64,000 nt of DNA from Candidatus Heimdallarchaeota archaeon (GCA_019058275.1 JAHLVW010000047.1:1-64000); one strand, 5' to 3'; shown: positions 1-64,000, counted from the stretch's first letter. The notes: generated by a model not told the origin, from the sequence alone. Numbers and translations are program-made.

Positions 1-189
1 CCTTACTTCACTTCCGCCCATTGCCATTTTTTCCAATGGAAATTTACTTCTTATTGGGTCGCATTCTGGAGCTTCTGTGACTATTCCTGCTTGTACTCTA
101 GGTGCTGCACCTGCTTTGATAGCTGCTATGCCAGTCAAAGTAGTAGTAGATACTGCACCGTAAGCACCTATTAACCAAATTCCAGCCAT
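1..189 (-). CDS. ino1: myo-inositol-1-phosphate synthase, 5' part (runs off window)
   Basis: Manual translation from ATG at 189: MAGIWLIGAYGAVSTTTLTGIAAIKAGAAP...GGSEVR, matching the archaeal MIPS N-terminal Rossmann motif (WLxGAYGxVST). Not in the ORF track. Confidence 0.85.
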   Translation of the reverse strand, partial: MAGIWLIGAYGAVSTTTLTGIAAIKAGAAPRVQAGIVTEAPECDPIRSKFPLEKMAMGGSEVR

Positions 190-327
190 TATTATTCTTC
201 CTGTCACAATAATCAATATTAACTTATTTTATAGTCATATAATATCAATTACCTTTAAATATTTTAGGTATTTCTGCAAAAGATAAGAAGAAAAATGAAA
301 AATAAAATAATAAGAAAAAAGGAAAAA

Positions 328-936
328 TTAGCTTTTGAGAGCTTTCAGATGCAGAAACAGCTCTTTACCAGCTTCATCAGATTTGCCCTGACGATTCTTA
401 ATAACTGATAACAAAGCACCAGTTTTCTGACAAATAGTAGATGCTACTGTTTTGTTTATTAATTGATGTTCAAACAAGACATTAACAGTATCTTGATCTC
501 TAGTTCTAGATTGATCATATGCTCTTCTTTGAAAGATTTCTTGAGGATCAGTTTCAATTAAAACAAGTAACTTAGGATTTAACCCATCAGATACCCATTG
601 AGGAATACCTTGTAGAAAAGTACCTGAACCTGTTTTAATTGTATAGTGTGTATCAACAATCACTACTTTACCCCTTGCTCGTTTACCAATGCGAAAGGCT
701 GCTCTTCTTTGAATTTCCTTTTGTGTATTTGTAGGAAGTTTTCTTAACTCATCTCTGTGTTGAACATTGAATTCTTCTTTTGCTATTTCCATCATTACTG
801 AACCATAAACAATAATCAAAATTTCAAAATCGTTTTTGCTAGCAAATTCAAGTGCTTTGTTTATTACTGTTGTTTTACCAACACCAGGAACACCGCCAAC
901 AATTGCAATGCTTCCTTCGTTTTCCATTTTAATCAC
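328..936 (-). CDS. adkA: archaeal adenylate kinase
   Basis: P-loop GVPGVGKTT, YGSVM, RDELRKL and VDTH motifs. Confidence 0.93.
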   Translation of the reverse strand: MIKMENEGSIAIVGGVPGVGKTTVINKALEFASKNDFEILIIVYGSVMMEIAKEEFNVQHRDELRKLPTNTQKEIQRRAAFRIGKRARGKVVIVDTHYTIKTGSGTFLQGIPQWVSDGLNPKLLVLIETDPQEIFQRRAYDQSRTRDQDTVNVLFEHQLINKTVASTICQKTGALLSVIKNRQGKSDEAGKELFLHLKALKS

Positions 937-942
937 AACTTA

Positions 943-2523
943 TTATAGGTCTAAATTATCCAGCAATTCTATTATCTTTTTATGACTTCTTTTGCTGATC
1001 ATATTATTTTGGATTAGAAATTCTAATCCTTGTCTAACAGCTCCAGCAAATTCACTAGTTGCGAGATAGTTAGTTGCCCTTAACGCATCAAATGAGGATT
1101 TTAATCTTCGGTTAAATACCAATTCTTCTGCTAACTTATCAGCAGCTTGCTTTCCTTCCTTAATTGCTGAATCCATATTAGCATTAGGATAGTCAGGGGA
1201 TCTTAACCCACCTCTTGGTTTCATAAGAGGGGGTATGACATAATATCTGACATCATCTCTATCTTGGAATTTAATTAAATAAAGAGAGAGAATAATATTT
1301 GAAGGAACATCTCCACCTTGACCAAGAGTTGATTTATTAATTACCTCTTTGCGATTATTAACTGCATTTTGAAGTTTTTTGCACATTGCATCAGTATTTT
1401 CCTTAATACTTTCTCTCATTTCTGTCAAGTTAGATAAGGCATTATCTCTAGACATACGTAGAGTATCAACTTCATCCTCTGCTTTTGCTTTCTTTGTCTC
1501 ATATTCTTTAACAACATCATCTTTTCTAGTCATGAAATCTTGAGTAATTGCATTTAATGTTTTAGCTAATTTCTTTCGATTATTTTCTAATTCTTTAACT
1601 TTACCTGAGATATTTTCAATTTGCTCTTTTGATTTTGTAAGAAAACTTTTCATATTAGATTGGAACCTTGGAGTTTCAAGAGAAGCTACTTCATTTATTA
1701 TATTGCGAGCATGTTCCTGAATTGGACTTATCATACCTGTAAGACCAAGAGTACTTGACTCAAATTTAGATAGCTCTCTGAACACTGCTTGATTTGCTCT
1801 TTCAAGATTTGTATCTATTGTTTCATCCATCTTCTCTTTATAGCTTTGAATTCTGTTTTCTACTTCATCTTGAATTCGTGCTATTCGGTCTGCGAAATTC
1901 CTTTCTATATTTTCAATTTGAGAGTTTATCTCTGACAACCAATAATGAGCTAACTCTTGTAGTTGATCTTGTACCTCGCTAAATCTGGGAGTTTCGTTTA
2001 ATAGATCAATAATTTCTTGACTTAAAGCCTGATCAAATGTAGGCAGAATAAGAGGTGTATCAATCATACTATCAGTGACCGTTTTTCTTACTAGATCAAC
2101 AGTTGATCGAGTAAAATCCCGATTAAACAATGGATAATTAGTAGTCTCAAGTATGAGAATTGAATTTGCTTCATGTAAACTTTCAACATAAGCTTTCAGA
2201 GTAGAAGCATCTTGTAGAGCTTTTAATTGAGCAAAAACATTTGTTAGTGATAAATCTTGTAATCCGGTGCCACCACCATATAATCCTAAGGAATCTATCA
2301 AAACAATTCTGTGATTTATAGAATCAACTACTATTCGCCAATAGAATTTTGATACTTGTGTAAGTCGTTCTTTTGACCTTTTGAAAAATCCCCCTTTCTT
2401 TAATTTATCACCTACAACACCAACAACATATGCGAATTCTGCTTCCAATGGTATTTCACTACTTCTTGAATCTACTACAAATGGAATTACGTTCTCTCTT
2501 TGAAGACTCATTAACTTCACCAA
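943..2523 (-). CDS. hypothetical protein with long central coiled coil between globular N- and C-terminal segments
   Basis: 526 aa ORF; heptad-rich from about aa 180 to 400; beta-rich ends (FYWRIVV...LIDSLG; LYLIKF...RYYVIPP). Confidence 0.7.
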   Translation of the reverse strand: MVKLMSLQRENVIPFVVDSRSSEIPLEAEFAYVVGVVGDKLKKGGFFKRSKERLTQVSKFYWRIVVDSINHRIVLIDSLGLYGGGTGLQDLSLTNVFAQLKALQDASTLKAYVESLHEANSILILETTNYPLFNRDFTRSTVDLVRKTVTDSMIDTPLILPTFDQALSQEIIDLLNETPRFSEVQDQLQELAHYWLSEINSQIENIERNFADRIARIQDEVENRIQSYKEKMDETIDTNLERANQAVFRELSKFESSTLGLTGMISPIQEHARNIINEVASLETPRFQSNMKSFLTKSKEQIENISGKVKELENNRKKLAKTLNAITQDFMTRKDDVVKEYETKKAKAEDEVDTLRMSRDNALSNLTEMRESIKENTDAMCKKLQNAVNNRKEVINKSTLGQGGDVPSNIILSLYLIKFQDRDDVRYYVIPPLMKPRGGLRSPDYPNANMDSAIKEGKQAADKLAEELVFNRRLKSSFDALRATNYLATSEFAGAVRQGLEFLIQNNMISKRSHKKIIELLDNLDL

Positions 2524-2665
2524 CTACCTATTTATTGTTAATAATCAAATCTAATATTACTAATATTAATTATCAATTAACCACAACATATATGATTCTT
2601 TGTTAATACACAAGGATAAACTCAAAGAGAATATTAATATCAAAAAAGAAGAAACTTGGTAAAAA

Positions 2666-3709
2666 CTAAGTCAAATGTAATTTTCTTTTCTTATTTTTCT
2701 TGGATTTTTTATTTATTTCTTGAAACATCTGTTCTTCTTTAAAAAATGGGCAATTTGCCTCATATAATAATCTCAATTTCCGAAGTTGATACTGAATGTT
2801 CTCTCTTGGTCTTTCTCCAGTTAATGAAGCAAAGCTACAATCATGAATTGAATAAAGAATCGCCAAAGCTCTCAAGTTATCAAAATGAACAAAATTGGAA
2901 AATCCTTGATCTTCTTCAACAACACATAGCTTTCTATAATGTTTGCAGTGTTTTACGCAAGAAAGGCAGCTAGTAATATTTGCTTTAACCTGATTTCTGT
3001 AGAAGTCTATATCGAAAGTGTAGATATCTTTAGTTAAAGTCACTACACCTGATTCCTGAAGATTATAACCTAATCTATTAACTAAATTCTGAACTTTATC
3101 AAAAGATTTCTTGTTATAAAGTTTGAAGATTTTTGATGGTTTAACTAATTGAGGAGTAAATGTTTGATATTCACCAGATCTTATGTCATCAGCGATTTTT
3201 TGCCCTATTTCATAAAAGATTGTAGAGAGTAAGGATAAATCATTAATAGTTTTGAAATAAATTGCTCTTCTATTTTCATGCTCAGAAAGGCTAGCTGGAA
3301 GTTTATTAAAATTGCTTTGGTCTTGAGCTATAGTAAGAATGGTTGTTGGTACACCTTGTGGAGTAATTAAATACAAATCATCTAAGCTATTGTACTCCTC
3401 TTGATTCCTGTTCAAGATGATTGAATGAGAAGCACCTGAATAATATGCCATACGAAACTGTTCGAATCGTTCATCATCGCTTATTATCCAAATAGACATG
3501 CATAACATACCAAGAGAGGTCTCAATTCTTGAAATTAATGGATACATACCAATAGTATTAATGCAATTTGTACTGACAGTGGATTCAGAATATTCCATTA
3601 ATTGTTCGGCAATTTGATGAGCATCTTTTGTAAAAAGAAGTATCTTACTTAAGTAGATATTCTCATCAAAAGAATTCCCATTTACCGAAATGAATTCCCT
3701 ATTAGGCAC
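2666..3709 (-). CDS. degenerate Rab-like small GTPase domain fused to a Cys-rich C-terminal domain
   Basis: KILL...TIG...SIWIISDDERFEQFRMAYYSGA follows the Rab beta1/G2/switch II pattern; no GxxxxGK[ST], DxxG or NKxD; CLSCVKHC-x6-C in the C-terminal part. Confidence 0.6.
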   Translation of the reverse strand: MPNREFISVNGNSFDENIYLSKILLFTKDAHQIAEQLMEYSESTVSTNCINTIGMYPLISRIETSLGMLCMSIWIISDDERFEQFRMAYYSGASHSIILNRNQEEYNSLDDLYLITPQGVPTTILTIAQDQSNFNKLPASLSEHENRRAIYFKTINDLSLLSTIFYEIGQKIADDIRSGEYQTFTPQLVKPSKIFKLYNKKSFDKVQNLVNRLGYNLQESGVVTLTKDIYTFDIDFYRNQVKANITSCLSCVKHCKHYRKLCVVEEDQGFSNFVHFDNLRALAILYSIHDCSFASLTGERPRENIQYQLRKLRLLYEANCPFFKEEQMFQEINKKSKKNKKRKLHLT

Positions 3710-3966
3710 TGAATTACCCTCTTACAACTATAACTTTCTAAATAAATTTCCTTATCATGGAATTACATTTTGTATATAACTGGTTATACTTTTAAAAATA
3801 TTTACCTCTAAAGTATATAATAAAAAAAGACTTCTGACATAACTTATCGAAGAACACTAAATTAGCTTTAAAAAGTGTTAATTTATCAAAAACCAAACTA
3901 TTTTATCCAAAGATTTTTAGTGAGAGGGGCACAACTAGATTTTAGTTATAATAAAATAGTAGGAAT

Positions 3967-4374
3967 GTGGAAAATTTAAGTAAACCTAAAACTAAAAAAC
4001 CTAAACCAAAAAAAGGTCAAAGGAAACGTAGAAGAAAAACTGATGATGATCCCAGTGTATCAATAAAAACGACTGGTGCACAAGGACAAACAGAGTACAT
4101 TAGAGTACGTTTGCCAAAGGAAGGAGAAGTACTAGGTGTAGTAACTCAAATTCTAGGTGCTGATCGACTCAAGGTTAGATGTACAGACGGACACACAAGA
4201 GTTGTTCGAATCCCTGGGAAATATCGTAAAAGACTTTGGACAAGGCAAAATGATATTGTAAGTGTTTTGCCTTGGTATGATTTGCAAGAAGATACCAGAG
4301 CAGATTTAGTATATCGTTACAGAAGAAATCAAGCAGAATGGCTTGAAAAGAAAGGTTATATTACATTAGATTAG
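3967..4374 (+). CDS. eif1a: translation initiation factor aIF-1A
   Basis: RVRLPKEGEVLGVV..LGADRLKVRCTDG..R..RIPGK...WL OB-fold signature. Confidence 0.95.
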   Translation: MENLSKPKTKKPKPKKGQRKRRRKTDDDPSVSIKTTGAQGQTEYIRVRLPKEGEVLGVVTQILGADRLKVRCTDGHTRVVRIPGKYRKRLWTRQNDIVSVLPWYDLQEDTRADLVYRYRRNQAEWLEKKGYITLD

Positions 4375-4498
4375 ACTTCTTTTAGCAATTATCACCTTTT
4401 CTTTTCAATTTTAGTTCACTGAAGTTTTATTTTATTAAATGACATACTATTGAGTTATTAATGTAAATGAATAAGTAATAACAGTAAGAAGCAATGGT

Positions 4499-5410
4499 TT
4501 GGAGAGGATAACTCTGGTAAAGAAGAAGAAAACAAAAGAACAAGAAGATGAGGATATTGAAGAAAAACCATTACTTGAAATTGAAGATGAGAATAGCAAA
4601 ATTATAAAAGAACTAATAGCTGCTGATAAACTACAAAAAACCAAAATTGATGATATGAAAATCAAAATTAAAGATAGTGATTCCTTAAAAGTTGCTGAAT
4701 CAGTTTTGGATGTAGAAACTCGAACTACTCTGTTCAATTTGCGAAAAAGAAAAATCATTGAAAACATGACTGGAGTAATATCAACAGGAAAGGAAGCAAA
4801 TGTTTATCACGGTTATGCACCAGACGGGACTGAATTAGCAATCAAAATTTACCGCACTTCAACAAATATCTTCAAAGGCTTACAGATATACATTCTTGGT
4901 GACCCCCGCTTCGCTAAAATCAAAAGAGATCAACGTTCGTTAGTATATGCTTGGGCTCGAAAGGAATTTAAGAATTTATCTCGAGCATATAAAGCAAAAG
5001 TTTCTGTACCTAAACCAATCTATAATCTCAAAGACATAGTTGTTATGGAGTTTATTGGCAAAGAGAGTTTGCCTTACAGAATTATGAAAGAAGAAGAAAT
5101 AGATGATCCACAAGCAACATATAAAGAAGTATTAAGTAACTTGAGGAAGCTTTACACAAAAGCAAGATTAGTTCATGCTGACCTTTCAGAATATAATATG
5201 ATTTACACGCCTAAAGTTTATTTCATAGATATTTCTCAAGCAGTTTTGCTTGATCATCCTTATGCAGAGATCTTTCTCTTTAGAGATATAAAGAACATTA
5301 CAAGATACTTTTATTCTCAAGGTGCAAAAGTGCAAAAACCTGAGAAATTATATGAGAAACTTGTAGGAGAACCACCATCAGATAAAGTGCTTGCATTTGA
5401 AATGAAGTAG
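4499..5410 (+). CDS. rio1: RIO1 atypical protein kinase
   Basis: STGKEANVY, AIKIY, WARKEFKNL, LVHADLSEYN and IDISQAV motifs. Confidence 0.95.
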   Translation: MERITLVKKKKTKEQEDEDIEEKPLLEIEDENSKIIKELIAADKLQKTKIDDMKIKIKDSDSLKVAESVLDVETRTTLFNLRKRKIIENMTGVISTGKEANVYHGYAPDGTELAIKIYRTSTNIFKGLQIYILGDPRFAKIKRDQRSLVYAWARKEFKNLSRAYKAKVSVPKPIYNLKDIVVMEFIGKESLPYRIMKEEEIDDPQATYKEVLSNLRKLYTKARLVHADLSEYNMIYTPKVYFIDISQAVLLDHPYAEIFLFRDIKNITRYFYSQGAKVQKPEKLYEKLVGEPPSDKVLAFEMK

Positions 5411-5490
5411 GACTAAAAAACCGATAAATAGTATCAATGCAAAATCATTAAAGAGTAAAGAAATGAAAAACTTTTAGGAGGATCAAATAT

Positions 5491-6093
5491 TTGGATTTTG
5501 AATCTCAGGAAAATATTAGTACATTCATCGTAACAATTCCAAACAATCGGATCGGTGCTCTTATTGGTCCAAATGGAAGAGTTAAAAATCGACTAGAAAA
5601 GCTTGCTGGAGTAGAAGTAAAAATCGATAGTGGCTCTGGTGAAGTCTTCATAAGCTCTAAACCAGATATAAAGGATCCATTTTTGGTAATTAAAGCAAGG
5701 GACATTGTACATGCTGTTGGAAGAGGATTCAATCCACAAATAGCATTTTCATTAATAGATGAAGACATGTATTTGGAAATAATCAATATGAAAACTGTTG
5801 TGGGAACTAATCCAAATAAACTAAAGAGAATACGAGGGAGAATCATTGGAAAAGAGGGTAGAACACGTAGAGTAATAGAAGAAACTACAGGCACAAGAAT
5901 CTCTGTATTTGGCAATACTGTGGGAATCATAGGTCCGTATGAAAGACTAAAAGTAGCTAGAGATGCAGTTCATTTGCTTCTTGAAGGTGCTAAACATGGC
6001 ACAGTTTACGGATTCTTAGAAGAAAAAGCCCAGAAGTTTAGATTGAGCACAAGAGAAATATGGGACAAGGCATCAAGAGATTCAAAGATTTGA
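5491..6093 (+). CDS. KH-domain pre-rRNA processing protein (Dim2/Pno1 family)
   Basis: Two GxxG KH motifs (IGPNG, IIGKEG), AVGRGF and HGTVY; follows rio1. Confidence 0.92.
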   Translation: MDFESQENISTFIVTIPNNRIGALIGPNGRVKNRLEKLAGVEVKIDSGSGEVFISSKPDIKDPFLVIKARDIVHAVGRGFNPQIAFSLIDEDMYLEIINMKTVVGTNPNKLKRIRGRIIGKEGRTRRVIEETTGTRISVFGNTVGIIGPYERLKVARDAVHLLLEGAKHGTVYGFLEEKAQKFRLSTREIWDKASRDSKI

Positions 6094-6116
6094 AAAATAA
6101 ATTGAGGATGAGATAG

Positions 6117-7319
6117 CTGAAAGTACGTCAAGCAACCAAAGAAGACTTTGAAGACATCACAAACATAACTGCAATAAGTTATGGTTATGATCCAACAGGA
6201 CATACTGAAAGATTGCAAAAACAATATGAACTTACTTATGATGAGAATTTTTGTATCGAAGCAGATGGAAAAGTAAGAGCCAATATTCGATTTATTAATT
6301 TTAATCAAAATATTCGTGGGAAATGGGTTAAGATGGGAGGTATTGCTATGGTTGTTACTGATCCTATGTACAGAAGAAAGGGATATGTAAAAAAAATTAT
6401 GAACTATTTGATTGAAAAAATGAAAAAAGAGAATTTCGATGTTTCAGCTTTATATCCCTTTATAGATACATTTTATTCTGCTTATGGTTATGTAAATATT
6501 TCACCTTTCGTAACAATGAAATTCGATCCAAAATATTTCAGTCGTTGGAAAAATTTGCCTGAAGGATATTCTGTAAAAAGATTATCTCATGAAAAAGGTT
6601 TCAAATATTACAAAGAAATTCACAACAAAATTGTTAATACAATTCATGGATCTGTGAAAAGAAACGAAAAACGATGGAAAGAATATGATCGTCCAGGTCC
6701 AGGATGGTTTGTAGTTACTTTTAATAAAAATGGAAAACCTGAAGGTGTAATGAAGTATTCATCTAAGGGCTTCAGTAGGGGTTTTGATTGGACAGAAGAA
6801 GGAAAACTTCGAGTATCTGAAATACATACTCTAACTCCAAAAAGCCGACATGCTTTGTATAATTACTTATATCTTCATTCAGATCAAATTGTTGAGGCTT
6901 GTTTGCCAATCTACCCAAACCAATCTATGATGTATCCTTGGTTACAAGGTTACTACATGACTGAATTAAATCCAATGAACATTTGGCAAGCAAGAATAAT
7001 AGATGTGAAAAGCACACTTGATAACATCGCTGTTTCTTATGATGCACAAATAAACATAAGAATCACTGATAAACAAATTACTGAGAATAATCAAACATAT
7101 GCTATTAAAGCTCATGATGGAAAACTCAAAGTAGAAACAAGTAAAAAAGAAGCAGAACTAGAGATGACAATTGAAGGTCTATCATCTTTGGTTTATGGTG
7201 TTCTACTAACAAATGATTTGGAAGCATTTGGTTGGCTAAAGAATGCCAAAGAAGAAGAAAAGGCATTATTAGATAAATGGTTCCCATTACAAGAACCAAC
7301 ATTAACAGAAGGATTCTGA
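6117..7319 (+). CDS. Eis-like GNAT acetyltransferase with C-terminal SCP2-like domain (probable CTG start)
   Basis: VVTDPMYRRKGY acetyl-CoA motif, SALYPF..FY..YGY, RIIDVK and LSSLVYG. The frame is open upstream of the tracked TTG (6213) to CTG at 6117 (LKVRQATKEDFEDI, a typical GNAT start). Confidence 0.85.
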   Translation: MKVRQATKEDFEDITNITAISYGYDPTGHTERLQKQYELTYDENFCIEADGKVRANIRFINFNQNIRGKWVKMGGIAMVVTDPMYRRKGYVKKIMNYLIEKMKKENFDVSALYPFIDTFYSAYGYVNISPFVTMKFDPKYFSRWKNLPEGYSVKRLSHEKGFKYYKEIHNKIVNTIHGSVKRNEKRWKEYDRPGPGWFVVTFNKNGKPEGVMKYSSKGFSRGFDWTEEGKLRVSEIHTLTPKSRHALYNYLYLHSDQIVEACLPIYPNQSMMYPWLQGYYMTELNPMNIWQARIIDVKSTLDNIAVSYDAQINIRITDKQITENNQTYAIKAHDGKLKVETSKKEAELEMTIEGLSSLVYGVLLTNDLEAFGWLKNAKEEEKALLDKWFPLQEPTLTEGF

Positions 7320-7330
7320 TAGAATCTTTG

Positions 7331-7699
7331 GTGGATAGATTGAATCCAAAGTGGCAAAAATTATCAATTGAGCTTGAAGAACTGCTTGACACAATGTTAA
7401 ACTTTAATAATGTGACAAAGAGAAGGATGTTTAGCAGTCAAGCTTATTTTGCTAATGGAAATATGTTTGTTGGTGTCTTTGAAGATACTATCTTTTTAAG
7501 ATTATCAGAAAAAGATAGAGAATTGATAAAAGACCAATACAACGATATTGAACATTTTGAACCATTAGAAGGTAAGAAGATGAGAGAGTATTTGGTTATC
7601 ACTGAACAAATTTTTGGTAATATACAGGAGTTTGAGAAATGGTTAGATAAATCATATCAATACGCTTCGAAAATACCACCAAAGAAACGAAAGAAATAG
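7331..7699 (+). CDS. TfoX/Sxy N-terminal domain protein
   Basis: KRRMF...YFANGNMF.GV..D.IFLRL...F.P..GKKMREY...W..KS..YA..IPPK. GTG 7331 or TTG 7328 avoids the overlap implied by the tracked start at 7277. Confidence 0.8.
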   Translation: MDRLNPKWQKLSIELEELLDTMLNFNNVTKRRMFSSQAYFANGNMFVGVFEDTIFLRLSEKDRELIKDQYNDIEHFEPLEGKKMREYLVITEQIFGNIQEFEKWLDKSYQYASKIPPKKRKK

Positions 7700-7712
7700 A
7701 TTTGACAAATTT

Positions 7713-8861
7713 TTATTTTATCATTCTGATTGCATTCATAAATCGCTCTTTAATTTTAATTGCTGATAAGGGGATATTTTCAACATCAGCATTGCCTGGT
7801 TTGAGTATTATATGAAGTAATCTTGGACCATAGCTTTTCTTCTTGCAGATATTGATGATTTCTTCAGGTTCGTAAGCTTTATGTGTATTATCAAAACCAT
7901 AGGCTCTTGCCAATAATTCGAGATCAATTTTACTAAACGCTAATGTTAACTGATTACCAGTGGATCCACAAGCTCCATTATCCATTAAAAGAACAGTTAG
8001 GTTATTACAATAGTTCTTTTCTTGTGTTATAGTACCAAGAATATTTGGATTTGTTAGAATGCTTGCATCTCCATCAATAACAATGACTTCGCTTTCTTTT
8101 ACCAATGCTATTCCTAAACCAATTGCTGATGCCATTCCGAAGCTACCTAACATGTAGAAGTTTGATGGTTGGTCAGATAATTTGAATAATTCCTTACTTG
8201 GAACACCAATATTGCTAATTACGATTTTATTTGTAAGCTGATTTGTTAATGCTTGAATTGCTCTGTATCTGGTAATTTTGGGTTCTGTGATAGTTGTACT
8301 TGCTTTGCCTAAAACAAAAGCAAATTTTCTGATAGGATAGGATTCCTCATCTGGTTTGCTCATATCATATTCACTTTGCTCCCAAAATTTAGGTGAAACA
8401 AAAATTCCAATAGGAATGGATTTTTCATAAGCCATAGAAAATGCTTCTTCGATTTTCTTGGTATCATCTTTCTCTTCAACAAGAACATAGGGAAGTTCAA
8501 CTGCTTCAAAGATCCCGGGTAAGTATTCACCCATTGGTTTTTGTGCTTCAATCTTCTCTTTATAAATTCCTCGCCAACTGATGATCATTGGTATTGGTAT
8601 TTCATAGACTTTGGCTAATGACAAAAGAGCATTTAATGAATTGCCTATTCCACCACTTTGAAACATCATAACAGAACGTTTGCCAGCTAAATGAATTCCA
8701 GTTGATATTCCTACACCCTCTTCTTCTCGAGATAATGGTATATGATGGAGATTCTCTTCTGTTAAATTTAATAGTCGCTTTATTTTAGCACATGGTAGAG
8801 TTAGAGCATATACTATTTTATATTTCTTTAAAAGTTCAATAATTTCATTTTCCAAGTCCAT
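7713..8861 (-). CDS. comDE: fused sulfopyruvate decarboxylase alpha/beta (ComDE-like), TPP-dependent
   Basis: TLPC, SREEEGVGI, QSGGIGN, SWRG.YKE.IEAQ (alpha); NIG.PSKEL, NFYMLGS.G, DGDAS and DNG..GSTGNQ (beta). Confidence 0.88.
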   Translation of the reverse strand: MDLENEIIELLKKYKIVYALTLPCAKIKRLLNLTEENLHHIPLSREEEGVGISTGIHLAGKRSVMMFQSGGIGNSLNALLSLAKVYEIPIPMIISWRGIYKEKIEAQKPMGEYLPGIFEAVELPYVLVEEKDDTKKIEEAFSMAYEKSIPIGIFVSPKFWEQSEYDMSKPDEESYPIRKFAFVLGKASTTITEPKITRYRAIQALTNQLTNKIVISNIGVPSKELFKLSDQPSNFYMLGSFGMASAIGLGIALVKESEVIVIDGDASILTNPNILGTITQEKNYCNNLTVLLMDNGACGSTGNQLTLAFSKIDLELLARAYGFDNTHKAYEPEEIINICKKKSYGPRLLHIILKPGNADVENIPLSAIKIKERFMNAIRMIK

Positions 8862-8994
8862 GAATGTAACCTCAAATAACTTCGATTACTAAAATGTGAT
8901 TTTAAATCATTAGTTAAGATGCTTATTAATACATTTGATTAAATTATTGTGTTTAAAAATTTGTGATGAAAAAGAAAAAATGAGAGTAAAGAGA

Positions 8995-10122
8995 TTAGAT
9001 CTTTCCTTCTCTCTTTAGTTTAGCAATTTCCTTAAATTTATCTGGTAGATATTCATCAACAACAAATGTTAGACTTTTAGATGTCAGTGATTGCTGTTCA
9101 GACTTTTGTTTTAATTTCAAGAATTTCTTTAATTCCTCTTGTAAGTAGGGTTTCTGGTATCTTGGATCTCGAAGAAGTTGAACTGTCCTAACAGTATCAC
9201 CTTTAGTAAATTGATCTGTTGGAAGCTCGTATTTAGTAATATCACTTGCTGTTAATCCCATCCAGATTGCATCCGGTGTTGTAAGGCCTATTAAATGTGC
9301 AGCTGCAGCACTACCTGAAGCAATAACATTGTAAATATGCACACCCCAGGGGTCACCGTCTACAAAAGCGTAAACAGGTAATTTGAGTTCTGCATTTATT
9401 CTTCTAATTAATCGACGAGTTCCACGAGGTGCTTGACCTGCTAAATGAACTAAAATAGCATTAAACTGTTCGTCTGCATCTTCTTCAATCAATCTTTGAA
9501 ACATACCACCTGACTCAATGCAAATAACCTTATCAGCTGAGGTTTTCACAAAATCACTTTTGACAAGTGTTGGACCAATAGTTTGACCATCAGGATTAAA
9601 CGTTAGATTAATTTCACGTTTTCCTTTTGTTTTCTTGTCTTGAAATGAAACAGTCAAATCACCATAAATTGTGCTTCTTGCATCTGGAAAGATATTGAAA
9701 TCTTCACGTGCCATACCAATTACTGCTTCAACATCTGTAATTACATTGTCAGATTCTGATTGATTTTTGAACATCTTCGCAAGTGCTGATTCTGAAGAAT
9801 AATACAAATCTCTCAAGGTACTTGTTCTACCTGGTTCTAAAAGGTCTCTAGCAGCAAATGAAGCAACATATAGTGTTTGTAAAAATGGTTTCAAATGCCT
9901 TACATTACTAGCGGATCTCTTTACTTTTCGTTTTCCAACTGTATATTGTCTCATTTTTTGATCATAATAAATATTGGAACTGGATCTCAAAGGCATCTCA
10001 AATTCAGGATAATTTTCTGCTTCAATTTGTGTGTAAACATTCTTTCCAAGAGAAACTAATTTTTTGAATGCTTTCTTCTTAACCTCATCAGCATGAGTGC
10101 CAGGTTTAGTTTGCTTTGACAT
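8995..10122 (-). CDS. top6A: DNA topoisomerase VI subunit A
   Basis: TLRDLYY (catalytic Tyr), IESGGMFQRL, DGDPWG TOPRIM motif and K.EQQSL. Confidence 0.96.
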   Translation of the reverse strand: MSKQTKPGTHADEVKKKAFKKLVSLGKNVYTQIEAENYPEFEMPLRSSSNIYYDQKMRQYTVGKRKVKRSASNVRHLKPFLQTLYVASFAARDLLEPGRTSTLRDLYYSSESALAKMFKNQSESDNVITDVEAVIGMAREDFNIFPDARSTIYGDLTVSFQDKKTKGKREINLTFNPDGQTIGPTLVKSDFVKTSADKVICIESGGMFQRLIEEDADEQFNAILVHLAGQAPRGTRRLIRRINAELKLPVYAFVDGDPWGVHIYNVIASGSAAAAHLIGLTTPDAIWMGLTASDITKYELPTDQFTKGDTVRTVQLLRDPRYQKPYLQEELKKFLKLKQKSEQQSLTSKSLTFVVDEYLPDKFKEIAKLKREGKI

Positions 10123-10143
10123 TTTATCACATTCCCAATGTAA

Positions 10144-11637
10144 CTACTTATTCTCATAAACGAAATCAAGCGATGGTACTTCCTTTTTACCACTAAGCTT
10201 AGTAGCAAATTGAGCAATATAAGGCATATATTTCTCAAAAATGCTTATTCGTATTTTTGAACGTTCTTCTCGTTCAACTCTTGAAAGATAAACTCTTAAT
10301 TTTCTAGCACAAACTTGCATTGCTAATCTTACTTCTCGTTCTAATTCCTCTCGATCTGATATAGATTCTTTGCCTGCAGTGCGATATGGAACCTTAGTTG
10401 ATGCAATATGTGTTATAATAGCTAGCTTTGAGTTATCATGAACCTTATACATTCGCCAATTGAATGTTCTAATTATTTTAGCACAAACATCGGCATATTG
10501 ATCATAGAGAAGGGGAATTCGATTAGCAAAACGATAAAGAGTAGGTTCTGAAGATCTTTCTATTATGTTTCCACCAAAAGCCATGGCAACTTCAACAATA
10601 AAGGGATGTCCAGAATATGCTTGTGGTTTCCTTGTAACTGTAGTAATGAAGTCTGGTTCTAGTTCTTTTTGGATGCCTGCTGTAAGGACTTCCTCACCAA
10701 TAGGTGACAAACATTTAGTTTCAGGGGATAAGAAATCCTCGAAAGTATTCATCCCTTTTACACATCTAACAATTTCTTCATGGTTTAATTTATTGGGAGC
10801 CTTTTCAGGATTAATATTCACAAATTTTAAGAAACTTTGTGCAGTTTTTACACCTACTCTTTGGAAATTACTCTGTAAGAATTTTCTCATAGTCTTTTGT
10901 CTTGCAATTCTAATTAATCTAAGCATTTTCTCTGTGTCTATTCCTCTTGGATGTGGTAATACTGCTTCTCCAAGTTTAGGAACTTCATCAATCACTTTAT
11001 TGAATTTGTAGAGAATTCCATAGGCATCAATGAACGTGATATTTGCATACGGTGCCACCATAGCAGTTGATTCAATATAATCCAAGATTTTTGTATGAGC
11101 TCTTCTATAATCTCCCTCAATATTTACTTCAACAGCTACTCCATGCCATTTTTTCTTGTTGGGAATTTGCCCATGATAATGGATTATAGGTTCATTCCTT
11201 TGAATATTAATCATTAAATGGTATTCGTCAATAACATCACTTCCTCTACTACAACTCAATACTCTTGTAGGGAGATTAGTTGTAATTTGGGAATAGAGAA
11301 CAGTCATAGACGCTCCAAGTCCAAAATGACCTCTAGATTGTCTTTCTACATATTTTCCTCCAAAAAGAAGTTTAGCTAAAGCTTTTGGAACCTTATCACC
11401 TGGAATGCCTATTCCATTGTCACTAATGAAAATAGTAAAGACATCTTCACTTCGCTGTTTAAAGGAAACGAAAATATCAGGATTAATTCCACCTATTTCT
11501 GCACCATCAAATGAATTCTCAATGATCTCTCTAAATGCAGTATAAAGACTTTTTACAGGAGAATCAAATCCAGCTAATTCTCGATTCCTGTAAAAGAAAT
11601 CAGCTGGAGAAAGTTGCTTGAATTCCACCTTGCTCAA
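10144..11637 (-). CDS. top6B: DNA topoisomerase VI subunit B
   Basis: SPADFFYRN, EIIENSFD, DNGIGI, SRG.FGLG GHKL motifs and RFANRIPLLY. Confidence 0.96.
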   Translation of the reverse strand: MSKVEFKQLSPADFFYRNRELAGFDSPVKSLYTAFREIIENSFDGAEIGGINPDIFVSFKQRSEDVFTIFISDNGIGIPGDKVPKALAKLLFGGKYVERQSRGHFGLGASMTVLYSQITTNLPTRVLSCSRGSDVIDEYHLMINIQRNEPIIHYHGQIPNKKKWHGVAVEVNIEGDYRRAHTKILDYIESTAMVAPYANITFIDAYGILYKFNKVIDEVPKLGEAVLPHPRGIDTEKMLRLIRIARQKTMRKFLQSNFQRVGVKTAQSFLKFVNINPEKAPNKLNHEEIVRCVKGMNTFEDFLSPETKCLSPIGEEVLTAGIQKELEPDFITTVTRKPQAYSGHPFIVEVAMAFGGNIIERSSEPTLYRFANRIPLLYDQYADVCAKIIRTFNWRMYKVHDNSKLAIITHIASTKVPYRTAGKESISDREELEREVRLAMQVCARKLRVYLSRVEREERSKIRISIFEKYMPYIAQFATKLSGKKEVPSLDFVYENK

Positions 11638-11789
11638 TGGTTATCACTCAATTATTGCGCTCTAGTTTTCTATTTCCATTCCTCAATTATAATTTTTTGG
11701 CATTGAAAATTAACACTTGCTATTTTTGTTAGTTTTATGTTGAAAGAATAGAGTTTAAAAAACAAAAAATCGATTTAATTCTGAGAAAG

Positions 11790-12965
11790 ATGTCCGAAGA
11801 AAGAAAAGATGATGAATGGGAAATCCCTGATATACCTACGATTGGTAAACCTGATGAATCTATTGATACGGTAGCTATTGTGGAAAAAGTCTACACAGAA
11901 GTTCTTGAGGAATTAGAATCACAATATCTTGAATCAAAAGATGAATTTGTAACTGATGAGGAACACATCAAAGGGCTTGCTATTGAAGTATGTGAAGCTG
12001 ACAAGAAAAAACGAGCAAAGTTTAAGGAAATGCCCCCCAAGAAAAGAACTACTTTTATGACATTAATTATGATTCTATCTTCTGGATTTATAACACTAGT
12101 ATTTAGTGTTGCTTTACATTTTTCACCTATGATTAATCAGGATAGAAAAGGTCTAATGAATGCACTACCAGGAAATTTCATTACAGAACTAATGATACTC
12201 TGGTTAGTCTCATTAGTAGCATTCTTCGTTTTGTTGCCACTCTTTCCTTATCTATCAAAATTGTATATCTTCGCACATAAATTGGTCAAACTATTCAAGT
12301 TTGAATACAGCATTGTAGAAACAGATGAACATTATTTAAATTTCAAAGAAGTTTTGAGTAGGATCTTAATTCCCTACTTGTTTAGTTTTGTATTAGGGTA
12401 TTGGATATCGACTTGGTTTTTTATCCCGAACATGGGCAATTTGGGAGCCAATGCTATTGCAACATCAACATTAATTTATTTCCTATTTTCACTGATCTTA
12501 TTACCTCTTACAATATTGTTTATTGCACCATTGTGGTTGCTTGATGATACAGGAATAATATCCATGAAAAAACGTAAAGAAGGTGATAGAAAAATACCAG
12601 ACATGGAAGGACCTACAGTCTTCTTCTTTGATTTCTTTACTGGTTCAACATATACACTAGCTGCAATAACATTTGTTAAATTTTTCATCAATCTATTCAG
12701 CAAATTTAGTTATGATATTTTTATTGCTTTTTGGTTTATAATCTTATTAATTCTACCTGCACAAATATTACCTATAATTTATCTTTATGAGAATTTCATG
12801 CGAAAGTCAAAACGTAAATTACTAAAGATACTTCCAGATAAGTTAGTTGACAAAACACCAAAAACAGTAGTCGATATCTCAGCGTTAGATCCATTTAGTA
12901 CTTATGGTATAGAGGTAAAAATCGATAAGTTAGATGATGAAACTAGTCAAAACATCGAAACCTAA
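11790..12965 (+). CDS. hypothetical membrane protein with acidic N-terminal domain and about 6 TM helices
   Basis: 391 aa ORF; six hydrophobic stretches after an acidic region of about 85 aa. Confidence 0.7.
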   Translation: MSEERKDDEWEIPDIPTIGKPDESIDTVAIVEKVYTEVLEELESQYLESKDEFVTDEEHIKGLAIEVCEADKKKRAKFKEMPPKKRTTFMTLIMILSSGFITLVFSVALHFSPMINQDRKGLMNALPGNFITELMILWLVSLVAFFVLLPLFPYLSKLYIFAHKLVKLFKFEYSIVETDEHYLNFKEVLSRILIPYLFSFVLGYWISTWFFIPNMGNLGANAIATSTLIYFLFSLILLPLTILFIAPLWLLDDTGIISMKKRKEGDRKIPDMEGPTVFFFDFFTGSTYTLAAITFVKFFINLFSKFSYDIFIAFWFIILLILPAQILPIIYLYENFMRKSKRKLLKILPDKLVDKTPKTVVDISALDPFSTYGIEVKIDKLDDETSQNIET

Positions 12966-14302
12966 AATGATTCATTTATTTTAATTTCAATTCCAAAATA
13001 TCGTAATTTGTTGAAGAATTTTTCTTCAACAACACTCTCTTTTATACTTCTAGCAAAATTAATGTATAAATCATCAAAGTAAGTGAGTAATGCACAACTT
13101 GATTTAAAGTACGGATGATTCATAGGTAATAATTGAATGCCTAAAACCTCTTCATTCAGAGGTATGGGCATTGAGGTTCTACCTAGATTAGTGAGAAATG
13201 CAGAGAAAAGTGCTTCGCCTGTTTTTCGATATATAGGTTTTACAAACCAACTTTTTAGAAAAGATGGAGTTGCATGAACAAAAGGATTAACCTCCATAGC
13301 AACATAATTAGAAATTATTTGTACAAGATATTTCTCATTTATGTGTAAATTTTTGTAATGATGAACTTGTTCAATTATTTCCTTAAATGAAAATTCACCA
13401 AGACGCGGATCAATACCTGGTGCTATAAACATAGTGAAATTTCTCATTGTTTTAGATGGAATGAGCTTTCTAGCATTAATAGGAATCATTATTCTTATAG
13501 GTCGTTTTTTTCGTTTAAGCTGCTTCTTTGGCATCTCGAACATTATTTCTTGTAAAGCCTCTATGTAAACTGCTGTTAAAAATTCAGTCAATGTAACTTG
13601 CCATTTTTTGGAATTCTCAAGGACATCGTTAACATTCATTTTTCCGCTAATGACATATGTTACTCCTAATTTTTCCTTTTCAAATGGTAAATGAAATGCT
13701 CTGTATACTTTTCCTATCTTTGGTATGCCAATCTTGAAGTTTTTTCTATATGAATATTCGAATTCTTCTGCTAATGGTGTTTGATTAGGTCTGAAAATAT
13801 CCCCCCAATCATTGGTTACAAATCCCTTAAGTGTCAAATATTCAGCAGTAAGTGCTTTAAGGAAAGTTAAGGCACCTACCCCATCTGTTAAACAATGATT
13901 AAACTCAACGATTATTTTATTATAACTTGCTATTATCCTATATGGAAATGTGTTTGGTTCTTTAATAGGTATATATTGTAATGGATAATCAGTTTCATGA
14001 GTGATTTGTGGTATTTCTGTTGTTGTCTTCCATTTATGCCAGAGAAAACCTCGAGATAATTGAACTTGATAATATGGAAAACGGCCTATAATATTATCAA
14101 CTGCTTTTTGGAGGTCATCAACATTGACAAGTTCTTTAAGGGAAACCCAAAAGCGATAGACAGTAGGGATTCTGGGCGATGAGACATATGTGAAAAGTTT
14201 TCCAGCGACATCTAATCGGTATTTTTCTTTGATGAGTGATTTTGCATCATCGATGTCTTCATCATCTTTTTCTTGTTGCAGAGACTCATCTTTTATTTTC
14301 AT
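12962..14302 (-). CDS. alcohol acetyltransferase / condensation-domain acyltransferase
   Basis: HxxxDG motif (FNHCLTDG), PINAR...PSKTMRNF and TNLG. Confidence 0.8.
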   Translation of the reverse strand: MKIKDESLQQEKDDEDIDDAKSLIKEKYRLDVAGKLFTYVSSPRIPTVYRFWVSLKELVNVDDLQKAVDNIIGRFPYYQVQLSRGFLWHKWKTTTEIPQITHETDYPLQYIPIKEPNTFPYRIIASYNKIIVEFNHCLTDGVGALTFLKALTAEYLTLKGFVTNDWGDIFRPNQTPLAEEFEYSYRKNFKIGIPKIGKVYRAFHLPFEKEKLGVTYVISGKMNVNDVLENSKKWQVTLTEFLTAVYIEALQEIMFEMPKKQLKRKKRPIRIMIPINARKLIPSKTMRNFTMFIAPGIDPRLGEFSFKEIIEQVHHYKNLHINEKYLVQIISNYVAMEVNPFVHATPSFLKSWFVKPIYRKTGEALFSAFLTNLGRTSMPIPLNEEVLGIQLLPMNHPYFKSSCALLTYFDDLYINFARSIKESVVEEKFFNKLRYFGIEIKINESF

Positions 14303-14422
14303 ATATATCCCACAATAATGTTTAACTTCTTAGCAATCCTCATGATTTCTTGAGAATTTCTAATTGATTGTATTCAAGTGAATATTAACATATAGTTCCA
14401 TTAAGATATGATATTTGAATCT

Positions 14423-14917
14423 TTATTTCTTTGTTAGATTTGCTTTTATCTCTGATAACCAACGTTTCAATCGTTCCATAACAGAGCCTTTATCTTGTTG
14501 CAAGGGATCTTTAAAACCAATTTCATCTACTATTTCATTTCCTTTCAATGCTTTTGTCATATGTTTAGAGATTCTTCCTCTTTTGACAGTAAAACAATAG
14601 AAAAGAGCAATTTTCTTTCCTTCAATCTTTTCATTTGAAAAGAATGATCGAATAGCTGGAGCATATGTACCAGACCAAATTGGTGTTCCTATGAAAAGTA
14701 AATCATAATCATTAATTTTTATATCATAAGGTTTAAGCAAGGGTTTAGTTTTCATTAAAACTTGTTTCTCACCTAGATATTTCTTCATATAATCCTTTGA
14801 TTCAACATCCTTTTCTAATTTCAACTCAAGAACATCAGCATCAAAATCATCAGCTATTGTATCACCAATAATTTTGGTATCGCCTTCGAATGAGTAATAA
14901 ATAACAAGGGTCTTCAA
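14423..14917 (-). CDS. flavodoxin family protein
   Basis: YYSFEGDTK and IGTPIW FMN-binding motifs. Confidence 0.88.
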   Translation of the reverse strand: MKTLVIYYSFEGDTKIIGDTIADDFDADVLELKLEKDVESKDYMKKYLGEKQVLMKTKPLLKPYDIKINDYDLLFIGTPIWSGTYAPAIRSFFSNEKIEGKKIALFYCFTVKRGRISKHMTKALKGNEIVDEIGFKDPLQQDKGSVMERLKRWLSEIKANLTKK

Positions 14918-15103
14918 GTTCTATTCAACTCTAATTATTAGTTCTCAATTCTCTCTTTTATCTTTATCATTCATAAATTTAAGATTAATGAATGTTTTAA
15001 GTTTAGTTATGAAGATTATTGGCAAAGATTTTAATGTTACACTAGTTATTTTCTGATAATCAAGAGGAACTGTAAATCAAACAAATGTTAAATGGTGGAT
15101 TAA

Positions 15104-16462
15104 TTGGCTACGGAGAAATTCGACCTTATAATAATTGGCGCTGGAACAGCTGGTAGTTTAGCAGCATATTCAGCAGCAAAAAATGGGTTAAATAAAATCG
15201 CACTAATAGATAGAAAACGAAAAGAGCAAATAGGTAAGAAAATTTGTGGGGATGGCATTGGTACAAAGCATTTAACTTTTTTACAGGAAATTGGTTTTCC
15301 AATTAATGAAAGTAATATTATAACTAATTCCATTAAAACTGCTCACATAATCTCACCAGACCATGAGAAAAATTACTCTCTCCCAGTTGAAGGACAATTA
15401 ACAATAATAAATCGTCATAGGTTTGGTCAAGTACTACTAGATGAAACATTAAATGAAGGAGTAAAGCTATTCGATAAAACATCTTTCAGAGAAGTTGAAG
15501 TTAAGAGCAATGTTGCCAAAGCAAAATTCCTTGAGAAAGGTAATGGTATCTTAAATTTAGAAGCTCCGCTCCTTGTTGATGCATCTGGAATAAACTCCAA
15601 GATTAGAGAGGGATCAGCTTTCTTTGATGAATCAGCTAAACTAAAAGATGATGAGCAATATTATTGTTATAGAGAAATAAATCATATAGAGAATCCTCCC
15701 GAGCATTATGTTGATAGTGCTATTTTCGAATTCAGTTATAACCTAACTAAAGGTGGATATAAGTGGTTTTTCAGTAGAGGAAATAACGAATTCAATATGG
15801 GAATTGGCGTTCCAAAAGCTTGGATAGCTGAGGTATCACCTAAAATCGTTTATCAAAATGATATGAGTTCAAGATTTGATCAATCTAAAGTTATGGATGC
15901 AGGTGTTGGGTTTGTGCCAACACATCACCCAATACCCTCACATGTAAAGGATAATATTGTGCTAATAGGTGATGCAGGTCTGATAGTAAATCCACTTCAT
16001 GGTGGAGGATTGAGTCCATCATTAGCTTCAGGCTATATCATTGGCAAAATAGCTGCTAATTTGATTCCTAATGAAGCATTATCAGAAAATGATTTGTGGA
16101 TTTTCAATAAAAAGATACATGAAAGATATGGACTTAGATACTCAATCCTTGATTTATATAGAATTCTTCTTCAGAACATTTCTGATAATGAATTAAATCA
16201 TGCGTTAAAAGAAGAATATCTGCCTTTAGGAAGCATCTTCTATGCTCGTGAATATGATATCTTAATGAAACTTTCTAGAAAACTTGGTGAAGTTTGGAAG
16301 GACATTCCAAATGAACGATTTAGTGCACTGCCTAAATTTATTGAAAACGTCTATGATGTAACAAATAGATATCCCGAATCACCTGAAGAACTGTCAAACT
16401 GGGCAACAGAATATAATAGAATCTATTCTAAATATCAATCATTAATTTCTATTCGAAACTAA
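15104..16462 (+). CDS. geranylgeranyl reductase family FAD oxidoreductase
   Basis: GAGTAG, KICGDGI, VDASG, GGYKWFF and GDAG..VNPLHGGG. Confidence 0.88.
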   Translation: MATEKFDLIIIGAGTAGSLAAYSAAKNGLNKIALIDRKRKEQIGKKICGDGIGTKHLTFLQEIGFPINESNIITNSIKTAHIISPDHEKNYSLPVEGQLTIINRHRFGQVLLDETLNEGVKLFDKTSFREVEVKSNVAKAKFLEKGNGILNLEAPLLVDASGINSKIREGSAFFDESAKLKDDEQYYCYREINHIENPPEHYVDSAIFEFSYNLTKGGYKWFFSRGNNEFNMGIGVPKAWIAEVSPKIVYQNDMSSRFDQSKVMDAGVGFVPTHHPIPSHVKDNIVLIGDAGLIVNPLHGGGLSPSLASGYIIGKIAANLIPNEALSENDLWIFNKKIHERYGLRYSILDLYRILLQNISDNELNHALKEEYLPLGSIFYAREYDILMKLSRKLGEVWKDIPNERFSALPKFIENVYDVTNRYPESPEELSNWATEYNRIYSKYQSLISIRN

Positions 16463-16548
16463 GAAGTAAATCTTAGTTGCATTTTTTTATTCTACATGAC
16501 ACCAATGAAACATTTTTTAATGTTTAAATTACTTTTAATCATCAAAAT

Positions 16549-18039
16549 TTGGAGCCAAATTCTTTGGAAACTACACCAGAAGTTGAAACTACCCCACTAT
16601 CGGTTGGTGTAGATTCTAATCAACCTTCAACTATAGAAGTTTTAAAGAATGCTCCATTTATGTTACTACTTTCAGCCCAATTTACACAAAACATCGGTGC
16701 AGCAGTATCTTGGTTAGCGATGCAATTTCTGTTCTTCAAATTAACTGGTAGCCCTGGAATAATGGGACTGCTTTCAATAGTTTTTTGGCTTCCATATGTA
16801 ATTTTTACACCATTTGCAGGTGTACTCGTAGACAGGTATGATCAGAGAAAGATTATGTTATACTCAAATTTCTTAAGTTTCATCGCATCAGTAGGTTTTA
16901 TTATTGTTTATCTCTTCAAAGATCAACTATTTTTACATGAATTTGTTACTGTCATAACTGATTCAGGAAATACCATAATACAAGATGTTGTGAACCCTAT
17001 TCATGTAATTTGGTTAATGTTTGTTCTAACATTCATTAATTCATCTGCAGCTTCAGTGTTTTTCCCCGCAAGGAACGCTTATACTCGATTAATTGTCAAG
17101 AAAAAGAATTTATTGAAAGCTAATTCCATAGCTTCTACAATTTACCAAGTTGCTACCATTGTAGGATATGTATTAGCGGGTATTCTTGCAGGGATAAGCT
17201 ATTTAGGTAGTTTTATTTTTGACGCAAGTACTTTTGCTTTCTCGCTAACTATGATAATTTTCCTTATACTTGTTGGTAAAAAACCTCCAGATGTAGAACG
17301 AGTGGAGGAACACACATTTAGAGCACAATTGAAGGGTGTATATGATGATTTAGTTATTGGTTATAGAACAATACGTAATGCTCCAAAAATAACATACATG
17401 CTAATAGTTTTTGCGTCAGCAATATTTTCATTTTCTGCATTTAATGTGCTATTTATTATAATTCTGCAAGGTGAAATGGGTCTTAATGAAACTTGGTACG
17501 GCATCCTACAATCTGTTATGGGGATATCAGGTATTATTACATCTCTAATCCTTATGTCAATAGGTGTAATAAAGAAGAAGATTGCAATGCTAAATTATTC
17601 TTTAGTAGGAGCCACTCTCTTTCTTGTGTTCTTTGCTTTTGTGAGAAATGTTTGGGGAATTGGAGCATTGCTGTTAGTATTTGGGGTTGTTATAGCGATC
17701 ATAAACGTTTCAGCACCAACTCTAATTCAAGAACAGATTTCTTATGAGAAACAAGGAAGAGTCTTTGGAACCCAACAAATGATACAAGGTGTCGCCCGTT
17801 TGGTTGGCATGGGTATTGTTTCAGTGATAGCTGAAATAGATGTTGTATTGCCAATGTATATTCTATTTGTTGCTGCTGGATTACTAGCAATTATAATGAT
17901 ATGGGGATTAATCTATTCAAATCGAAGTGGAGTATCAGGAGAAGATTATGAAGAAGTTAGTCAAGAATTAATAACTACTGCTACTAGCTCATCTATCGCT
18001 CAAATAACTCCTGGAACATCTAAAACATATGAAAAATAA
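16549..18039 (+). CDS. MFS transporter (MFS_3/MefA-like)
   Basis: About 12 TM helices; motif A GVLVDRYDQRK; QGRVFG. Confidence 0.9.
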   Translation: MEPNSLETTPEVETTPLSVGVDSNQPSTIEVLKNAPFMLLLSAQFTQNIGAAVSWLAMQFLFFKLTGSPGIMGLLSIVFWLPYVIFTPFAGVLVDRYDQRKIMLYSNFLSFIASVGFIIVYLFKDQLFLHEFVTVITDSGNTIIQDVVNPIHVIWLMFVLTFINSSAASVFFPARNAYTRLIVKKKNLLKANSIASTIYQVATIVGYVLAGILAGISYLGSFIFDASTFAFSLTMIIFLILVGKKPPDVERVEEHTFRAQLKGVYDDLVIGYRTIRNAPKITYMLIVFASAIFSFSAFNVLFIIILQGEMGLNETWYGILQSVMGISGIITSLILMSIGVIKKKIAMLNYSLVGATLFLVFFAFVRNVWGIGALLLVFGVVIAIINVSAPTLIQEQISYEKQGRVFGTQQMIQGVARLVGMGIVSVIAEIDVVLPMYILFVAAGLLAIIMIWGLIYSNRSGVSGEDYEEVSQELITTATSSSIAQITPGTSKTYEK

Positions 18040-18190
18040 ATTACTCTTGAAAAGTTTGCTTTCATTTGGATTAATTCTTTAATTACTAATTTGATTATTT
18101 ATTCAATCAATTATTTCCATATTTTCAATATCTTAAAATAGTTGACTTCTTTTTATAAACCAATCAAAATAGTGCTCTTAAGATAATTAG

Positions 18191-19222
18191 TTGATTATAA
18201 TGGCTAATGGAAATGCAATAGATTGTATGGATCTCACCAAAGTTTTCATAAAAAGAAAAATAGGTAAAAGTGAAGGATTTACTGCAGTAGATAGTATTGA
18301 TTTAGCAATTCCAAAGAATATGATTTTTGGTTTTCTTGGACCAAATGGTGCAGGAAAAACAACTACAATAAGAATGCTTGTTGGAGCATTAAAACCAACA
18401 AATGGTGATATTTTCATTAATGGTATTAATTTAGCTGATAATCAAGTTGATGCTCTAGATTTGGTTGGTTATATTCCTGAAAATTCTAGGGCATATTATC
18501 ATGATGTTAATGCAAAGGATTTTGTGCGTTACATGGGTATCATTAAAGGTCTACCACATGAAGTAGCTAAAAACCAAGCAATAGAAAAACTGGAATTTGT
18601 TGGATTGAAAGATAATAAAGAAAAGCAAATTTCCAAAATGTCAGGTGGGCAAAAACAACGAGTAGGTTTAGCTCAAGCACTTATAGGTGATCCTGAAATT
18701 TTGATATGTGATGAACCAACAGCAAATCTTGATCCTGTTGGAAAAACAGAAGTTGCAAAGTTATTTGAAATTTTGAAAAAAGAAGGGAAGACAATTTTCA
18801 TTAGTTCACATTTACTAATTGAATTGCAACCTATTGCAGATATGATTAGCGTAATTAATCATGGACAAGTGGTTCAATCTGGTACAATAAAAGAATTACT
18901 TGAAAAATATCAACCAACAAGCTATTTCTTATCAGTAAACAATGCAGATCCAATCGTTGAGCGTTTAAAGAGAAGTGTAATCGTTGATGAAATAAGAATC
19001 ACTCAGAATGGCTTAATCATAACAACAAATGAATCTAGTAAGTTATGTGAAATAGTTCCAAAAATAATTGCAGAAGAAAATTTACTTCTAATGGAGTTCA
19101 AACCAATGCAAAGTCCATTGGAAAGAATTTTCTTCGGTTCAATTTCATCAAGTGATGCTGAGGAAGGATTCCTTGAAAGGAATAATCACAAACAAGAATA
19201 TCAAAAAGGCGAACAACTATGA
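18191..19222 (+). CDS. ABC transporter ATP-binding protein (ABC-2 type)
   Basis: GPNGAGKTT, MSGGQKQR, ICDEPT and SSH. Confidence 0.95.
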   Translation: MIIMANGNAIDCMDLTKVFIKRKIGKSEGFTAVDSIDLAIPKNMIFGFLGPNGAGKTTTIRMLVGALKPTNGDIFINGINLADNQVDALDLVGYIPENSRAYYHDVNAKDFVRYMGIIKGLPHEVAKNQAIEKLEFVGLKDNKEKQISKMSGGQKQRVGLAQALIGDPEILICDEPTANLDPVGKTEVAKLFEILKKEGKTIFISSHLLIELQPIADMISVINHGQVVQSGTIKELLEKYQPTSYFLSVNNADPIVERLKRSVIVDEIRITQNGLIITTNESSKLCEIVPKIIAEENLLLMEFKPMQSPLERIFFGSISSSDAEEGFLERNNHKQEYQKGEQL

Positions 19223-20148
19223 ATGAGACACGAATTGAAAAACAATTAAAAGGCAATAAGAATACTAATTGGAATTCATTTTGGTCTGTACTTGGATTTG
19301 AGTTGCGACGTAATTTTACTTCACGAGGTTTTATCATTTTTATTGGAGTTTATCTTTTTATGGGACTATTTATGGCTTTAATCATTGGCGCTTCTTTTGA
19401 TGCTCTAATTAAAGAATTTGGAGAACTTAATCTACCTGATCAATATAATTTCTTTACAGATATTGAAATTAATTCGAAAACATGGGCAAATTTCTTTTCT
19501 GTAAACATGAGTGTCAGTATTTTTATTGGGCAAATGGGTATCATAGCAGCATGCTTCTATGGAGCAAAAATGATTTCACAGGATCTCTCATCTGGTGGAA
19601 TGGCATTAGTTTCTTCTTCTCGAGTTAAACGTGAAGTAAATATTATCGCCAGATATATTTCAGCCTGTATAATCGTTTTTGTTTTACTTATAGTAAGTAC
19701 ATTCTTCTCAATATTTTGTATGGATGTAGTTGCTGTTATTCTGGCAAAGAATGTAGAATTTGGTGAAACACTTGGATACTCTATTGTTTATTTCTTGAGA
19801 GCATTACTTCCAATATTCCTTTTCACTATAGCTGTAACTTCAATAGGTGTCTTAGTTGGAGTTTTCATTCGCAATCCAACATTAGCAATAGTTGGATCAA
19901 TTATCGCTTTAGTTTTCTATGATTCTATTTTCTCTTCAATTCAGATTTTTGTTCCACCAGAATGGAACTTAGAATATCTCTCCTTTAGCGCTAATTTAGC
20001 CAATATAGGTTTTTGGACTTATGGTACAGTGTCTGGATCGGAAGTATTTTTTGATTCAGTACCATGGGTCTCACTTGTTATTTTCATCGCATTACCAATC
20101 TTGTCAATGCTATTCTCAATTCTTAGGTTCAGAAAAATGGATATTTGA
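19219..20148 (+). CDS. ABC-2 type transporter permease
   Basis: About 6 TM helices, C-terminal FRKMDI, ATGA overlap with the ATPase gene. Confidence 0.88.
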   Translation: MNETRIEKQLKGNKNTNWNSFWSVLGFELRRNFTSRGFIIFIGVYLFMGLFMALIIGASFDALIKEFGELNLPDQYNFFTDIEINSKTWANFFSVNMSVSIFIGQMGIIAACFYGAKMISQDLSSGGMALVSSSRVKREVNIIARYISACIIVFVLLIVSTFFSIFCMDVVAVILAKNVEFGETLGYSIVYFLRALLPIFLFTIAVTSIGVLVGVFIRNPTLAIVGSIIALVFYDSIFSSIQIFVPPEWNLEYLSFSANLANIGFWTYGTVSGSEVFFDSVPWVSLVIFIALPILSMLFSILRFRKMDI

Positions 20149-20182
20149 ATAACATATACTTTTTTTCTACTTCTTTTTATTT

Positions 20183-20911
20183 TTAATCTATTTTGATGAC
20201 AATTCTCTTGTTATCCTTGCCCTTGTTGATTGTTTCAATAATCTTTACCTTGCCAACTTCACTTGTATTTTTAACATGTGTTCCACCATCTGCTTGCAAG
20301 TCTAATCCAACGATTTCAACAGTTCTGACTTCTTTAATTTGAGGTGGTAAAAGGTTAATTTTGGTTTTAATAAGATCTGGTATTTGGAAAGCTTCCTCTC
20401 GAGACAAAATAGCTATTTTAATTTCTCTTTTTGCTTTAACTTCTTCAGCAATTCGCTTTTCAATATACTCTATTCTTTCTTTTGAAAAATCTGTAAGATT
20501 GAAATCCATGCGAGCTTTATCGACATACATATTCCCACCAGTTACACTAGCACCGAATTCTTTCCAAATTAGACCGCACAATATATGTAAAGCAGAATGG
20601 TAACGCATGATTATATAACGTCTATCCCAATCAATCTCTCCTTTTACAACAGAACCTACATCTGTATCCACTTTTTTATCTACTTTGTGATAAATATCCT
20701 TATTGTTATCCCGACCAACCTTCAATACATGAAAGTCATTTCCCTTAATAGTTAGCTTCCCTTCATCATTTGGTTGACCGCCACCACCAGGATAAAAAGC
20801 AGTTTGATTGAGATAAACATCAAAACCATCATCAGAAATCTTAGTAATGATAGCATTAAATTCTTTCAGATAACTGTCTAACAAATACATTAGTTCTGTC
20901 ATTGCAACCAA
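20183..20911 (-). CDS. alaX: AlaX (AlaX-M) alanyl-tRNA editing protein
   Basis: TAFYPGGGGQP.D.G, MRYHSALH and QADGGTHV. Confidence 0.93.
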   Translation of the reverse strand: MVAMTELMYLLDSYLKEFNAIITKISDDGFDVYLNQTAFYPGGGGQPNDEGKLTIKGNDFHVLKVGRDNNKDIYHKVDKKVDTDVGSVVKGEIDWDRRYIIMRYHSALHILCGLIWKEFGASVTGGNMYVDKARMDFNLTDFSKERIEYIEKRIAEEVKAKREIKIAILSREEAFQIPDLIKTKINLLPPQIKEVRTVEIVGLDLQADGGTHVKNTSEVGKVKIIETINKGKDNKRIVIKID

Positions 20912-20980
20912 ATTTTAGTCTAATCTTGTTAATATATATTTTTTGTTTGAATAAAGGGTATAATAGAAAAGCAAAATGAA

Positions 20981-21024
20981 GATGAGCGTAAAGGAGAAAG
21001 AAAAACTTATCCCTTTAGCTCATC
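20981..21024 (-). terminator. stem-loop downstream of the small minus-strand ORF
   Basis: Inverted repeat gatgagc(g)taaagg...ccttta-gctcatc; on the minus strand it is followed by TTCATTTTG. Confidence 0.55.
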
Positions 21025-21103
21025 AAGCGGTAGATGGATGGCAAATTCGCAAACGTCGTCCCTTGAGGAGGGATTTCAGTATTGCAATCGTAACGTAATT
21101 CAA
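21023..21103 (-). CDS. putative 26-aa peptide MNYVTIAILKSLLKGRRLRICHPSTA
   Basis: GGTGA 4 nt before TTG (same spacing as the gene at 21598), double TGA stop, then a hairpin. Confidence 0.45.
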   Translation of the reverse strand: MNYVTIAILKSLLKGRRLRICHPSTA

Positions 21104-21124
21104 AGAATCACCTTCCCTGATTTA

Positions 21125-21379
21125 TTATCTCTTAATTCCATTACAGACTTTCATTATTTTAACAGCTAACCGCATGTACTGTAAAGCTTTCTTATAATCT
21201 GGAGAACAAGTTTCAATTAAAACACTAGCCTTATCCTTCATCTTCATTGCGTCTTTAGGTTCTTCATACCTTCTTTGAATACTTTCATACTCTAAGAATA
21301 GAGCCCCTAGTTCCTTTGTGTATTCATTACATGCTGCAAAGGTTGATCGCAATTTTGAATAGGTCTCATTTAATGACAT
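21125..21379 (-). CDS. hypothetical 84-aa helical protein
   Basis: ATG at 21379 preceded by GGTGTGA; the tracked upstream start (21457) overlaps the probable promoter and leader. Confidence 0.65.
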   Translation of the reverse strand: MSLNETYSKLRSTFAACNEYTKELGALFLEYESIQRRYEEPKDAMKMKDKASVLIETCSPDYKKALQYMRLAVKIMKVCNGIKR

Positions 21380-21597
21380 AATATCACACCAGGATTTAAT
21401 TACTGAAATCCAATGCCATCCCAAGCATATTATTATGATACAATGCATATTTCTCATTAGCTTTAAAAAAGCTTCTCAAAACTCTGAGATGGTTTTCTGA
21501 TAATGATGTAATTACTTATAAGTTTAGGATACGATAATTATGTTAGATATTTGGGAATTTTTCAAAAGAAATCCCATATTTTGGGTAAGGTGATTGT

Positions 21598-22503
21598 ATG
21601 AGTTCTAATGTGAACAAGCAAATTGATGTAACAGAAGATATTGTAATGTTGAGAACAACTGGTAGTCCATTTAACGATGGGAATATCATTTGCATAAATC
21701 AAAGTGATGGCCTTGTTTTTGTTGATGCAGGAAGAATAGCAGAAACCGCAAAAGAATTCAGAAAAGATATGGAAACTCGATTTAAGAAGAAAGCTAAGCT
21801 AATGGTTTTGACTCATCTCCATGTTGATCATTTAGATGGCATCGCTGCTTTCAAAGACATACCAATTATTGCTTCGCAAAAAGCAGTAGAACTTTATCTC
21901 GAAAACGAGAAGAATCATCATTATTCTAAACAAGGTCGAGAATGGTTCGTGGAAAATCAGAATTTAGAAGAAAAAACTGGTAAGTTTACTCTATCAAAAG
22001 AATGGCACACAGATTGGGCGGTAAACTATGTAAAAGCTAAAGTATATCCTCCTACACTTGGTGTTAAAGAAGAACTAGCTATTGGTAACGGTGATGAAAG
22101 ATTTCTTTTCAGACCTATTGGTGGCCATACAGAGTGCTCTTCTTATCTCATAAATGAAAATAAAGGAATATTGATTGCTGGGGACAATTTCAATTGTGAA
22201 CATGCTGACAATTCATTATGTATGTTGAACAGTGCTATAAAATTCATTGATGTTCTGAAAAAGTTTGAAGAATTAGATTTTAATACAATTGTTCCGGGAC
22301 ACGGTAAAGTTGTTGACAAGGGTTATCTTACAAAAACTAGACAATATTTAGAAGAAATGTCTGCCAATATGAAAAAGTTGAAAGCTAAGAATACTCCTGT
22401 TGAAGAAGCAATTAATGATCCAAGTTTACCATCATTTTTTGAAGAAAAACTACCACAGCAGATGGATTCTGTTCTCAAGTTTTGGTATATTGAAGTAAAC
22501 TAG
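21598..22503 (+). CDS. MBL-fold metallo-hydrolase
   Basis: THLHVDHLDG, GGHT, AGD and PGHG. Confidence 0.9.
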   Translation: MSSNVNKQIDVTEDIVMLRTTGSPFNDGNIICINQSDGLVFVDAGRIAETAKEFRKDMETRFKKKAKLMVLTHLHVDHLDGIAAFKDIPIIASQKAVELYLENEKNHHYSKQGREWFVENQNLEEKTGKFTLSKEWHTDWAVNYVKAKVYPPTLGVKEELAIGNGDERFLFRPIGGHTECSSYLINENKGILIAGDNFNCEHADNSLCMLNSAIKFIDVLKKFEELDFNTIVPGHGKVVDKGYLTKTRQYLEEMSANMKKLKAKNTPVEEAINDPSLPSFFEEKLPQQMDSVLKFWYIEVN

Positions 22504-22530
22504 GTGATTTTAACCATTAAGATAAAGACT

Positions 22531-22554
22531 AGCTACTCAACTCGAGTAGCTTTT
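22531..22554 (+). terminator. intergenic hairpin
   Basis: Perfect 8-bp inverted repeat agctactc/gagtagct followed by TTT. Confidence 0.45.
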
Positions 22555-22585
22555 ACTAACCTTTTTGCAAAGGTGATGTGTTGTT

Positions 22586-23299
22586 ATGAATTATAAATTT
22601 GTAAAAGGTATAATTGAAGCTTTAGGTTTCAAAAATGTACTCAAGGTAGATTTTAGTCCTAAAAAAACATGCAATTTTGATTGTGTCTATTGTGGTGTTG
22701 GACGAACATCCACTTGGCTAAATGAAAGAAGTGAATTTTATCCAGTTGAAGATGTATTTTTTGAAATTGATTATTATATTGAACACAATGGTGAAATAAG
22801 ATATGTAATGTTAACTCGTAGTGGTGAACCAGCTTTATACAAAGGTTTTGGTGAACTGGTTGCCAAAATTAAACAGAAATATCCAAATTTGAAAATCATG
22901 GCTTACACTAATTGCTCACTGCTTAGTCGCAAAGATGTCCATTATGAATTCTTACAATGTGATGTGCTAGGATGCAATCTAAATGCTGTTTACAATGATG
23001 AATTTCAAAAGATATGTCAGCCATTTAGTCCTGTAAGACTGAAGGATGCACTCAATGGACATGTGCAATTCAAAAAAGTATTCAAAGGAGTAATCTTTGT
23101 TGATTCAAAGTTTGTGAAAGATTTGAATGATACTCATCGAAATCTCAATGGATTAATTGAATACTTAGCAGATCTAAAACCAGACAGATATATTGCAGTT
23201 ATCAGAAATTACAAGGGAACTAAACCAACAGATGAATTTGTTAATTTAGTGAAGCAAAAAGTTGATGATTTGCACTTCACTACAAAAGTATATGTGTAG
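22586..23299 (+). CDS. radical SAM protein
   Basis: CNFDCVYC cluster motif, SGEP and TN.SLL. Confidence 0.85.
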   Translation: MNYKFVKGIIEALGFKNVLKVDFSPKKTCNFDCVYCGVGRTSTWLNERSEFYPVEDVFFEIDYYIEHNGEIRYVMLTRSGEPALYKGFGELVAKIKQKYPNLKIMAYTNCSLLSRKDVHYEFLQCDVLGCNLNAVYNDEFQKICQPFSPVRLKDALNGHVQFKKVFKGVIFVDSKFVKDLNDTHRNLNGLIEYLADLKPDRYIAVIRNYKGTKPTDEFVNLVKQKVDDLHFTTKVYV

Positions 23300-23313
23300 G
23301 TGTAAGATGGAAG

Positions 23314-24057
23314 ATGAATGAAACACTAAAAACCATTCATAATTTGAAATCAATCAGGGAATTTTCTGATAAGGAAATTTCAAAAGAGGATTTAGAAAAG
23401 ATTCTCAATGCTTCTATTCAAGCTGCTTGTGCATCAGCACGACAAAACTATTCAATAATTGTTGTTGAGGATGAAGAAATTCTAAAGAAATTGTTTTATA
23501 GAGCAAACAAAGGATTGCTCTTCTGTATTGATTATACACGGATAATTGATACTGCTAAATATCTAAAATATGAATTTTGTCCAGACAACATCCAAGAATT
23601 TATCACTGGAAGTACAGATACGATTCTTGCTGCCCAAACAGCAGCTATTGCAGCTAAAGCATTAGGTATTGGATCCTTATTTACTAATAGTGTACACAGA
23701 GCTCCACTTCCTGAAATTTATGAGTTATTTAATTTACCACAAGAATTCTGCTTTCCATCTGTTGCTCTTTGCTTAGGTTATGCAAAGAAAGAACCAGCTG
23801 AGAAAAGAGGAAGACTAACTACAGGTGTTATTCATTATCATAAACACAAACGAGTATCATCTGAGGAAATTGATAGTATAATAGAAGAATACGCTGATGA
23901 GAAGAAGAATCTGGGTATGACAGCTGAACAGCTAACAAAATATGGTGTAAAGGATTACTTCGAGTTCTTCTTTACAAAATGGACTCGTCCAAGAAATCCA
24001 GAAAGAATAGAAGATCTCTATAATACTCTTACTAAAGCTAAATTTTTCCGTTCCTAA
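23314..24057 (+). CDS. nitroreductase family (NfsA-like) flavoprotein
   Basis: SIREF, ASARQNYSIIVV, D.ILAAQ..AIAA..LGIGS and LCLGY. Confidence 0.9.
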   Translation: MNETLKTIHNLKSIREFSDKEISKEDLEKILNASIQAACASARQNYSIIVVEDEEILKKLFYRANKGLLFCIDYTRIIDTAKYLKYEFCPDNIQEFITGSTDTILAAQTAAIAAKALGIGSLFTNSVHRAPLPEIYELFNLPQEFCFPSVALCLGYAKKEPAEKRGRLTTGVIHYHKHKRVSSEEIDSIIEEYADEKKNLGMTAEQLTKYGVKDYFEFFFTKWTRPRNPERIEDLYNTLTKAKFFRS

Positions 24058-24119
24058 TAACTTTTATTAGAAATTTTTTTCTACTTTATTTAGATATTAT
24101 CTCAGAAGAAACAAAAATT

Positions 24120-24620
24120 GTGATAGATTTGCCATTAGATTATTTAAATTTTGAATATGGAGTAGAGATTGTTAGAAAGTGGATATTATCATTGAATATT
24201 TTTCGTATATGCACAATATATCCTTCCCCTAATGATTTGAAACCAGTAAGATTAGTAACAAGTATTCAATTTACTGATGAAAAGGAATTACAAAATATTT
24301 TAACAAATCTGAATTTGGAAACTGCAAAAACAAAACCTGAGAACAGTCAATTTCATGATGAAAATGAAAATATCTCTGTCGTATGGATTCTGCTTAACAA
24401 CGAAATCTGTTATTTAGATGTAAATAAAATTCTAAAGAAAGTTCACATAGAAGTATCAGGCACAAAAGAAGATCAATTTGGATTCGATGAAACTGTTGTT
24501 GAAAGGGGTAAACGAATAGAAACCTTCCTTTCAAACAAAGATTTTTCCTTTATTGATCCACCACAAGATGACAAATATTGTATTTCACCAACATATTATC
24601 CTTTCTTATGGATAGATTAG
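24120..24620 (+). CDS. hypothetical protein
   Basis: 166 aa ORF filling the gap between genes; no recognised motif. Confidence 0.6.
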   Translation: MIDLPLDYLNFEYGVEIVRKWILSLNIFRICTIYPSPNDLKPVRLVTSIQFTDEKELQNILTNLNLETAKTKPENSQFHDENENISVVWILLNNEICYLDVNKILKKVHIEVSGTKEDQFGFDETVVERGKRIETFLSNKDFSFIDPPQDDKYCISPTYYPFLWID

Positions 24621-24632
24621 CTTCCAAAAAAA

Positions 24633-25790
24633 TTAGATTTGCATCATGATTTCTGTCAATTTTTCTTCAACTTTCCATAAACGACCTTTTATCCAACCAC
24701 ATCGATCTAACATTGCACGATAAGTGTTCTCATTTGAAAAATCTTCATGATATAGTGCTGCATCTGTTAATTCTCGATAGATATTCCAACGAATATCATC
24801 AAGCTTCTTAACTTTTATATCGATTATCTCATCAAGATATTTCTTGTGTTTTTTTTCCTTCTTCTGTTGCAAAGCATTCTCTAGTTTGAAATATAAATAC
24901 TCAATTCGATGATAGGTAGAGACAGCATCATTTGTGGCAAACCACATTTCAATAATCTTTGAATGTGGGAAAAAGACATTGATACTTCTAGCCCAAGTAG
25001 TTACTTCTTCAGTTTGATAAAATTGTGCTTTATCTTTGTTTCGTTTTACAACCTCTTCTGCTCGAGAGAATGTAACATTATTTCTCTCAGCATTGGTTAG
25101 AAAATACTCCAGAAACTTGAATGAATCTGCACCACGATGATGACCAAAACATTCCAAATCACAACCAATTGTTACTGGACCATTCTTCTTACTAATTGTC
25201 TCAAGTAACCATTGCCCATTTGGAAATGAGTTATCTGAAAAATGCCAGCTTAAGGCTCTGTTTCTAGGAAGGATGAAAATTTCGTTTTTAGTGCCTAATT
25301 TCCAGATACCTTCAACATCATCAGTATAGAATGCATTATGCACTCCTTCTACAATCGTATAGTCAATATCAAGTTCCATTAGTAAATCGTTTCTATGGGT
25401 AGAGAAAACTAATTCAGGAGGAAACATTCCTCTCATTTCTTTACCAAACATTTCCTTTACCATTTTTCGATGATGATAGAATTGTTCTTTTATGAAACCA
25501 CCATCAGTAAAGACTAAAGGGGCATGATAGAATGGAGACAATAAAATTTCGACAACACCTCTATCAATTAATTCTTTGATTGAAGAAATTAAATATTCAT
25601 TTTTTGTGCGTTCAAACCATTGAATAACACTACCAGTAAGAGAAAGATTAATCTCAAAATTGTGGTCTTTGCTTAAATCAATCAGCATTTTGAATAGAGG
25701 ACCATAGCTTTGCCAGGTAATTTCCTTGACAATAAATTCTTCATTATAATATGGTTGATGACCATGTAGGAATAGGACACAATCTGTCAT
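24633..25790 (-). CDS. glycoside hydrolase family 57
   Basis: HGHQP, SLTG, E.L.SPFYH, PPEL (nucleophile) and DLECFGHH (acid/base). Confidence 0.9.
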   Translation of the reverse strand: MTDCVLFLHGHQPYYNEEFIVKEITWQSYGPLFKMLIDLSKDHNFEINLSLTGSVIQWFERTKNEYLISSIKELIDRGVVEILLSPFYHAPLVFTDGGFIKEQFYHHRKMVKEMFGKEMRGMFPPELVFSTHRNDLLMELDIDYTIVEGVHNAFYTDDVEGIWKLGTKNEIFILPRNRALSWHFSDNSFPNGQWLLETISKKNGPVTIGCDLECFGHHRGADSFKFLEYFLTNAERNNVTFSRAEEVVKRNKDKAQFYQTEEVTTWARSINVFFPHSKIIEMWFATNDAVSTYHRIEYLYFKLENALQQKKEKKHKKYLDEIIDIKVKKLDDIRWNIYRELTDAALYHEDFSNENTYRAMLDRCGWIKGRLWKVEEKLTEIMMQI

Positions 25791-25941
25791 TGTTATTATC
25801 TCCTGAATATTGTAAACTTGCCATTTAAATGACTAATTAACTCATTTTATCAATTTATTAGATAAGAACATTTTCATTGCAAGAAAATTCTAATTTTAAG
25901 ATAATTATAAAAGAAACGTTTTTCATGAATAGCTAAGAAGG

Positions 25942-26556
25942 TTGGTTTCAATGTCTATTTTAGAAAAAGATATGAGAAGTCTTAAGGAAGAAACAATAGA
26001 TTTGCTCAAAATCGCTGAAAGTAATTTACTAATGTCAATTGTTGGATTAAAACCCGATGAGATCTATAAACAAATAACTCCAGAAACAAATCATATTTGT
26101 TGGATTTTTGGGCATTGTGCATCACATATGGATTTTATATTTGGTGAACTGTGTCAAGGAAAAAGATTACTTTCCGATGAAGAACAAGAGCACTACGCTT
26201 ATGATGCTTCTAAAGAGATCGCAATTGGAGAACCTCCAAAATCCTTTGGACAATTAGTAGAAACATATCTAAGAATATCAGAAGATACTTTTGAGTATCT
26301 GAAGAAATTACCTGAAGAAAAATTAAGAGAAAATCCAGAAATAGATGCAGGAAAAGAAATTAAGGAATCATTAATTCAAGCAATAGACAGAGTTGCATTA
26401 CATTATTTGGGACACATGGGACAGATAACGCTAATCCGAAGAGCAATAGGAAATCCTGGAGGAGCATTTGTTGGAGGGATAGCAGAAAAAAATAGAGATC
26501 AAATGTATGCAAAATGGAAGGAGTGGTGGAAGGAAAATAAGGAATTCTTTAAGTAA
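25942..26556 (+). CDS. DinB/YfiT family protein
   Basis: NHICWIFGH and H...H.GQI metal-ligand pattern. Confidence 0.85.
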   Translation: MVSMSILEKDMRSLKEETIDLLKIAESNLLMSIVGLKPDEIYKQITPETNHICWIFGHCASHMDFIFGELCQGKRLLSDEEQEHYAYDASKEIAIGEPPKSFGQLVETYLRISEDTFEYLKKLPEEKLRENPEIDAGKEIKESLIQAIDRVALHYLGHMGQITLIRRAIGNPGGAFVGGIAEKNRDQMYAKWKEWWKENKEFFK

Positions 26557-26638
26557 AAAATAAAAAGCAATCAATCTCAACAATACAATCGAAAAGGTTT
26601 TAAGTTTCAAAATATCAAAAAAAGAATGCTCAAATAAT

Positions 26639-26779
26639 GGAGTGGTAGTGTAGCCAGGCAGCACGGCAGGCTCCAGAAAAAGACTAAAATTATACTGACC
26701 GCTAGGGATGATGTAATTTTGGAGCGGTGCTCTCTTTAGAGAAACTTGCTGGTCGGGAGTTCAAATCTCCTCCACTCCA
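26639..26779 (+). tRNA. trnW: tRNA-Trp(CCA) with 67-nt intron at 37/38 (26677-26743)
   Basis: Acceptor stem GGAGTGG/CCACTCC, anticodon stem GCAGG/CTTGC around CT-CCA-G^A, T arm GGGAG-TTCAAAT-CTCCT; CCA end not encoded. Confidence 0.92.
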
Positions 26780-26853
26780 CTTATTTCTAAATTTATGGTT
26801 TTTGTCTGTTTAAAATCAAAAATATATTATATTAAGATTAGATAATAATCATA

Positions 26854-28143
26854 TTGGAGGGTAATTGCTTGCAATCATCAAAATTTAAATTTATCAAAAC
26901 AAAAATTCTCTTTTCTTTTATCATATTTTTATTTATGTCATCAATTTTCTTTATCACAATTTCATCGAAGAAAATTCTAGCATGTAAACTAGCTACAGAT
27001 GATTCAACAATTATAAAAGAGAAAATTACTGATAAGATATATCCATCAGATGACTTATCAGAGAATTCAATATATGTAGAGAACGATGTTATTAGAAGCG
27101 GAAACACTCTGTTTGTAGATAATAATTGGTTATTTCTTATAGAAAATCGGTATAATTTAGAAATCTATAATATTAGCAATGTGATTGAACCTGAAGTAGT
27201 CTATAGTTATTCTGCTCTAAGTGTTAGTTATGATAGCAAAATGATTGTTCAGAATAATTATTTTTACATTTATTGTGAGCATACCGATATTCTTCATGTA
27301 TTAGATTGTACAGATCCAACATTAATTTTTGAACGAACTAGATACACAGATTTAGAGGGCTTAAAGAATTTTGCTGTAAATGATTGGTATTTGTATACAA
27401 TATCAGAGAATAATTTTACTACCTATAATTTTGAGAATTTTTCTGCACTTGATCAATTAGCTAATTATTTTGATGATACGTATAGCTTCCATGATTTTAC
27501 AATAAAAGGTAATTACTCATATGTTCTTGATGAAATGAAGGGATTTGTTATTCTGAATATTACTGACTATTCTAATATTGATTATATAAGTGAAATTACA
27601 CTGAATGAGGAAGAATACAAACCATCCATCTATATTTTTAATGATAATTTGTTTATATTTGAAAGTTTAATTGGATTACATATATTTGATATCTCTAATC
27701 CATTGTCTATAGCTAAGATTTCGTTATATGATGAACTTGCAAATTATAGTATAACTGATATTTTTGTTAAAGGGAATATCCTATATGTACTTCAAAGCGA
27801 TGGTTTTTTCATTTTAGATGGATCTGATTTAGGACAAATACAATCTATTAGCAATTATATAGAATCTAATTTCTATACAATTTTTTATTCATTTATGATC
27901 CAAAACGACTTTGTTTATCTTCACAATACATATACTGCTCATTTTGAACAAAGGACGCCATTATTCATTGTAAATATCACAAATTTAGAATTGCCGATTG
28001 AAGTATATCCAAAATCAAGTAGGGGGTCAGCTGAAATTTTTCTCTTATTGCTTTACATATTTTTAGGAGCAATAGTAGCTATTCCTGTATTTCTATTCCT
28101 TTTTGCAGTTATTAAGAGTATAATAAAAGACATTAAAAAATGA
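26854..28143 (+). CDS. LVIVD-repeat beta-propeller surface protein, copy 1 (N-terminal signal/anchor, C-terminal TM)
   Basis: Repeated G(L/F).I(F/L)(D/N)IS.P units, many NxS/T sequons. TTG at 26869 may be the true start. Confidence 0.85.
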   Translation: MEGNCLQSSKFKFIKTKILFSFIIFLFMSSIFFITISSKKILACKLATDDSTIIKEKITDKIYPSDDLSENSIYVENDVIRSGNTLFVDNNWLFLIENRYNLEIYNISNVIEPEVVYSYSALSVSYDSKMIVQNNYFYIYCEHTDILHVLDCTDPTLIFERTRYTDLEGLKNFAVNDWYLYTISENNFTTYNFENFSALDQLANYFDDTYSFHDFTIKGNYSYVLDEMKGFVILNITDYSNIDYISEITLNEEEYKPSIYIFNDNLFIFESLIGLHIFDISNPLSIAKISLYDELANYSITDIFVKGNILYVLQSDGFFILDGSDLGQIQSISNYIESNFYTIFYSFMIQNDFVYLHNTYTAHFEQRTPLFIVNITNLELPIEVYPKSSRGSAEIFLLLLYIFLGAIVAIPVFLFLFAVIKSIIKDIKK

Positions 28144-28212
28144 TACAAACATTAACTGAATTATTATTGAATAAGTACTTTAAAATTAAAAGTAAATTTA
28201 CACTCAATAAGA

Positions 28213-28400
28213 TTGAATACAATGACAATAAAGATCGTTTTAGTTGAACCTAAAATATCTGGTAACATTGGTGTTGTAGCTAGAGTAATGAAGAATTTTA
28301 ATTTTGATGAAATTGTTCTAATAAATCCACAAGCTGAAATTGTTGGGGATACTTTTGGATTTGCAAAACATGCGCAAGAAGTTCTTGATAACATCAGAAT
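28213..28400 (+). pseudogene. 5' fragment of trmJ (first ~62 codons)
   Basis: Near-identical to the N-terminus of the gene at 31751 (MNTMTIKIVLVEPKISGNIG.VARVMKNF.F...FAKHAQEVLDNI), then diverges into unrelated sequence; the ORF stops at 28479. Confidence 0.88.
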
Positions 28401-28515
28401 TAAAGGAATAATTACAGCTTTATTCTATCTTTCTAAATTCATGTTTTTGCTCAGTTTTTTAAAAAGGAAAATATCTTAAATCAGTAAGTAATATTTATTC
28501 TGAGAGGGTAATCTC

Positions 28516-29841
28516 TTGGAATTTTCAAAAAGAAAATATGCTAGAACAAGATTTCTCTTTTCTTTTATTGTACTTTTACTTATGTCATCAATTTTGTTTA
28601 TCACATTTTCATCGAAAGAACTACTTGCAAGAAAATTTACAACAGATAAATCAATGATTGTAAATGATAGTTTAGCAAATCAGAAATTTCCATCAGATAG
28701 TTTCTATGAAAATTCTATATATAGAGAGGATGATGTTATCAGAAGTGGTAATACTCTATTTGTAAATGATGATTGGTTATTTCTAATAGAAAATTGGTAT
28801 AATTTAGAAATTTATAATGTAAGTGATGTAAATGAACCTGGATTAGTCAAAAATTATACAGCTCCAGATGTTGATTATGACAGCACAATGATTGTTCAAG
28901 ACAATTATCTTTATATCTATAATAAATATTCTAATAGTATTTTTGTTTTAGATTGTACAGATCCAATGTCAATATTTGAAGAAACTAGATATACAGGACT
29001 AGAGGATTTGAGTAATTTTGCAATAAATGATTGGTATTTGTATACAATATCAGAGAATAATTTTACAATATATGATTTTGAGAATTTCTCTACTCTTGAA
29101 CAACTAGATAGCTACTATAATGATTCATACAGTTTCTATGATTTCAATATAAGAGGAAACTATTCTTATGTTCTTGATAGATACAAAGGACCTGTAATTC
29201 TGGATATTTCTAATAATACCGATATACAATATTTAGGTGAAATTATATTTAATGAAGATTATTTCAAAACAGCTATTTACATCAAAAGTGATAGATTGTT
29301 TCTATATGATAATTCTCTTGAATTGTTTATCTTTAATATATCTGATCCATTAAATATAGCATTGATTTCATCATATGAGCTTCATAATTATTCTATAAAT
29401 GATATTATCATTAATGAGAACATTCTGTTTATGTTAGATCCCAATAATCTTTTCATATTTGATATATCTGATTTAGGACAAATACAAGCTATAAGTAACT
29501 ATTCAGCACCTGAATTCAGTACATCTTTTAGTTCTTTTATAGTTCAAAATAATTTCATTTATATTCACAATATATATTATGGACATTTCGTTTCTAGAAA
29601 TCCCTTATTCATTGTGAACATAACCGATCTTGAATCACCTTTACATGTTTTCCCTCCTGATGAATTTGATTTTTGGGATTGGTTGGATGCACTTTCTAAA
29701 GCAATGTTGGCTGTAGCAATTATCACAATTGCTTTACCTCTTACTGGAATAACAATTTTTCTTATCATCTTTTTTGCTAGGAAGAAGAAAAAAACAGTTA
29801 CGGAAGGTATAAATGATAATCAGGAAAAATTAGGAGAGTGA
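28516..29841 (+). CDS. LVIVD-repeat beta-propeller surface protein, copy 2
   Basis: Paralogue of copy 1; C-terminal TM followed by RKKKK. Confidence 0.85.
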   Translation: MEFSKRKYARTRFLFSFIVLLLMSSILFITFSSKELLARKFTTDKSMIVNDSLANQKFPSDSFYENSIYREDDVIRSGNTLFVNDDWLFLIENWYNLEIYNVSDVNEPGLVKNYTAPDVDYDSTMIVQDNYLYIYNKYSNSIFVLDCTDPMSIFEETRYTGLEDLSNFAINDWYLYTISENNFTIYDFENFSTLEQLDSYYNDSYSFYDFNIRGNYSYVLDRYKGPVILDISNNTDIQYLGEIIFNEDYFKTAIYIKSDRLFLYDNSLELFIFNISDPLNIALISSYELHNYSINDIIINENILFMLDPNNLFIFDISDLGQIQAISNYSAPEFSTSFSSFIVQNNFIYIHNIYYGHFVSRNPLFIVNITDLESPLHVFPPDEFDFWDWLDALSKAMLAVAIITIALPLTGITIFLIIFFARKKKKTVTEGINDNQEKLGE

Positions 29842-29845
29842 TTGT

Positions 29846-31117
29846 TTGAAATTTCCAGATATAAAATATGTTGTTAGAACAAAGATATTAACATTCTATT
29901 TTTTATTACTAATTGTGTTATCTATTTTTAATTCAGCAATTCCTTTAGTTGGTGTTTTGTACAAATCGAATATCCAAGAAAATACTAGCTATTATAAAAA
30001 CAACGTTGCTACTCAAAACAAATTATCTTTAAACAACATAAGAATGACAGTATCTTCTAATAATGGTGTTGTTGGAAGTGGTTCTTCTTTACACGTTAGT
30101 AATTCTTTACTGTATCTTGTAGAACTTCATTATGGTTTGGAGATATATAATATTTCAAATGTAAAGAAACCGAAACTAATTAACTCATTTCAAAATCTAA
30201 GTTTAAGATATGAAAATAAAATGATTATTTCAGAAAATTATATCTATATCTACAATAATCATGATGATTTTTACATATTGGACTATACTAATCCATCATC
30301 TATTACTGAGAGAGCTCATTATTTAATATACGGAGTTATAAATTTTGCAATCAATGATTCATATCTATACGCACTGAAGGAAAATGGGTTAGCAATTTAT
30401 GACATCGAGAATTTTTCAACATTAGAATTAATCGGAGAATATTCCAATAGTTCAGCAAATTATAGAGATTTTGCTTTAAAGAATAATTTTGCTTATATTT
30501 GTGATGAAGAAAAAGGATTTTCAATACTTAATATAACTGATTATACAAATATAAGTCTGGTAAAAGACTATGTTTTAAACGAGAGTAATTATTTTCCTAG
30601 TATCTATATTGATGGAAATAATCTGTATATAGATGAAAATTCAAAAGGTTTACATGTTTACAATATAACCAATCCTCTTGCTGCTTACTCTATCTCATTA
30701 TTTGACGGATTAAATGATGATTTTTCTTCTAATATTTTTGTTGTAGAAAATATCATCTATTTACTTCGTTATAAAGGATTTAGTATACTGGATGCATCAG
30801 ATTTAACATCTATACAACTTCTAAGTAATTTTCAAACTGATCCACATGGACTCTTTTCAGCATTTGAAATTCAAGATAACTATATCTATCTACATAGCAC
30901 AGAAACTGGTCATTTTGAATCAAGAAAACCTTTACATATTGTAAATGTAACTAACTTAGAATTACCAGTTGAAGTTTATCCAAAACTTGGTAATTGGGAT
31001 TCTACTGACTTTTTACTTTTGTTGCTTTACATATTCTTGGGAGCAATTGTAGTTGCTCCAGTATTGCTATTCCTCATTGCAGTTGTTAGGAGTTTAATAA
31101 AAGATATCAAAAGATGA
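29846..31117 (+). CDS. LVIVD-repeat beta-propeller surface protein, copy 3
   Basis: GLEIYNISN, GLHVYNITNP and GFSILDASD repeats; C-terminal TM. Confidence 0.85.
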   Translation: MKFPDIKYVVRTKILTFYFLLLIVLSIFNSAIPLVGVLYKSNIQENTSYYKNNVATQNKLSLNNIRMTVSSNNGVVGSGSSLHVSNSLLYLVELHYGLEIYNISNVKKPKLINSFQNLSLRYENKMIISENYIYIYNNHDDFYILDYTNPSSITERAHYLIYGVINFAINDSYLYALKENGLAIYDIENFSTLELIGEYSNSSANYRDFALKNNFAYICDEEKGFSILNITDYTNISLVKDYVLNESNYFPSIYIDGNNLYIDENSKGLHVYNITNPLAAYSISLFDGLNDDFSSNIFVVENIIYLLRYKGFSILDASDLTSIQLLSNFQTDPHGLFSAFEIQDNYIYLHSTETGHFESRKPLHIVNVTNLELPVEVYPKLGNWDSTDFLLLLLYIFLGAIVVAPVLLFLIAVVRSLIKDIKR

Positions 31118-31167
31118 AAAAACAACATCTAAATCAACAAAAGGTAAGCAACTATTTCTTTTTCTAT

Positions 31168-31611
31168 TTATTCCTTTAAACTTGCTGTTCTCATTTTAAT
31201 TCCAGATCTTTCTCTTAATTGAGCAAAATGTCCTATAGCATGATATAAATTCTGCTGAATTGCACCTTCCATGGTTGATTCTTCTCCCCATTGAAACTTA
31301 AACGTTTCATTTAAATGAGAATCTTTTAATGTTCTAATTGCTTTAATCATCCTAAATACAGCTTTTTCTAGATCATCAATATGCTTATCTGTTGCTTGAA
31401 ATTTGATAGTTTCTTTCAAAAACCAATTACCTGCATCTTCAAAAATGGTTCGAAGTGTGTGATTAAAAGTTTCCAAAACAGTAAATTCATTCTGATTTAT
31501 TCTGTAATCCCAAGCTTCTTCTCTTTCAATGATTTTAATTGTTTTCTCTCCAATTTCCTGCAAATAGTTCCACAAATTAATATAAACATCTATTTTACTC
31601 ATGTCAATCAC
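31168..31611 (-). CDS. DinB-like protein
   Basis: TV.E..NH and YHAIGHFAQL. Confidence 0.7.
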   Translation of the reverse strand: MIDMSKIDVYINLWNYLQEIGEKTIKIIEREEAWDYRINQNEFTVLETFNHTLRTIFEDAGNWFLKETIKFQATDKHIDDLEKAVFRMIKAIRTLKDSHLNETFKFQWGEESTMEGAIQQNLYHAIGHFAQLRERSGIKMRTASLKE

Positions 31612-31750
31612 TTGTATGTAATTTCTACTTTTCCAAATTTAATCGTTCCGTATAAAGGAAAACAGTTTTTTATAGAAAACTAATGATTCCTTTATTTCCT
31701 ATTATACTTCAATTCCTATAAGATTAAAAGTAGATTCATACTCAAATAAA

Positions 31751-32491
31751 ATGAATACAATGACAATAAAGATTGTTTTAGTGGAACCAAAAATATCTGG
31801 TAACATTGGTGCAGTAGCTAGAGTTATGAAGAATTTTGATTTTAATGAACTTGTTCTCATAAATCCACAAGCAGATATCGCAGGTGATGCGTTTAGATTC
31901 GCAAAACATGCACAAGAAGTGCTTGATAATATCAAAATATATGATTCCCTCGAGGAGTTTTGTAAAACTGTTACCTATGTTGTAGGAACTACCTCAAAAA
32001 TCAGTACAGATAAAGGTTCAACAAATGTTCGAGTTGCTGTTAGTTCAAATGATCCTAGTTTAGCAAATATATTACAGTTCAAAGGAGATGTTGCTATTCT
32101 TTTTGGTAGAGAGGATTATGGATTAACAAATGAGGAAATAGAGTTTTGTGATATGTCCATTCATATACCAACCTCTGGCGATTATAAAGCTCTGAATCTA
32201 GCTCAATCTGTAGCAATTATTATCTATTCATTACATGTTTTAAAAGAGAGAATTGTTGACACTCATTATCGGGAAGCCAAAAAAGAAGAGAAGGATCTAC
32301 TCATTGAATGGTTTGAAAAAGCTGTAAGTGTACTTGGGTATCATGAAAGGAAAAGCGAATTCTTGGTACGACGTTTCCGAAATATTATGGGAAGATCATT
32401 TGTTTCAGGAAAAGAAGCTGTTTCGTTAGTTGGCGTTTTCAGTCGATCTTACAAACGAATAAAGAAATGTGATGAAATGCATTCGAAGTAA
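31751..32491 (+). CDS. trmJ: SPOUT tRNA C/U32 2'-O-methyltransferase (TrmJ family)
   Basis: GNIGAVARVMKNF, LFGREDYGLTNEE and IPT...Y.ALNLAQSV. Confidence 0.92.
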   Translation: MNTMTIKIVLVEPKISGNIGAVARVMKNFDFNELVLINPQADIAGDAFRFAKHAQEVLDNIKIYDSLEEFCKTVTYVVGTTSKISTDKGSTNVRVAVSSNDPSLANILQFKGDVAILFGREDYGLTNEEIEFCDMSIHIPTSGDYKALNLAQSVAIIIYSLHVLKERIVDTHYREAKKEEKDLLIEWFEKAVSVLGYHERKSEFLVRRFRNIMGRSFVSGKEAVSLVGVFSRSYKRIKKCDEMHSK

Positions 32492-32637
32492 ACCAAAAGC
32501 GATGAACTATTTACATTTGTTCTTTTTATTTGAGTAAGATTATTAACTCATTCAGAAGATAGTAATTCGATAATTATGACTTTCTTTTTGGTTTAGTTTA
32601 TCGTTTTATGCTAAAAACAAACGAAGAATGATGACTA

Positions 32638-33957
32638 ATGACTGTAGAAATAAGATCTTCACCAATGCCTATTTCAGAATATAAGCTTGGAATAGTCTTT
32701 CGTTATTCACGAGCCAATATCTTTTCATATCATTCGTTAATTGGTGCTTTGGAAATTAATCCTCATCTTTCAGATATTCATGTTTTCATACCAAAACCAG
32801 AGGAGTTTCTACAGGAGATAAATCGTCTTTTAGATATTGAACAATTTAATAATTTGATTATTGGAATATCAGTTCACAGTTTTCAAATGAGTGACATTCA
32901 TCAATTACTTACCATACTAAATTCTCATCCAAAAAGAAACAGACTATTTATTATTGCTGGTGGTCCTCATCCATCTGCTCTTCCTGGTGAGCTTTTGAAT
33001 AATGGTTGTGATGCAGTTGTTATAGGAGAGGGAGAGAAAACTTTTCCTGAATTAGTTTTAGCATTAAGAAACCATGATTTGATTACACGGCTTAAAGGAA
33101 TTGCTTTTCTAAATAATGAAAGGGAAGTCGTTATACGACCAAAAAATAAACCTATTATTTTGGATGAGTATCCTCCTTTTGCACCAAATCATGAACTTTA
33201 TTCTGCTCTCGAGATAACTCGAGGTTGCAAATTTGATTGCACTTATTGTCAAGTACCTTCTCTATTTGGTAAGACAATACGTTATAGAAGCCCAGAAAAT
33301 GCAATCAAATGGGGAAAATATCTCCTTAGTAAAAGAGAAACCTGGGACTTTCGATTTATTACACCAAATGCTTTTGGTTATGGTTCTAAAAAATCCTCCG
33401 AACCAAATGTTAGCTATATCAAAAAATTGCTTTCTGGTTTGAAGAAACTTGAAGCGAAAAAAAGACGTAGAATATATTTTGGAACATTTCCCTCAGAAGT
33501 TCGTCCTGAATCTGTAACAGAGGATACTTTGAATCTTACCAAGGAATACTGTGATAATGATAATTTAACTATGGGTGCACAATCTGGTAGTCCAAAAATT
33601 TTGAAGAAAATTAAAAGAGGGCACACAGTTGAGCAAGCTATCAATGCTGTAGATTTAGCAAATGATTTCGGTTTCGTTATGAACGTTGACTTTATCTTAG
33701 GATTCCCAGAAGAGACTATTGAAGAACAATACGAAACAATAGATCTTTGCAAGCAACTTATTGCTAAAAATTGCAGAATTCACATGCATTATCTTATACC
33801 ATTACCCGGAACGAAATATTTCAATTCAAAACCAACATCAATAGCTCTGGAAATTTTGAAGACTATTAGAAAGTGGTCAAATGATGGAGTTATTTTTGGT
33901 TCATGGCAGCATCAATATGATCTTATAAGAAATAATACAAATGATAGTAAAAATTAG
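32638..33957 (+). CDS. B12-binding domain / radical SAM protein (MJ1487-like archaeal family)
   Basis: AGGPHPS, GEGE, EITRGCKFDCTYC, RFITPNAFGYGS and GTFPSEVRPE. Confidence 0.9.
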   Translation: MTVEIRSSPMPISEYKLGIVFRYSRANIFSYHSLIGALEINPHLSDIHVFIPKPEEFLQEINRLLDIEQFNNLIIGISVHSFQMSDIHQLLTILNSHPKRNRLFIIAGGPHPSALPGELLNNGCDAVVIGEGEKTFPELVLALRNHDLITRLKGIAFLNNEREVVIRPKNKPIILDEYPPFAPNHELYSALEITRGCKFDCTYCQVPSLFGKTIRYRSPENAIKWGKYLLSKRETWDFRFITPNAFGYGSKKSSEPNVSYIKKLLSGLKKLEAKKRRRIYFGTFPSEVRPESVTEDTLNLTKEYCDNDNLTMGAQSGSPKILKKIKRGHTVEQAINAVDLANDFGFVMNVDFILGFPEETIEEQYETIDLCKQLIAKNCRIHMHYLIPLPGTKYFNSKPTSIALEILKTIRKWSNDGVIFGSWQHQYDLIRNNTNDSKN

Positions 33958-33968
33958 AATTCTATTTG

Positions 33969-34334
33969 TTATTTTTCATTTTCGTCTGAGGAATCATCAT
34001 CATCAATGATTATTAACCTAGTGTTTTCAGTATTTTCTTCTTCTTGCCACATGCTCTTCATTCTGCGCTCATATTCTTTCTTCCGATATTTTTTGTCTCT
34101 TAACAATTGAATATAAACTTCTCTTCCTTCTCCAGAAAGAGAGTACATCACACCAGCATGACAAGTAATGATTTTATAATTTCTAAACTCTCTCAAAATA
34201 GAATTAATTGTTAATGGGCTTAGATCTGTCAGTTCAACTATCTCAAACTTGTTTATAATATCATTATCCCCTATTGCTCTGAGAACATCGCGACGAGCTT
34301 GAGAGCGTATTGGATCTCTTTTATAGTCAGTCAT
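33969..34334 (-). CDS. winged helix-turn-helix protein
   Basis: R..VLRAI...EIVELTDLS..TIN..LREF...YSLSGEGR pattern; acidic tail. Confidence 0.7.
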   Translation of the reverse strand: MTDYKRDPIRSQARRDVLRAIGDNDIINKFEIVELTDLSPLTINSILREFRNYKIITCHAGVMYSLSGEGREVYIQLLRDKKYRKKEYERRMKSMWQEEENTENTRLIIIDDDDSSDENEK

Positions 34335-34447
34335 TTTTCAACAAGATCCCTGAGTAGAGAATTATATAATCCTCTACAGCAATTTTATTTAAACTTCAAC
34401 TTTCATGCAATTTACTAATTATCTCTTCTTTATAGCTCTTCTTGTTT

Positions 34448-36763
34448 TTAATTTTTCTTAATAATGAATTCAGATTCGTGCTTCTTTGGACATGCTGCGA
34501 AAATTATGAGATTCTCCTTGGTAAACAAATCAATTTTTGTTGGAACAAGGGTTTCTGAACCACACTTTGAACATTTGATTTCCAAAACATCTTCTTCCTC
34601 TTCTTCATCACCGAAACCGATGATAGTATCTTCGTGACCTTTTTCACATCTAACTTTAAGAACATCTAACCCAAGCATTTCATTATATTCTCCTTGTTGC
34701 CAAACGATTTTGCTACTACACTTCTTGCAAACCAATTCTGACTCTTCCTTTCCTTTCTGTTCTATTACTGACTCTAAGGAAATGTTGCTTATTAATTCAT
34801 CATGTTTCAAACCAAAATTAGCTAGCTCCATGCCTTCACCTATGTGAACTTTATTCATATCTTTCATTATAAGCGTTAAATCGTTGGAATGTTCTGCGAG
34901 AATTCCATCAAGCAATTTGGAGTATTCCTTAATAGCTTGTTCTAATCTTGTTATTATCTCTGTTAGTGTTATTTTGCTACTAATTGCATCCTTACTTATA
35001 GATTTCAGAAGCTTCTGTAAAGCAGTTAATGCTTCTGATTTTACTGAGAATTTTTTCAAATCCTTGACATATTCATTTATAGCTATTCCAGTGTCTTTAG
35101 CTAAGTTAATTGCGAATTTCTCTAAATCATTCATTGCTTTATTTGCTTGTTTTACAGTAGGTTTGTAAGAAGGTCTAATGTATCTAGCAATTTTACCTTC
35201 TAGATTGGGGTTAATACTAACGCCAAGTCCTTCTGAAAATTTATCTTCAAATTCAGAAATTGCTTTTGCTGCTTGAGCTAAACTTCCCTTAAGTATCCCT
35301 TCTACAGTTTTTAGAGGTCCAAAATCATCAAGATTAACTGAACTTATTTTTACTAATGAATCATCAGATGGAATATCTATAGTATCAGTTTGTCCTAATA
35401 TCTTGTTGATATTCTTGATTTTCTTAACAAATTTTTCTTGGGTTGTTACAATATCAGTGGCAATTTCCTTGAGAAGCAAATCGATATTCTTTCTATAATC
35501 AAGTAGTCCTGGAAAAGCATCAACAATATCAACAAGGCTATTTGGATCTAAACAATTCCCCTTTGTTTCAGCAATCTCATCAAGGATTTTCTTTGTACTC
35601 TTACTTGGGGGAACTTGTTTTATAAACTCGTTTAATTTCTCTTCAATACTACCGTAAGTACCCTCAAAAGCTGATGTAGCCATTGCTGTTGCTTCTCGTA
35701 TAATTTTCTCATCATTGACAAGCTTCTCATGTGGATCTTCTGCAACGACATCCACAGTTCTAACAAGAAACTTAGCTGCAGAAATAACCTTTTCAGAAGA
35801 TTCTTTCATTTTTGAAAAACTAGTAGAGTTCATATGTATCTCTAGTTTGTACAATTTCTCGATATTCGTGATTAATTCACTAATATCTTTATCTAATTCG
35901 GATTTTATCTGTTGGATATATGTTTGTCTGGTATCACTAAGTCTATCGTCAATTTTTCGAATAAATTTCAATGCTTTTGTGAATGCTTTGAAACCATCTT
36001 TAAGCCAATTATCTATTGTTTCATTGACTTTTGAACAGTTTTCTTTTATGAAATCATCAAAGGCAGGACTAGCACGATAATTATTTAGCTTAGTTTGGAA
36101 ACGATCATAAACATCTTCAAAAGCTTTAGAATGTGTTTTGAACCCTCGAGTAATGTAGTTTTCAGCTTTTTCAATAATTTCATGATATTTCTCACGATAT
36201 GCTTGTGTATAAACAACTTGTTCATCTCTACTAACTAAACCTTTCTTTGTTTTGGAATGGGTTCTAATTTCTTCCTCTAAAAGATCTATTTGATGTTTAA
36301 TGTCAAGAATTTCCTTTTCAAACTTCACAATCGGAAAACCCAATTTAAGCTTCATATCTATAAGCATAGCTTCAACAGAACCATTTATTGTTCGTAAAAT
36401 AATAGGTACATCATTAAGTGTAAGAAGAGCATTTTTTCCAATTTGATCAGTGTTTTTTGGTAAAACACCAATAAAAGATCTATCAATTCTTTTTCCTTGC
36501 ATTTTTATTTGCTGAGTTTCTTCAAGAAACTTCAAATTTTCTTTAGCAGACTGTGCAAAATTCTCTATCTTTTCCCAAGATTGACTTTTCTTCTCTTTTT
36601 TTAGTTCCCCGATGAAATGGATTAAAGCAGGAAAGTCTTCTCCTTCAAAAGCAGACTTATCACCCATCGCCATAGAAGCTAATCGATCAATTTCACGCAC
36701 AATTTCATCGAGTTCGCCTAAAATAGTATTCCAATCATCTTTTTCAATAGTTGATTCTGACAT
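34448..36763 (-). CDS. large alpha-helical/coiled-coil protein with two C-terminal CxxC...CxxxH zinc ribbons
   Basis: 771 aa; CKKC...CEKGH and CSKC...CPKKH separated by an acidic linker. Confidence 0.72.
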   Translation of the reverse strand: MSESTIEKDDWNTILGELDEIVREIDRLASMAMGDKSAFEGEDFPALIHFIGELKKEKKSQSWEKIENFAQSAKENLKFLEETQQIKMQGKRIDRSFIGVLPKNTDQIGKNALLTLNDVPIILRTINGSVEAMLIDMKLKLGFPIVKFEKEILDIKHQIDLLEEEIRTHSKTKKGLVSRDEQVVYTQAYREKYHEIIEKAENYITRGFKTHSKAFEDVYDRFQTKLNNYRASPAFDDFIKENCSKVNETIDNWLKDGFKAFTKALKFIRKIDDRLSDTRQTYIQQIKSELDKDISELITNIEKLYKLEIHMNSTSFSKMKESSEKVISAAKFLVRTVDVVAEDPHEKLVNDEKIIREATAMATSAFEGTYGSIEEKLNEFIKQVPPSKSTKKILDEIAETKGNCLDPNSLVDIVDAFPGLLDYRKNIDLLLKEIATDIVTTQEKFVKKIKNINKILGQTDTIDIPSDDSLVKISSVNLDDFGPLKTVEGILKGSLAQAAKAISEFEDKFSEGLGVSINPNLEGKIARYIRPSYKPTVKQANKAMNDLEKFAINLAKDTGIAINEYVKDLKKFSVKSEALTALQKLLKSISKDAISSKITLTEIITRLEQAIKEYSKLLDGILAEHSNDLTLIMKDMNKVHIGEGMELANFGLKHDELISNISLESVIEQKGKEESELVCKKCSSKIVWQQGEYNEMLGLDVLKVRCEKGHEDTIIGFGDEEEEEDVLEIKCSKCGSETLVPTKIDLFTKENLIIFAACPKKHESEFIIKKN

Positions 36764-36930
36764 TTTTCTAACCCTTTTTATTGTAAAATTTATCCCTATT
36801 ATTCTATTATCTAAAGTAATGGAAAATAGCTATTGTTTTATTAATTATTTGGAAAAGGTATTAATATTTTAGTTGTTATCATTAATTAACTACCCGCAGA
36901 TTTTATAATGGGTGACGGGGGTATATTTTA

Positions 36931-39309
36931 TTGTCTACAGATGAACAAATTAAATGTCAATCATGTGGAGCTATGGTGGCTAAAGGTCGTTTTTGTCCAA
37001 AGTGCGGTGCTATTCTTGGTGCTACGGAACTAGATGAAGTCAAAGATCAACTCGATAGACTAAATGAAATCAAGGATTTAACTAGCCAATTAAGAGCTAA
37101 AGTCCTTGATAAATTATCAATTGACTCCGAAAAACTTCTTCTTGCTTTTAGAGAAGAATTTTCTATTTTACATAGTCGCTTTGAAACTAAACACAAACAA
37201 TTGTCAAAGAAATCATCAAAAAAGACCGCTAAGACGGAAACTACAGAAGGAGACAGAATAAATTGCAGAAGTTGTGGAGCGTCAGTTCCCAATATTCGTT
37301 TCTGCAAAGAATGTGGCTCACAACTTCATGCAACACCACTTGATGAACTTAATGATTTAGCTAATAAACTAAATAATTTGGCTTTAATTTTCAGTAATTT
37401 CAAAGATTCCATTCAAAAGGATTTAGCTGATGATGAATTGGAACTTGCAAACAATATAGTTGTTCTTTTGAACCATTTCATTAACAGAATTAATGCAAAA
37501 CGAAATGCTTTAGCAAAAACATTAGATGTACCAGTACCTGCTAGAAGACCAAAGGAGGTAAAAGTTGCTCCTGTTGGAGAACCTGGGGCTGAAGCAATGT
37601 TAGTAGAACCAGGTATAAAACAGCCAACTATTTGGTCAAATATTGAGAAGAATCTCTTAAATTATTGGTTCTTTTATCTAGCAATTATTCTCTTTAGCAT
37701 CGGTGTCACACTTACAATCTACTTTGTAGTAGTTACATTAGATTCCAAAGTTTACCAGCTAGTTGTCATTTATGTAATAGGGTTCGTAATTATACTTATA
37801 GGTCAGTTGATAACCTCAGGATTACGATGGCGTGCAAAGAAGAAACTTGCTGTGAAAAAGCAAGAAGTTGATTACAAACCAGGAGATACCATTGAAAGTG
37901 GAAAAGATAATAGAGTTACTGAAGAAAGAAGATTGCCTGTTCCTCAAATAACATCAGTAATCATCTTTATCGGATTTATTGTATTATTTGTTGGAGGCTT
38001 TGTAGGTTTAGCAGCCTATCAAAGTTTACTCATTCCAAAATTTCTTTTCTTATTAATTAGCTACGGAATATGTTTAGCTTCTATTGGACTTGGTGTATTA
38101 AACAATTCAGAAATGTTAATGCTGACAGGATTTATTCCTGCAATAATATTTACAGCGATTGATATTCTCTGGGAAATTGGTGGATCAGGTACTTCAAGCC
38201 TTGGAAGTGTTGGCAGCTTATTTGGATTTACACTACCAATAGTCTTTGCAGCTTTAGTTGCAATTTTCTTCAGTAAATGGTGGGGATCAGTTGTAACAAT
38301 GTCAGTTACACCGTTCCTACTAATGATACCCAAAATAAGTTCGCAAGTTGGATTGGAATTTATACCATTAATGCTTATACCAATAATGGTTGTATTTGTA
38401 GTTCGATTTAGCAAAGATAAGATTCCTCTCCCAATAAGAAGGTCCTTAACAATTATGTCCATGCTCTTTCCATCTATTGTCTTATTTGTGTTAGCATATC
38501 CATATGCAATTTATCAAACAGAACCAGCTTGGTCTAGAATCTATCCGTTTGAAATCTTCATAAGTTGTCTTGCAATCTTAGGAGTTTCATTTTACTATAG
38601 ATTTATTCAAGAAGAGTATCTTGAGATCAAGTCTGATCAACATTATATATGGATAGTCGGACAGATATTTGTCGGAGCAATATCTGTCTTCGCAATAGCT
38701 GTCAATGATACACCTGTAACTACAGCACTATTCTTTGCTTCATATTTCATATTTGGAATACTTAGTGTACTGAAAATTATGAAAAAACATTTCAATATTG
38801 CAAGTGCAATTGTATCATTTATCTTCGCAGAACTTCAAGCAATTCTATTATTAACTTTGAATAATCCTACAAGTATAGCACAAGATGTATTGTACTATAT
38901 TCTAGGAATATCATTCCTCCTATTAACAATAGTAAGTATTTTCATATCAAAAGTATTCATAGAATCTACAGCTCTATATACAATATGGTCAATTGTTTCA
39001 GGAGTAAATATAATTCTCCTAGGTTTACTTGGAACATTAAATGCTTTGTACGCTTTCTCAGGAATAATTTTGCTTCTAGTAACATCTCTGATAGTAAACT
39101 TACCTATAATAATTCCTCACATTAAAGAATGGAGGATGTACTCTATTGTCTCGTTGATTGTCAATGCAATAGTAATCAGCATCTTTCTACTGACTGGCAG
39201 CCTCAATTTGTTTGCTTATGAATCTCTAATTATTTTTGTGATCTTCATAGTAATCAACGTCTCAGCGTTTTTCGATTGGAAAGTAAAGGAGGTTAAAGTA
39301 CTTGAATAA
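36931..39309 (+). CDS. polytopic membrane protein with two N-terminal double-zinc-ribbon/helical repeats
   Basis: CQSCG..RFCPKCG and CRSCG..RFCKECG, each followed by helices; more than 15 hydrophobic segments. Confidence 0.75.
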   Translation: MSTDEQIKCQSCGAMVAKGRFCPKCGAILGATELDEVKDQLDRLNEIKDLTSQLRAKVLDKLSIDSEKLLLAFREEFSILHSRFETKHKQLSKKSSKKTAKTETTEGDRINCRSCGASVPNIRFCKECGSQLHATPLDELNDLANKLNNLALIFSNFKDSIQKDLADDELELANNIVVLLNHFINRINAKRNALAKTLDVPVPARRPKEVKVAPVGEPGAEAMLVEPGIKQPTIWSNIEKNLLNYWFFYLAIILFSIGVTLTIYFVVVTLDSKVYQLVVIYVIGFVIILIGQLITSGLRWRAKKKLAVKKQEVDYKPGDTIESGKDNRVTEERRLPVPQITSVIIFIGFIVLFVGGFVGLAAYQSLLIPKFLFLLISYGICLASIGLGVLNNSEMLMLTGFIPAIIFTAIDILWEIGGSGTSSLGSVGSLFGFTLPIVFAALVAIFFSKWWGSVVTMSVTPFLLMIPKISSQVGLEFIPLMLIPIMVVFVVRFSKDKIPLPIRRSLTIMSMLFPSIVLFVLAYPYAIYQTEPAWSRIYPFEIFISCLAILGVSFYYRFIQEEYLEIKSDQHYIWIVGQIFVGAISVFAIAVNDTPVTTALFFASYFIFGILSVLKIMKKHFNIASAIVSFIFAELQAILLLTLNNPTSIAQDVLYYILGISFLLLTIVSIFISKVFIESTALYTIWSIVSGVNIILLGLLGTLNALYAFSGIILLLVTSLIVNLPIIIPHIKEWRMYSIVSLIVNAIVISIFLLTGSLNLFAYESLIIFVIFIVINVSAFFDWKVKEVKVLE

Positions 39310-40942
39310 AGCTAAAAACGTTTCAGTAAAAGAGGAACAAAGATCACAATTTGAAGAAGCAGAAAAACAAGGTAAATTAGTTGTCCACAAAATTACTCAC
39401 CAAGTTATTGCATTAACAATTATTCATTTACTATACATTGTATTTGAAGCCTATAATGCATTTAATGAATCTTGGGTATCAGCTATAATCTATGGAGTAA
39501 TTGCACTTGGTACAGTCGGATTTATTTGGTTGCAAAAAGATAATGCCAAATATCTAATACCAATTCCATTCATATCGCTATGTGTTATTGGAGGTATTTT
39601 AGAAAATACTATTGTGATAACTACTATTTTCGGTGCTTATTGTATATTCTTCTATACCTTATTATTCTTTGAAAGAAAAACAACAGAGACTCTAGTTACA
39701 AACCTGTTTTCAGCTTTAACATTGCTTATCCTAACATCATTTATGTTATTTGATCAAGGATTTGTAAAAGTAGATTACATTGTTAATGTTGTTTCAGGAA
39801 TTTGGCTCTTATGGGGCATAATCGTTTCAGCAGTTACTATTAGACACAAAGATAATTTTGGAATTCGTCTAGGTTATAGCATTGTTTTAACTTTGCTATG
39901 CTCAGTAGGACCATTTATCAAACCCGAAGGTATGCCTAACTCTAACCTATTTACATTAACTTGTGGCATTTTGTTTCTAATGGTTGCTATAATATCAGTT
40001 GTACTCTTCTTTACAGAAGAATTCAATATGGGTAAATTCTTTGGAGTTATTGCTCCAATACTTGCCAGTATTGTGATATTCTCTTATTCATTTGCTTACA
40101 ATTTCACATGGATTTCATCAATTCTAAATAAAGCATTTATTGTTGACTATGCACTTTTCATACCATTAGCACTATTTACTATGATCATTATTATAATGAG
40201 ATTCTACGAGAAACCAGATACTGAAGAACTTAGAACACTATCTGATGAAAGACGGAAGAAGAAGATCAATAATGATATGATTCTTTTTGGTATTTTTATT
40301 GGATTTATTATTGCCTCTATGGTAATGCTAGCTACTAATTGGAAATTTAATTGTATTAAAGGACTAGTAGTTTCTATTGCTTTCTTAGGCGCGACAATTC
40401 CACTAAACATTCGTGTGACAACAACAAGCTCGCTTGTATCAACATTTCTATTCTTAGGATTAGTCCTCTCCAATGTTGAAAAATTACAGACAAAATACAT
40501 TTATATAATTCTATTAGCCATTTCTTCCACAATTCTACTATTTGCTATTGTTAATGAGTTGTTCCTACTTGGTGAACCATTAACAACGACTTTGTCAATT
40601 GTTTCAGCACTTGTTGGAATGGTTACAAGTATTTTATACTTCTATTCTGAAGATGTGCCTTTTAAGGTGATATGGACTAGCATTTCTTGGGCAATTATTG
40701 GTATCATTTTGTTCGCTTATGGAATCATATTTAACAAAATATTTCTAAGAAGAAGTGGTTTAGCAATAATATTGTTTGATATTGTCTATTCTATAATCAC
40801 TATCAGTATAACATATCGTGGTTGGCAAATGGGTGTAGCCTTCATAATCCTAGCAATGGTATTAATGGGATGTATCTACTTATTCCGTTGGTCAGAAAAG
40901 AAAACCTCTACAGAAGAAGAACAAGAAACAATACTAGAATAA
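39302..40942 (+). CDS. polytopic membrane protein (DUF2339-like C-terminus)
   Basis: About 16 TM segments; WTSISWAIIG..LF..G......LRRSGL pattern; 8-nt overlap with the upstream gene. Confidence 0.7.
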   Translation: MNKAKNVSVKEEQRSQFEEAEKQGKLVVHKITHQVIALTIIHLLYIVFEAYNAFNESWVSAIIYGVIALGTVGFIWLQKDNAKYLIPIPFISLCVIGGILENTIVITTIFGAYCIFFYTLLFFERKTTETLVTNLFSALTLLILTSFMLFDQGFVKVDYIVNVVSGIWLLWGIIVSAVTIRHKDNFGIRLGYSIVLTLLCSVGPFIKPEGMPNSNLFTLTCGILFLMVAIISVVLFFTEEFNMGKFFGVIAPILASIVIFSYSFAYNFTWISSILNKAFIVDYALFIPLALFTMIIIIMRFYEKPDTEELRTLSDERRKKKINNDMILFGIFIGFIIASMVMLATNWKFNCIKGLVVSIAFLGATIPLNIRVTTTSSLVSTFLFLGLVLSNVEKLQTKYIYIILLAISSTILLFAIVNELFLLGEPLTTTLSIVSALVGMVTSILYFYSEDVPFKVIWTSISWAIIGIILFAYGIIFNKIFLRRSGLAIILFDIVYSIITISITYRGWQMGVAFIILAMVLMGCIYLFRWSEKKTSTEEEQETILE

Positions 40943-41079
40943 TTTTCTTTAAAGAATGTTGGGTAATACTTTTTTACCCTTTTTTTTATTTTCTAATCAT
41001 CATTTCTCTTTGTTCATAGAGAAAGAAACTATTAAAAACCAAGAGAAAAAGGAACACTAGAAAAAATTATATAGCTTTC

Positions 41080-43299
41080 ATGAACCATAACATTAAGCAA
41101 AATGTAATTATTCATGGATTAAGCAGGTCGATTCAATTGTCACAAGTAAAAGCATTTTTCAGCAGAACGTGGGATGCCATTGATTCAAGGATCAGTAAAC
41201 CACAAGTGAAGCGAGAACACATCCTTCTATACCTAAGTTTAACACTTATAGTTTTAGGAGCATTCTTGCTCAGACTCTTACCAGTATTCTCAACAGACAT
41301 CCTATTGAAAGGGTTAGACCCTTGGGTTCAATACAGATGTGCAGAATATCTTAATGAGCATGGTCTTAAAGCATTCTTGAATTGGTACGATCAAAGCACA
41401 TGGTATCCTTATGGACGAAATATGGGCAAATCAATGTATATAGTTATACCATTAATTGCAGTGATCTTTTACAAAATTGCAATCTTCATAGGATTTAACA
41501 CAACAATGCTAACAGTCACCTATTTTGTACCTGCTTTCTTTGGTGCTGCAACTGTATTTGTTATCTACAAATTGGGTTCAGCTCTCCATAGTAAGAGGAC
41601 TGGCTTATTTGCAGCCTTCTTCCTATCAATGGCAACTGGTTTTCTAAGCAGAACTATTGTTGGATTCTTTGATAATGAATGTGTTGGAATATTCTTTATG
41701 TTCTTAACATTCTATTTCTTTATCAAAGGCTTAACAAACGATAGCATGATGAATAGTATTTTCGCTGGTTTATGTTTAGGCGGTCTAAGTCTTACTTGGG
41801 GTGCCTACAGGTATGCCTATGATTTACTAGCTTTATACGCTCTACTCATGATTTTACTAAAGAAATTTTCAAGAAGACTATTCTCAAGTTTCTCAATCAC
41901 AATTATACTTGGAATTCTGTTAGGAACTTTAATTCCAAGAAATGGATTGGATTTTGCAGTTTCAACAGAACAACTTATTCCTCTAATTATGATTATTGCA
42001 ATGGCAATAATCATAGTTTATCAAGAACTTCAGAAAAACATCGAAACTGAAAAACTGAAGAAAATAACACAAATATCAATTTTAGTAATCATTGGTACAG
42101 GTATAATTGTTACAATAGTTCTTTATGCATTAAAAGTAATTGATCCAATTGCTAACAAGTTCATTAGAACTCTCTTCCCAACTTTAGCTGAATCGTTACC
42201 TTTAATTGAATCAGTAGCAGAGAATCTTACTTCTTCATGGGCAACGCTTTTCTACAATATATACATCATGGTCTTTCTACTACCACTTGGTTTCTATTTC
42301 TGTATAAAGAAACCAAACGAGAAGACCATTTTCCTATTGTTAATGGGATTGACTGGAGTATACTTTGGTGGATCTATGGTAAGACTTGCTCTTATTATCA
42401 CTCCTGCAGCAGCAGTTGTTGCTGGTTATACTCTCGATGAAGTAATCAGACCTTTTGCATTGATAAGTCAAGAACGGTTTACGATTTCAAGAAGAAAACG
42501 AAGAGCTGCAAAACAAATAGGTCGAGAACTTATTTCTGTAGCATATGTGTTTGTTGCCATTACTTTAATGCTCACTGCTATATTTGGAGTTAACATGGCT
42601 TATAGACAATACTATTTCAACCATGAATTAACACCTCAACTAAAGCGAAATGAAGAAATATTCCTAGCTCACGACTACCAAGAAACGTTTGAATTCATGC
42701 GATTAAATATTGCCCCTTATTCTTTAGGTGAAAAACCACCACTAATAATGAGTTGGTGGGATTATGGTTACCAAATTAGGATATTAGGTAACTGTACGAC
42801 GTTAGTAGATAACGCCACAATCAATAACACGCAAATCGGTGTTATTGGGGCAATGTTGATACATAATGAAACATCATCAATAAAGATCATGAAGAAATAT
42901 GGTGTAGATTATGTATTAGTCTTGAGCCCTGGAATTATCGGATCAGGTATTAATGACATGTCCAAATCACATTGGATGATGAAAATCTCAGCAGAATATG
43001 CTAGCGATGGACTTGATGAGTTAGCTATAAAAACAAAAGACTATTACATCGAAGATCCAGAAGAAGACGAAACTCCTGGTTTCACAGATCTATTCTGGGA
43101 TTCAGTCATTTACAAACTCTGTGCTTATCATTTGAACTCTGATTTTAATTATGCCGGTGGACAACCAAGCGGAATTGGTAACTGGCGTGGTGGATATTTG
43201 AGCGAAGCACCTGATGTTGGTGATTCTGATTTACATCACTTCCGTTTGTACTTCCAATCTAAATATGTTCTTCTGAGAATATACGAAGTAATTTATTGA
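41080..43299 (+). CDS. aglB: oligosaccharyltransferase AglB/STT3
   Basis: LDPW, FFDNE, SVAE, SWWDYGY, DNAT and DxxK.xWM motifs; TM-rich N-terminal half. The true start may be slightly downstream. Confidence 0.95.
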   Translation: MNHNIKQNVIIHGLSRSIQLSQVKAFFSRTWDAIDSRISKPQVKREHILLYLSLTLIVLGAFLLRLLPVFSTDILLKGLDPWVQYRCAEYLNEHGLKAFLNWYDQSTWYPYGRNMGKSMYIVIPLIAVIFYKIAIFIGFNTTMLTVTYFVPAFFGAATVFVIYKLGSALHSKRTGLFAAFFLSMATGFLSRTIVGFFDNECVGIFFMFLTFYFFIKGLTNDSMMNSIFAGLCLGGLSLTWGAYRYAYDLLALYALLMILLKKFSRRLFSSFSITIILGILLGTLIPRNGLDFAVSTEQLIPLIMIIAMAIIIVYQELQKNIETEKLKKITQISILVIIGTGIIVTIVLYALKVIDPIANKFIRTLFPTLAESLPLIESVAENLTSSWATLFYNIYIMVFLLPLGFYFCIKKPNEKTIFLLLMGLTGVYFGGSMVRLALIITPAAAVVAGYTLDEVIRPFALISQERFTISRRKRRAAKQIGRELISVAYVFVAITLMLTAIFGVNMAYRQYYFNHELTPQLKRNEEIFLAHDYQETFEFMRLNIAPYSLGEKPPLIMSWWDYGYQIRILGNCTTLVDNATINNTQIGVIGAMLIHNETSSIKIMKKYGVDYVLVLSPGIIGSGINDMSKSHWMMKISAEYASDGLDELAIKTKDYYIEDPEEDETPGFTDLFWDSVIYKLCAYHLNSDFNYAGGQPSGIGNWRGGYLSEAPDVGDSDLHHFRLYFQSKYVLLRIYEVIY

Positions 43300-43411
43300 A
43301 ATTAAAATAAGAGTAAAGGCTTCCAACCTTTATTCAACATTTTTTCTTTTTGCTACTCTTCTTAGCTTTTTTATACTTGAATTATATTCCTTAATATCTG
43401 GAGATTGACTT

Positions 43412-44350
43412 ATGCCAAATTCCAAATGCTTAGGTTGCTTAAACGAAATAACTGAACGTGTAATTAATTTATCTACAACAGATAAGGACCTCCAAAGGAA
43501 ATTGTTAAGTGAGTTAAAAGAACACACAAAAAGGAATTTCGACACATTAAAGCTCCCAGATTTTTCAACAGAGATCTTTCAAATAATAGAGGAGAAAACA
43601 GGAACAGAAGATCCTTTCTTACAAATCAAAATAGATAGCAATAATTACTTTCTAGAACTAATACCAAAAATTCGTGAATCCTTAATTGGTTTATCAATTA
43701 ATGAGAAATTAAGGATATTGATTCAATATTCAATTGCTGCGAATATGGTTGATTTTAGTACTGGTGGGTATACAGTGGATTTGGCAGAAACTGCACGAAA
43801 CTTGACTGATTTTCCAAAAGAAGGTTTGACAATTGATGATTTTGATAATTTGGTATCAACAATTGAAAAATCATCGACTATCATTTATCTTTCTGATAAT
43901 TGTGGAGAAGTAGTAGTAGATAATCTCGTAGTAGAATTCCTTGTTAAGGAAATGAAAAAGGAAGTTTATTTTGGTTTGAAGGGTTCACCTGTTTCAAATG
44001 ATTGCACTCTTGAAGATTTCAAAAGAGATGGATTAACTGAATATGCAACTGAAACATTCATTGTTAGTTCTTCATTTGGTTGGAATTTACATCAAACATC
44101 AGAGCAATTTAATGAATTAATTCGAAAAGCAGATCTTCTTATTGTTAAAGGTCAGTCAAATTATGAGACTACATTAAATAATTTAATGAGATATCCTACG
44201 TTTAAATTTCCACCCATTTTCAGTATCTTAAGAACAAAATGTGAAGTAATAACTGCTAATCTAGGAGTTACATTAAGTTCCAATGTTGTCAAACAAATGT
44301 ACCCAATGTCAGAAGAACAGAGAAAATCTCTTAAGGAAATAGTTGATTAG
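43412..44350 (+). CDS. damage-control phosphatase ARMT1/DUF89 family
   Basis: N-terminal CxxC, DPF..IK, AN.VDF, DNCGE, ND and KGQSNYE. Confidence 0.9.
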   Translation: MPNSKCLGCLNEITERVINLSTTDKDLQRKLLSELKEHTKRNFDTLKLPDFSTEIFQIIEEKTGTEDPFLQIKIDSNNYFLELIPKIRESLIGLSINEKLRILIQYSIAANMVDFSTGGYTVDLAETARNLTDFPKEGLTIDDFDNLVSTIEKSSTIIYLSDNCGEVVVDNLVVEFLVKEMKKEVYFGLKGSPVSNDCTLEDFKRDGLTEYATETFIVSSSFGWNLHQTSEQFNELIRKADLLIVKGQSNYETTLNNLMRYPTFKFPPIFSILRTKCEVITANLGVTLSSNVVKQMYPMSEEQRKSLKEIVD

Positions 44351-44577
44351 TAACTATTGAGGGAGATTTCACTGGCAGAACATTTTGTAAGGCATGGAGA
44401 TTTTACAAAATTCTCTAAAATCTGTTATTTCATTGGTTTATTCGGTTCTGTAATATTCTTTGTATTGTTATATTATCACAAGTCTTTGCAATCAGAAATG
44501 GTTATGATTATAATGTTTGGGAAATAAGTGATTTAGTTGTTTGGGGAGAAGAAAGCAAATGGTTATTCATTTCATGT

Positions 44578-45009
44578 ATGATTATTTTAGGAATATCACT
44601 TCTACTTCCTATTATTCCAATAGCATTCTACTTCACTAATAAAACTAAACGAATTTTAGTACTAATTTCTGTTATAATAATTTGTGTTACATTGATTGGT
44701 ATAGGTACAGTTTCCAAATATGAATATTTTAAACTACAATGGTCAATAGTGGCAATCTTCTTTATTGCATCAATGGTAGTCACTCTATTCATGTCAACTC
44801 ATATACTAATTAACGATTCTTCAATATCACTTTTCTATGCAATGTTTGGCTACTTCACTTTTTTAACCCAAACTTTTCATTGCACAAAAAAATGGTTTTT
44901 TGGAAAAGCTTATTCTCAACGCATTGCTACATTGTTTACTATTTTGTTCATGCTGTTAATTAGTGGGAGAATAATCTTAGATAAAAAAATAAAGAAATTA
45001 AAATTTTAA
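44578..45009 (+). CDS. hypothetical membrane protein (possibly the 3' part of a frameshifted gene starting near 44372)
   Basis: Hydrophobic ORF; frame is open back to 44419. Confidence 0.5.
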   Translation: MIILGISLLLPIIPIAFYFTNKTKRILVLISVIIICVTLIGIGTVSKYEYFKLQWSIVAIFFIASMVVTLFMSTHILINDSSISLFYAMFGYFTFLTQTFHCTKKWFFGKAYSQRIATLFTILFMLLISGRIILDKKIKKLKF

Positions 45010-45084
45010 ATTCTCAAAATGATTTAACATCATTAGAGAAATGAGAAATTTTGGAGAATAGTTTAGTTTTATTCCCCACAAAAA

Positions 45085-45294
45085 CTAATTTTCCTTCTTC
45101 CTTGGATATTCAAATTGAAGGAATTCATCTATTAAATCACAATGGGTAATTAACATTCGACGACAGCAGAATTTGTCTAACCCAAGATCATCTAGTACTT
45201 GTCCAGGATCTTCTCCGGCAGATGTTCTGCGTTCGAATTCCTCCCATTTATCTCCAACTACTTTACCACAACTTAAACATCTAACTGGAATCAT
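45085..45294 (-). CDS. rpoN: RNA polymerase subunit N (Rpo10)
   Basis: [14 protein letters not shown]...LDDLG...CCRRML. Confidence 0.97.
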
Positions 45295-45568
45295 TTTTCT
45301 GATTTGACTCCTACATTCGAGTATTATATATTAGTAATTATTTACTAATCTTTTGTCAATACATTTGCTTTTAGAGTCTTTCTATTATTATTAAAAGAAA
45401 TAGCATGTCAGGTTTCAATTTGATTTATTTTATATAAAAAATAAAAATGGAAAAATAAAGGCAGAACTATGATTAAAAATCAAAAGAAATAACAGCTGAA
45501 ATAAGAGAAATAACCAAAGATGGCATTTCAAAAGTGATAGTGATTAGATGATTAACTCATCTAATTTT

Positions 45569-46870
45569 TTAAGGTTTTACTCGAGTCATTGTTCTTGGGA
45601 AAGCAATAACATCTTTAATTGTATCAAAGCCACAAATCCACATAATAATCCTAGCAACACCCATTCCAAATCCTGAATGTTGAACAGAACCATACCTTCT
45701 AGTATCTAAATAGAAATCAACCTCTTCTGGAGGTATTCCCTCGTGTTTAAGGCTCTCTATTATCTTATTCAAGTCTGATTCACGTTCAGAACCATCAATA
45801 ACTTCACCAACTTCTGGGAGAAGTAAGTTGGCATTTAGACATACTTTTGGATTTTCAGGATCAACTTTCTTATAAAACGCCATAATTTCACGCGGATATC
45901 TTGTTACAATAACTGGTTTGTCAAAGTATTTGCCAATTGCTCTTTCTTCTCGAGAGCCAAGATCTGATCCATATGGTATTTCGATTTCTTGTTTCTTCAA
46001 CATCTCTAATGCTTCAGAATAAGTGATTCGTGGAAATGGTGGTTTTATTTTAAGTAGATCTTTAGGATTTCTACCTATAGCTTTAAGCTCATGAGTGTTC
46101 TTCTTAGCAACATTTTTACAAATTGCTGTAACAAGGTTCTCCATTAACTCTTGCAGACCTTCAAAATCCATCCACGTTGCTTCAACTTCTGCATGCCAGT
46201 ATTCAGTAACATGACGTGCAGTTTTAGATTTTTCAGCTCGAAAAGATGGTGCAATAGTGTAAGCTTTCTCAAGAGCGTAAATAAAGTTCTCAGCATAAAA
46301 CTGCCAACTTTGGCTTAAGAATACCTTCTTATCAAAATACTTGAGTTCAAATAAAGTAGAGCCACCTTCAGATCCTGCAGTGGTGAACATCGGAGGTTGT
46401 ACTTCAGTATAACCTTCCTTGCGTAAATATGTATGAATTGCTTCAAAAACCGAAGAACGGATTTTAAGCATTGCAGTTAATCTTTGTGACCTTAATGCTA
46501 AATGTCTAACATCTAAGAGAAATTCTTGGCTTTGGTCTTTGGAAATTGGAAAGTTCTCAGAAGGACCAATAACTTCGATCTTTTCTGCTTTAATTTCATA
46601 TCCTCCGGGAGCTCGATCATCCTTTGCTAGGATGCCTTCAATAAGAACTGCAGATTCGTAACCAATGCCATCTGCGATATTGTAATTTTCCTCATTTTTT
46701 TTGCGATTTATTGAAACTTGGATTCTATCTGTGGAATCTCGGATAGTAAGAAAAGCCATTTTTTTGCTACTTCTTTTTCTGGCTACCCATCCACGTAAAG
46801 CTACTTTCTTACCAGCTTGTTTACCAGTAAGTAATTCACGTATTTGAGGAAATTTCATAATAATCACCAA
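45569..46870 (-). CDS. asnS: asparagine--tRNA ligase
   Basis: OB-fold RGWV, EGGSTLF, LSQSWQFY, FRAEKS..RH.TEYWHAE and HSGFGMG..R. Confidence 0.92.
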   Translation of the reverse strand: MVIIMKFPQIRELLTGKQAGKKVALRGWVARKRSSKKMAFLTIRDSTDRIQVSINRKKNEENYNIADGIGYESAVLIEGILAKDDRAPGGYEIKAEKIEVIGPSENFPISKDQSQEFLLDVRHLALRSQRLTAMLKIRSSVFEAIHTYLRKEGYTEVQPPMFTTAGSEGGSTLFELKYFDKKVFLSQSWQFYAENFIYALEKAYTIAPSFRAEKSKTARHVTEYWHAEVEATWMDFEGLQELMENLVTAICKNVAKKNTHELKAIGRNPKDLLKIKPPFPRITYSEALEMLKKQEIEIPYGSDLGSREERAIGKYFDKPVIVTRYPREIMAFYKKVDPENPKVCLNANLLLPEVGEVIDGSERESDLNKIIESLKHEGIPPEEVDFYLDTRRYGSVQHSGFGMGVARIIMWICGFDTIKDVIAFPRTMTRVKP

Positions 46871-46971
46871 TAATACTTTGAGACGAACATAACGCTCTTA
46901 AAATTTTTTGCTAAGAATGAATTGTTTAGTAAAAGAAATAGTAAAAACTATGGAAATAACAGATAAAGAAA

Positions 46972-47277
46972 TTAGTCATTTAATCTTCGATAACAAACAT
47001 CTCTTAATGCAACCATTTCGCCAAAAACTGCTAATTGTTTTTCAGTTGGAACGTTTCCATTTTCTTCTTTCTTTAGAATCTCACTAGCTATCTTTGTCAG
47101 CTCTTTAAACCTGTTAACAAAAGTGCTTGTTCTACCTTTGCTATCTTGATTAATAATATCCTCGAAATCCTTTTTCACTTTTTGATATGCTTTTTCCAAT
47201 TCCTTAAAAGAACCTGCTTGCGTGACTTGAAGCAAGAAGTCACTTAATCCTTTATTTTCATTGGTTTCAATTGTCAT
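46972..47277 (-). CDS. hypothetical 101-aa helical protein
   Basis: Clean ORF with ATG start, upstream of asnS. Confidence 0.7.
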   Translation of the reverse strand: MTIETNENKGLSDFLLQVTQAGSFKELEKAYQKVKKDFEDIINQDSKGRTSTFVNRFKELTKIASEILKKEENGNVPTEKQLAVFGEMVALRDVCYRRLND

Positions 47278-47314
47278 ATCTTCTCACTATTTGCTCAGAT
47301 ATTTTTATTAAAAA

Positions 47315-47387
47315 AGCTCTAAATGATGACTTTTTGAGCATACTCTAGGACGCCTCCTTGAGCATGCTCTTTAAATCAATGTTAGCT
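47315..47387 (-). promoter_or_regulatory. extended stem-loop in the probable 5' leader of the 101-aa gene
   Basis: Minus strand GAGCATGCTC-A-AGGA-GGCG-TCCT-A-GAGTATGCTC with outer pairings TGATTT/AAGTCA and AGCTAA/TTAG(A)GCT. Confidence 0.55.
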
Positions 47388-47461
47388 GGGTATCTCCTGT
47401 TACATTATTATACATACTTTAACATATAAAAGCATTTCTTTATAGATCAAATTTTAGATAG

Positions 47462-48010
47462 TTATGGGTTCCTTCCACAGACAATACCAATATCTTCTAC
47501 ATCATCTGTCCATTCAGAATATATTTCCAAGTTACTCTCTTCTGCAACTTGTTTCAGCTTCTCTTTCGTCCAAGTTTTTCTAAGTATAGAAACAGCAAAA
47601 ATAGCATCTTCAGTAGAGATTCTGGACATTTCTTCTATAGTTTGTTTTGGTTCAGGTAAATTTTGTAGATGTGTTACTGATAAAACTCGATCAAAAAGGC
47701 CTTCTTTAATAGGTAGATTGTCTGAATCAGCTACGATAAAATCAATATCGGGATGTTTACTATGTGCAATTTTTATCATCTCATGAGATAAATCAATACC
47801 AACAAAAGACCTACCATTATCTGATATGGATTGGATTAGTCCAAGAAAACTTCCAGTACCACAACCAATATCAATGATTTCTTTCGAGTTTTGGAAATCG
47901 ACTCGAGAGAAGATTTCTATGTATTTATGAATTTGAATATCCTTGTATCTACTATCGTAAATTTCAGCAGAAGAATCATATCTTCTAGCAATTTCCTTTT
48001 TATTAGCCAC
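47462..48010 (-). CDS. class I SAM-dependent methyltransferase
   Basis: IDIGCGTG, GIDLS..MI and ADSDNLP. Confidence 0.9.
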   Translation of the reverse strand: MANKKEIARRYDSSAEIYDSRYKDIQIHKYIEIFSRVDFQNSKEIIDIGCGTGSFLGLIQSISDNGRSFVGIDLSHEMIKIAHSKHPDIDFIVADSDNLPIKEGLFDRVLSVTHLQNLPEPKQTIEEMSRISTEDAIFAVSILRKTWTKEKLKQVAEESNLEIYSEWTDDVEDIGIVCGRNP

Positions 48011-48125
48011 TATGTTATACTGTCCTTTAAGATCAAATTTAAGGTAAAAATAGCATTTCGTTTAATCTACTAGTTTACGAATGGTTTCTGAATTAACTTA
48101 TCTTAAAAAATGAACGGTATATTTG

Positions 48126-48833
48126 TTAATGTTCAGTTAGGATGATTCTTGCGTCTACAGTTAAAATTTCATTCTCATATGCGAATATTGGGTTAAGGTC
48201 AATTTCCAATATATCATCAATGTAATCAATAGATAGCTGAGATATTTTTAGCAGGGCATCAATGATATTTTCTAATTTAACATTGGGTCCACCTCTAAAA
48301 CCTTGAAGCATTGGAAGAGCTTTAATTTCATGAATCATTTCTTTAGCATCTTTCTTCTTAATTGGCGCAATTCTAAATGAGACATCCTTTAACAGCTCCA
48401 CAAAAATACCCCCAAGACCAAACATTATTGCAGGACCAAAAGTTGGATCTCGAGTAACACCTATTATGATTTCAGTTGAGGGTTTAACCATCTTCTCGAT
48501 TAAAACTCCCCTAACATCTGCTTTTGAATCATACTTTTTAGCATTAGCTACAATTTCATTAAATGCCAATTCAGCTTCTTCTTCAGAATTAATATTTAGT
48601 TTGACTCCACCTGCATCAGTCTTATGTATAATTTGAGGAGATAATATCTTCATAACAATTGGGAAACCAATTTCTTTGGAAATCTTCTTCGCTTCATAAA
48701 TATCATCAGCAACTTTGAAATCAGTAGTAGTAATTCCAATTTCCTTCATTAGTTGTTTTGATTCAGGTTCTAACAAAAATGTTCTTTTCTCTTTTCTTGC
48801 AGTGCTTATTATATCCTTAATTTTCTGTGACAT
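48126..48833 (-). CDS. acdB: ADP-forming acetate/acyl-CoA ligase beta subunit (ATP-grasp)
   Basis: GFPIVMKILSPQIIHKTDAGGV, FGP.IMFGLGGIFVE..KD and EIDLNP. Confidence 0.92.
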   Translation of the reverse strand: MSQKIKDIISTARKEKRTFLLEPESKQLMKEIGITTTDFKVADDIYEAKKISKEIGFPIVMKILSPQIIHKTDAGGVKLNINSEEEAELAFNEIVANAKKYDSKADVRGVLIEKMVKPSTEIIIGVTRDPTFGPAIMFGLGGIFVELLKDVSFRIAPIKKKDAKEMIHEIKALPMLQGFRGGPNVKLENIIDALLKISQLSIDYIDDILEIDLNPIFAYENEILTVDARIILTEH

Positions 48834-49132
48834 TATTCCCTCAAACCTTTTGTCTATTACATTTCCTTGAATTAATATTTCTTTAAAAAAATTTAGTAAG
48901 AATTTTTTATTAATGAAAATCAGAAATTCTTTCTACTTTTTTTAATTCAATCGTTAAGAAATGAAGAAATAAAAATTAATGCTATAAATAAACGATTATT
49001 GATGAGTGATTCAAAGATTTATAATATTTAGTTTCTTATAAAAAATCACCATTTTTCACATTTTATAAGAGATATTGTTTAATTTTCCTTGAATGAATGT
49101 TTCTTTGATATCATTATTTATTGGTGTTAGTA

Positions 49133-49587
49133 ATGACAAAAGATGAACTATCTGAAGAAGAAAAAACACACAAAAATTTGCTGTCATTCTATTTAATCAT
49201 ACTTGGGATTTATTAGACAAAAAGGAACGTACAGTAGAAGATGAAATGATTCATTCTCCTCATACCTCAAGATATCATTGGGGACAAATTGGCAAACCAA
49301 TTCACTTCGAACGTGGAGAATGGCAAATATCAAGAGTGTATTCTGTTCTGTATAAAGCTGAACCAGCCTTACATCATGCAAAAAGATGTTTAGATATTTG
49401 CACAAAAAATGATATTGGCGATTTTGACATTGCATTTACCTATGAAGCTATGGCAAGAGCTCATTCCGTTGTGGGAAACAAAGATAAAGTAACAAAGTAT
49501 CTTGAGCTTGCTAAAGAAGCAGGTGTGAAGATAGAGAAAGAGGATGACAAGAAATATTTCATGAGTGAATTAGAATCTATAAAGTAA
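49133..49587 (+). pseudogene. TPR-like helical protein interrupted by a -1 frameshift near 49174-49180
   Basis: ATG 49133 (MTKDELSEEEKTHK) joins the -1 frame FAVILFNHTWDLLDKKERT...SRYHW...RGEWQISRVY; only the 3' part (from 49246) is tracked. Confidence 0.65.
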
Positions 49588-49682
49588 ATTCTATTTCACT
49601 TCTCTTTTTACAAATTAATGAATAAAATTGATAAAGTAGTATGTTCACTATGTTTCACTAATCACTACAACTATTACTAACT

Positions 49683-50588
49683 ATGGAGAGTTTTGAAATG
49701 AGAAAAGTAGCAATAGTCACAGATGGAAGCTCAGATCTTCCTAAGGAAATGGTTGAAAAATATAACATTCACATAGCTCCATTTCAAGTTATTTTTGGAG
49801 ATAAAGTCTTCAAGATGATGGGGAATTATGGTGATTTAACACCAGATGAATTTTACAATAAACTAGCAAATGCTAAGGATTATCCCACAACAAGTGTACC
49901 TACACCAAAAGCATTTGTTACTGCTTTTGAGGATGCTGCAAAAGAAGCAAAAGATGTGATTGGAATTTTCATCTCTAAAGAATTGTCTGGAACCTATCAA
50001 AGTGCACTTAGAGTTGTACCTATGATTGATGACGCAGAAATAACAATTGTAGATTCACAAGTTGCTGCCTCAACACTTGGTGCTATTGTGCTTGAAGCTG
50101 CAAAAATGGCGAAAGATGGTGCTTCAAAAGAAGCAATTATGGAGAGACTCAATGATATTATTCCAAGAGCCAAACTAGTAAGTGTTCAAGATAACGTTGA
50201 TGCTGTATATCGAAGTGGTCGAGTAGGTTGGTCTAAAAGATTCTTAGTTAATACATTTAAGATTAAACCAATAATTGAATTTAACGAAGGAAAATTGGTT
50301 TCTGGTGGTACTATCAGAGGTCGAGAAGAAGCAGATGCTGCACTTAAATATGCTGCTCCGTTAATAGTGAAAAATGCATATACGGATATAATTTTTGTTT
50401 GGCATTGCAGAACTCTTGAATTTGCTAATGAACTTAAAGAAATCATGGAAAAGAACAACCCCGAAGGGAAGGAAATTATTGTAATTGAAGCAGGACCTGT
50501 TGTTGGTTCACATGTCGGACCTGGTGCATTAGCATTCATGTATATTGGTGACTATAATAACGATTGGCTTTTAAAACAAAAGGAATAA
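49683..50588 (+). CDS. DegV family fatty-acid-binding protein
   Basis: IVTDGSSDL, TTSVP, IS..LSGTY, DS, SGR, IKPI and SHVGPG. Confidence 0.92.
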   Translation: MESFEMRKVAIVTDGSSDLPKEMVEKYNIHIAPFQVIFGDKVFKMMGNYGDLTPDEFYNKLANAKDYPTTSVPTPKAFVTAFEDAAKEAKDVIGIFISKELSGTYQSALRVVPMIDDAEITIVDSQVAASTLGAIVLEAAKMAKDGASKEAIMERLNDIIPRAKLVSVQDNVDAVYRSGRVGWSKRFLVNTFKIKPIIEFNEGKLVSGGTIRGREEADAALKYAAPLIVKNAYTDIIFVWHCRTLEFANELKEIMEKNNPEGKEIIVIEAGPVVGSHVGPGALAFMYIGDYNNDWLLKQKE

Positions 50589-50603
50589 AAGCTCATTCGT
50601 AAC

Positions 50604-50624
50604 TTCCTTGCTTTTAGCAAGGAA
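50604..50624 (+). terminator. hairpin after the degV-like gene
   Basis: 9-bp inverted repeat ttccttgct/agcaaggaa. Confidence 0.45.
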
Positions 50625-50714
50625 CACTATTTTTTCTATGTTCAAAGAAGATTTAGGTAGGTTAAAAAAGAATTACTTTTATTAAGCTATTATATCTTAA
50701 GGTGACACTATAAT

Positions 50715-52175
50715 TTGCCACTAAACAAAGCTAAAAACAAGAATTTTGCTAGAACAAAAATCGTTTGTACATTAGGACCAAGTAATGAATCGTCTGAAGT
50801 CTTAGTAAAAATGATTGAAGCAGGAATGGATGTTGTTAGACTTAACTTTTCACATAATTCACATGAATGGCATAAAGAGATGTTCATTAGGGTTAGAAAT
50901 ATCTCTGATGAAATTACTGTTCTATTTGATTTACAAGGTCCAAAGATTCGTATTGGTGAGTTAGAAAAGCCATATGCTATCTATAGAGGTGATGATTTCA
51001 TCTTAACAACTGAAGAAATAATAGGTGATAACAAAAGAGTAAGTGTTTCTTTAGAATCATTACCAAATTCAGTTAAGAAAAATGATTTGATATATATCAA
51101 TGATGGGATTATCGGTTTACGTGTTAAAAAAATTGAAGGAAATGATATTTACTGTAAGGTATTATCAAACGGAGAAATACGTAGCCAAAAAGGAGTAAAT
51201 ATTCCTAATGTCAAGTTGGATGTTCCTTGTTTGACACCAAAAGATTTGAAAGATTTGGAATTTGCACTGACATTAGAACCAGATTATATTGCATTATCAT
51301 TTGTTCATTCCCCTGATGATGTTATTAGCTTACGAAAAGTGATTAGCAATGCTAACCTCGAAATACCAATTGTAAGCAAAATCGAACATGCTTTTGCTAT
51401 CAAGAATTTTGATAAAATACTAGCAAAATCTGATGCAATAATGGTAGCAAGGGGGGATCTTGGTATTGAAACTTCAGTTACAAAATTACCATTAGTACAA
51501 AAGGAAATAATCAGCAAGTGTAATCGACAAGGGAAACCAGTTATAACCGCAACACAGATGCTTGAATCAATGATTAATAACCCTCGTCCAACTAGAGCTG
51601 AAGTCAGTGATATAGCAAATGCTATTTTTGATGGTACAGATGCTGTTATGCTTAGTGCAGAAACAGCTGTCGGTAAATATCCTACTGAAGCTATTAGTAT
51701 GATGAACAAAATAGCATTGAATGTTGAGAAAGAATTACATTGGTTAGAATTCAGAGATGAAAAATCCTCTGAAAGAGATTTAATAGCTGAAACATTAGCA
51801 ACTGCTGCTGGAATGTTGGTAGATAAAATGCCTATTAAAGCAATCATAGCTTTTACAGAGGGTGGCTTCAGTGCAAAACTTATAGCAAAACATAGACCAA
51901 AAGCGAGAATCTTTGTTGCAACACCCAGCATTAAAATTATACGCCAACTTGGATTGATATGGGGTTGTTATCCTTTACAAGTGAAAGAATACCAGAATCA
52001 TGATCAAATGGTTGTTGAAACTGTAGACTTAGCAAAGAAAATGGGCTACTTGAATGATAAAGATGTCATAGCTGTTATATCAGGATCAATTCTTTGCCCC
52101 GGTAAAACAAACTTGCTTAGAGCTTACAAAGTAGCTGATTTGCCTAGTCCAAATGAATTCAATGCAATACATTGA
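50715..52175 (+). CDS. pyk: pyruvate kinase
   Basis: RTKIVCTLGP, RLNFSH, DLQGPKIR, SKIE, MVARGDLG, ATQMLESM and DAVMLS.ETA.G.YP. Confidence 0.97.
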   Translation: MPLNKAKNKNFARTKIVCTLGPSNESSEVLVKMIEAGMDVVRLNFSHNSHEWHKEMFIRVRNISDEITVLFDLQGPKIRIGELEKPYAIYRGDDFILTTEEIIGDNKRVSVSLESLPNSVKKNDLIYINDGIIGLRVKKIEGNDIYCKVLSNGEIRSQKGVNIPNVKLDVPCLTPKDLKDLEFALTLEPDYIALSFVHSPDDVISLRKVISNANLEIPIVSKIEHAFAIKNFDKILAKSDAIMVARGDLGIETSVTKLPLVQKEIISKCNRQGKPVITATQMLESMINNPRPTRAEVSDIANAIFDGTDAVMLSAETAVGKYPTEAISMMNKIALNVEKELHWLEFRDEKSSERDLIAETLATAAGMLVDKMPIKAIIAFTEGGFSAKLIAKHRPKARIFVATPSIKIIRQLGLIWGCYPLQVKEYQNHDQMVVETVDLAKKMGYLNDKDVIAVISGSILCPGKTNLLRAYKVADLPSPNEFNAIH

Positions 52176-52186
52176 TTGTTGCAAAA

Positions 52187-53275
52187 TCATTCACTTAATT
52201 TTACCAACAAACTCTCTATACTTTTTTGTTTTTCAGTATCTTTTAGTGTTGAAAAGTAGATATTCAAATCACGTAAGAATATTCTAGCTTGGAGATTATA
52301 GTTTAATAGAGACATAATTTTTGCATGGTCGATGAGATTTGTGTTTAGATCATACTCAAACTTTGAAGGATTTTCCTTAGATAAGTATGCATTTAATTCA
52401 GTACCAAAGAATTTCAAAGGTATTTTGCCCGGTGTAATTAATCGTTTGACATTCTCATCATAGATTGATCTTTGTAGTTTGATAAGAAGATCTTGTTTTA
52501 GTGCCTTGTTTAAATCTCCCTTAATATTATCCAATGATTTATCTTTAAGGTAAGGTGCAACATAAAAATTAATGTGCAAATCAATTGCAAGAAATACATT
52601 TCCCTCTTTTGTTTTTGATGATAATTGCTTTTCTTCACAAGGTATATTTATTTCAATAATTCTATCCAACGAGCTTTTAGTAGTAATTAATGCCCCTAAT
52701 GTTTGAGATTTTTCTTTATTAAAAATGATTTTATCCCAAAGAACATCTATACCTTCAAACAATGATTTTTTAAGTTTAGTTTGTTTTTTCAAAACTTCTT
52801 TATCAGTTTCAAACTCCATTGTATGAATAAAACTCAAAAGATTTTCAGGCATTAATTTTTCTGTCTTTGCTGTAATTTTGACCAGTTTTTCCTTGGAAAT
52901 TTGATAATAATCTATCGTTTCTTTCTGTACATTCACTAGAAGTAAAACACTCTTCAAATCAGTAATCTTCTCTGCAAGTGATTTCAAAGTAAAAGTAGTA
53001 ATTTCTGTTTCACAATAAAATACTAAACCAATGATTTCCAAATTGTATGGAACCATTATTTTTAGAGCTTTTAATTGGTTGATATCATCTTCATCCAACG
53101 TTATTGCAGTTATTTTGGTATCTTTTTGCTCTGGGAAATGAACTACAGAAATGGCATGTATTTCATTTTTCTTTATATCAATAGTTCCAAGTAAAGCAGA
53201 AAATTTAATTTTTTCAGATAATTGACAAATGTTTGAAAATTGGTTGACAATTTCATTATTGATTATAAGTGCCAT
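52187..53275 (-). CDS. hypothetical protein, putative non-catalytic MPN fold, ODR-4-like
   Basis: LIINNEIV...SALLG...ISVVHFP...LDED...KIMVPYNLEIIGLVF resembles the MPN/ODR-4 N-terminus; no JAMM HxH motif. Confidence 0.5.
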   Translation of the reverse strand: MALIINNEIVNQFSNICQLSEKIKFSALLGTIDIKKNEIHAISVVHFPEQKDTKITAITLDEDDINQLKALKIMVPYNLEIIGLVFYCETEITTFTLKSLAEKITDLKSVLLLVNVQKETIDYYQISKEKLVKITAKTEKLMPENLLSFIHTMEFETDKEVLKKQTKLKKSLFEGIDVLWDKIIFNKEKSQTLGALITTKSSLDRIIEINIPCEEKQLSSKTKEGNVFLAIDLHINFYVAPYLKDKSLDNIKGDLNKALKQDLLIKLQRSIYDENVKRLITPGKIPLKFFGTELNAYLSKENPSKFEYDLNTNLIDHAKIMSLLNYNLQARIFLRDLNIYFSTLKDTEKQKSIESLLVKLSE

Positions 53276-53440
53276 GTTTAATTACCTATGTGAGAAATAC
53301 CTATTAGACTTTTTTAAAATTACTCTCAATAAGAAATAATACATCCTTTTTCCCTAAAAGTTTTATAAAATCTAAACATAACACTTTTTTATCCAAAAGA
53401 ATAACAAAACGATATACTCCGGAAAAGAAGGTTGACTTAA

Positions 53441-54385
53441 ATGAAAAGAGTTCTCGTAATTGGCTCTGGTGGGCAAATTGGTAGTGAGCTTGTTCCATAC
53501 CTCCGTAAGAAGTATGGTAAAGAAAACGTAATAGCAACTGGAAGAAGAACAAAACTTACAGATGTAGTACTCGAAGGTGGTCCTTGCATTTATCTTGATG
53601 CTCTAAATCAAGAATCTCTGAAGAAGGTCATCTATGAAAATCAAATAGAACATGTTTATCATATGGCTTCCATTCTATCAGCAACTGGGGAAAAGATGCC
53701 TCAAACAGCATGGGATATCAACATGAATGGACTCATTAATGTTCTTGAAGTATCAAGAAGATATGGTGTAGAGAGAGTCATTTGGCCTAGCTCAATAGCT
53801 GCTTTTGGACCAACAACTCCTCAGGAAAATGCTCCAAACGAAACGATTCTACAACCAACAACTATGTACGGTATCACAAAAGTTGCTGGTGAATTATTAG
53901 CTGAATACTACTACAAGAAATATGGTTTACTTACTTTATCGATGAGATTGCCAGGAATTATCAGTAGCGAAACACAACCTGGTGGAGGAACAACTGATTA
54001 CGCAGTAGAAATCTTTTATGAAGCAATTAAAAATAAAAAATACACTTGTTTCTTAAAAGAAGATACAAAGCTTCCTATGATGTATCAACCTGACTGCTTG
54101 AAATGTCATATTGATTTAGCTGAAAAAGATGAATCAAAATTCAAGAGACACGTATACAATGTTACAGGAATGTCCTTTACTGCAGGTGAATTAGCTGCAG
54201 AGATCAAGAAACATATCCCTGAATTTACAATCGGTTATAAACCAGATTTCAGACAGGAAATTGCAGATTCATGGCCAAAATCACTTGATGATTCATTAGC
54301 AAGAAAAGAATGGGGATGGAATCCTAAATACGATCTTGCTGCAATGACCAAGGATATGTTGGACAAACTCAGTAAACGTTTGTAA
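53441..54385 (+). CDS. tdh: L-threonine 3-dehydrogenase (extended SDR type)
   Basis: GSGGQIG, LSATGE, PSSIAAFG, YGITK, PGGGTTDYAV and RQ.IADSWP; kbl nearby. Confidence 0.92.
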   Translation: MKRVLVIGSGGQIGSELVPYLRKKYGKENVIATGRRTKLTDVVLEGGPCIYLDALNQESLKKVIYENQIEHVYHMASILSATGEKMPQTAWDINMNGLINVLEVSRRYGVERVIWPSSIAAFGPTTPQENAPNETILQPTTMYGITKVAGELLAEYYYKKYGLLTLSMRLPGIISSETQPGGGTTDYAVEIFYEAIKNKKYTCFLKEDTKLPMMYQPDCLKCHIDLAEKDESKFKRHVYNVTGMSFTAGELAAEIKKHIPEFTIGYKPDFRQEIADSWPKSLDDSLARKEWGWNPKYDLAAMTKDMLDKLSKRL

Positions 54386-54396
54386 TAATTTTTTTT

Positions 54397-54416
54397 GAAG
54401 AAGCATTAGCTTCTTC
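54397..54416 (+). terminator. hairpin after tdh
   Basis: 8-bp inverted repeat gaagaagc/gcttcttc beside a T-tract. Confidence 0.45.
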
Positions 54417-54443
54417 TCTAACTTTAATTTTTATTAAATTTGT

Positions 54444-55064
54444 GTGATTGCAATGGATAAAAAGAAAATTGTTCGAGAAGGTTATAATAAAGCTGCTCAA
54501 GCGTATCTAGATAAAAGGCATAAAGATCTAGAAGAAATGAACTTCTTACCAGAATTTTCTTCATATATTCAAAAAGGCGGAAAAGTACTAGATGCTGGTT
54601 GTGGAGGAGGATTACCTTTCACAAAATATCTAAGCGAACGATTTGATGTCATTGGAATAGATATCTCTGAAAAGCAAATTGAACTTGCAAAGAAAAATGT
54701 TCCGAAAGCACAATTTATCAGAAAAGATATGACAAATCTTGATTTTCCAAATGCATTTTTTGATGGAATACTTGCTTATTATTCAATTATTCATGTTCCT
54801 CGAGAAGAACAATTTGATTTATTTGCTAATTTTTATAGAATGCTAAAAGCAAATGGTGTTGCTTTTTTCAGTTTGCATAGTACAGATGATCCAGAATCAG
54901 TTTTTGATGATTTTTTTGATACCAAAATGTTTTGGAGTGGTTTTGATAAAGAAACAAATATTAAAATGTTGAAGGATATCGGCTTTAAGATCCTCTGGTC
55001 AAAATTAGTAAATGATAGTTTAGGTGATTACCAGCATCTTTTTGTATTAATTAGAAAATCTTGA
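54444..55064 (+). CDS. class I SAM-dependent methyltransferase
   Basis: VLDAGCGGG, GIDIS..QI, YSIIHVPR and MFWS. Confidence 0.9.
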   Translation: MIAMDKKKIVREGYNKAAQAYLDKRHKDLEEMNFLPEFSSYIQKGGKVLDAGCGGGLPFTKYLSERFDVIGIDISEKQIELAKKNVPKAQFIRKDMTNLDFPNAFFDGILAYYSIIHVPREEQFDLFANFYRMLKANGVAFFSLHSTDDPESVFDDFFDTKMFWSGFDKETNIKMLKDIGFKILWSKLVNDSLGDYQHLFVLIRKS

Positions 55065-55228
55065 AAGGTATGCAATATTTTTATCGAAATATTTAACTCG
55101 AGATTTTTTATCACTATCACTATTCTTTTTAGTGAGTGTGTAAATATGTAGTTATAGCGCTTATATTATAGTGTCTTTTATAGTCGGATTATTTAGAGCG
55201 TTAAAAACTAAAATAGCAAGAGTGAAGG

Positions 55229-57058
55229 GTGAGTAGAATGGCAGAAAGTTTAGGTGCTGATTTCTTTCTTACATTTGTATTAATACTCTTCCAGTTAATC
55301 TCACTTGGTATTTTCATTACACTCTATATTAGAAAAAGACAAGCTACTTTTCAAGCTTTGATTTTTTCCATAATATTTTTTATAGCAAGTAATACAATGA
55401 CTCTAATATTTATTAATAGAGCACCAACAGACTATCCTTTGGTTCTCTTTCAAGGATTATTAGCTACTGCTGGCTTAATTCCAATTGTTATTTTTCTTGA
55501 AATATTTGAAAGTGGTACGTCATTTACACCTAGAAGCTCAGGATCCATTATTTTTATCATGGTTGTAGGGCTTATTAAGAGTGCAAATTTTGCTTTTAAT
55601 CCAGATATTGGTAACTTCATTGGTTTTATGGCACCAATAATGTTTATCTTAGTCGGAGCATTTTATCTTAATACTATTAAGAAAATGAAGTATAGAATTC
55701 GTTTTGAGAATCAAAAGAAAAAGCTAAGAAAAATACGCACTGGCATATATCTTACATTTATTATTCCCAAATTTATTATTGGATCTATCTTTACTGTAAC
55801 AGTTTTACCTGTTCTAATCAAATTCTTCGTTGAAAATCCTGAGTTTTTAGAAAATTACAACATTGAATTCCTACAAGAGGCTCAAGCAATCCATATTTTT
55901 GATATGATACTAAATACATTACAAACTATTGGATTAGTTATTATGAGCTTGCCAATAATCTATAGTCGATCAGTATTCTTTATGCAATCTCGACATGTCT
56001 CAAAGCTTATTGTAATTAGTAAAGATGGAACTCCAGTTTTTGAATTTCCATTTGAATTAGATGATGAATTATGTGATGAGGTTTTACTAGATGAAGCATA
56101 TATGGCTATAAGCACAATCATGAATAAAGGGGGAATTTCATGTGAGCAATTAAAAACGATGAATTTTGGCAATCTCGAGATAATGACCGAAATCAGAGAT
56201 GAATTTGCTGCATTGCTCTTAGTAGATCGCCCCACAAAATTCTTGAAAGATTCCTTAGACTTTTTTGCTAATGATTTCCAACAAATATATCCAAAAAATG
56301 TAAGATTAGGTGAACTAAGAACTCAAAAACTCAAATATACTGCAGAGAAAATAATTCAGAAAAGCTTTGACCTTGAGCAAGAGGAATTTGAGCAAATTAG
56401 AATTATAGTTAGTGAAGGCTATGATCGAGTTGCAGATGAATATCTTAAAACAAGATCTGAAAAGGATGAAGAAGTAAAATTATTGCCTGATTTCATGAAA
56501 AGGTTGCCAGTAGGAGCAAGAGTTTTAGATGCAGGATGTGGTGCAGGAGAACCCATAACAAGAATTCTCAGTGAAAAATTCAAAGTTACTGGTGTAGACA
56601 TCTCAAAAAAGCAAATAGAGAAAGCAAGAGAAACATTACCATTCTGTGAATTTATCTGGCAAGATATGACAACATTAACATTTCCAGATGAATACTTTGA
56701 TGGAATTATATCTTACTATGCTATACCTCATATACCAAGGGAAGAGCATAAAGAGTTACTAGAGAATTTCTTTAGAATGTTGAAGAACAATGGTATTGCA
56801 CTTCTCTGTTTTGGTACTAGTGATGATCCTGGCACTGTAGTAGATGATTTCTTCGGAGTAAAGATGTACTGGAGTAGTTTTGATGTGGGTACCAATTTAG
56901 AAATGCTCAAAGAAGTAGGCTACCATGTTCTTTGGTTGAGGTTAATCTTCGATGATGTAACAGAAGAACAACACATCTTTGTATTAGCACAAAAATTAGA
57001 TAGAGAATTTCTAGAAGAAATAAAAGAAAATGGTGAGGAAGAAACTCCTCAAGATTAA
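55229..57058 (+). CDS. 7TM + longin-like + class I SAM methyltransferase fusion protein
   Basis: Seven hydrophobic helices (aa ~10-248); LIVISKDGTPVFEF...AISTI...LKTMNFG..EI...ALLLVD...L..FA..F...Y longin-like pattern; VLDAGCGAG methyltransferase from about aa 390. Confidence 0.75.
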   Translation: MSRMAESLGADFFLTFVLILFQLISLGIFITLYIRKRQATFQALIFSIIFFIASNTMTLIFINRAPTDYPLVLFQGLLATAGLIPIVIFLEIFESGTSFTPRSSGSIIFIMVVGLIKSANFAFNPDIGNFIGFMAPIMFILVGAFYLNTIKKMKYRIRFENQKKKLRKIRTGIYLTFIIPKFIIGSIFTVTVLPVLIKFFVENPEFLENYNIEFLQEAQAIHIFDMILNTLQTIGLVIMSLPIIYSRSVFFMQSRHVSKLIVISKDGTPVFEFPFELDDELCDEVLLDEAYMAISTIMNKGGISCEQLKTMNFGNLEIMTEIRDEFAALLLVDRPTKFLKDSLDFFANDFQQIYPKNVRLGELRTQKLKYTAEKIIQKSFDLEQEEFEQIRIIVSEGYDRVADEYLKTRSEKDEEVKLLPDFMKRLPVGARVLDAGCGAGEPITRILSEKFKVTGVDISKKQIEKARETLPFCEFIWQDMTTLTFPDEYFDGIISYYAIPHIPREEHKELLENFFRMLKNNGIALLCFGTSDDPGTVVDDFFGVKMYWSSFDVGTNLEMLKEVGYHVLWLRLIFDDVTEEQHIFVLAQKLDREFLEEIKENGEEETPQD

Positions 57059-58293
57059 AGAATTTCTAATTCTTTTCCAATCTTTTCAAAAGCTGCTAAT
57101 GAAGTATCTAGGTGACCCTTAGTTAAACCAGTGGTCATCATAACTCTTATACGAGCAGTACCTCTTGGAACCATTGGGAAAACAATTGGTAAGGCGAAAA
57201 CACCTTCTTCATATAGACGATTACTCATTGCTTTTGCTTTATCATTCTCACCACAGATAATTGGAGTGATAGCTGCAAAAGATTTAGTAGCAGCTTCAGT
57301 AATAGCATGATTGAAGCCTAAATTAACAATGGCTTTTTTGAAGTAGTCACAGTTATCTAACAGTTTAGCTACAACATTGTCAAATTTACCATCTTTGTTT
57401 TCTAAAACCTCAATTGAACCTAGTGATGCTCCAGCAACAGCAGGAGGATGAGAACCACTTAATAGGTAAGTTCTAGTTTTATTACGACAGAAATTGACTA
57501 AATCTTGTGAGCCAGTAATAGCTCCACCTATAGTTCCCATTGCTTTGCTAAAGGTATTCATTTCAACTTGAACTTTACCTTGAAGACCAAAATGATCAAC
57601 AATTCCTTTACCTTTCTTATTGCGACCCAAAACACCATCACCGTGTGCATCATCAACGTAAATCATGGCTCCATACTGTTCAGAAAGTTTTTGGATTTCA
57701 TCTAGCTTAGCAACATCTCCGTCCATTGAGAATACTCCATCTGTAATTACTAGAATCCTTCTAGCATTTGCTTTGTCAGCATTTTGTAAGCATTGCTCAA
57801 GACCACCCATGTCTGAATGTTTATAGATGAAATCTTTTCCTCTCTGGGCTTTTGATAATCTAACACCATCAATAATTGAACCATGATTTAATTCATCTGA
57901 GATGATCACATCTTCAGTGCTAGTCACAAGTTGAGGAATTACTCCAGCATTTGCAGCATAACCAGATTGGGTTATCATAACTGCTTTTTGCTCTTTGAAT
58001 TCTGCTAGCTTTCTCTCTAGCTCCTCATGCAACCACATGTTTCCTGCTAATGCACGAACTGAACCTGAGCCAGCTCCATATTTTTCAACTGCTTCAAGGG
58101 CTTTCTTCACAACATGTGGATGTGTACTTAAATTTAAGTAGTTATTAGAACACATCATGATTACTTTTTTACCCTCAATCACACACTCTGGGTCAGAACG
58201 ACTTTCAAGCGTTTTATGCTTCCAATCAAGAGCTTTATCAACTAAATCTTGATATTCAGTTTTCAAAAATCCTACTGGATCTCTTTGTATCAT
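57055..58293 (-). CDS. kbl: 2-amino-3-ketobutyrate CoA ligase (glycine C-acetyltransferase)
   Basis: CSNNYL, SDELNHGSIIDG, DGVFSMDG, DDAHG, TFSKA (PLP Lys) and FPMVP.G.ARIR; tdh nearby. Confidence 0.88.
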   Translation of the reverse strand: MIQRDPVGFLKTEYQDLVDKALDWKHKTLESRSDPECVIEGKKVIMMCSNNYLNLSTHPHVVKKALEAVEKYGAGSGSVRALAGNMWLHEELERKLAEFKEQKAVMITQSGYAANAGVIPQLVTSTEDVIISDELNHGSIIDGVRLSKAQRGKDFIYKHSDMGGLEQCLQNADKANARRILVITDGVFSMDGDVAKLDEIQKLSEQYGAMIYVDDAHGDGVLGRNKKGKGIVDHFGLQGKVQVEMNTFSKAMGTIGGAITGSQDLVNFCRNKTRTYLLSGSHPPAVAGASLGSIEVLENKDGKFDNVVAKLLDNCDYFKKAIVNLGFNHAITEAATKSFAAITPIICGENDKAKAMSNRLYEEGVFALPIVFPMVPRGTARIRVMMTTGLTKGHLDTSLAAFEKIGKELEIL

Positions 58294-58536
58294 GTAATTT
58301 TAACTCCGAAAACTATAATTTTTCTTTTACTCATTATGAAATTTCATTACAATTTAAACTTTTTTTCTAAGTAATATTAATTACCACTTTAAATTTCGAA
58401 TTTCTAATGAAAATTTCCATTAATTCATTTGTATTTATTGAGTAATTACTTTTATTAATGAGAAGCTGTAGCAATCTGATAGAAGATTTTTTAATTTAAC
58501 CTATTTTGAATTAAATTAAGGAAGTGAAACTACTAG

Positions 58537-59397
58537 ATGTCTAGAAGAGGAGAACCAAAAAAAAGCAGACTTGAAGATGATTTGTTTGATCCAGACAAAG
58601 ATATGGAAAAAGAAATCGAAGGTCTCCCTAGTCGTAATGAATTAGTTGTTGCAACAGTACGAGATGTTACAGGTCATGGAGCTTATGTATCACTTGATGA
58701 GTTTGATGATCGACGTGCTTATGTTCACATCTCAGAATTATCTAGAACTTGGGTAAAGAACATTAGAGTACATGTTCGTGAAGGACAAAGAATTGTTGCC
58801 AAAGTTCTTCGTGTTGATATTCGCAAAAACCAAATTGACTTGAGTATTAAACGTGTCCCCGAACAAATGAAGAAGCTAAAATTATTAGAATCTAAACGAG
58901 CTCAGACAGCAAATACGCTTTTCAAAATGATTGTAGACAAAATGCCTGCAGAAGAACGCAAGAATGCTGTTGAGATTAGAGATATACTCGTTACTCACCA
59001 TGATTTGCTGTATTACGGATTGGAATTTGCTTCACAAGCATCTCAAAAAGATTTAACTAATATAGGTATAGATGAAAAATGGGCTAAGGTCATTCGTAAA
59101 ATAGCTCATGATAATATAATTCCTGCAACTGTTGAGATTAAAGGGACTGTTGAAATTACCATACCAGGAGGAAATGGTGTTCATATTCTGAAAGAAGCTC
59201 TAATACTTGGAAGGGATAATATTAAGGAGAAAAATACTGAGATTAAAATCTACACTGAAGGTAGTCCTCGATATGCTATTGAAGTTACATCTGAGGATTA
59301 CAAGCTTGCAGAAAAAGCTCTTGAGAATGCCTTGGAACGTATAGAAGATATTGTAGAAGATAACCAAGGATCTTTCTCATTCACCAGGAAGAAATAA
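58537..59397 (+). CDS. eif2a: translation initiation factor 2 alpha subunit
   Basis: S1 domain GAYVSLDEF...HISELS..WVKNIR...KVLRVD...IDLS; GSPRY...DYK.AE. Confidence 0.96.
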   Translation: MSRRGEPKKSRLEDDLFDPDKDMEKEIEGLPSRNELVVATVRDVTGHGAYVSLDEFDDRRAYVHISELSRTWVKNIRVHVREGQRIVAKVLRVDIRKNQIDLSIKRVPEQMKKLKLLESKRAQTANTLFKMIVDKMPAEERKNAVEIRDILVTHHDLLYYGLEFASQASQKDLTNIGIDEKWAKVIRKIAHDNIIPATVEIKGTVEITIPGGNGVHILKEALILGRDNIKEKNTEIKIYTEGSPRYAIEVTSEDYKLAEKALENALERIEDIVEDNQGSFSFTRKK

Positions 59398-59437
59398 TAA
59401 TCAACAAAATCAAACAATTCAAGGATGGTTAACACAA

Positions 59438-59617
59438 ATGTCATTACACAAATGTCAAAAATGTGGAACATACACAATGAAGGATTTTTGTTCAAAGTGT
59501 AATGAAGAAGCAAGATCCCCTGCTCCAGCAAAGTTCTCTATTGAACATGCCAAAAAATACGGAAAATACAGACGAGAATTAATAAGGCGAGCTAAAGAAG
59601 AACAGAAGAAAAAATAG
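59438..59617 (+). CDS. nop10: H/ACA RNP protein Nop10 (59 aa)
   Basis: Manual translation MSLHKCQKCGTYTMKDFCSKC...PAPAKFS...YGKYRR; canonical position after aIF2alpha. Not in the ORF track. Confidence 0.92.
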   Translation: MSLHKCQKCGTYTMKDFCSKCNEEARSPAPAKFSIEHAKKYGKYRRELIRRAKEEQKKK

Positions 59618-59640
59618 TGACCATCTTTTCTTTTTGGATT

Positions 59641-59663
59641 TGGAACACTTTCTGGAATTTAAC
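59641..59663 (-). repeat. degenerate copy of the tRNA-Gly 3' end (att-like remnant)
   Basis: tggaacactttctggaattt vs tggtgcacctcccgggattt (61691-61710): 14/20 identical, five of the six mismatches are transitions. Confidence 0.45.
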
Positions 59664-59834
59664 GACAAACGAGGTCGACTCAATTATTAATTTTCTATTT
59701 TCTATCAAAACCAGACATGCACAACTGACAGATTTTAATCATTAAAAAGATTAAAAAGATGTGTTAGAGTTTATTGACTTTGTATATAATTGATGGGTTT
59801 TCAAAATATGAATCTAACTTAGGTTGTATTAAAA

Positions 59835-61481
59835 ATGGATTTGGAAACTGATATCCTTATTATTGGTGGTGGTAGTGCAGGATGTATGGCTGCAATTGTA
59901 GCTAAAGAACAAAATCCTAATGTTGATGTTTTAATTATTGAAAAGGGTGAAATTCATAGAAGCGGCTCAATAGCTATGGGAATGGATGCATTAAATATAG
60001 TAGTTCAACCTGGGAAAGCTTCTTCAGAAACATATGTCGAATCTGCTCGTATTGCAGCAGGTGGTATTTTAGACCCAAAACTAAGTTATGTTCTAGCAGA
60101 GAATAGTTTCTCAATGTTAAAACGTCTGGAAGATTGGGGAGTTCGATTCCCTCGAAATGATGATGGTGAATATATAACATTGCAAGTTCATGCAAAAGGA
60201 GCATTTATGGTGGAAATGGATGCTCCAGACCTTAAAGTTATTCTTGCGCAAAAAGTTGAGGAAGTAGGCGTACGAGTAATTAACCGTGTAATAATTACCA
60301 ACCTTCTTGTTTCTAAAAGACGAGTAACTGGTGCTATAGGATTCAACTATCGAACTGGTGAATTTACTGTCTGCTCTGCTAAAGCTACTATTCTTGCAAA
60401 TGGAGGTTGTGCTCGATTTTCTCTTCCAAACTCCGGTTACTTATATGGTATATTTGATTATCCAGGGAATGCTGGTGATGGTTATTCAATGGCTTTTCGA
60501 GCTGGTGCCAAACTCACTGGGTTTGAGTGTCCCCAAAGCTCTCCACTTATCAAAGACTTTAATTGTCCACTACTCTATATAACACTCACTCGGGGGGCAG
60601 AAGTAATCAATGCATTTGGTGATAAGATTGTTCTCGAATACTTATCCACTCAAACTATGCTGAAAGAACTACATGAAGGAAGAGGACCAATATTCATCAA
60701 AATGAACCATCTGCCGGAGGAGAAGATTCAAGATATTGAACGGATTCTTTTCACAACTGAACGACCTACTCAGAAAAAATTCTGGGAAGGACGAGGTATA
60801 GATTTTAGAGAAGGAATGATTGAATTAGGAGAAACAGAATTTCAACTCTGTGGGGGACATGGAATTACTGGAATTCTTGTGAATGAGAAAGCGGAAACTT
60901 CACTTAAGAATCTTTACGCTGTTGGGGATGTAGCAAGTGTACCAATGCAACATTTATCTGGAGCTTTTGTTTTTGGGGAAATTGCTGGAAAGAATGCTGC
61001 TACATTAGTTAGAAAAACTCAAAGACAAGAGTTGGATAAATCATTCATTAAAGCTGAAGAAAAACGAATATTCAAAATGTTTGATGAAAAAGGTGAAGGA
61101 ACAGATATTACTCCAACTGAACTTGAATATAAGGTTCGACGTATGATAAGTGACTATGTTGTTCCTCCGAAAAATGAACGCAAATTACAAGAAGCCTTAT
61201 GGTGGATCCAAAGATTTCGTAATGATTTGAAAACTATAAAAGCAAAGGACTATCATGAGTTAAGCCGATTAGAAGAAGTACGGTTTATTCTTGATTGTGC
61301 AGAACTTTCAACAACAGCTTCATTAGAACGAAAAGAGAGTCGTTGGGGTTGGTTCCATTATCGAACTGATTATCCAGAACAAGATGATAAGAATTGGTTA
61401 TCCCGAATTATACTCGAGAAAGATGGAGAGTCAGGAGAGATAAAAGTAGCCTTACAACCAGTAGATAATAGAGGATTGTAA
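59835..61481 (+). CDS. FAD flavoprotein of the SdhA/FrdA/AprA superfamily (AprA/AsfA-like)
   Basis: GGGSAG, RSGSIAMGMDALN, N.GDG..MAFRAGA, CGGHG..G, LYAVGD and ERKESRWG..HYR.DYP. Confidence 0.85.
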   Translation: MDLETDILIIGGGSAGCMAAIVAKEQNPNVDVLIIEKGEIHRSGSIAMGMDALNIVVQPGKASSETYVESARIAAGGILDPKLSYVLAENSFSMLKRLEDWGVRFPRNDDGEYITLQVHAKGAFMVEMDAPDLKVILAQKVEEVGVRVINRVIITNLLVSKRRVTGAIGFNYRTGEFTVCSAKATILANGGCARFSLPNSGYLYGIFDYPGNAGDGYSMAFRAGAKLTGFECPQSSPLIKDFNCPLLYITLTRGAEVINAFGDKIVLEYLSTQTMLKELHEGRGPIFIKMNHLPEEKIQDIERILFTTERPTQKKFWEGRGIDFREGMIELGETEFQLCGGHGITGILVNEKAETSLKNLYAVGDVASVPMQHLSGAFVFGEIAGKNAATLVRKTQRQELDKSFIKAEEKRIFKMFDEKGEGTDITPTELEYKVRRMISDYVVPPKNERKLQEALWWIQRFRNDLKTIKAKDYHELSRLEEVRFILDCAELSTTASLERKESRWGWFHYRTDYPEQDDKNWLSRIILEKDGESGEIKVALQPVDNRGL

Positions 61482-61482
61482 A

Positions 61483-61677
61483 ATGCCATTAAAAATAGAC
61501 ATTAAACGTTGCACTAGCTGTGGAATTTGTATGGATCGCTGCCCTATGGATATTATAAGATTGAATGAAGAAGGAATACCATTTCAACTGTATGATGAAT
61601 GTTGGTCTTGTGGAGTTTGTGAAGAGGATTGCCCTGAAAAAGCATTAACATTAATATTACCATATTTAGTGAGATGA
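61483..61677 (+). CDS. 2x[4Fe-4S] ferredoxin (AprB/AsfB-like)
   Basis: CTSCGICMDRCP and CWSCGVCEEDCP; ends in LPYLVR; 1 nt after the flavoprotein stop. Confidence 0.9.
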   Translation: MPLKIDIKRCTSCGICMDRCPMDIIRLNEEGIPFQLYDECWSCGVCEEDCPEKALTLILPYLVR

Positions 61678-61690
61678 ATTGCCTAAAAAG

Positions 61691-61766
61691 TGGTGCACCT
61701 CCCGGGATTTGAACCCGGGTTCCGACCTTGGGAGGGTCGAGTCTTACCAGGCTGGACCAGAGGTGC
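61691..61766 (-). tRNA. trnG: tRNA-Gly(CCC), CCA encoded
   Basis: Acceptor stem GCACCTC/GAGGTGC, CGACC-CT-CCC-AA-GGTCG anticodon arm, CCGGG-TTCAAAT-CCCGG T arm, ACCA end. Confidence 0.96.
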
Positions 61767-61922
61767 AAATAATATACGCGAACTTTCTACTCAAAATCTT
61801 CATCATGTTTTTCAGAAGGGCCAGAGCGATCATCGTTCGCGTAATAAAGAATTCGTTTTCTATAGCAAAAAAAGTTTTCGAGAAGTACGTATAGTAAATA
61901 AATTAATAGTATTATTTCTTCT

Positions 61923-62624
61923 TTAATTCCTTTCTTTCAACCTTTTTTGAACTACCTCACTTGTTAATTCTCTTATTGCGTCTGAAGCTATCCATTTGGC
62001 ACTTTTGGATTCAAAAACATTGATTTCATATGCTGTTTTTAGAACCTTCTCGTTCAAGTATAGATTTCGTTTGCCAATTTGACGTAAAGCCCAATTTACT
62101 GCTTTCTTAACCATATTCCTTTCATCATTTGCTTCCCTTTTGATTATTTGTAAGAATTTAATCAATTCATCTTCGTCAGCGTTTTTATCAAATGCTGTTA
62201 TAAAAGCCATGATAGCAAATCCTGCTCGTTTTACATACTCCTCTTCCCTTTTAGTCCAATCATAACATTTCTGATAAGCAAATTGTGTTTTTCTAAATAG
62301 GTTCATACAACATTGATCACAAATCTCCCAATAATCAAATTCCTTTACCCATACTTCCATTTGTTCTTCAGTAATTAGTTTTGGGTCCTCAATCATACAA
62401 GCTAAAATCCTTGTCTCTCGAGTATCATTTTTCCATAATTTTTTTGCTAATTTAGAATTATATCCTGCTTCTTTAGCTATAGAACGTAGTACAGGGATTT
62501 TCACACCATAGTCTCTATCTGGAGTAATTCCAACTTTAGCCATTCCAGAAATAGCTGAAACATCAGCATTTTCTTTCAATTTCTGGATTATATCATTATA
62601 TGTTAAGATTCTTTTTTCTTTCAT
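61923..62624 (-). CDS. DNA alkylation repair protein (AlkD-like HEAT repeat)
   Basis: GVKIPVLR.IAK, RETRILA, WEICD and DERNMVKKAVNWALRQIGKRN. ATG 62624 preferred over the tracked 62711. Confidence 0.88.
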   Translation of the reverse strand: MKEKRILTYNDIIQKLKENADVSAISGMAKVGITPDRDYGVKIPVLRSIAKEAGYNSKLAKKLWKNDTRETRILACMIEDPKLITEEQMEVWVKEFDYWEICDQCCMNLFRKTQFAYQKCYDWTKREEEYVKRAGFAIMAFITAFDKNADEDELIKFLQIIKREANDERNMVKKAVNWALRQIGKRNLYLNEKVLKTAYEINVFESKSAKWIASDAIRELTSEVVQKRLKERN

Positions 62625-62685
62625 AAAATCCCCAGGAAAAAATCTTGGTAAAATAGTAATAAAAGGAAAATTAAAAGAAAAAAAA

Positions 62686-63051
62686 TTAATCTTCCTCTGC
62701 GCTTTCTTCAATAAATTTATTCAAAATTGTTTGAGCATCAGGAAAAGATTCATCTTCAATTTTTTCCATCGTTCCTGCTCTCCCTATTGATAGTTGCGGT
62801 TTTCCTTGCCAAACGTTACAATAACCTTCTTGAATCTCAAGCAAATCACCAAAGCTAGCATCATTGATTTTGCTGCCCCAAAGACTTAGTGTAACTGTGC
62901 CTGTTTCATCGCCAACTTTGAAATCACAAACACGTGAACGACCATATTTGGTATTAACTGATCTGGGTTCGTTCTTTGCTATAACTCTAACTCTGATATT
63001 AATACCTGGTTGCTTCACAGCTTGGAGATCCTTTACTTTTATGAATGTCAT
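62686..63051 (-). CDS. ssb: single OB-fold ssDNA-binding protein (crenarchaeal SSB / NABP-like)
   Basis: VKDL...N.RVRV...V.TK.G...V....VGDETG...L.LWG...G....W.G..QL.IGR.G; acidic tail. Confidence 0.85.
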   Translation of the reverse strand: MTFIKVKDLQAVKQPGINIRVRVIAKNEPRSVNTKYGRSRVCDFKVGDETGTVTLSLWGSKINDASFGDLLEIQEGYCNVWQGKPQLSIGRAGTMEKIEDESFPDAQTILNKFIEESAEED

Positions 63052-63242
63052 TTATAGACCTCTTAGATTATTATTATTACATTGAGATACTTTATTCGTA
63101 GACTTTCTTTTATTAGTATATTTCTGAAAAAAAAGTCTTTTTTGAGTATTTTTTAATAAACTAAGTTAAGGTTATAACTTGGAAAGTAAGCATTAGTTTT
63201 TTAAGAAACAAGTTATCTAATATCTAGAGGAGTTTACTAAAA

Positions 63243-63758
63243 ATGACTAAAAAACACCCATCAATTGAACATGAGTTTTCAGCTATTTGGATGGATGATT
63301 TTGCTGATATAATTAAAGATGCAGTGGATTTCAAAAAACAAGCTCAAGTAAATGGTTTCGATTTATCTATAAAAGAAATATTCTCTTTCAAAGGTGAAGG
63401 AGCAATAGATTTTGATAACTCAAAAAGAGTCTTACCTGAGTACGAACCTCTTGAATTGGTTGATAGAGAATACTGGCAACTAGAACCTGGTTCTTATGTT
63501 ATTCGGTACAATGAAATTGTTAGTGTGCCACTGAATGCTGTTGGTATAATTCAGTCGCGAAGCACAATGCTAAGAATGGGTGCAATGATGGTTGGAGCTT
63601 GGTGGGATTCAGGATATTCCGGACGAGGACAAGGACTCCTTATTGCAAATAGACCAATTAAGGTTTATAAGAATGCAAGAGTAGCTCAAATTGTTTTTAT
63701 TCTAACCAAAAAAGCAGATAAAGGTTATGAGGGCAAATACCAAAACGAGGCCAAATGA
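63243..63758 (+). CDS. dut: archaeal dUTPase (dCTP deaminase/dUTPase family)
   Basis: NGFDL, SRST.LRMG, WDSGY.GR, ARVAQ and Y.GKYQ. Confidence 0.88.
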   Translation: MTKKHPSIEHEFSAIWMDDFADIIKDAVDFKKQAQVNGFDLSIKEIFSFKGEGAIDFDNSKRVLPEYEPLELVDREYWQLEPGSYVIRYNEIVSVPLNAVGIIQSRSTMLRMGAMMVGAWWDSGYSGRGQGLLIANRPIKVYKNARVAQIVFILTKKADKGYEGKYQNEAK

Positions 63759-64000
63759 CCTTTTTTTTGTTTTTTATATTTTTTTTACAGTTTGACAAGC
63801 TTTAAATACTACTTAATATCATAATGGGTTGGAGGTCTGACTTCAGTTAGAGGTCTTACCTCAATATATTCTAAAATTTCTACCTTTGATTTGAATTATA
63901 GTTATTGTAACAGACAGGAGAAAAGGCAATGTTACAATTTAAAGGTTGAAATACTAAATGTTTTGCAAATGGAAAGATCGCAAAAAAGGCGATAAAGAAA

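Follow-up and report, generated by a model that had tools for sequence, protein, structure and literature searches.

The 362-aa protein encoded at positions 52187 to 53275 of the window (the whole 64,000-nucleotide stretch of Candidatus Heimdallarchaeota DNA analysed here) is probably a soluble pseudo-protease that has the two-domain fold shared by ODR4 and the N-terminal half of UFSP2, descends from an archaeal JAMM isopeptidase of the UFM1 type and likely works as a non-catalytic binder or scaffold. Profile comparisons show, at the level of sequence, that it is related by descent to Asgard proteins which match it in length and architecture and whose JAMM site is intact; the new element is the inactive archaeal form of such a JAMM-plus-domain-2 protein. 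ODR4 and UFSP2 act in the UFM1 pathway, and ODR-4 is the ER-anchored partner of UFSP2.

The gene has an ATG start, 362 codons and a stop codon. Its parts, and the neighbouring genes mentioned below, are the following:

52187 to 53275, minus strand: whole gene, monocistronic, convergent with the pyruvate kinase gene and divergent from the NAD-epimerase gene.
52850 to 53275, minus strand: residues 1-142, MPN fold without the catalytic residues (MPN-minus), from VIA-align and the MAFFT alignment.
53003 to 53026, minus strand: residues 84-91 (LVFYCETE), degenerate JAMM remnant, from MAFFT and hhalign alignments.
52376 to 52849, minus strand: residues 143-300, alpha/beta domain of the UFSP2 N-terminal ("new") type (domain 2), from the fold and Foldseek.
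52808 to 52822, minus strand: residues 152-156 (T-M-E-F-E), one beta strand with the family-invariant T152, E154 and E156.
52568 to 52582, minus strand: residues 232-236 (D-L-H-I-N), beta strand with the invariant D232 and the nearly invariant H234 and N236.
52190 to 52375, minus strand: residues 301-362, C-terminal three-helix bundle (helices 305-323, 327-343 and 347-361), from the secondary structure of the model.
49246 to 49587, plus strand: 113-aa open reading frame without a Pfam match, between the ATP-grasp and DegV genes.
50715 to 52175, plus strand: pyruvate kinase gene, convergent with the ODR4-like gene.
53441 to 54385, plus strand: NAD-dependent epimerase gene, divergent from the ODR4-like gene.
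54444 to 55064, plus strand: stand-alone SAM methyltransferase, a paralogue of the methyltransferase of the 609-aa protein.
55229 to 57058, plus strand: 609-aa protein with seven TM-like windows and a C-terminal class-I SAM methyltransferase.

The genes surrounding the ODR4-like gene (pyruvate kinase, DegV, epimerase and methyltransferases) are not informative on its function. The same gene order is found around the orthologues P0010, P0023 and P0031 (41-55% identity), indicating lineage synteny and not an operon. The 609-aa methyltransferase gene lies directly 3' of its stand-alone paralogue, and this pair was also observed beside the ODR4-like orthologue in another MAG (L008). An earlier reading, made from the sequence only, had pointed to a 7TM protein gene about 2 kb away as a possible link to GPCR maturation: a gene with seven TM-like windows does lie 2 kb away, but its connection to the ODR4-like gene is unsupported, and the GPCR link was rejected, as the product is a membrane methyltransferase fusion encoded beyond the divergent epimerase gene and not co-transcribed. 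On related contigs, open reading frames of about 150 aa without a Pfam match occupy the position corresponding to the 113-aa frame.

The ODR4-like protein is soluble, the highest Kyte-Doolittle value over 19 residues being 1.41, with no TM segment, in agreement with the absence of a C-terminal TM anchor noted in the sequence-only reading. The window strings that this reading had set beside putative human ODR4 motifs are all present and collinear over both domains: LIINNEIVNQFSNI (residues 3-16), FSALLG (25-30), ISVVHFP (42-48) and LDEDDINQLKALKIMVPYNLEIIGLVF (60-86); and further on HINFYV (234-239), KALKQDLL (257-264), LITPGKIPL (279-287) and LNAYL (294-298).

Two database searches yielded about 40 orthologues with 33-57% identity, each about 360 aa long; where a source is named, it is mostly a Heimdallarchaeota or "Asgard group" MAG. 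Forty-six columns of the ODR4-like family are at least 90% conserved which, together with the uniform length and the number of orthologues, indicates that the gene is real and under selection. Among the 400 genomes of the phylum scanned, full-length members are restricted to the window's own GTDB family (two genera), where all 11 further genomes have the gene. In a tree with archaeal sequences the members form a single clade, set off by a long stem (1.17 substitutions per site), which agrees with one inactivation event and rapid change thereafter. Beyond the family, searches gave nothing above chance: hmmscan of the window protein and 32 members with Pfam and NCBIfam produced chance-level matches only (AUDH_Cupin, 0.007; MgpC); the family profile matched, by chance, only RcpA (0.033) among PDB sequences; the same profile found nothing outside the family, and no eukaryotic protein, among 5.8 billion proteins at E ≤ 10; and phmmer against 1.84 billion representatives found no match beyond the ODR4-like family.

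The N-terminal domain has the MPN fold. Compared by VIA-align with BRCC36, PfJAMM1, Rpn11 and CSN5, it gives Z values of 11-13 over about 125-140 residues. Its metal site is lost: residues 84-91 are the counterpart of the JAMM segment H-S-H-x(5-7)-F-H-S-x-T-D-D with a 7-residue deletion relative to active relatives, and the window protein has FYCE at the place of the HSHP of its relatives and no HxH/JAMM motif, as the sequence-only reading had also remarked. In a joint MAFFT alignment of 32 family members and nine active relatives, the columns of the JAMM E, HxH, S and D are all substituted in 32 of the 32 members, while E...HSH...S..TDD is kept in 9/9 of the active relatives. Neither the window protein nor the 32 members match JAB (PF01398) or Prok-JAB (PF14464).

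Eukaryotic complexes as a rule pair an MPN-minus with an MPN-plus subunit, and the protein might likewise be the inactive member of an MPN dimer with an active JAMM protease, which it would regulate or target without any UFM1 link, as in the pairs Rpn8-Rpn11, CSN6-CSN5 and Abraxas-BRCC36. We consider this unlikely: the genome does contain six Prok-JAB genes over the Pfam cut-off (contigs C11, C64, C33, C8, C74 and C105), and the top generic structural matches are the BRCC36-KIAA0157 and Rpn8-Rpn11 complexes, but none of the six JAMM genes adjoins the ODR4-like gene, none is known to have the same narrow phyletic distribution, and most of the residues conserved specifically in the family are in domain 2, not in the MPN domain.

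The descent from an active protease is based on a distant match found in the scan of the 400 genomes of the phylum: P0043, a 363-aa protein from another Asgard family. By hhalign, the family alignment (A2) matches P0043 with a probability of 96 (E = 4.7e-9, 318 columns), and matches the alignment of P0043 and four relatives (A4) over its full length with a probability of 98.1 (E = 8.4e-14, 344 columns). In the reciprocal single-sequence search, domain 2 of P0043 alone retrieves the window gene and its orthologues, with E-values of 6e-11 to 6e-4. The active relatives have an intact JAMM site and are over the Prok-JAB and JAB cut-offs.

The genes adjoining P0043 are those of a UFM1-type system: the best PDB match of the E1 is UBA5 (2e-43, vs 1e-25 for MoeB), and the E2 is over the Pfam UFC1 cut-off, with PDB matches to UFC1 only. 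A Loki-type MAG (L039) has the same gene set as the P0043 locus, all in one direction. UFC1-like genes are present in 29 of the 400 phylum genomes and absent from the 14 control genomes and from the 11 genomes related to the window's own. Of 20 loci around UFC1-like genes, 17 have an adjoining JAMM-plus-domain-2 gene. Between both genes a tag of about 88 aa is encoded, either free-standing or fused to the E2. Nine of the 12 free-standing tags end in ...R-G-[IV]-V-G-stop, and the E2 fusions carry the same junction. The tags show sub-threshold matches to Pfam Ufm1 in 3/17 members (best 0.037), and the tag profile matches UFM1 in the PDB with E = 1; their identity as UFM1 consequently rests on the context and on the Val-Gly end. 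In the searched literature, UFSP2, UFC1 and UFM1 were described as eukaryote-only (PMC10183829), and from Asgard archaea only Ufm1, the tag, has been reported (PMC12962969); Asgard JAMM-plus-domain-2 proteases of UFM1-type operons were not found in the searched literature.

Several other features of these loci were observed. Across the 20 Asgard genomes examined for them (L048-L067), a free tag ending exactly at Val-Gly-stop is found in nine loci and one with one to three extra residues in three, while seven loci have a tag-E2 fusion, suggesting that some lineages would need a maturing protease and others not. L023 (G108 contig C84:6000-16000) and L039 share a gene set in which a zinc-ribbon protein of 360-370 aa and a UBA5-like E1 are found together with an active JAMM-plus-domain-2 protease and a 273-aa protein joining a Val-Gly-ending tag to a UFC1-like E2. 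After this set, a 199-aa open reading frame and a Vps4-like AAA ATPase follow in L023; L039 continues with a winged-helix/EAP30-like protein of 464 aa and a Band-7 protein.

The likeness to ODR-4 and UFSP2 comes from the predicted structure. The AF2 model, built with 25 sequences, has a pLDDT of 90.2 and a pTM of 0.89. Its best match in the ESM Atlas is an "odr-4 homolog" cluster, 98% of whose members carry PF14778, with a TM of 0.66 by query (308 residues over 1-339, rmsd 4.3), in a comparison of model vs model; UFSP2 clusters come next (TM 0.63-0.66), vs 0.34-0.45 for MPN-only clusters. The first eight Foldseek matches in the PDB are C. elegans UfSP (5xda and 5ejj; E of 7e-10 to 3e-8, 340-370 columns), with Rpn11 and BRCC36 behind (E of about 1e-5). 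VIA-align gives Z = 12.5 for 5xda_A, where 261 residues find a counterpart within 13-351 of the chain, a stretch comprising the MPN and N-terminal domains but not C78, vs Z values of 11-13 with about 130 residues for MPN-only proteins. According to these models, the window protein resembles ODR4 and the N-terminal half of UFSP2 alike, and neither is singled out as the closer relative. ODR4/C1orf27 was described as an MPN domain followed by a domain like the N-terminal domain of UFSP2/ODR8 (PMC13137144), and as an MPN pseudoenzyme (PMC10952357; PMC9638016).

Domain 2 carries this likeness beyond the MPN fold. Folded alone, residues 143-362 reach a pLDDT of 92.7, and Foldseek finds for them, among 350,542 PDB chains, only mouse UfSP2 (3oqc, E = 3.8e-5) and C. 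elegans UfSP (5xda/5ejj, E of 4e-3 to 2e-2, probability 0.97-1.0), the next match having a probability of 0.09. With VIA-align, the values for the UfSP2/UfSP entries are modest (Z of 6.7-6.9, 178-180 residues, rmsd of 5.4-5.8), and these are the only matches spanning domain 2 itself, the others being to the terminal three-helix bundle; in the VIA-wide search with domain 2, the matches listed were to the three-helix bundle only. That bundle has generic matches only (designed bundles, TPR hairpins and the MIT domains of Vps4, katanin and MITD1; Z of 5.4-7.8). The retrieval of UfSP2/UfSP by domain 2 alone indicates that the likeness is not a generic MPN match, the outcome that would have spoken against the sequence-only reading.

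Pfam models reveal none of this. ODR4-like (PF14778; gathering threshold 24.5 bits) has no match at E ≤ 10 in the window protein or the 32 members, and the six-frame search with PF14778 found none in the window's genome, the control genomes giving none either; UfSP2_N matches none of the 32 members, and PF07910 (C78) neither the window protein nor the 32 members. The single trace of PF14778 is a sub-threshold 15.9 bits over the MPN core of the active relative P0043. As there is no sequence-level match to ODR4 or UFSP2, homology to both rests on predicted structures only. The proposal of an ODR-4 homologue made by the sequence-only reading is thus partly upheld: the predicted MPN-minus and second domains and the TM of 0.66 to ODR-4 agree with it, but a match to the Pfam ODR4-like family is missing.

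Fold convergence or a model artefact, the protein then being a lineage-specific MPN-minus protein with an unrelated extension, appears quite unlikely as an explanation of the likeness to ODR-4 and the UFSP2 N-terminal half. The lack of any sequence-level signal to a eukaryotic family, the VIA-align values for domain 2 (Z below 8, rmsd above 5 Å) and the model vs model nature of the ODR-4 match are what would be expected from it. It does not account, however, for the selection of UfSP2/UfSP alone by domain 2 with a sharp drop thereafter, for a match that spans both domains in the same order, or for the operons of the active relatives, with UFC1-like genes and, where the flank is seen, a UBA5-like E1, a context that is evidence independent of the fold comparison.

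The conserved polar residues of domain 2 (T152, E154, E156, E208, D232, H234, N236, K266, Q268, R269 and D273) are absent from the active-JAMM relatives. They may mark a new interface or, with lower probability, a new active site; the strictness with which E154, E156, E208, D232 and H234 are conserved would by itself suit a binding surface and a catalytic or metal site equally well. The second option would make the protein a neo-enzyme, with an active or metal site formed by T152, E154, E156, E208, D232, H234 and N236, and C213 on a nearby loop; we regard it as very unlikely. These residues are invariant or almost invariant in 32 proteins whose overall identity is only 33-57%, and their alternating positions on two beta strands place them on one side of each strand; yet neither a known catalytic motif nor a Pfam family is matched, a few members have another residue at H234 and a few at C213 (Ser in two), and the eukaryotic look-alikes of domain 2 are non-catalytic (PMC10952357, PMC13137144).

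The UFM1/UFSP components that the sequence-only reading had proposed to look for in the genome were not found there, no UFSP, UFC1-like or UBA5-like gene being detected. The Pfam models ODR4-like, Peptidase_C78, Ufm1, UFL1, DDRGK and UFC1 gave nothing over their cut-offs in this 92.8%-complete genome, and PF07910 gave no match at E ≤ 10, an absence that is no proof in an incomplete MAG. The E1s detected in the genome are ThiF/MoeB-like. Weak matches to UFL1, DDRGK and UFC1 on contig C89 were discarded, since they are due to the winged helices of PheRS-alpha and to an ESCRT-I/II-like cluster; this region (L040, G000 contig C89:6000-24000) encodes UEV/Vps23-like (250 aa), Vps28 (212 aa) and EAP30/Vps36 (241 aa) proteins near a PheRS-alpha with N-terminal winged helices.

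The tag profile matches the window's genome at one place only: residues 9-85 and 101-163 of a 659-aa protein encoded on contig C115 (E = 3.7e-8).

L041:6194-8173 (L041 being G000 contig C115:22000-34000), minus strand: gene of the 659-aa tandem-tag protein.

This protein is composed of an N-terminal pair of UFM1-like domains, an acidic stretch (102 acidic residues in 300) and two C-terminal hydrophobic segments. Its N-terminal part is present in 10/11 genomes of the window's GTDB family and is matched elsewhere only, and weakly, by free tags of a sister family. The neighbours of the gene encode PAC2, an HD hydrolase, a ThiF/MoeB-like E1, OST5, an Alg9-like GT22 mannosyltransferase and a beta-CASP RNase; this E1 was considered as a UBA5-like candidate and rejected. 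The dead protease and the internal, non-conjugatable tag domains have one common phyletic range, a single lineage event (n = 1) that is no proof of interaction. The complex prediction for the window protein (A2) with the tandem UFM1-like domains (A6), with a score of 0.00 and a mark of 0.32, speaks neither for nor against binding. A UFM1-type conjugation system remodelled into a non-covalent module, in which the dead protein serves as a "reader" docking on the two internal UFM1-like domains of the membrane-anchored acidic-stalk protein, is an improbable extension. If true, the membrane-tethered ODR4-UFSP2 scaffold would have a counterpart in a prokaryote, and the MPN site would be shown to have been inactivated within archaea, as it was in ODR4.

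The favoured reading, a non-catalytic descendant of a UFM1-type JAMM isopeptidase, would imply that one Asgard family lost the free tag, the E2 and the UBA5-like E1, and that its protease was inactivated once. After inactivation, a new, strictly conserved polar surface probably arose on domain 2, and the present role is most likely that of a non-catalytic binding or scaffolding subunit, as for ODR-4 in eukaryotes. Speculatively, its candidate ligand would be the UFM1-like domain pair of the 659-aa, C-terminally membrane-anchored protein.

The papers searched make no mention of an archaeal relative of ODR4. The window gene and its active-JAMM relatives would give the ODR4/UFSP2 scaffold an archaeal ancestry, and would provide a second, archaeal case of the transition from protease to pseudo-protease known from eukaryotes. 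They make the origin of the deUFMylase complex testable, as a scaffold that was retained while the cutting domain was swapped; the small, soluble window protein is also suited to structural work on the domain common to ODR4 and UFSP2.

Compared with known systems, the MPN-minus subunits (Rpn8, CSN6, Abraxas/KIAA0157 and eIF3f/h) share with the archaeal protein an MPN fold without the metal site and a presumed non-catalytic role, whereas their C-terminal extensions are helical (MitMem_reg, coiled coils) and none of them matches domain 2. UFSP2 and C. elegans UfSP (ODR-8) have the MPN and "new" N-terminal domains in the same order as the archaeal protein, and then a C78 cysteine-protease domain (Cys, Asp and His boxes); the archaeal protein stops where C78 would start. 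ODR-4/C1orf27 and the archaeal protein are both pseudo-enzymes in which a JAMM-less MPN domain precedes one of the UFSP2 N-terminal type. They differ in that ODR-4 has a C-terminal transmembrane anchor, in whose place the archaeal protein has a three-helix bundle; ODR-4 works with UFSP2 (C78), whereas the archaeal genome has no detectable UFSP2/C78, UFC1-like or UBA5-like gene; and the archaeal protein lacks a Pfam HMM match and has its own set of invariant polar residues. The Asgard JAMM-plus-domain-2 proteases (P0043, P0046-P0049 and the genes in L048-L067) are like the window protein in length and domain order; the window family, without the zinc site and the UFM1-type operon, lies among metabolic genes, whereas these proteases keep both.
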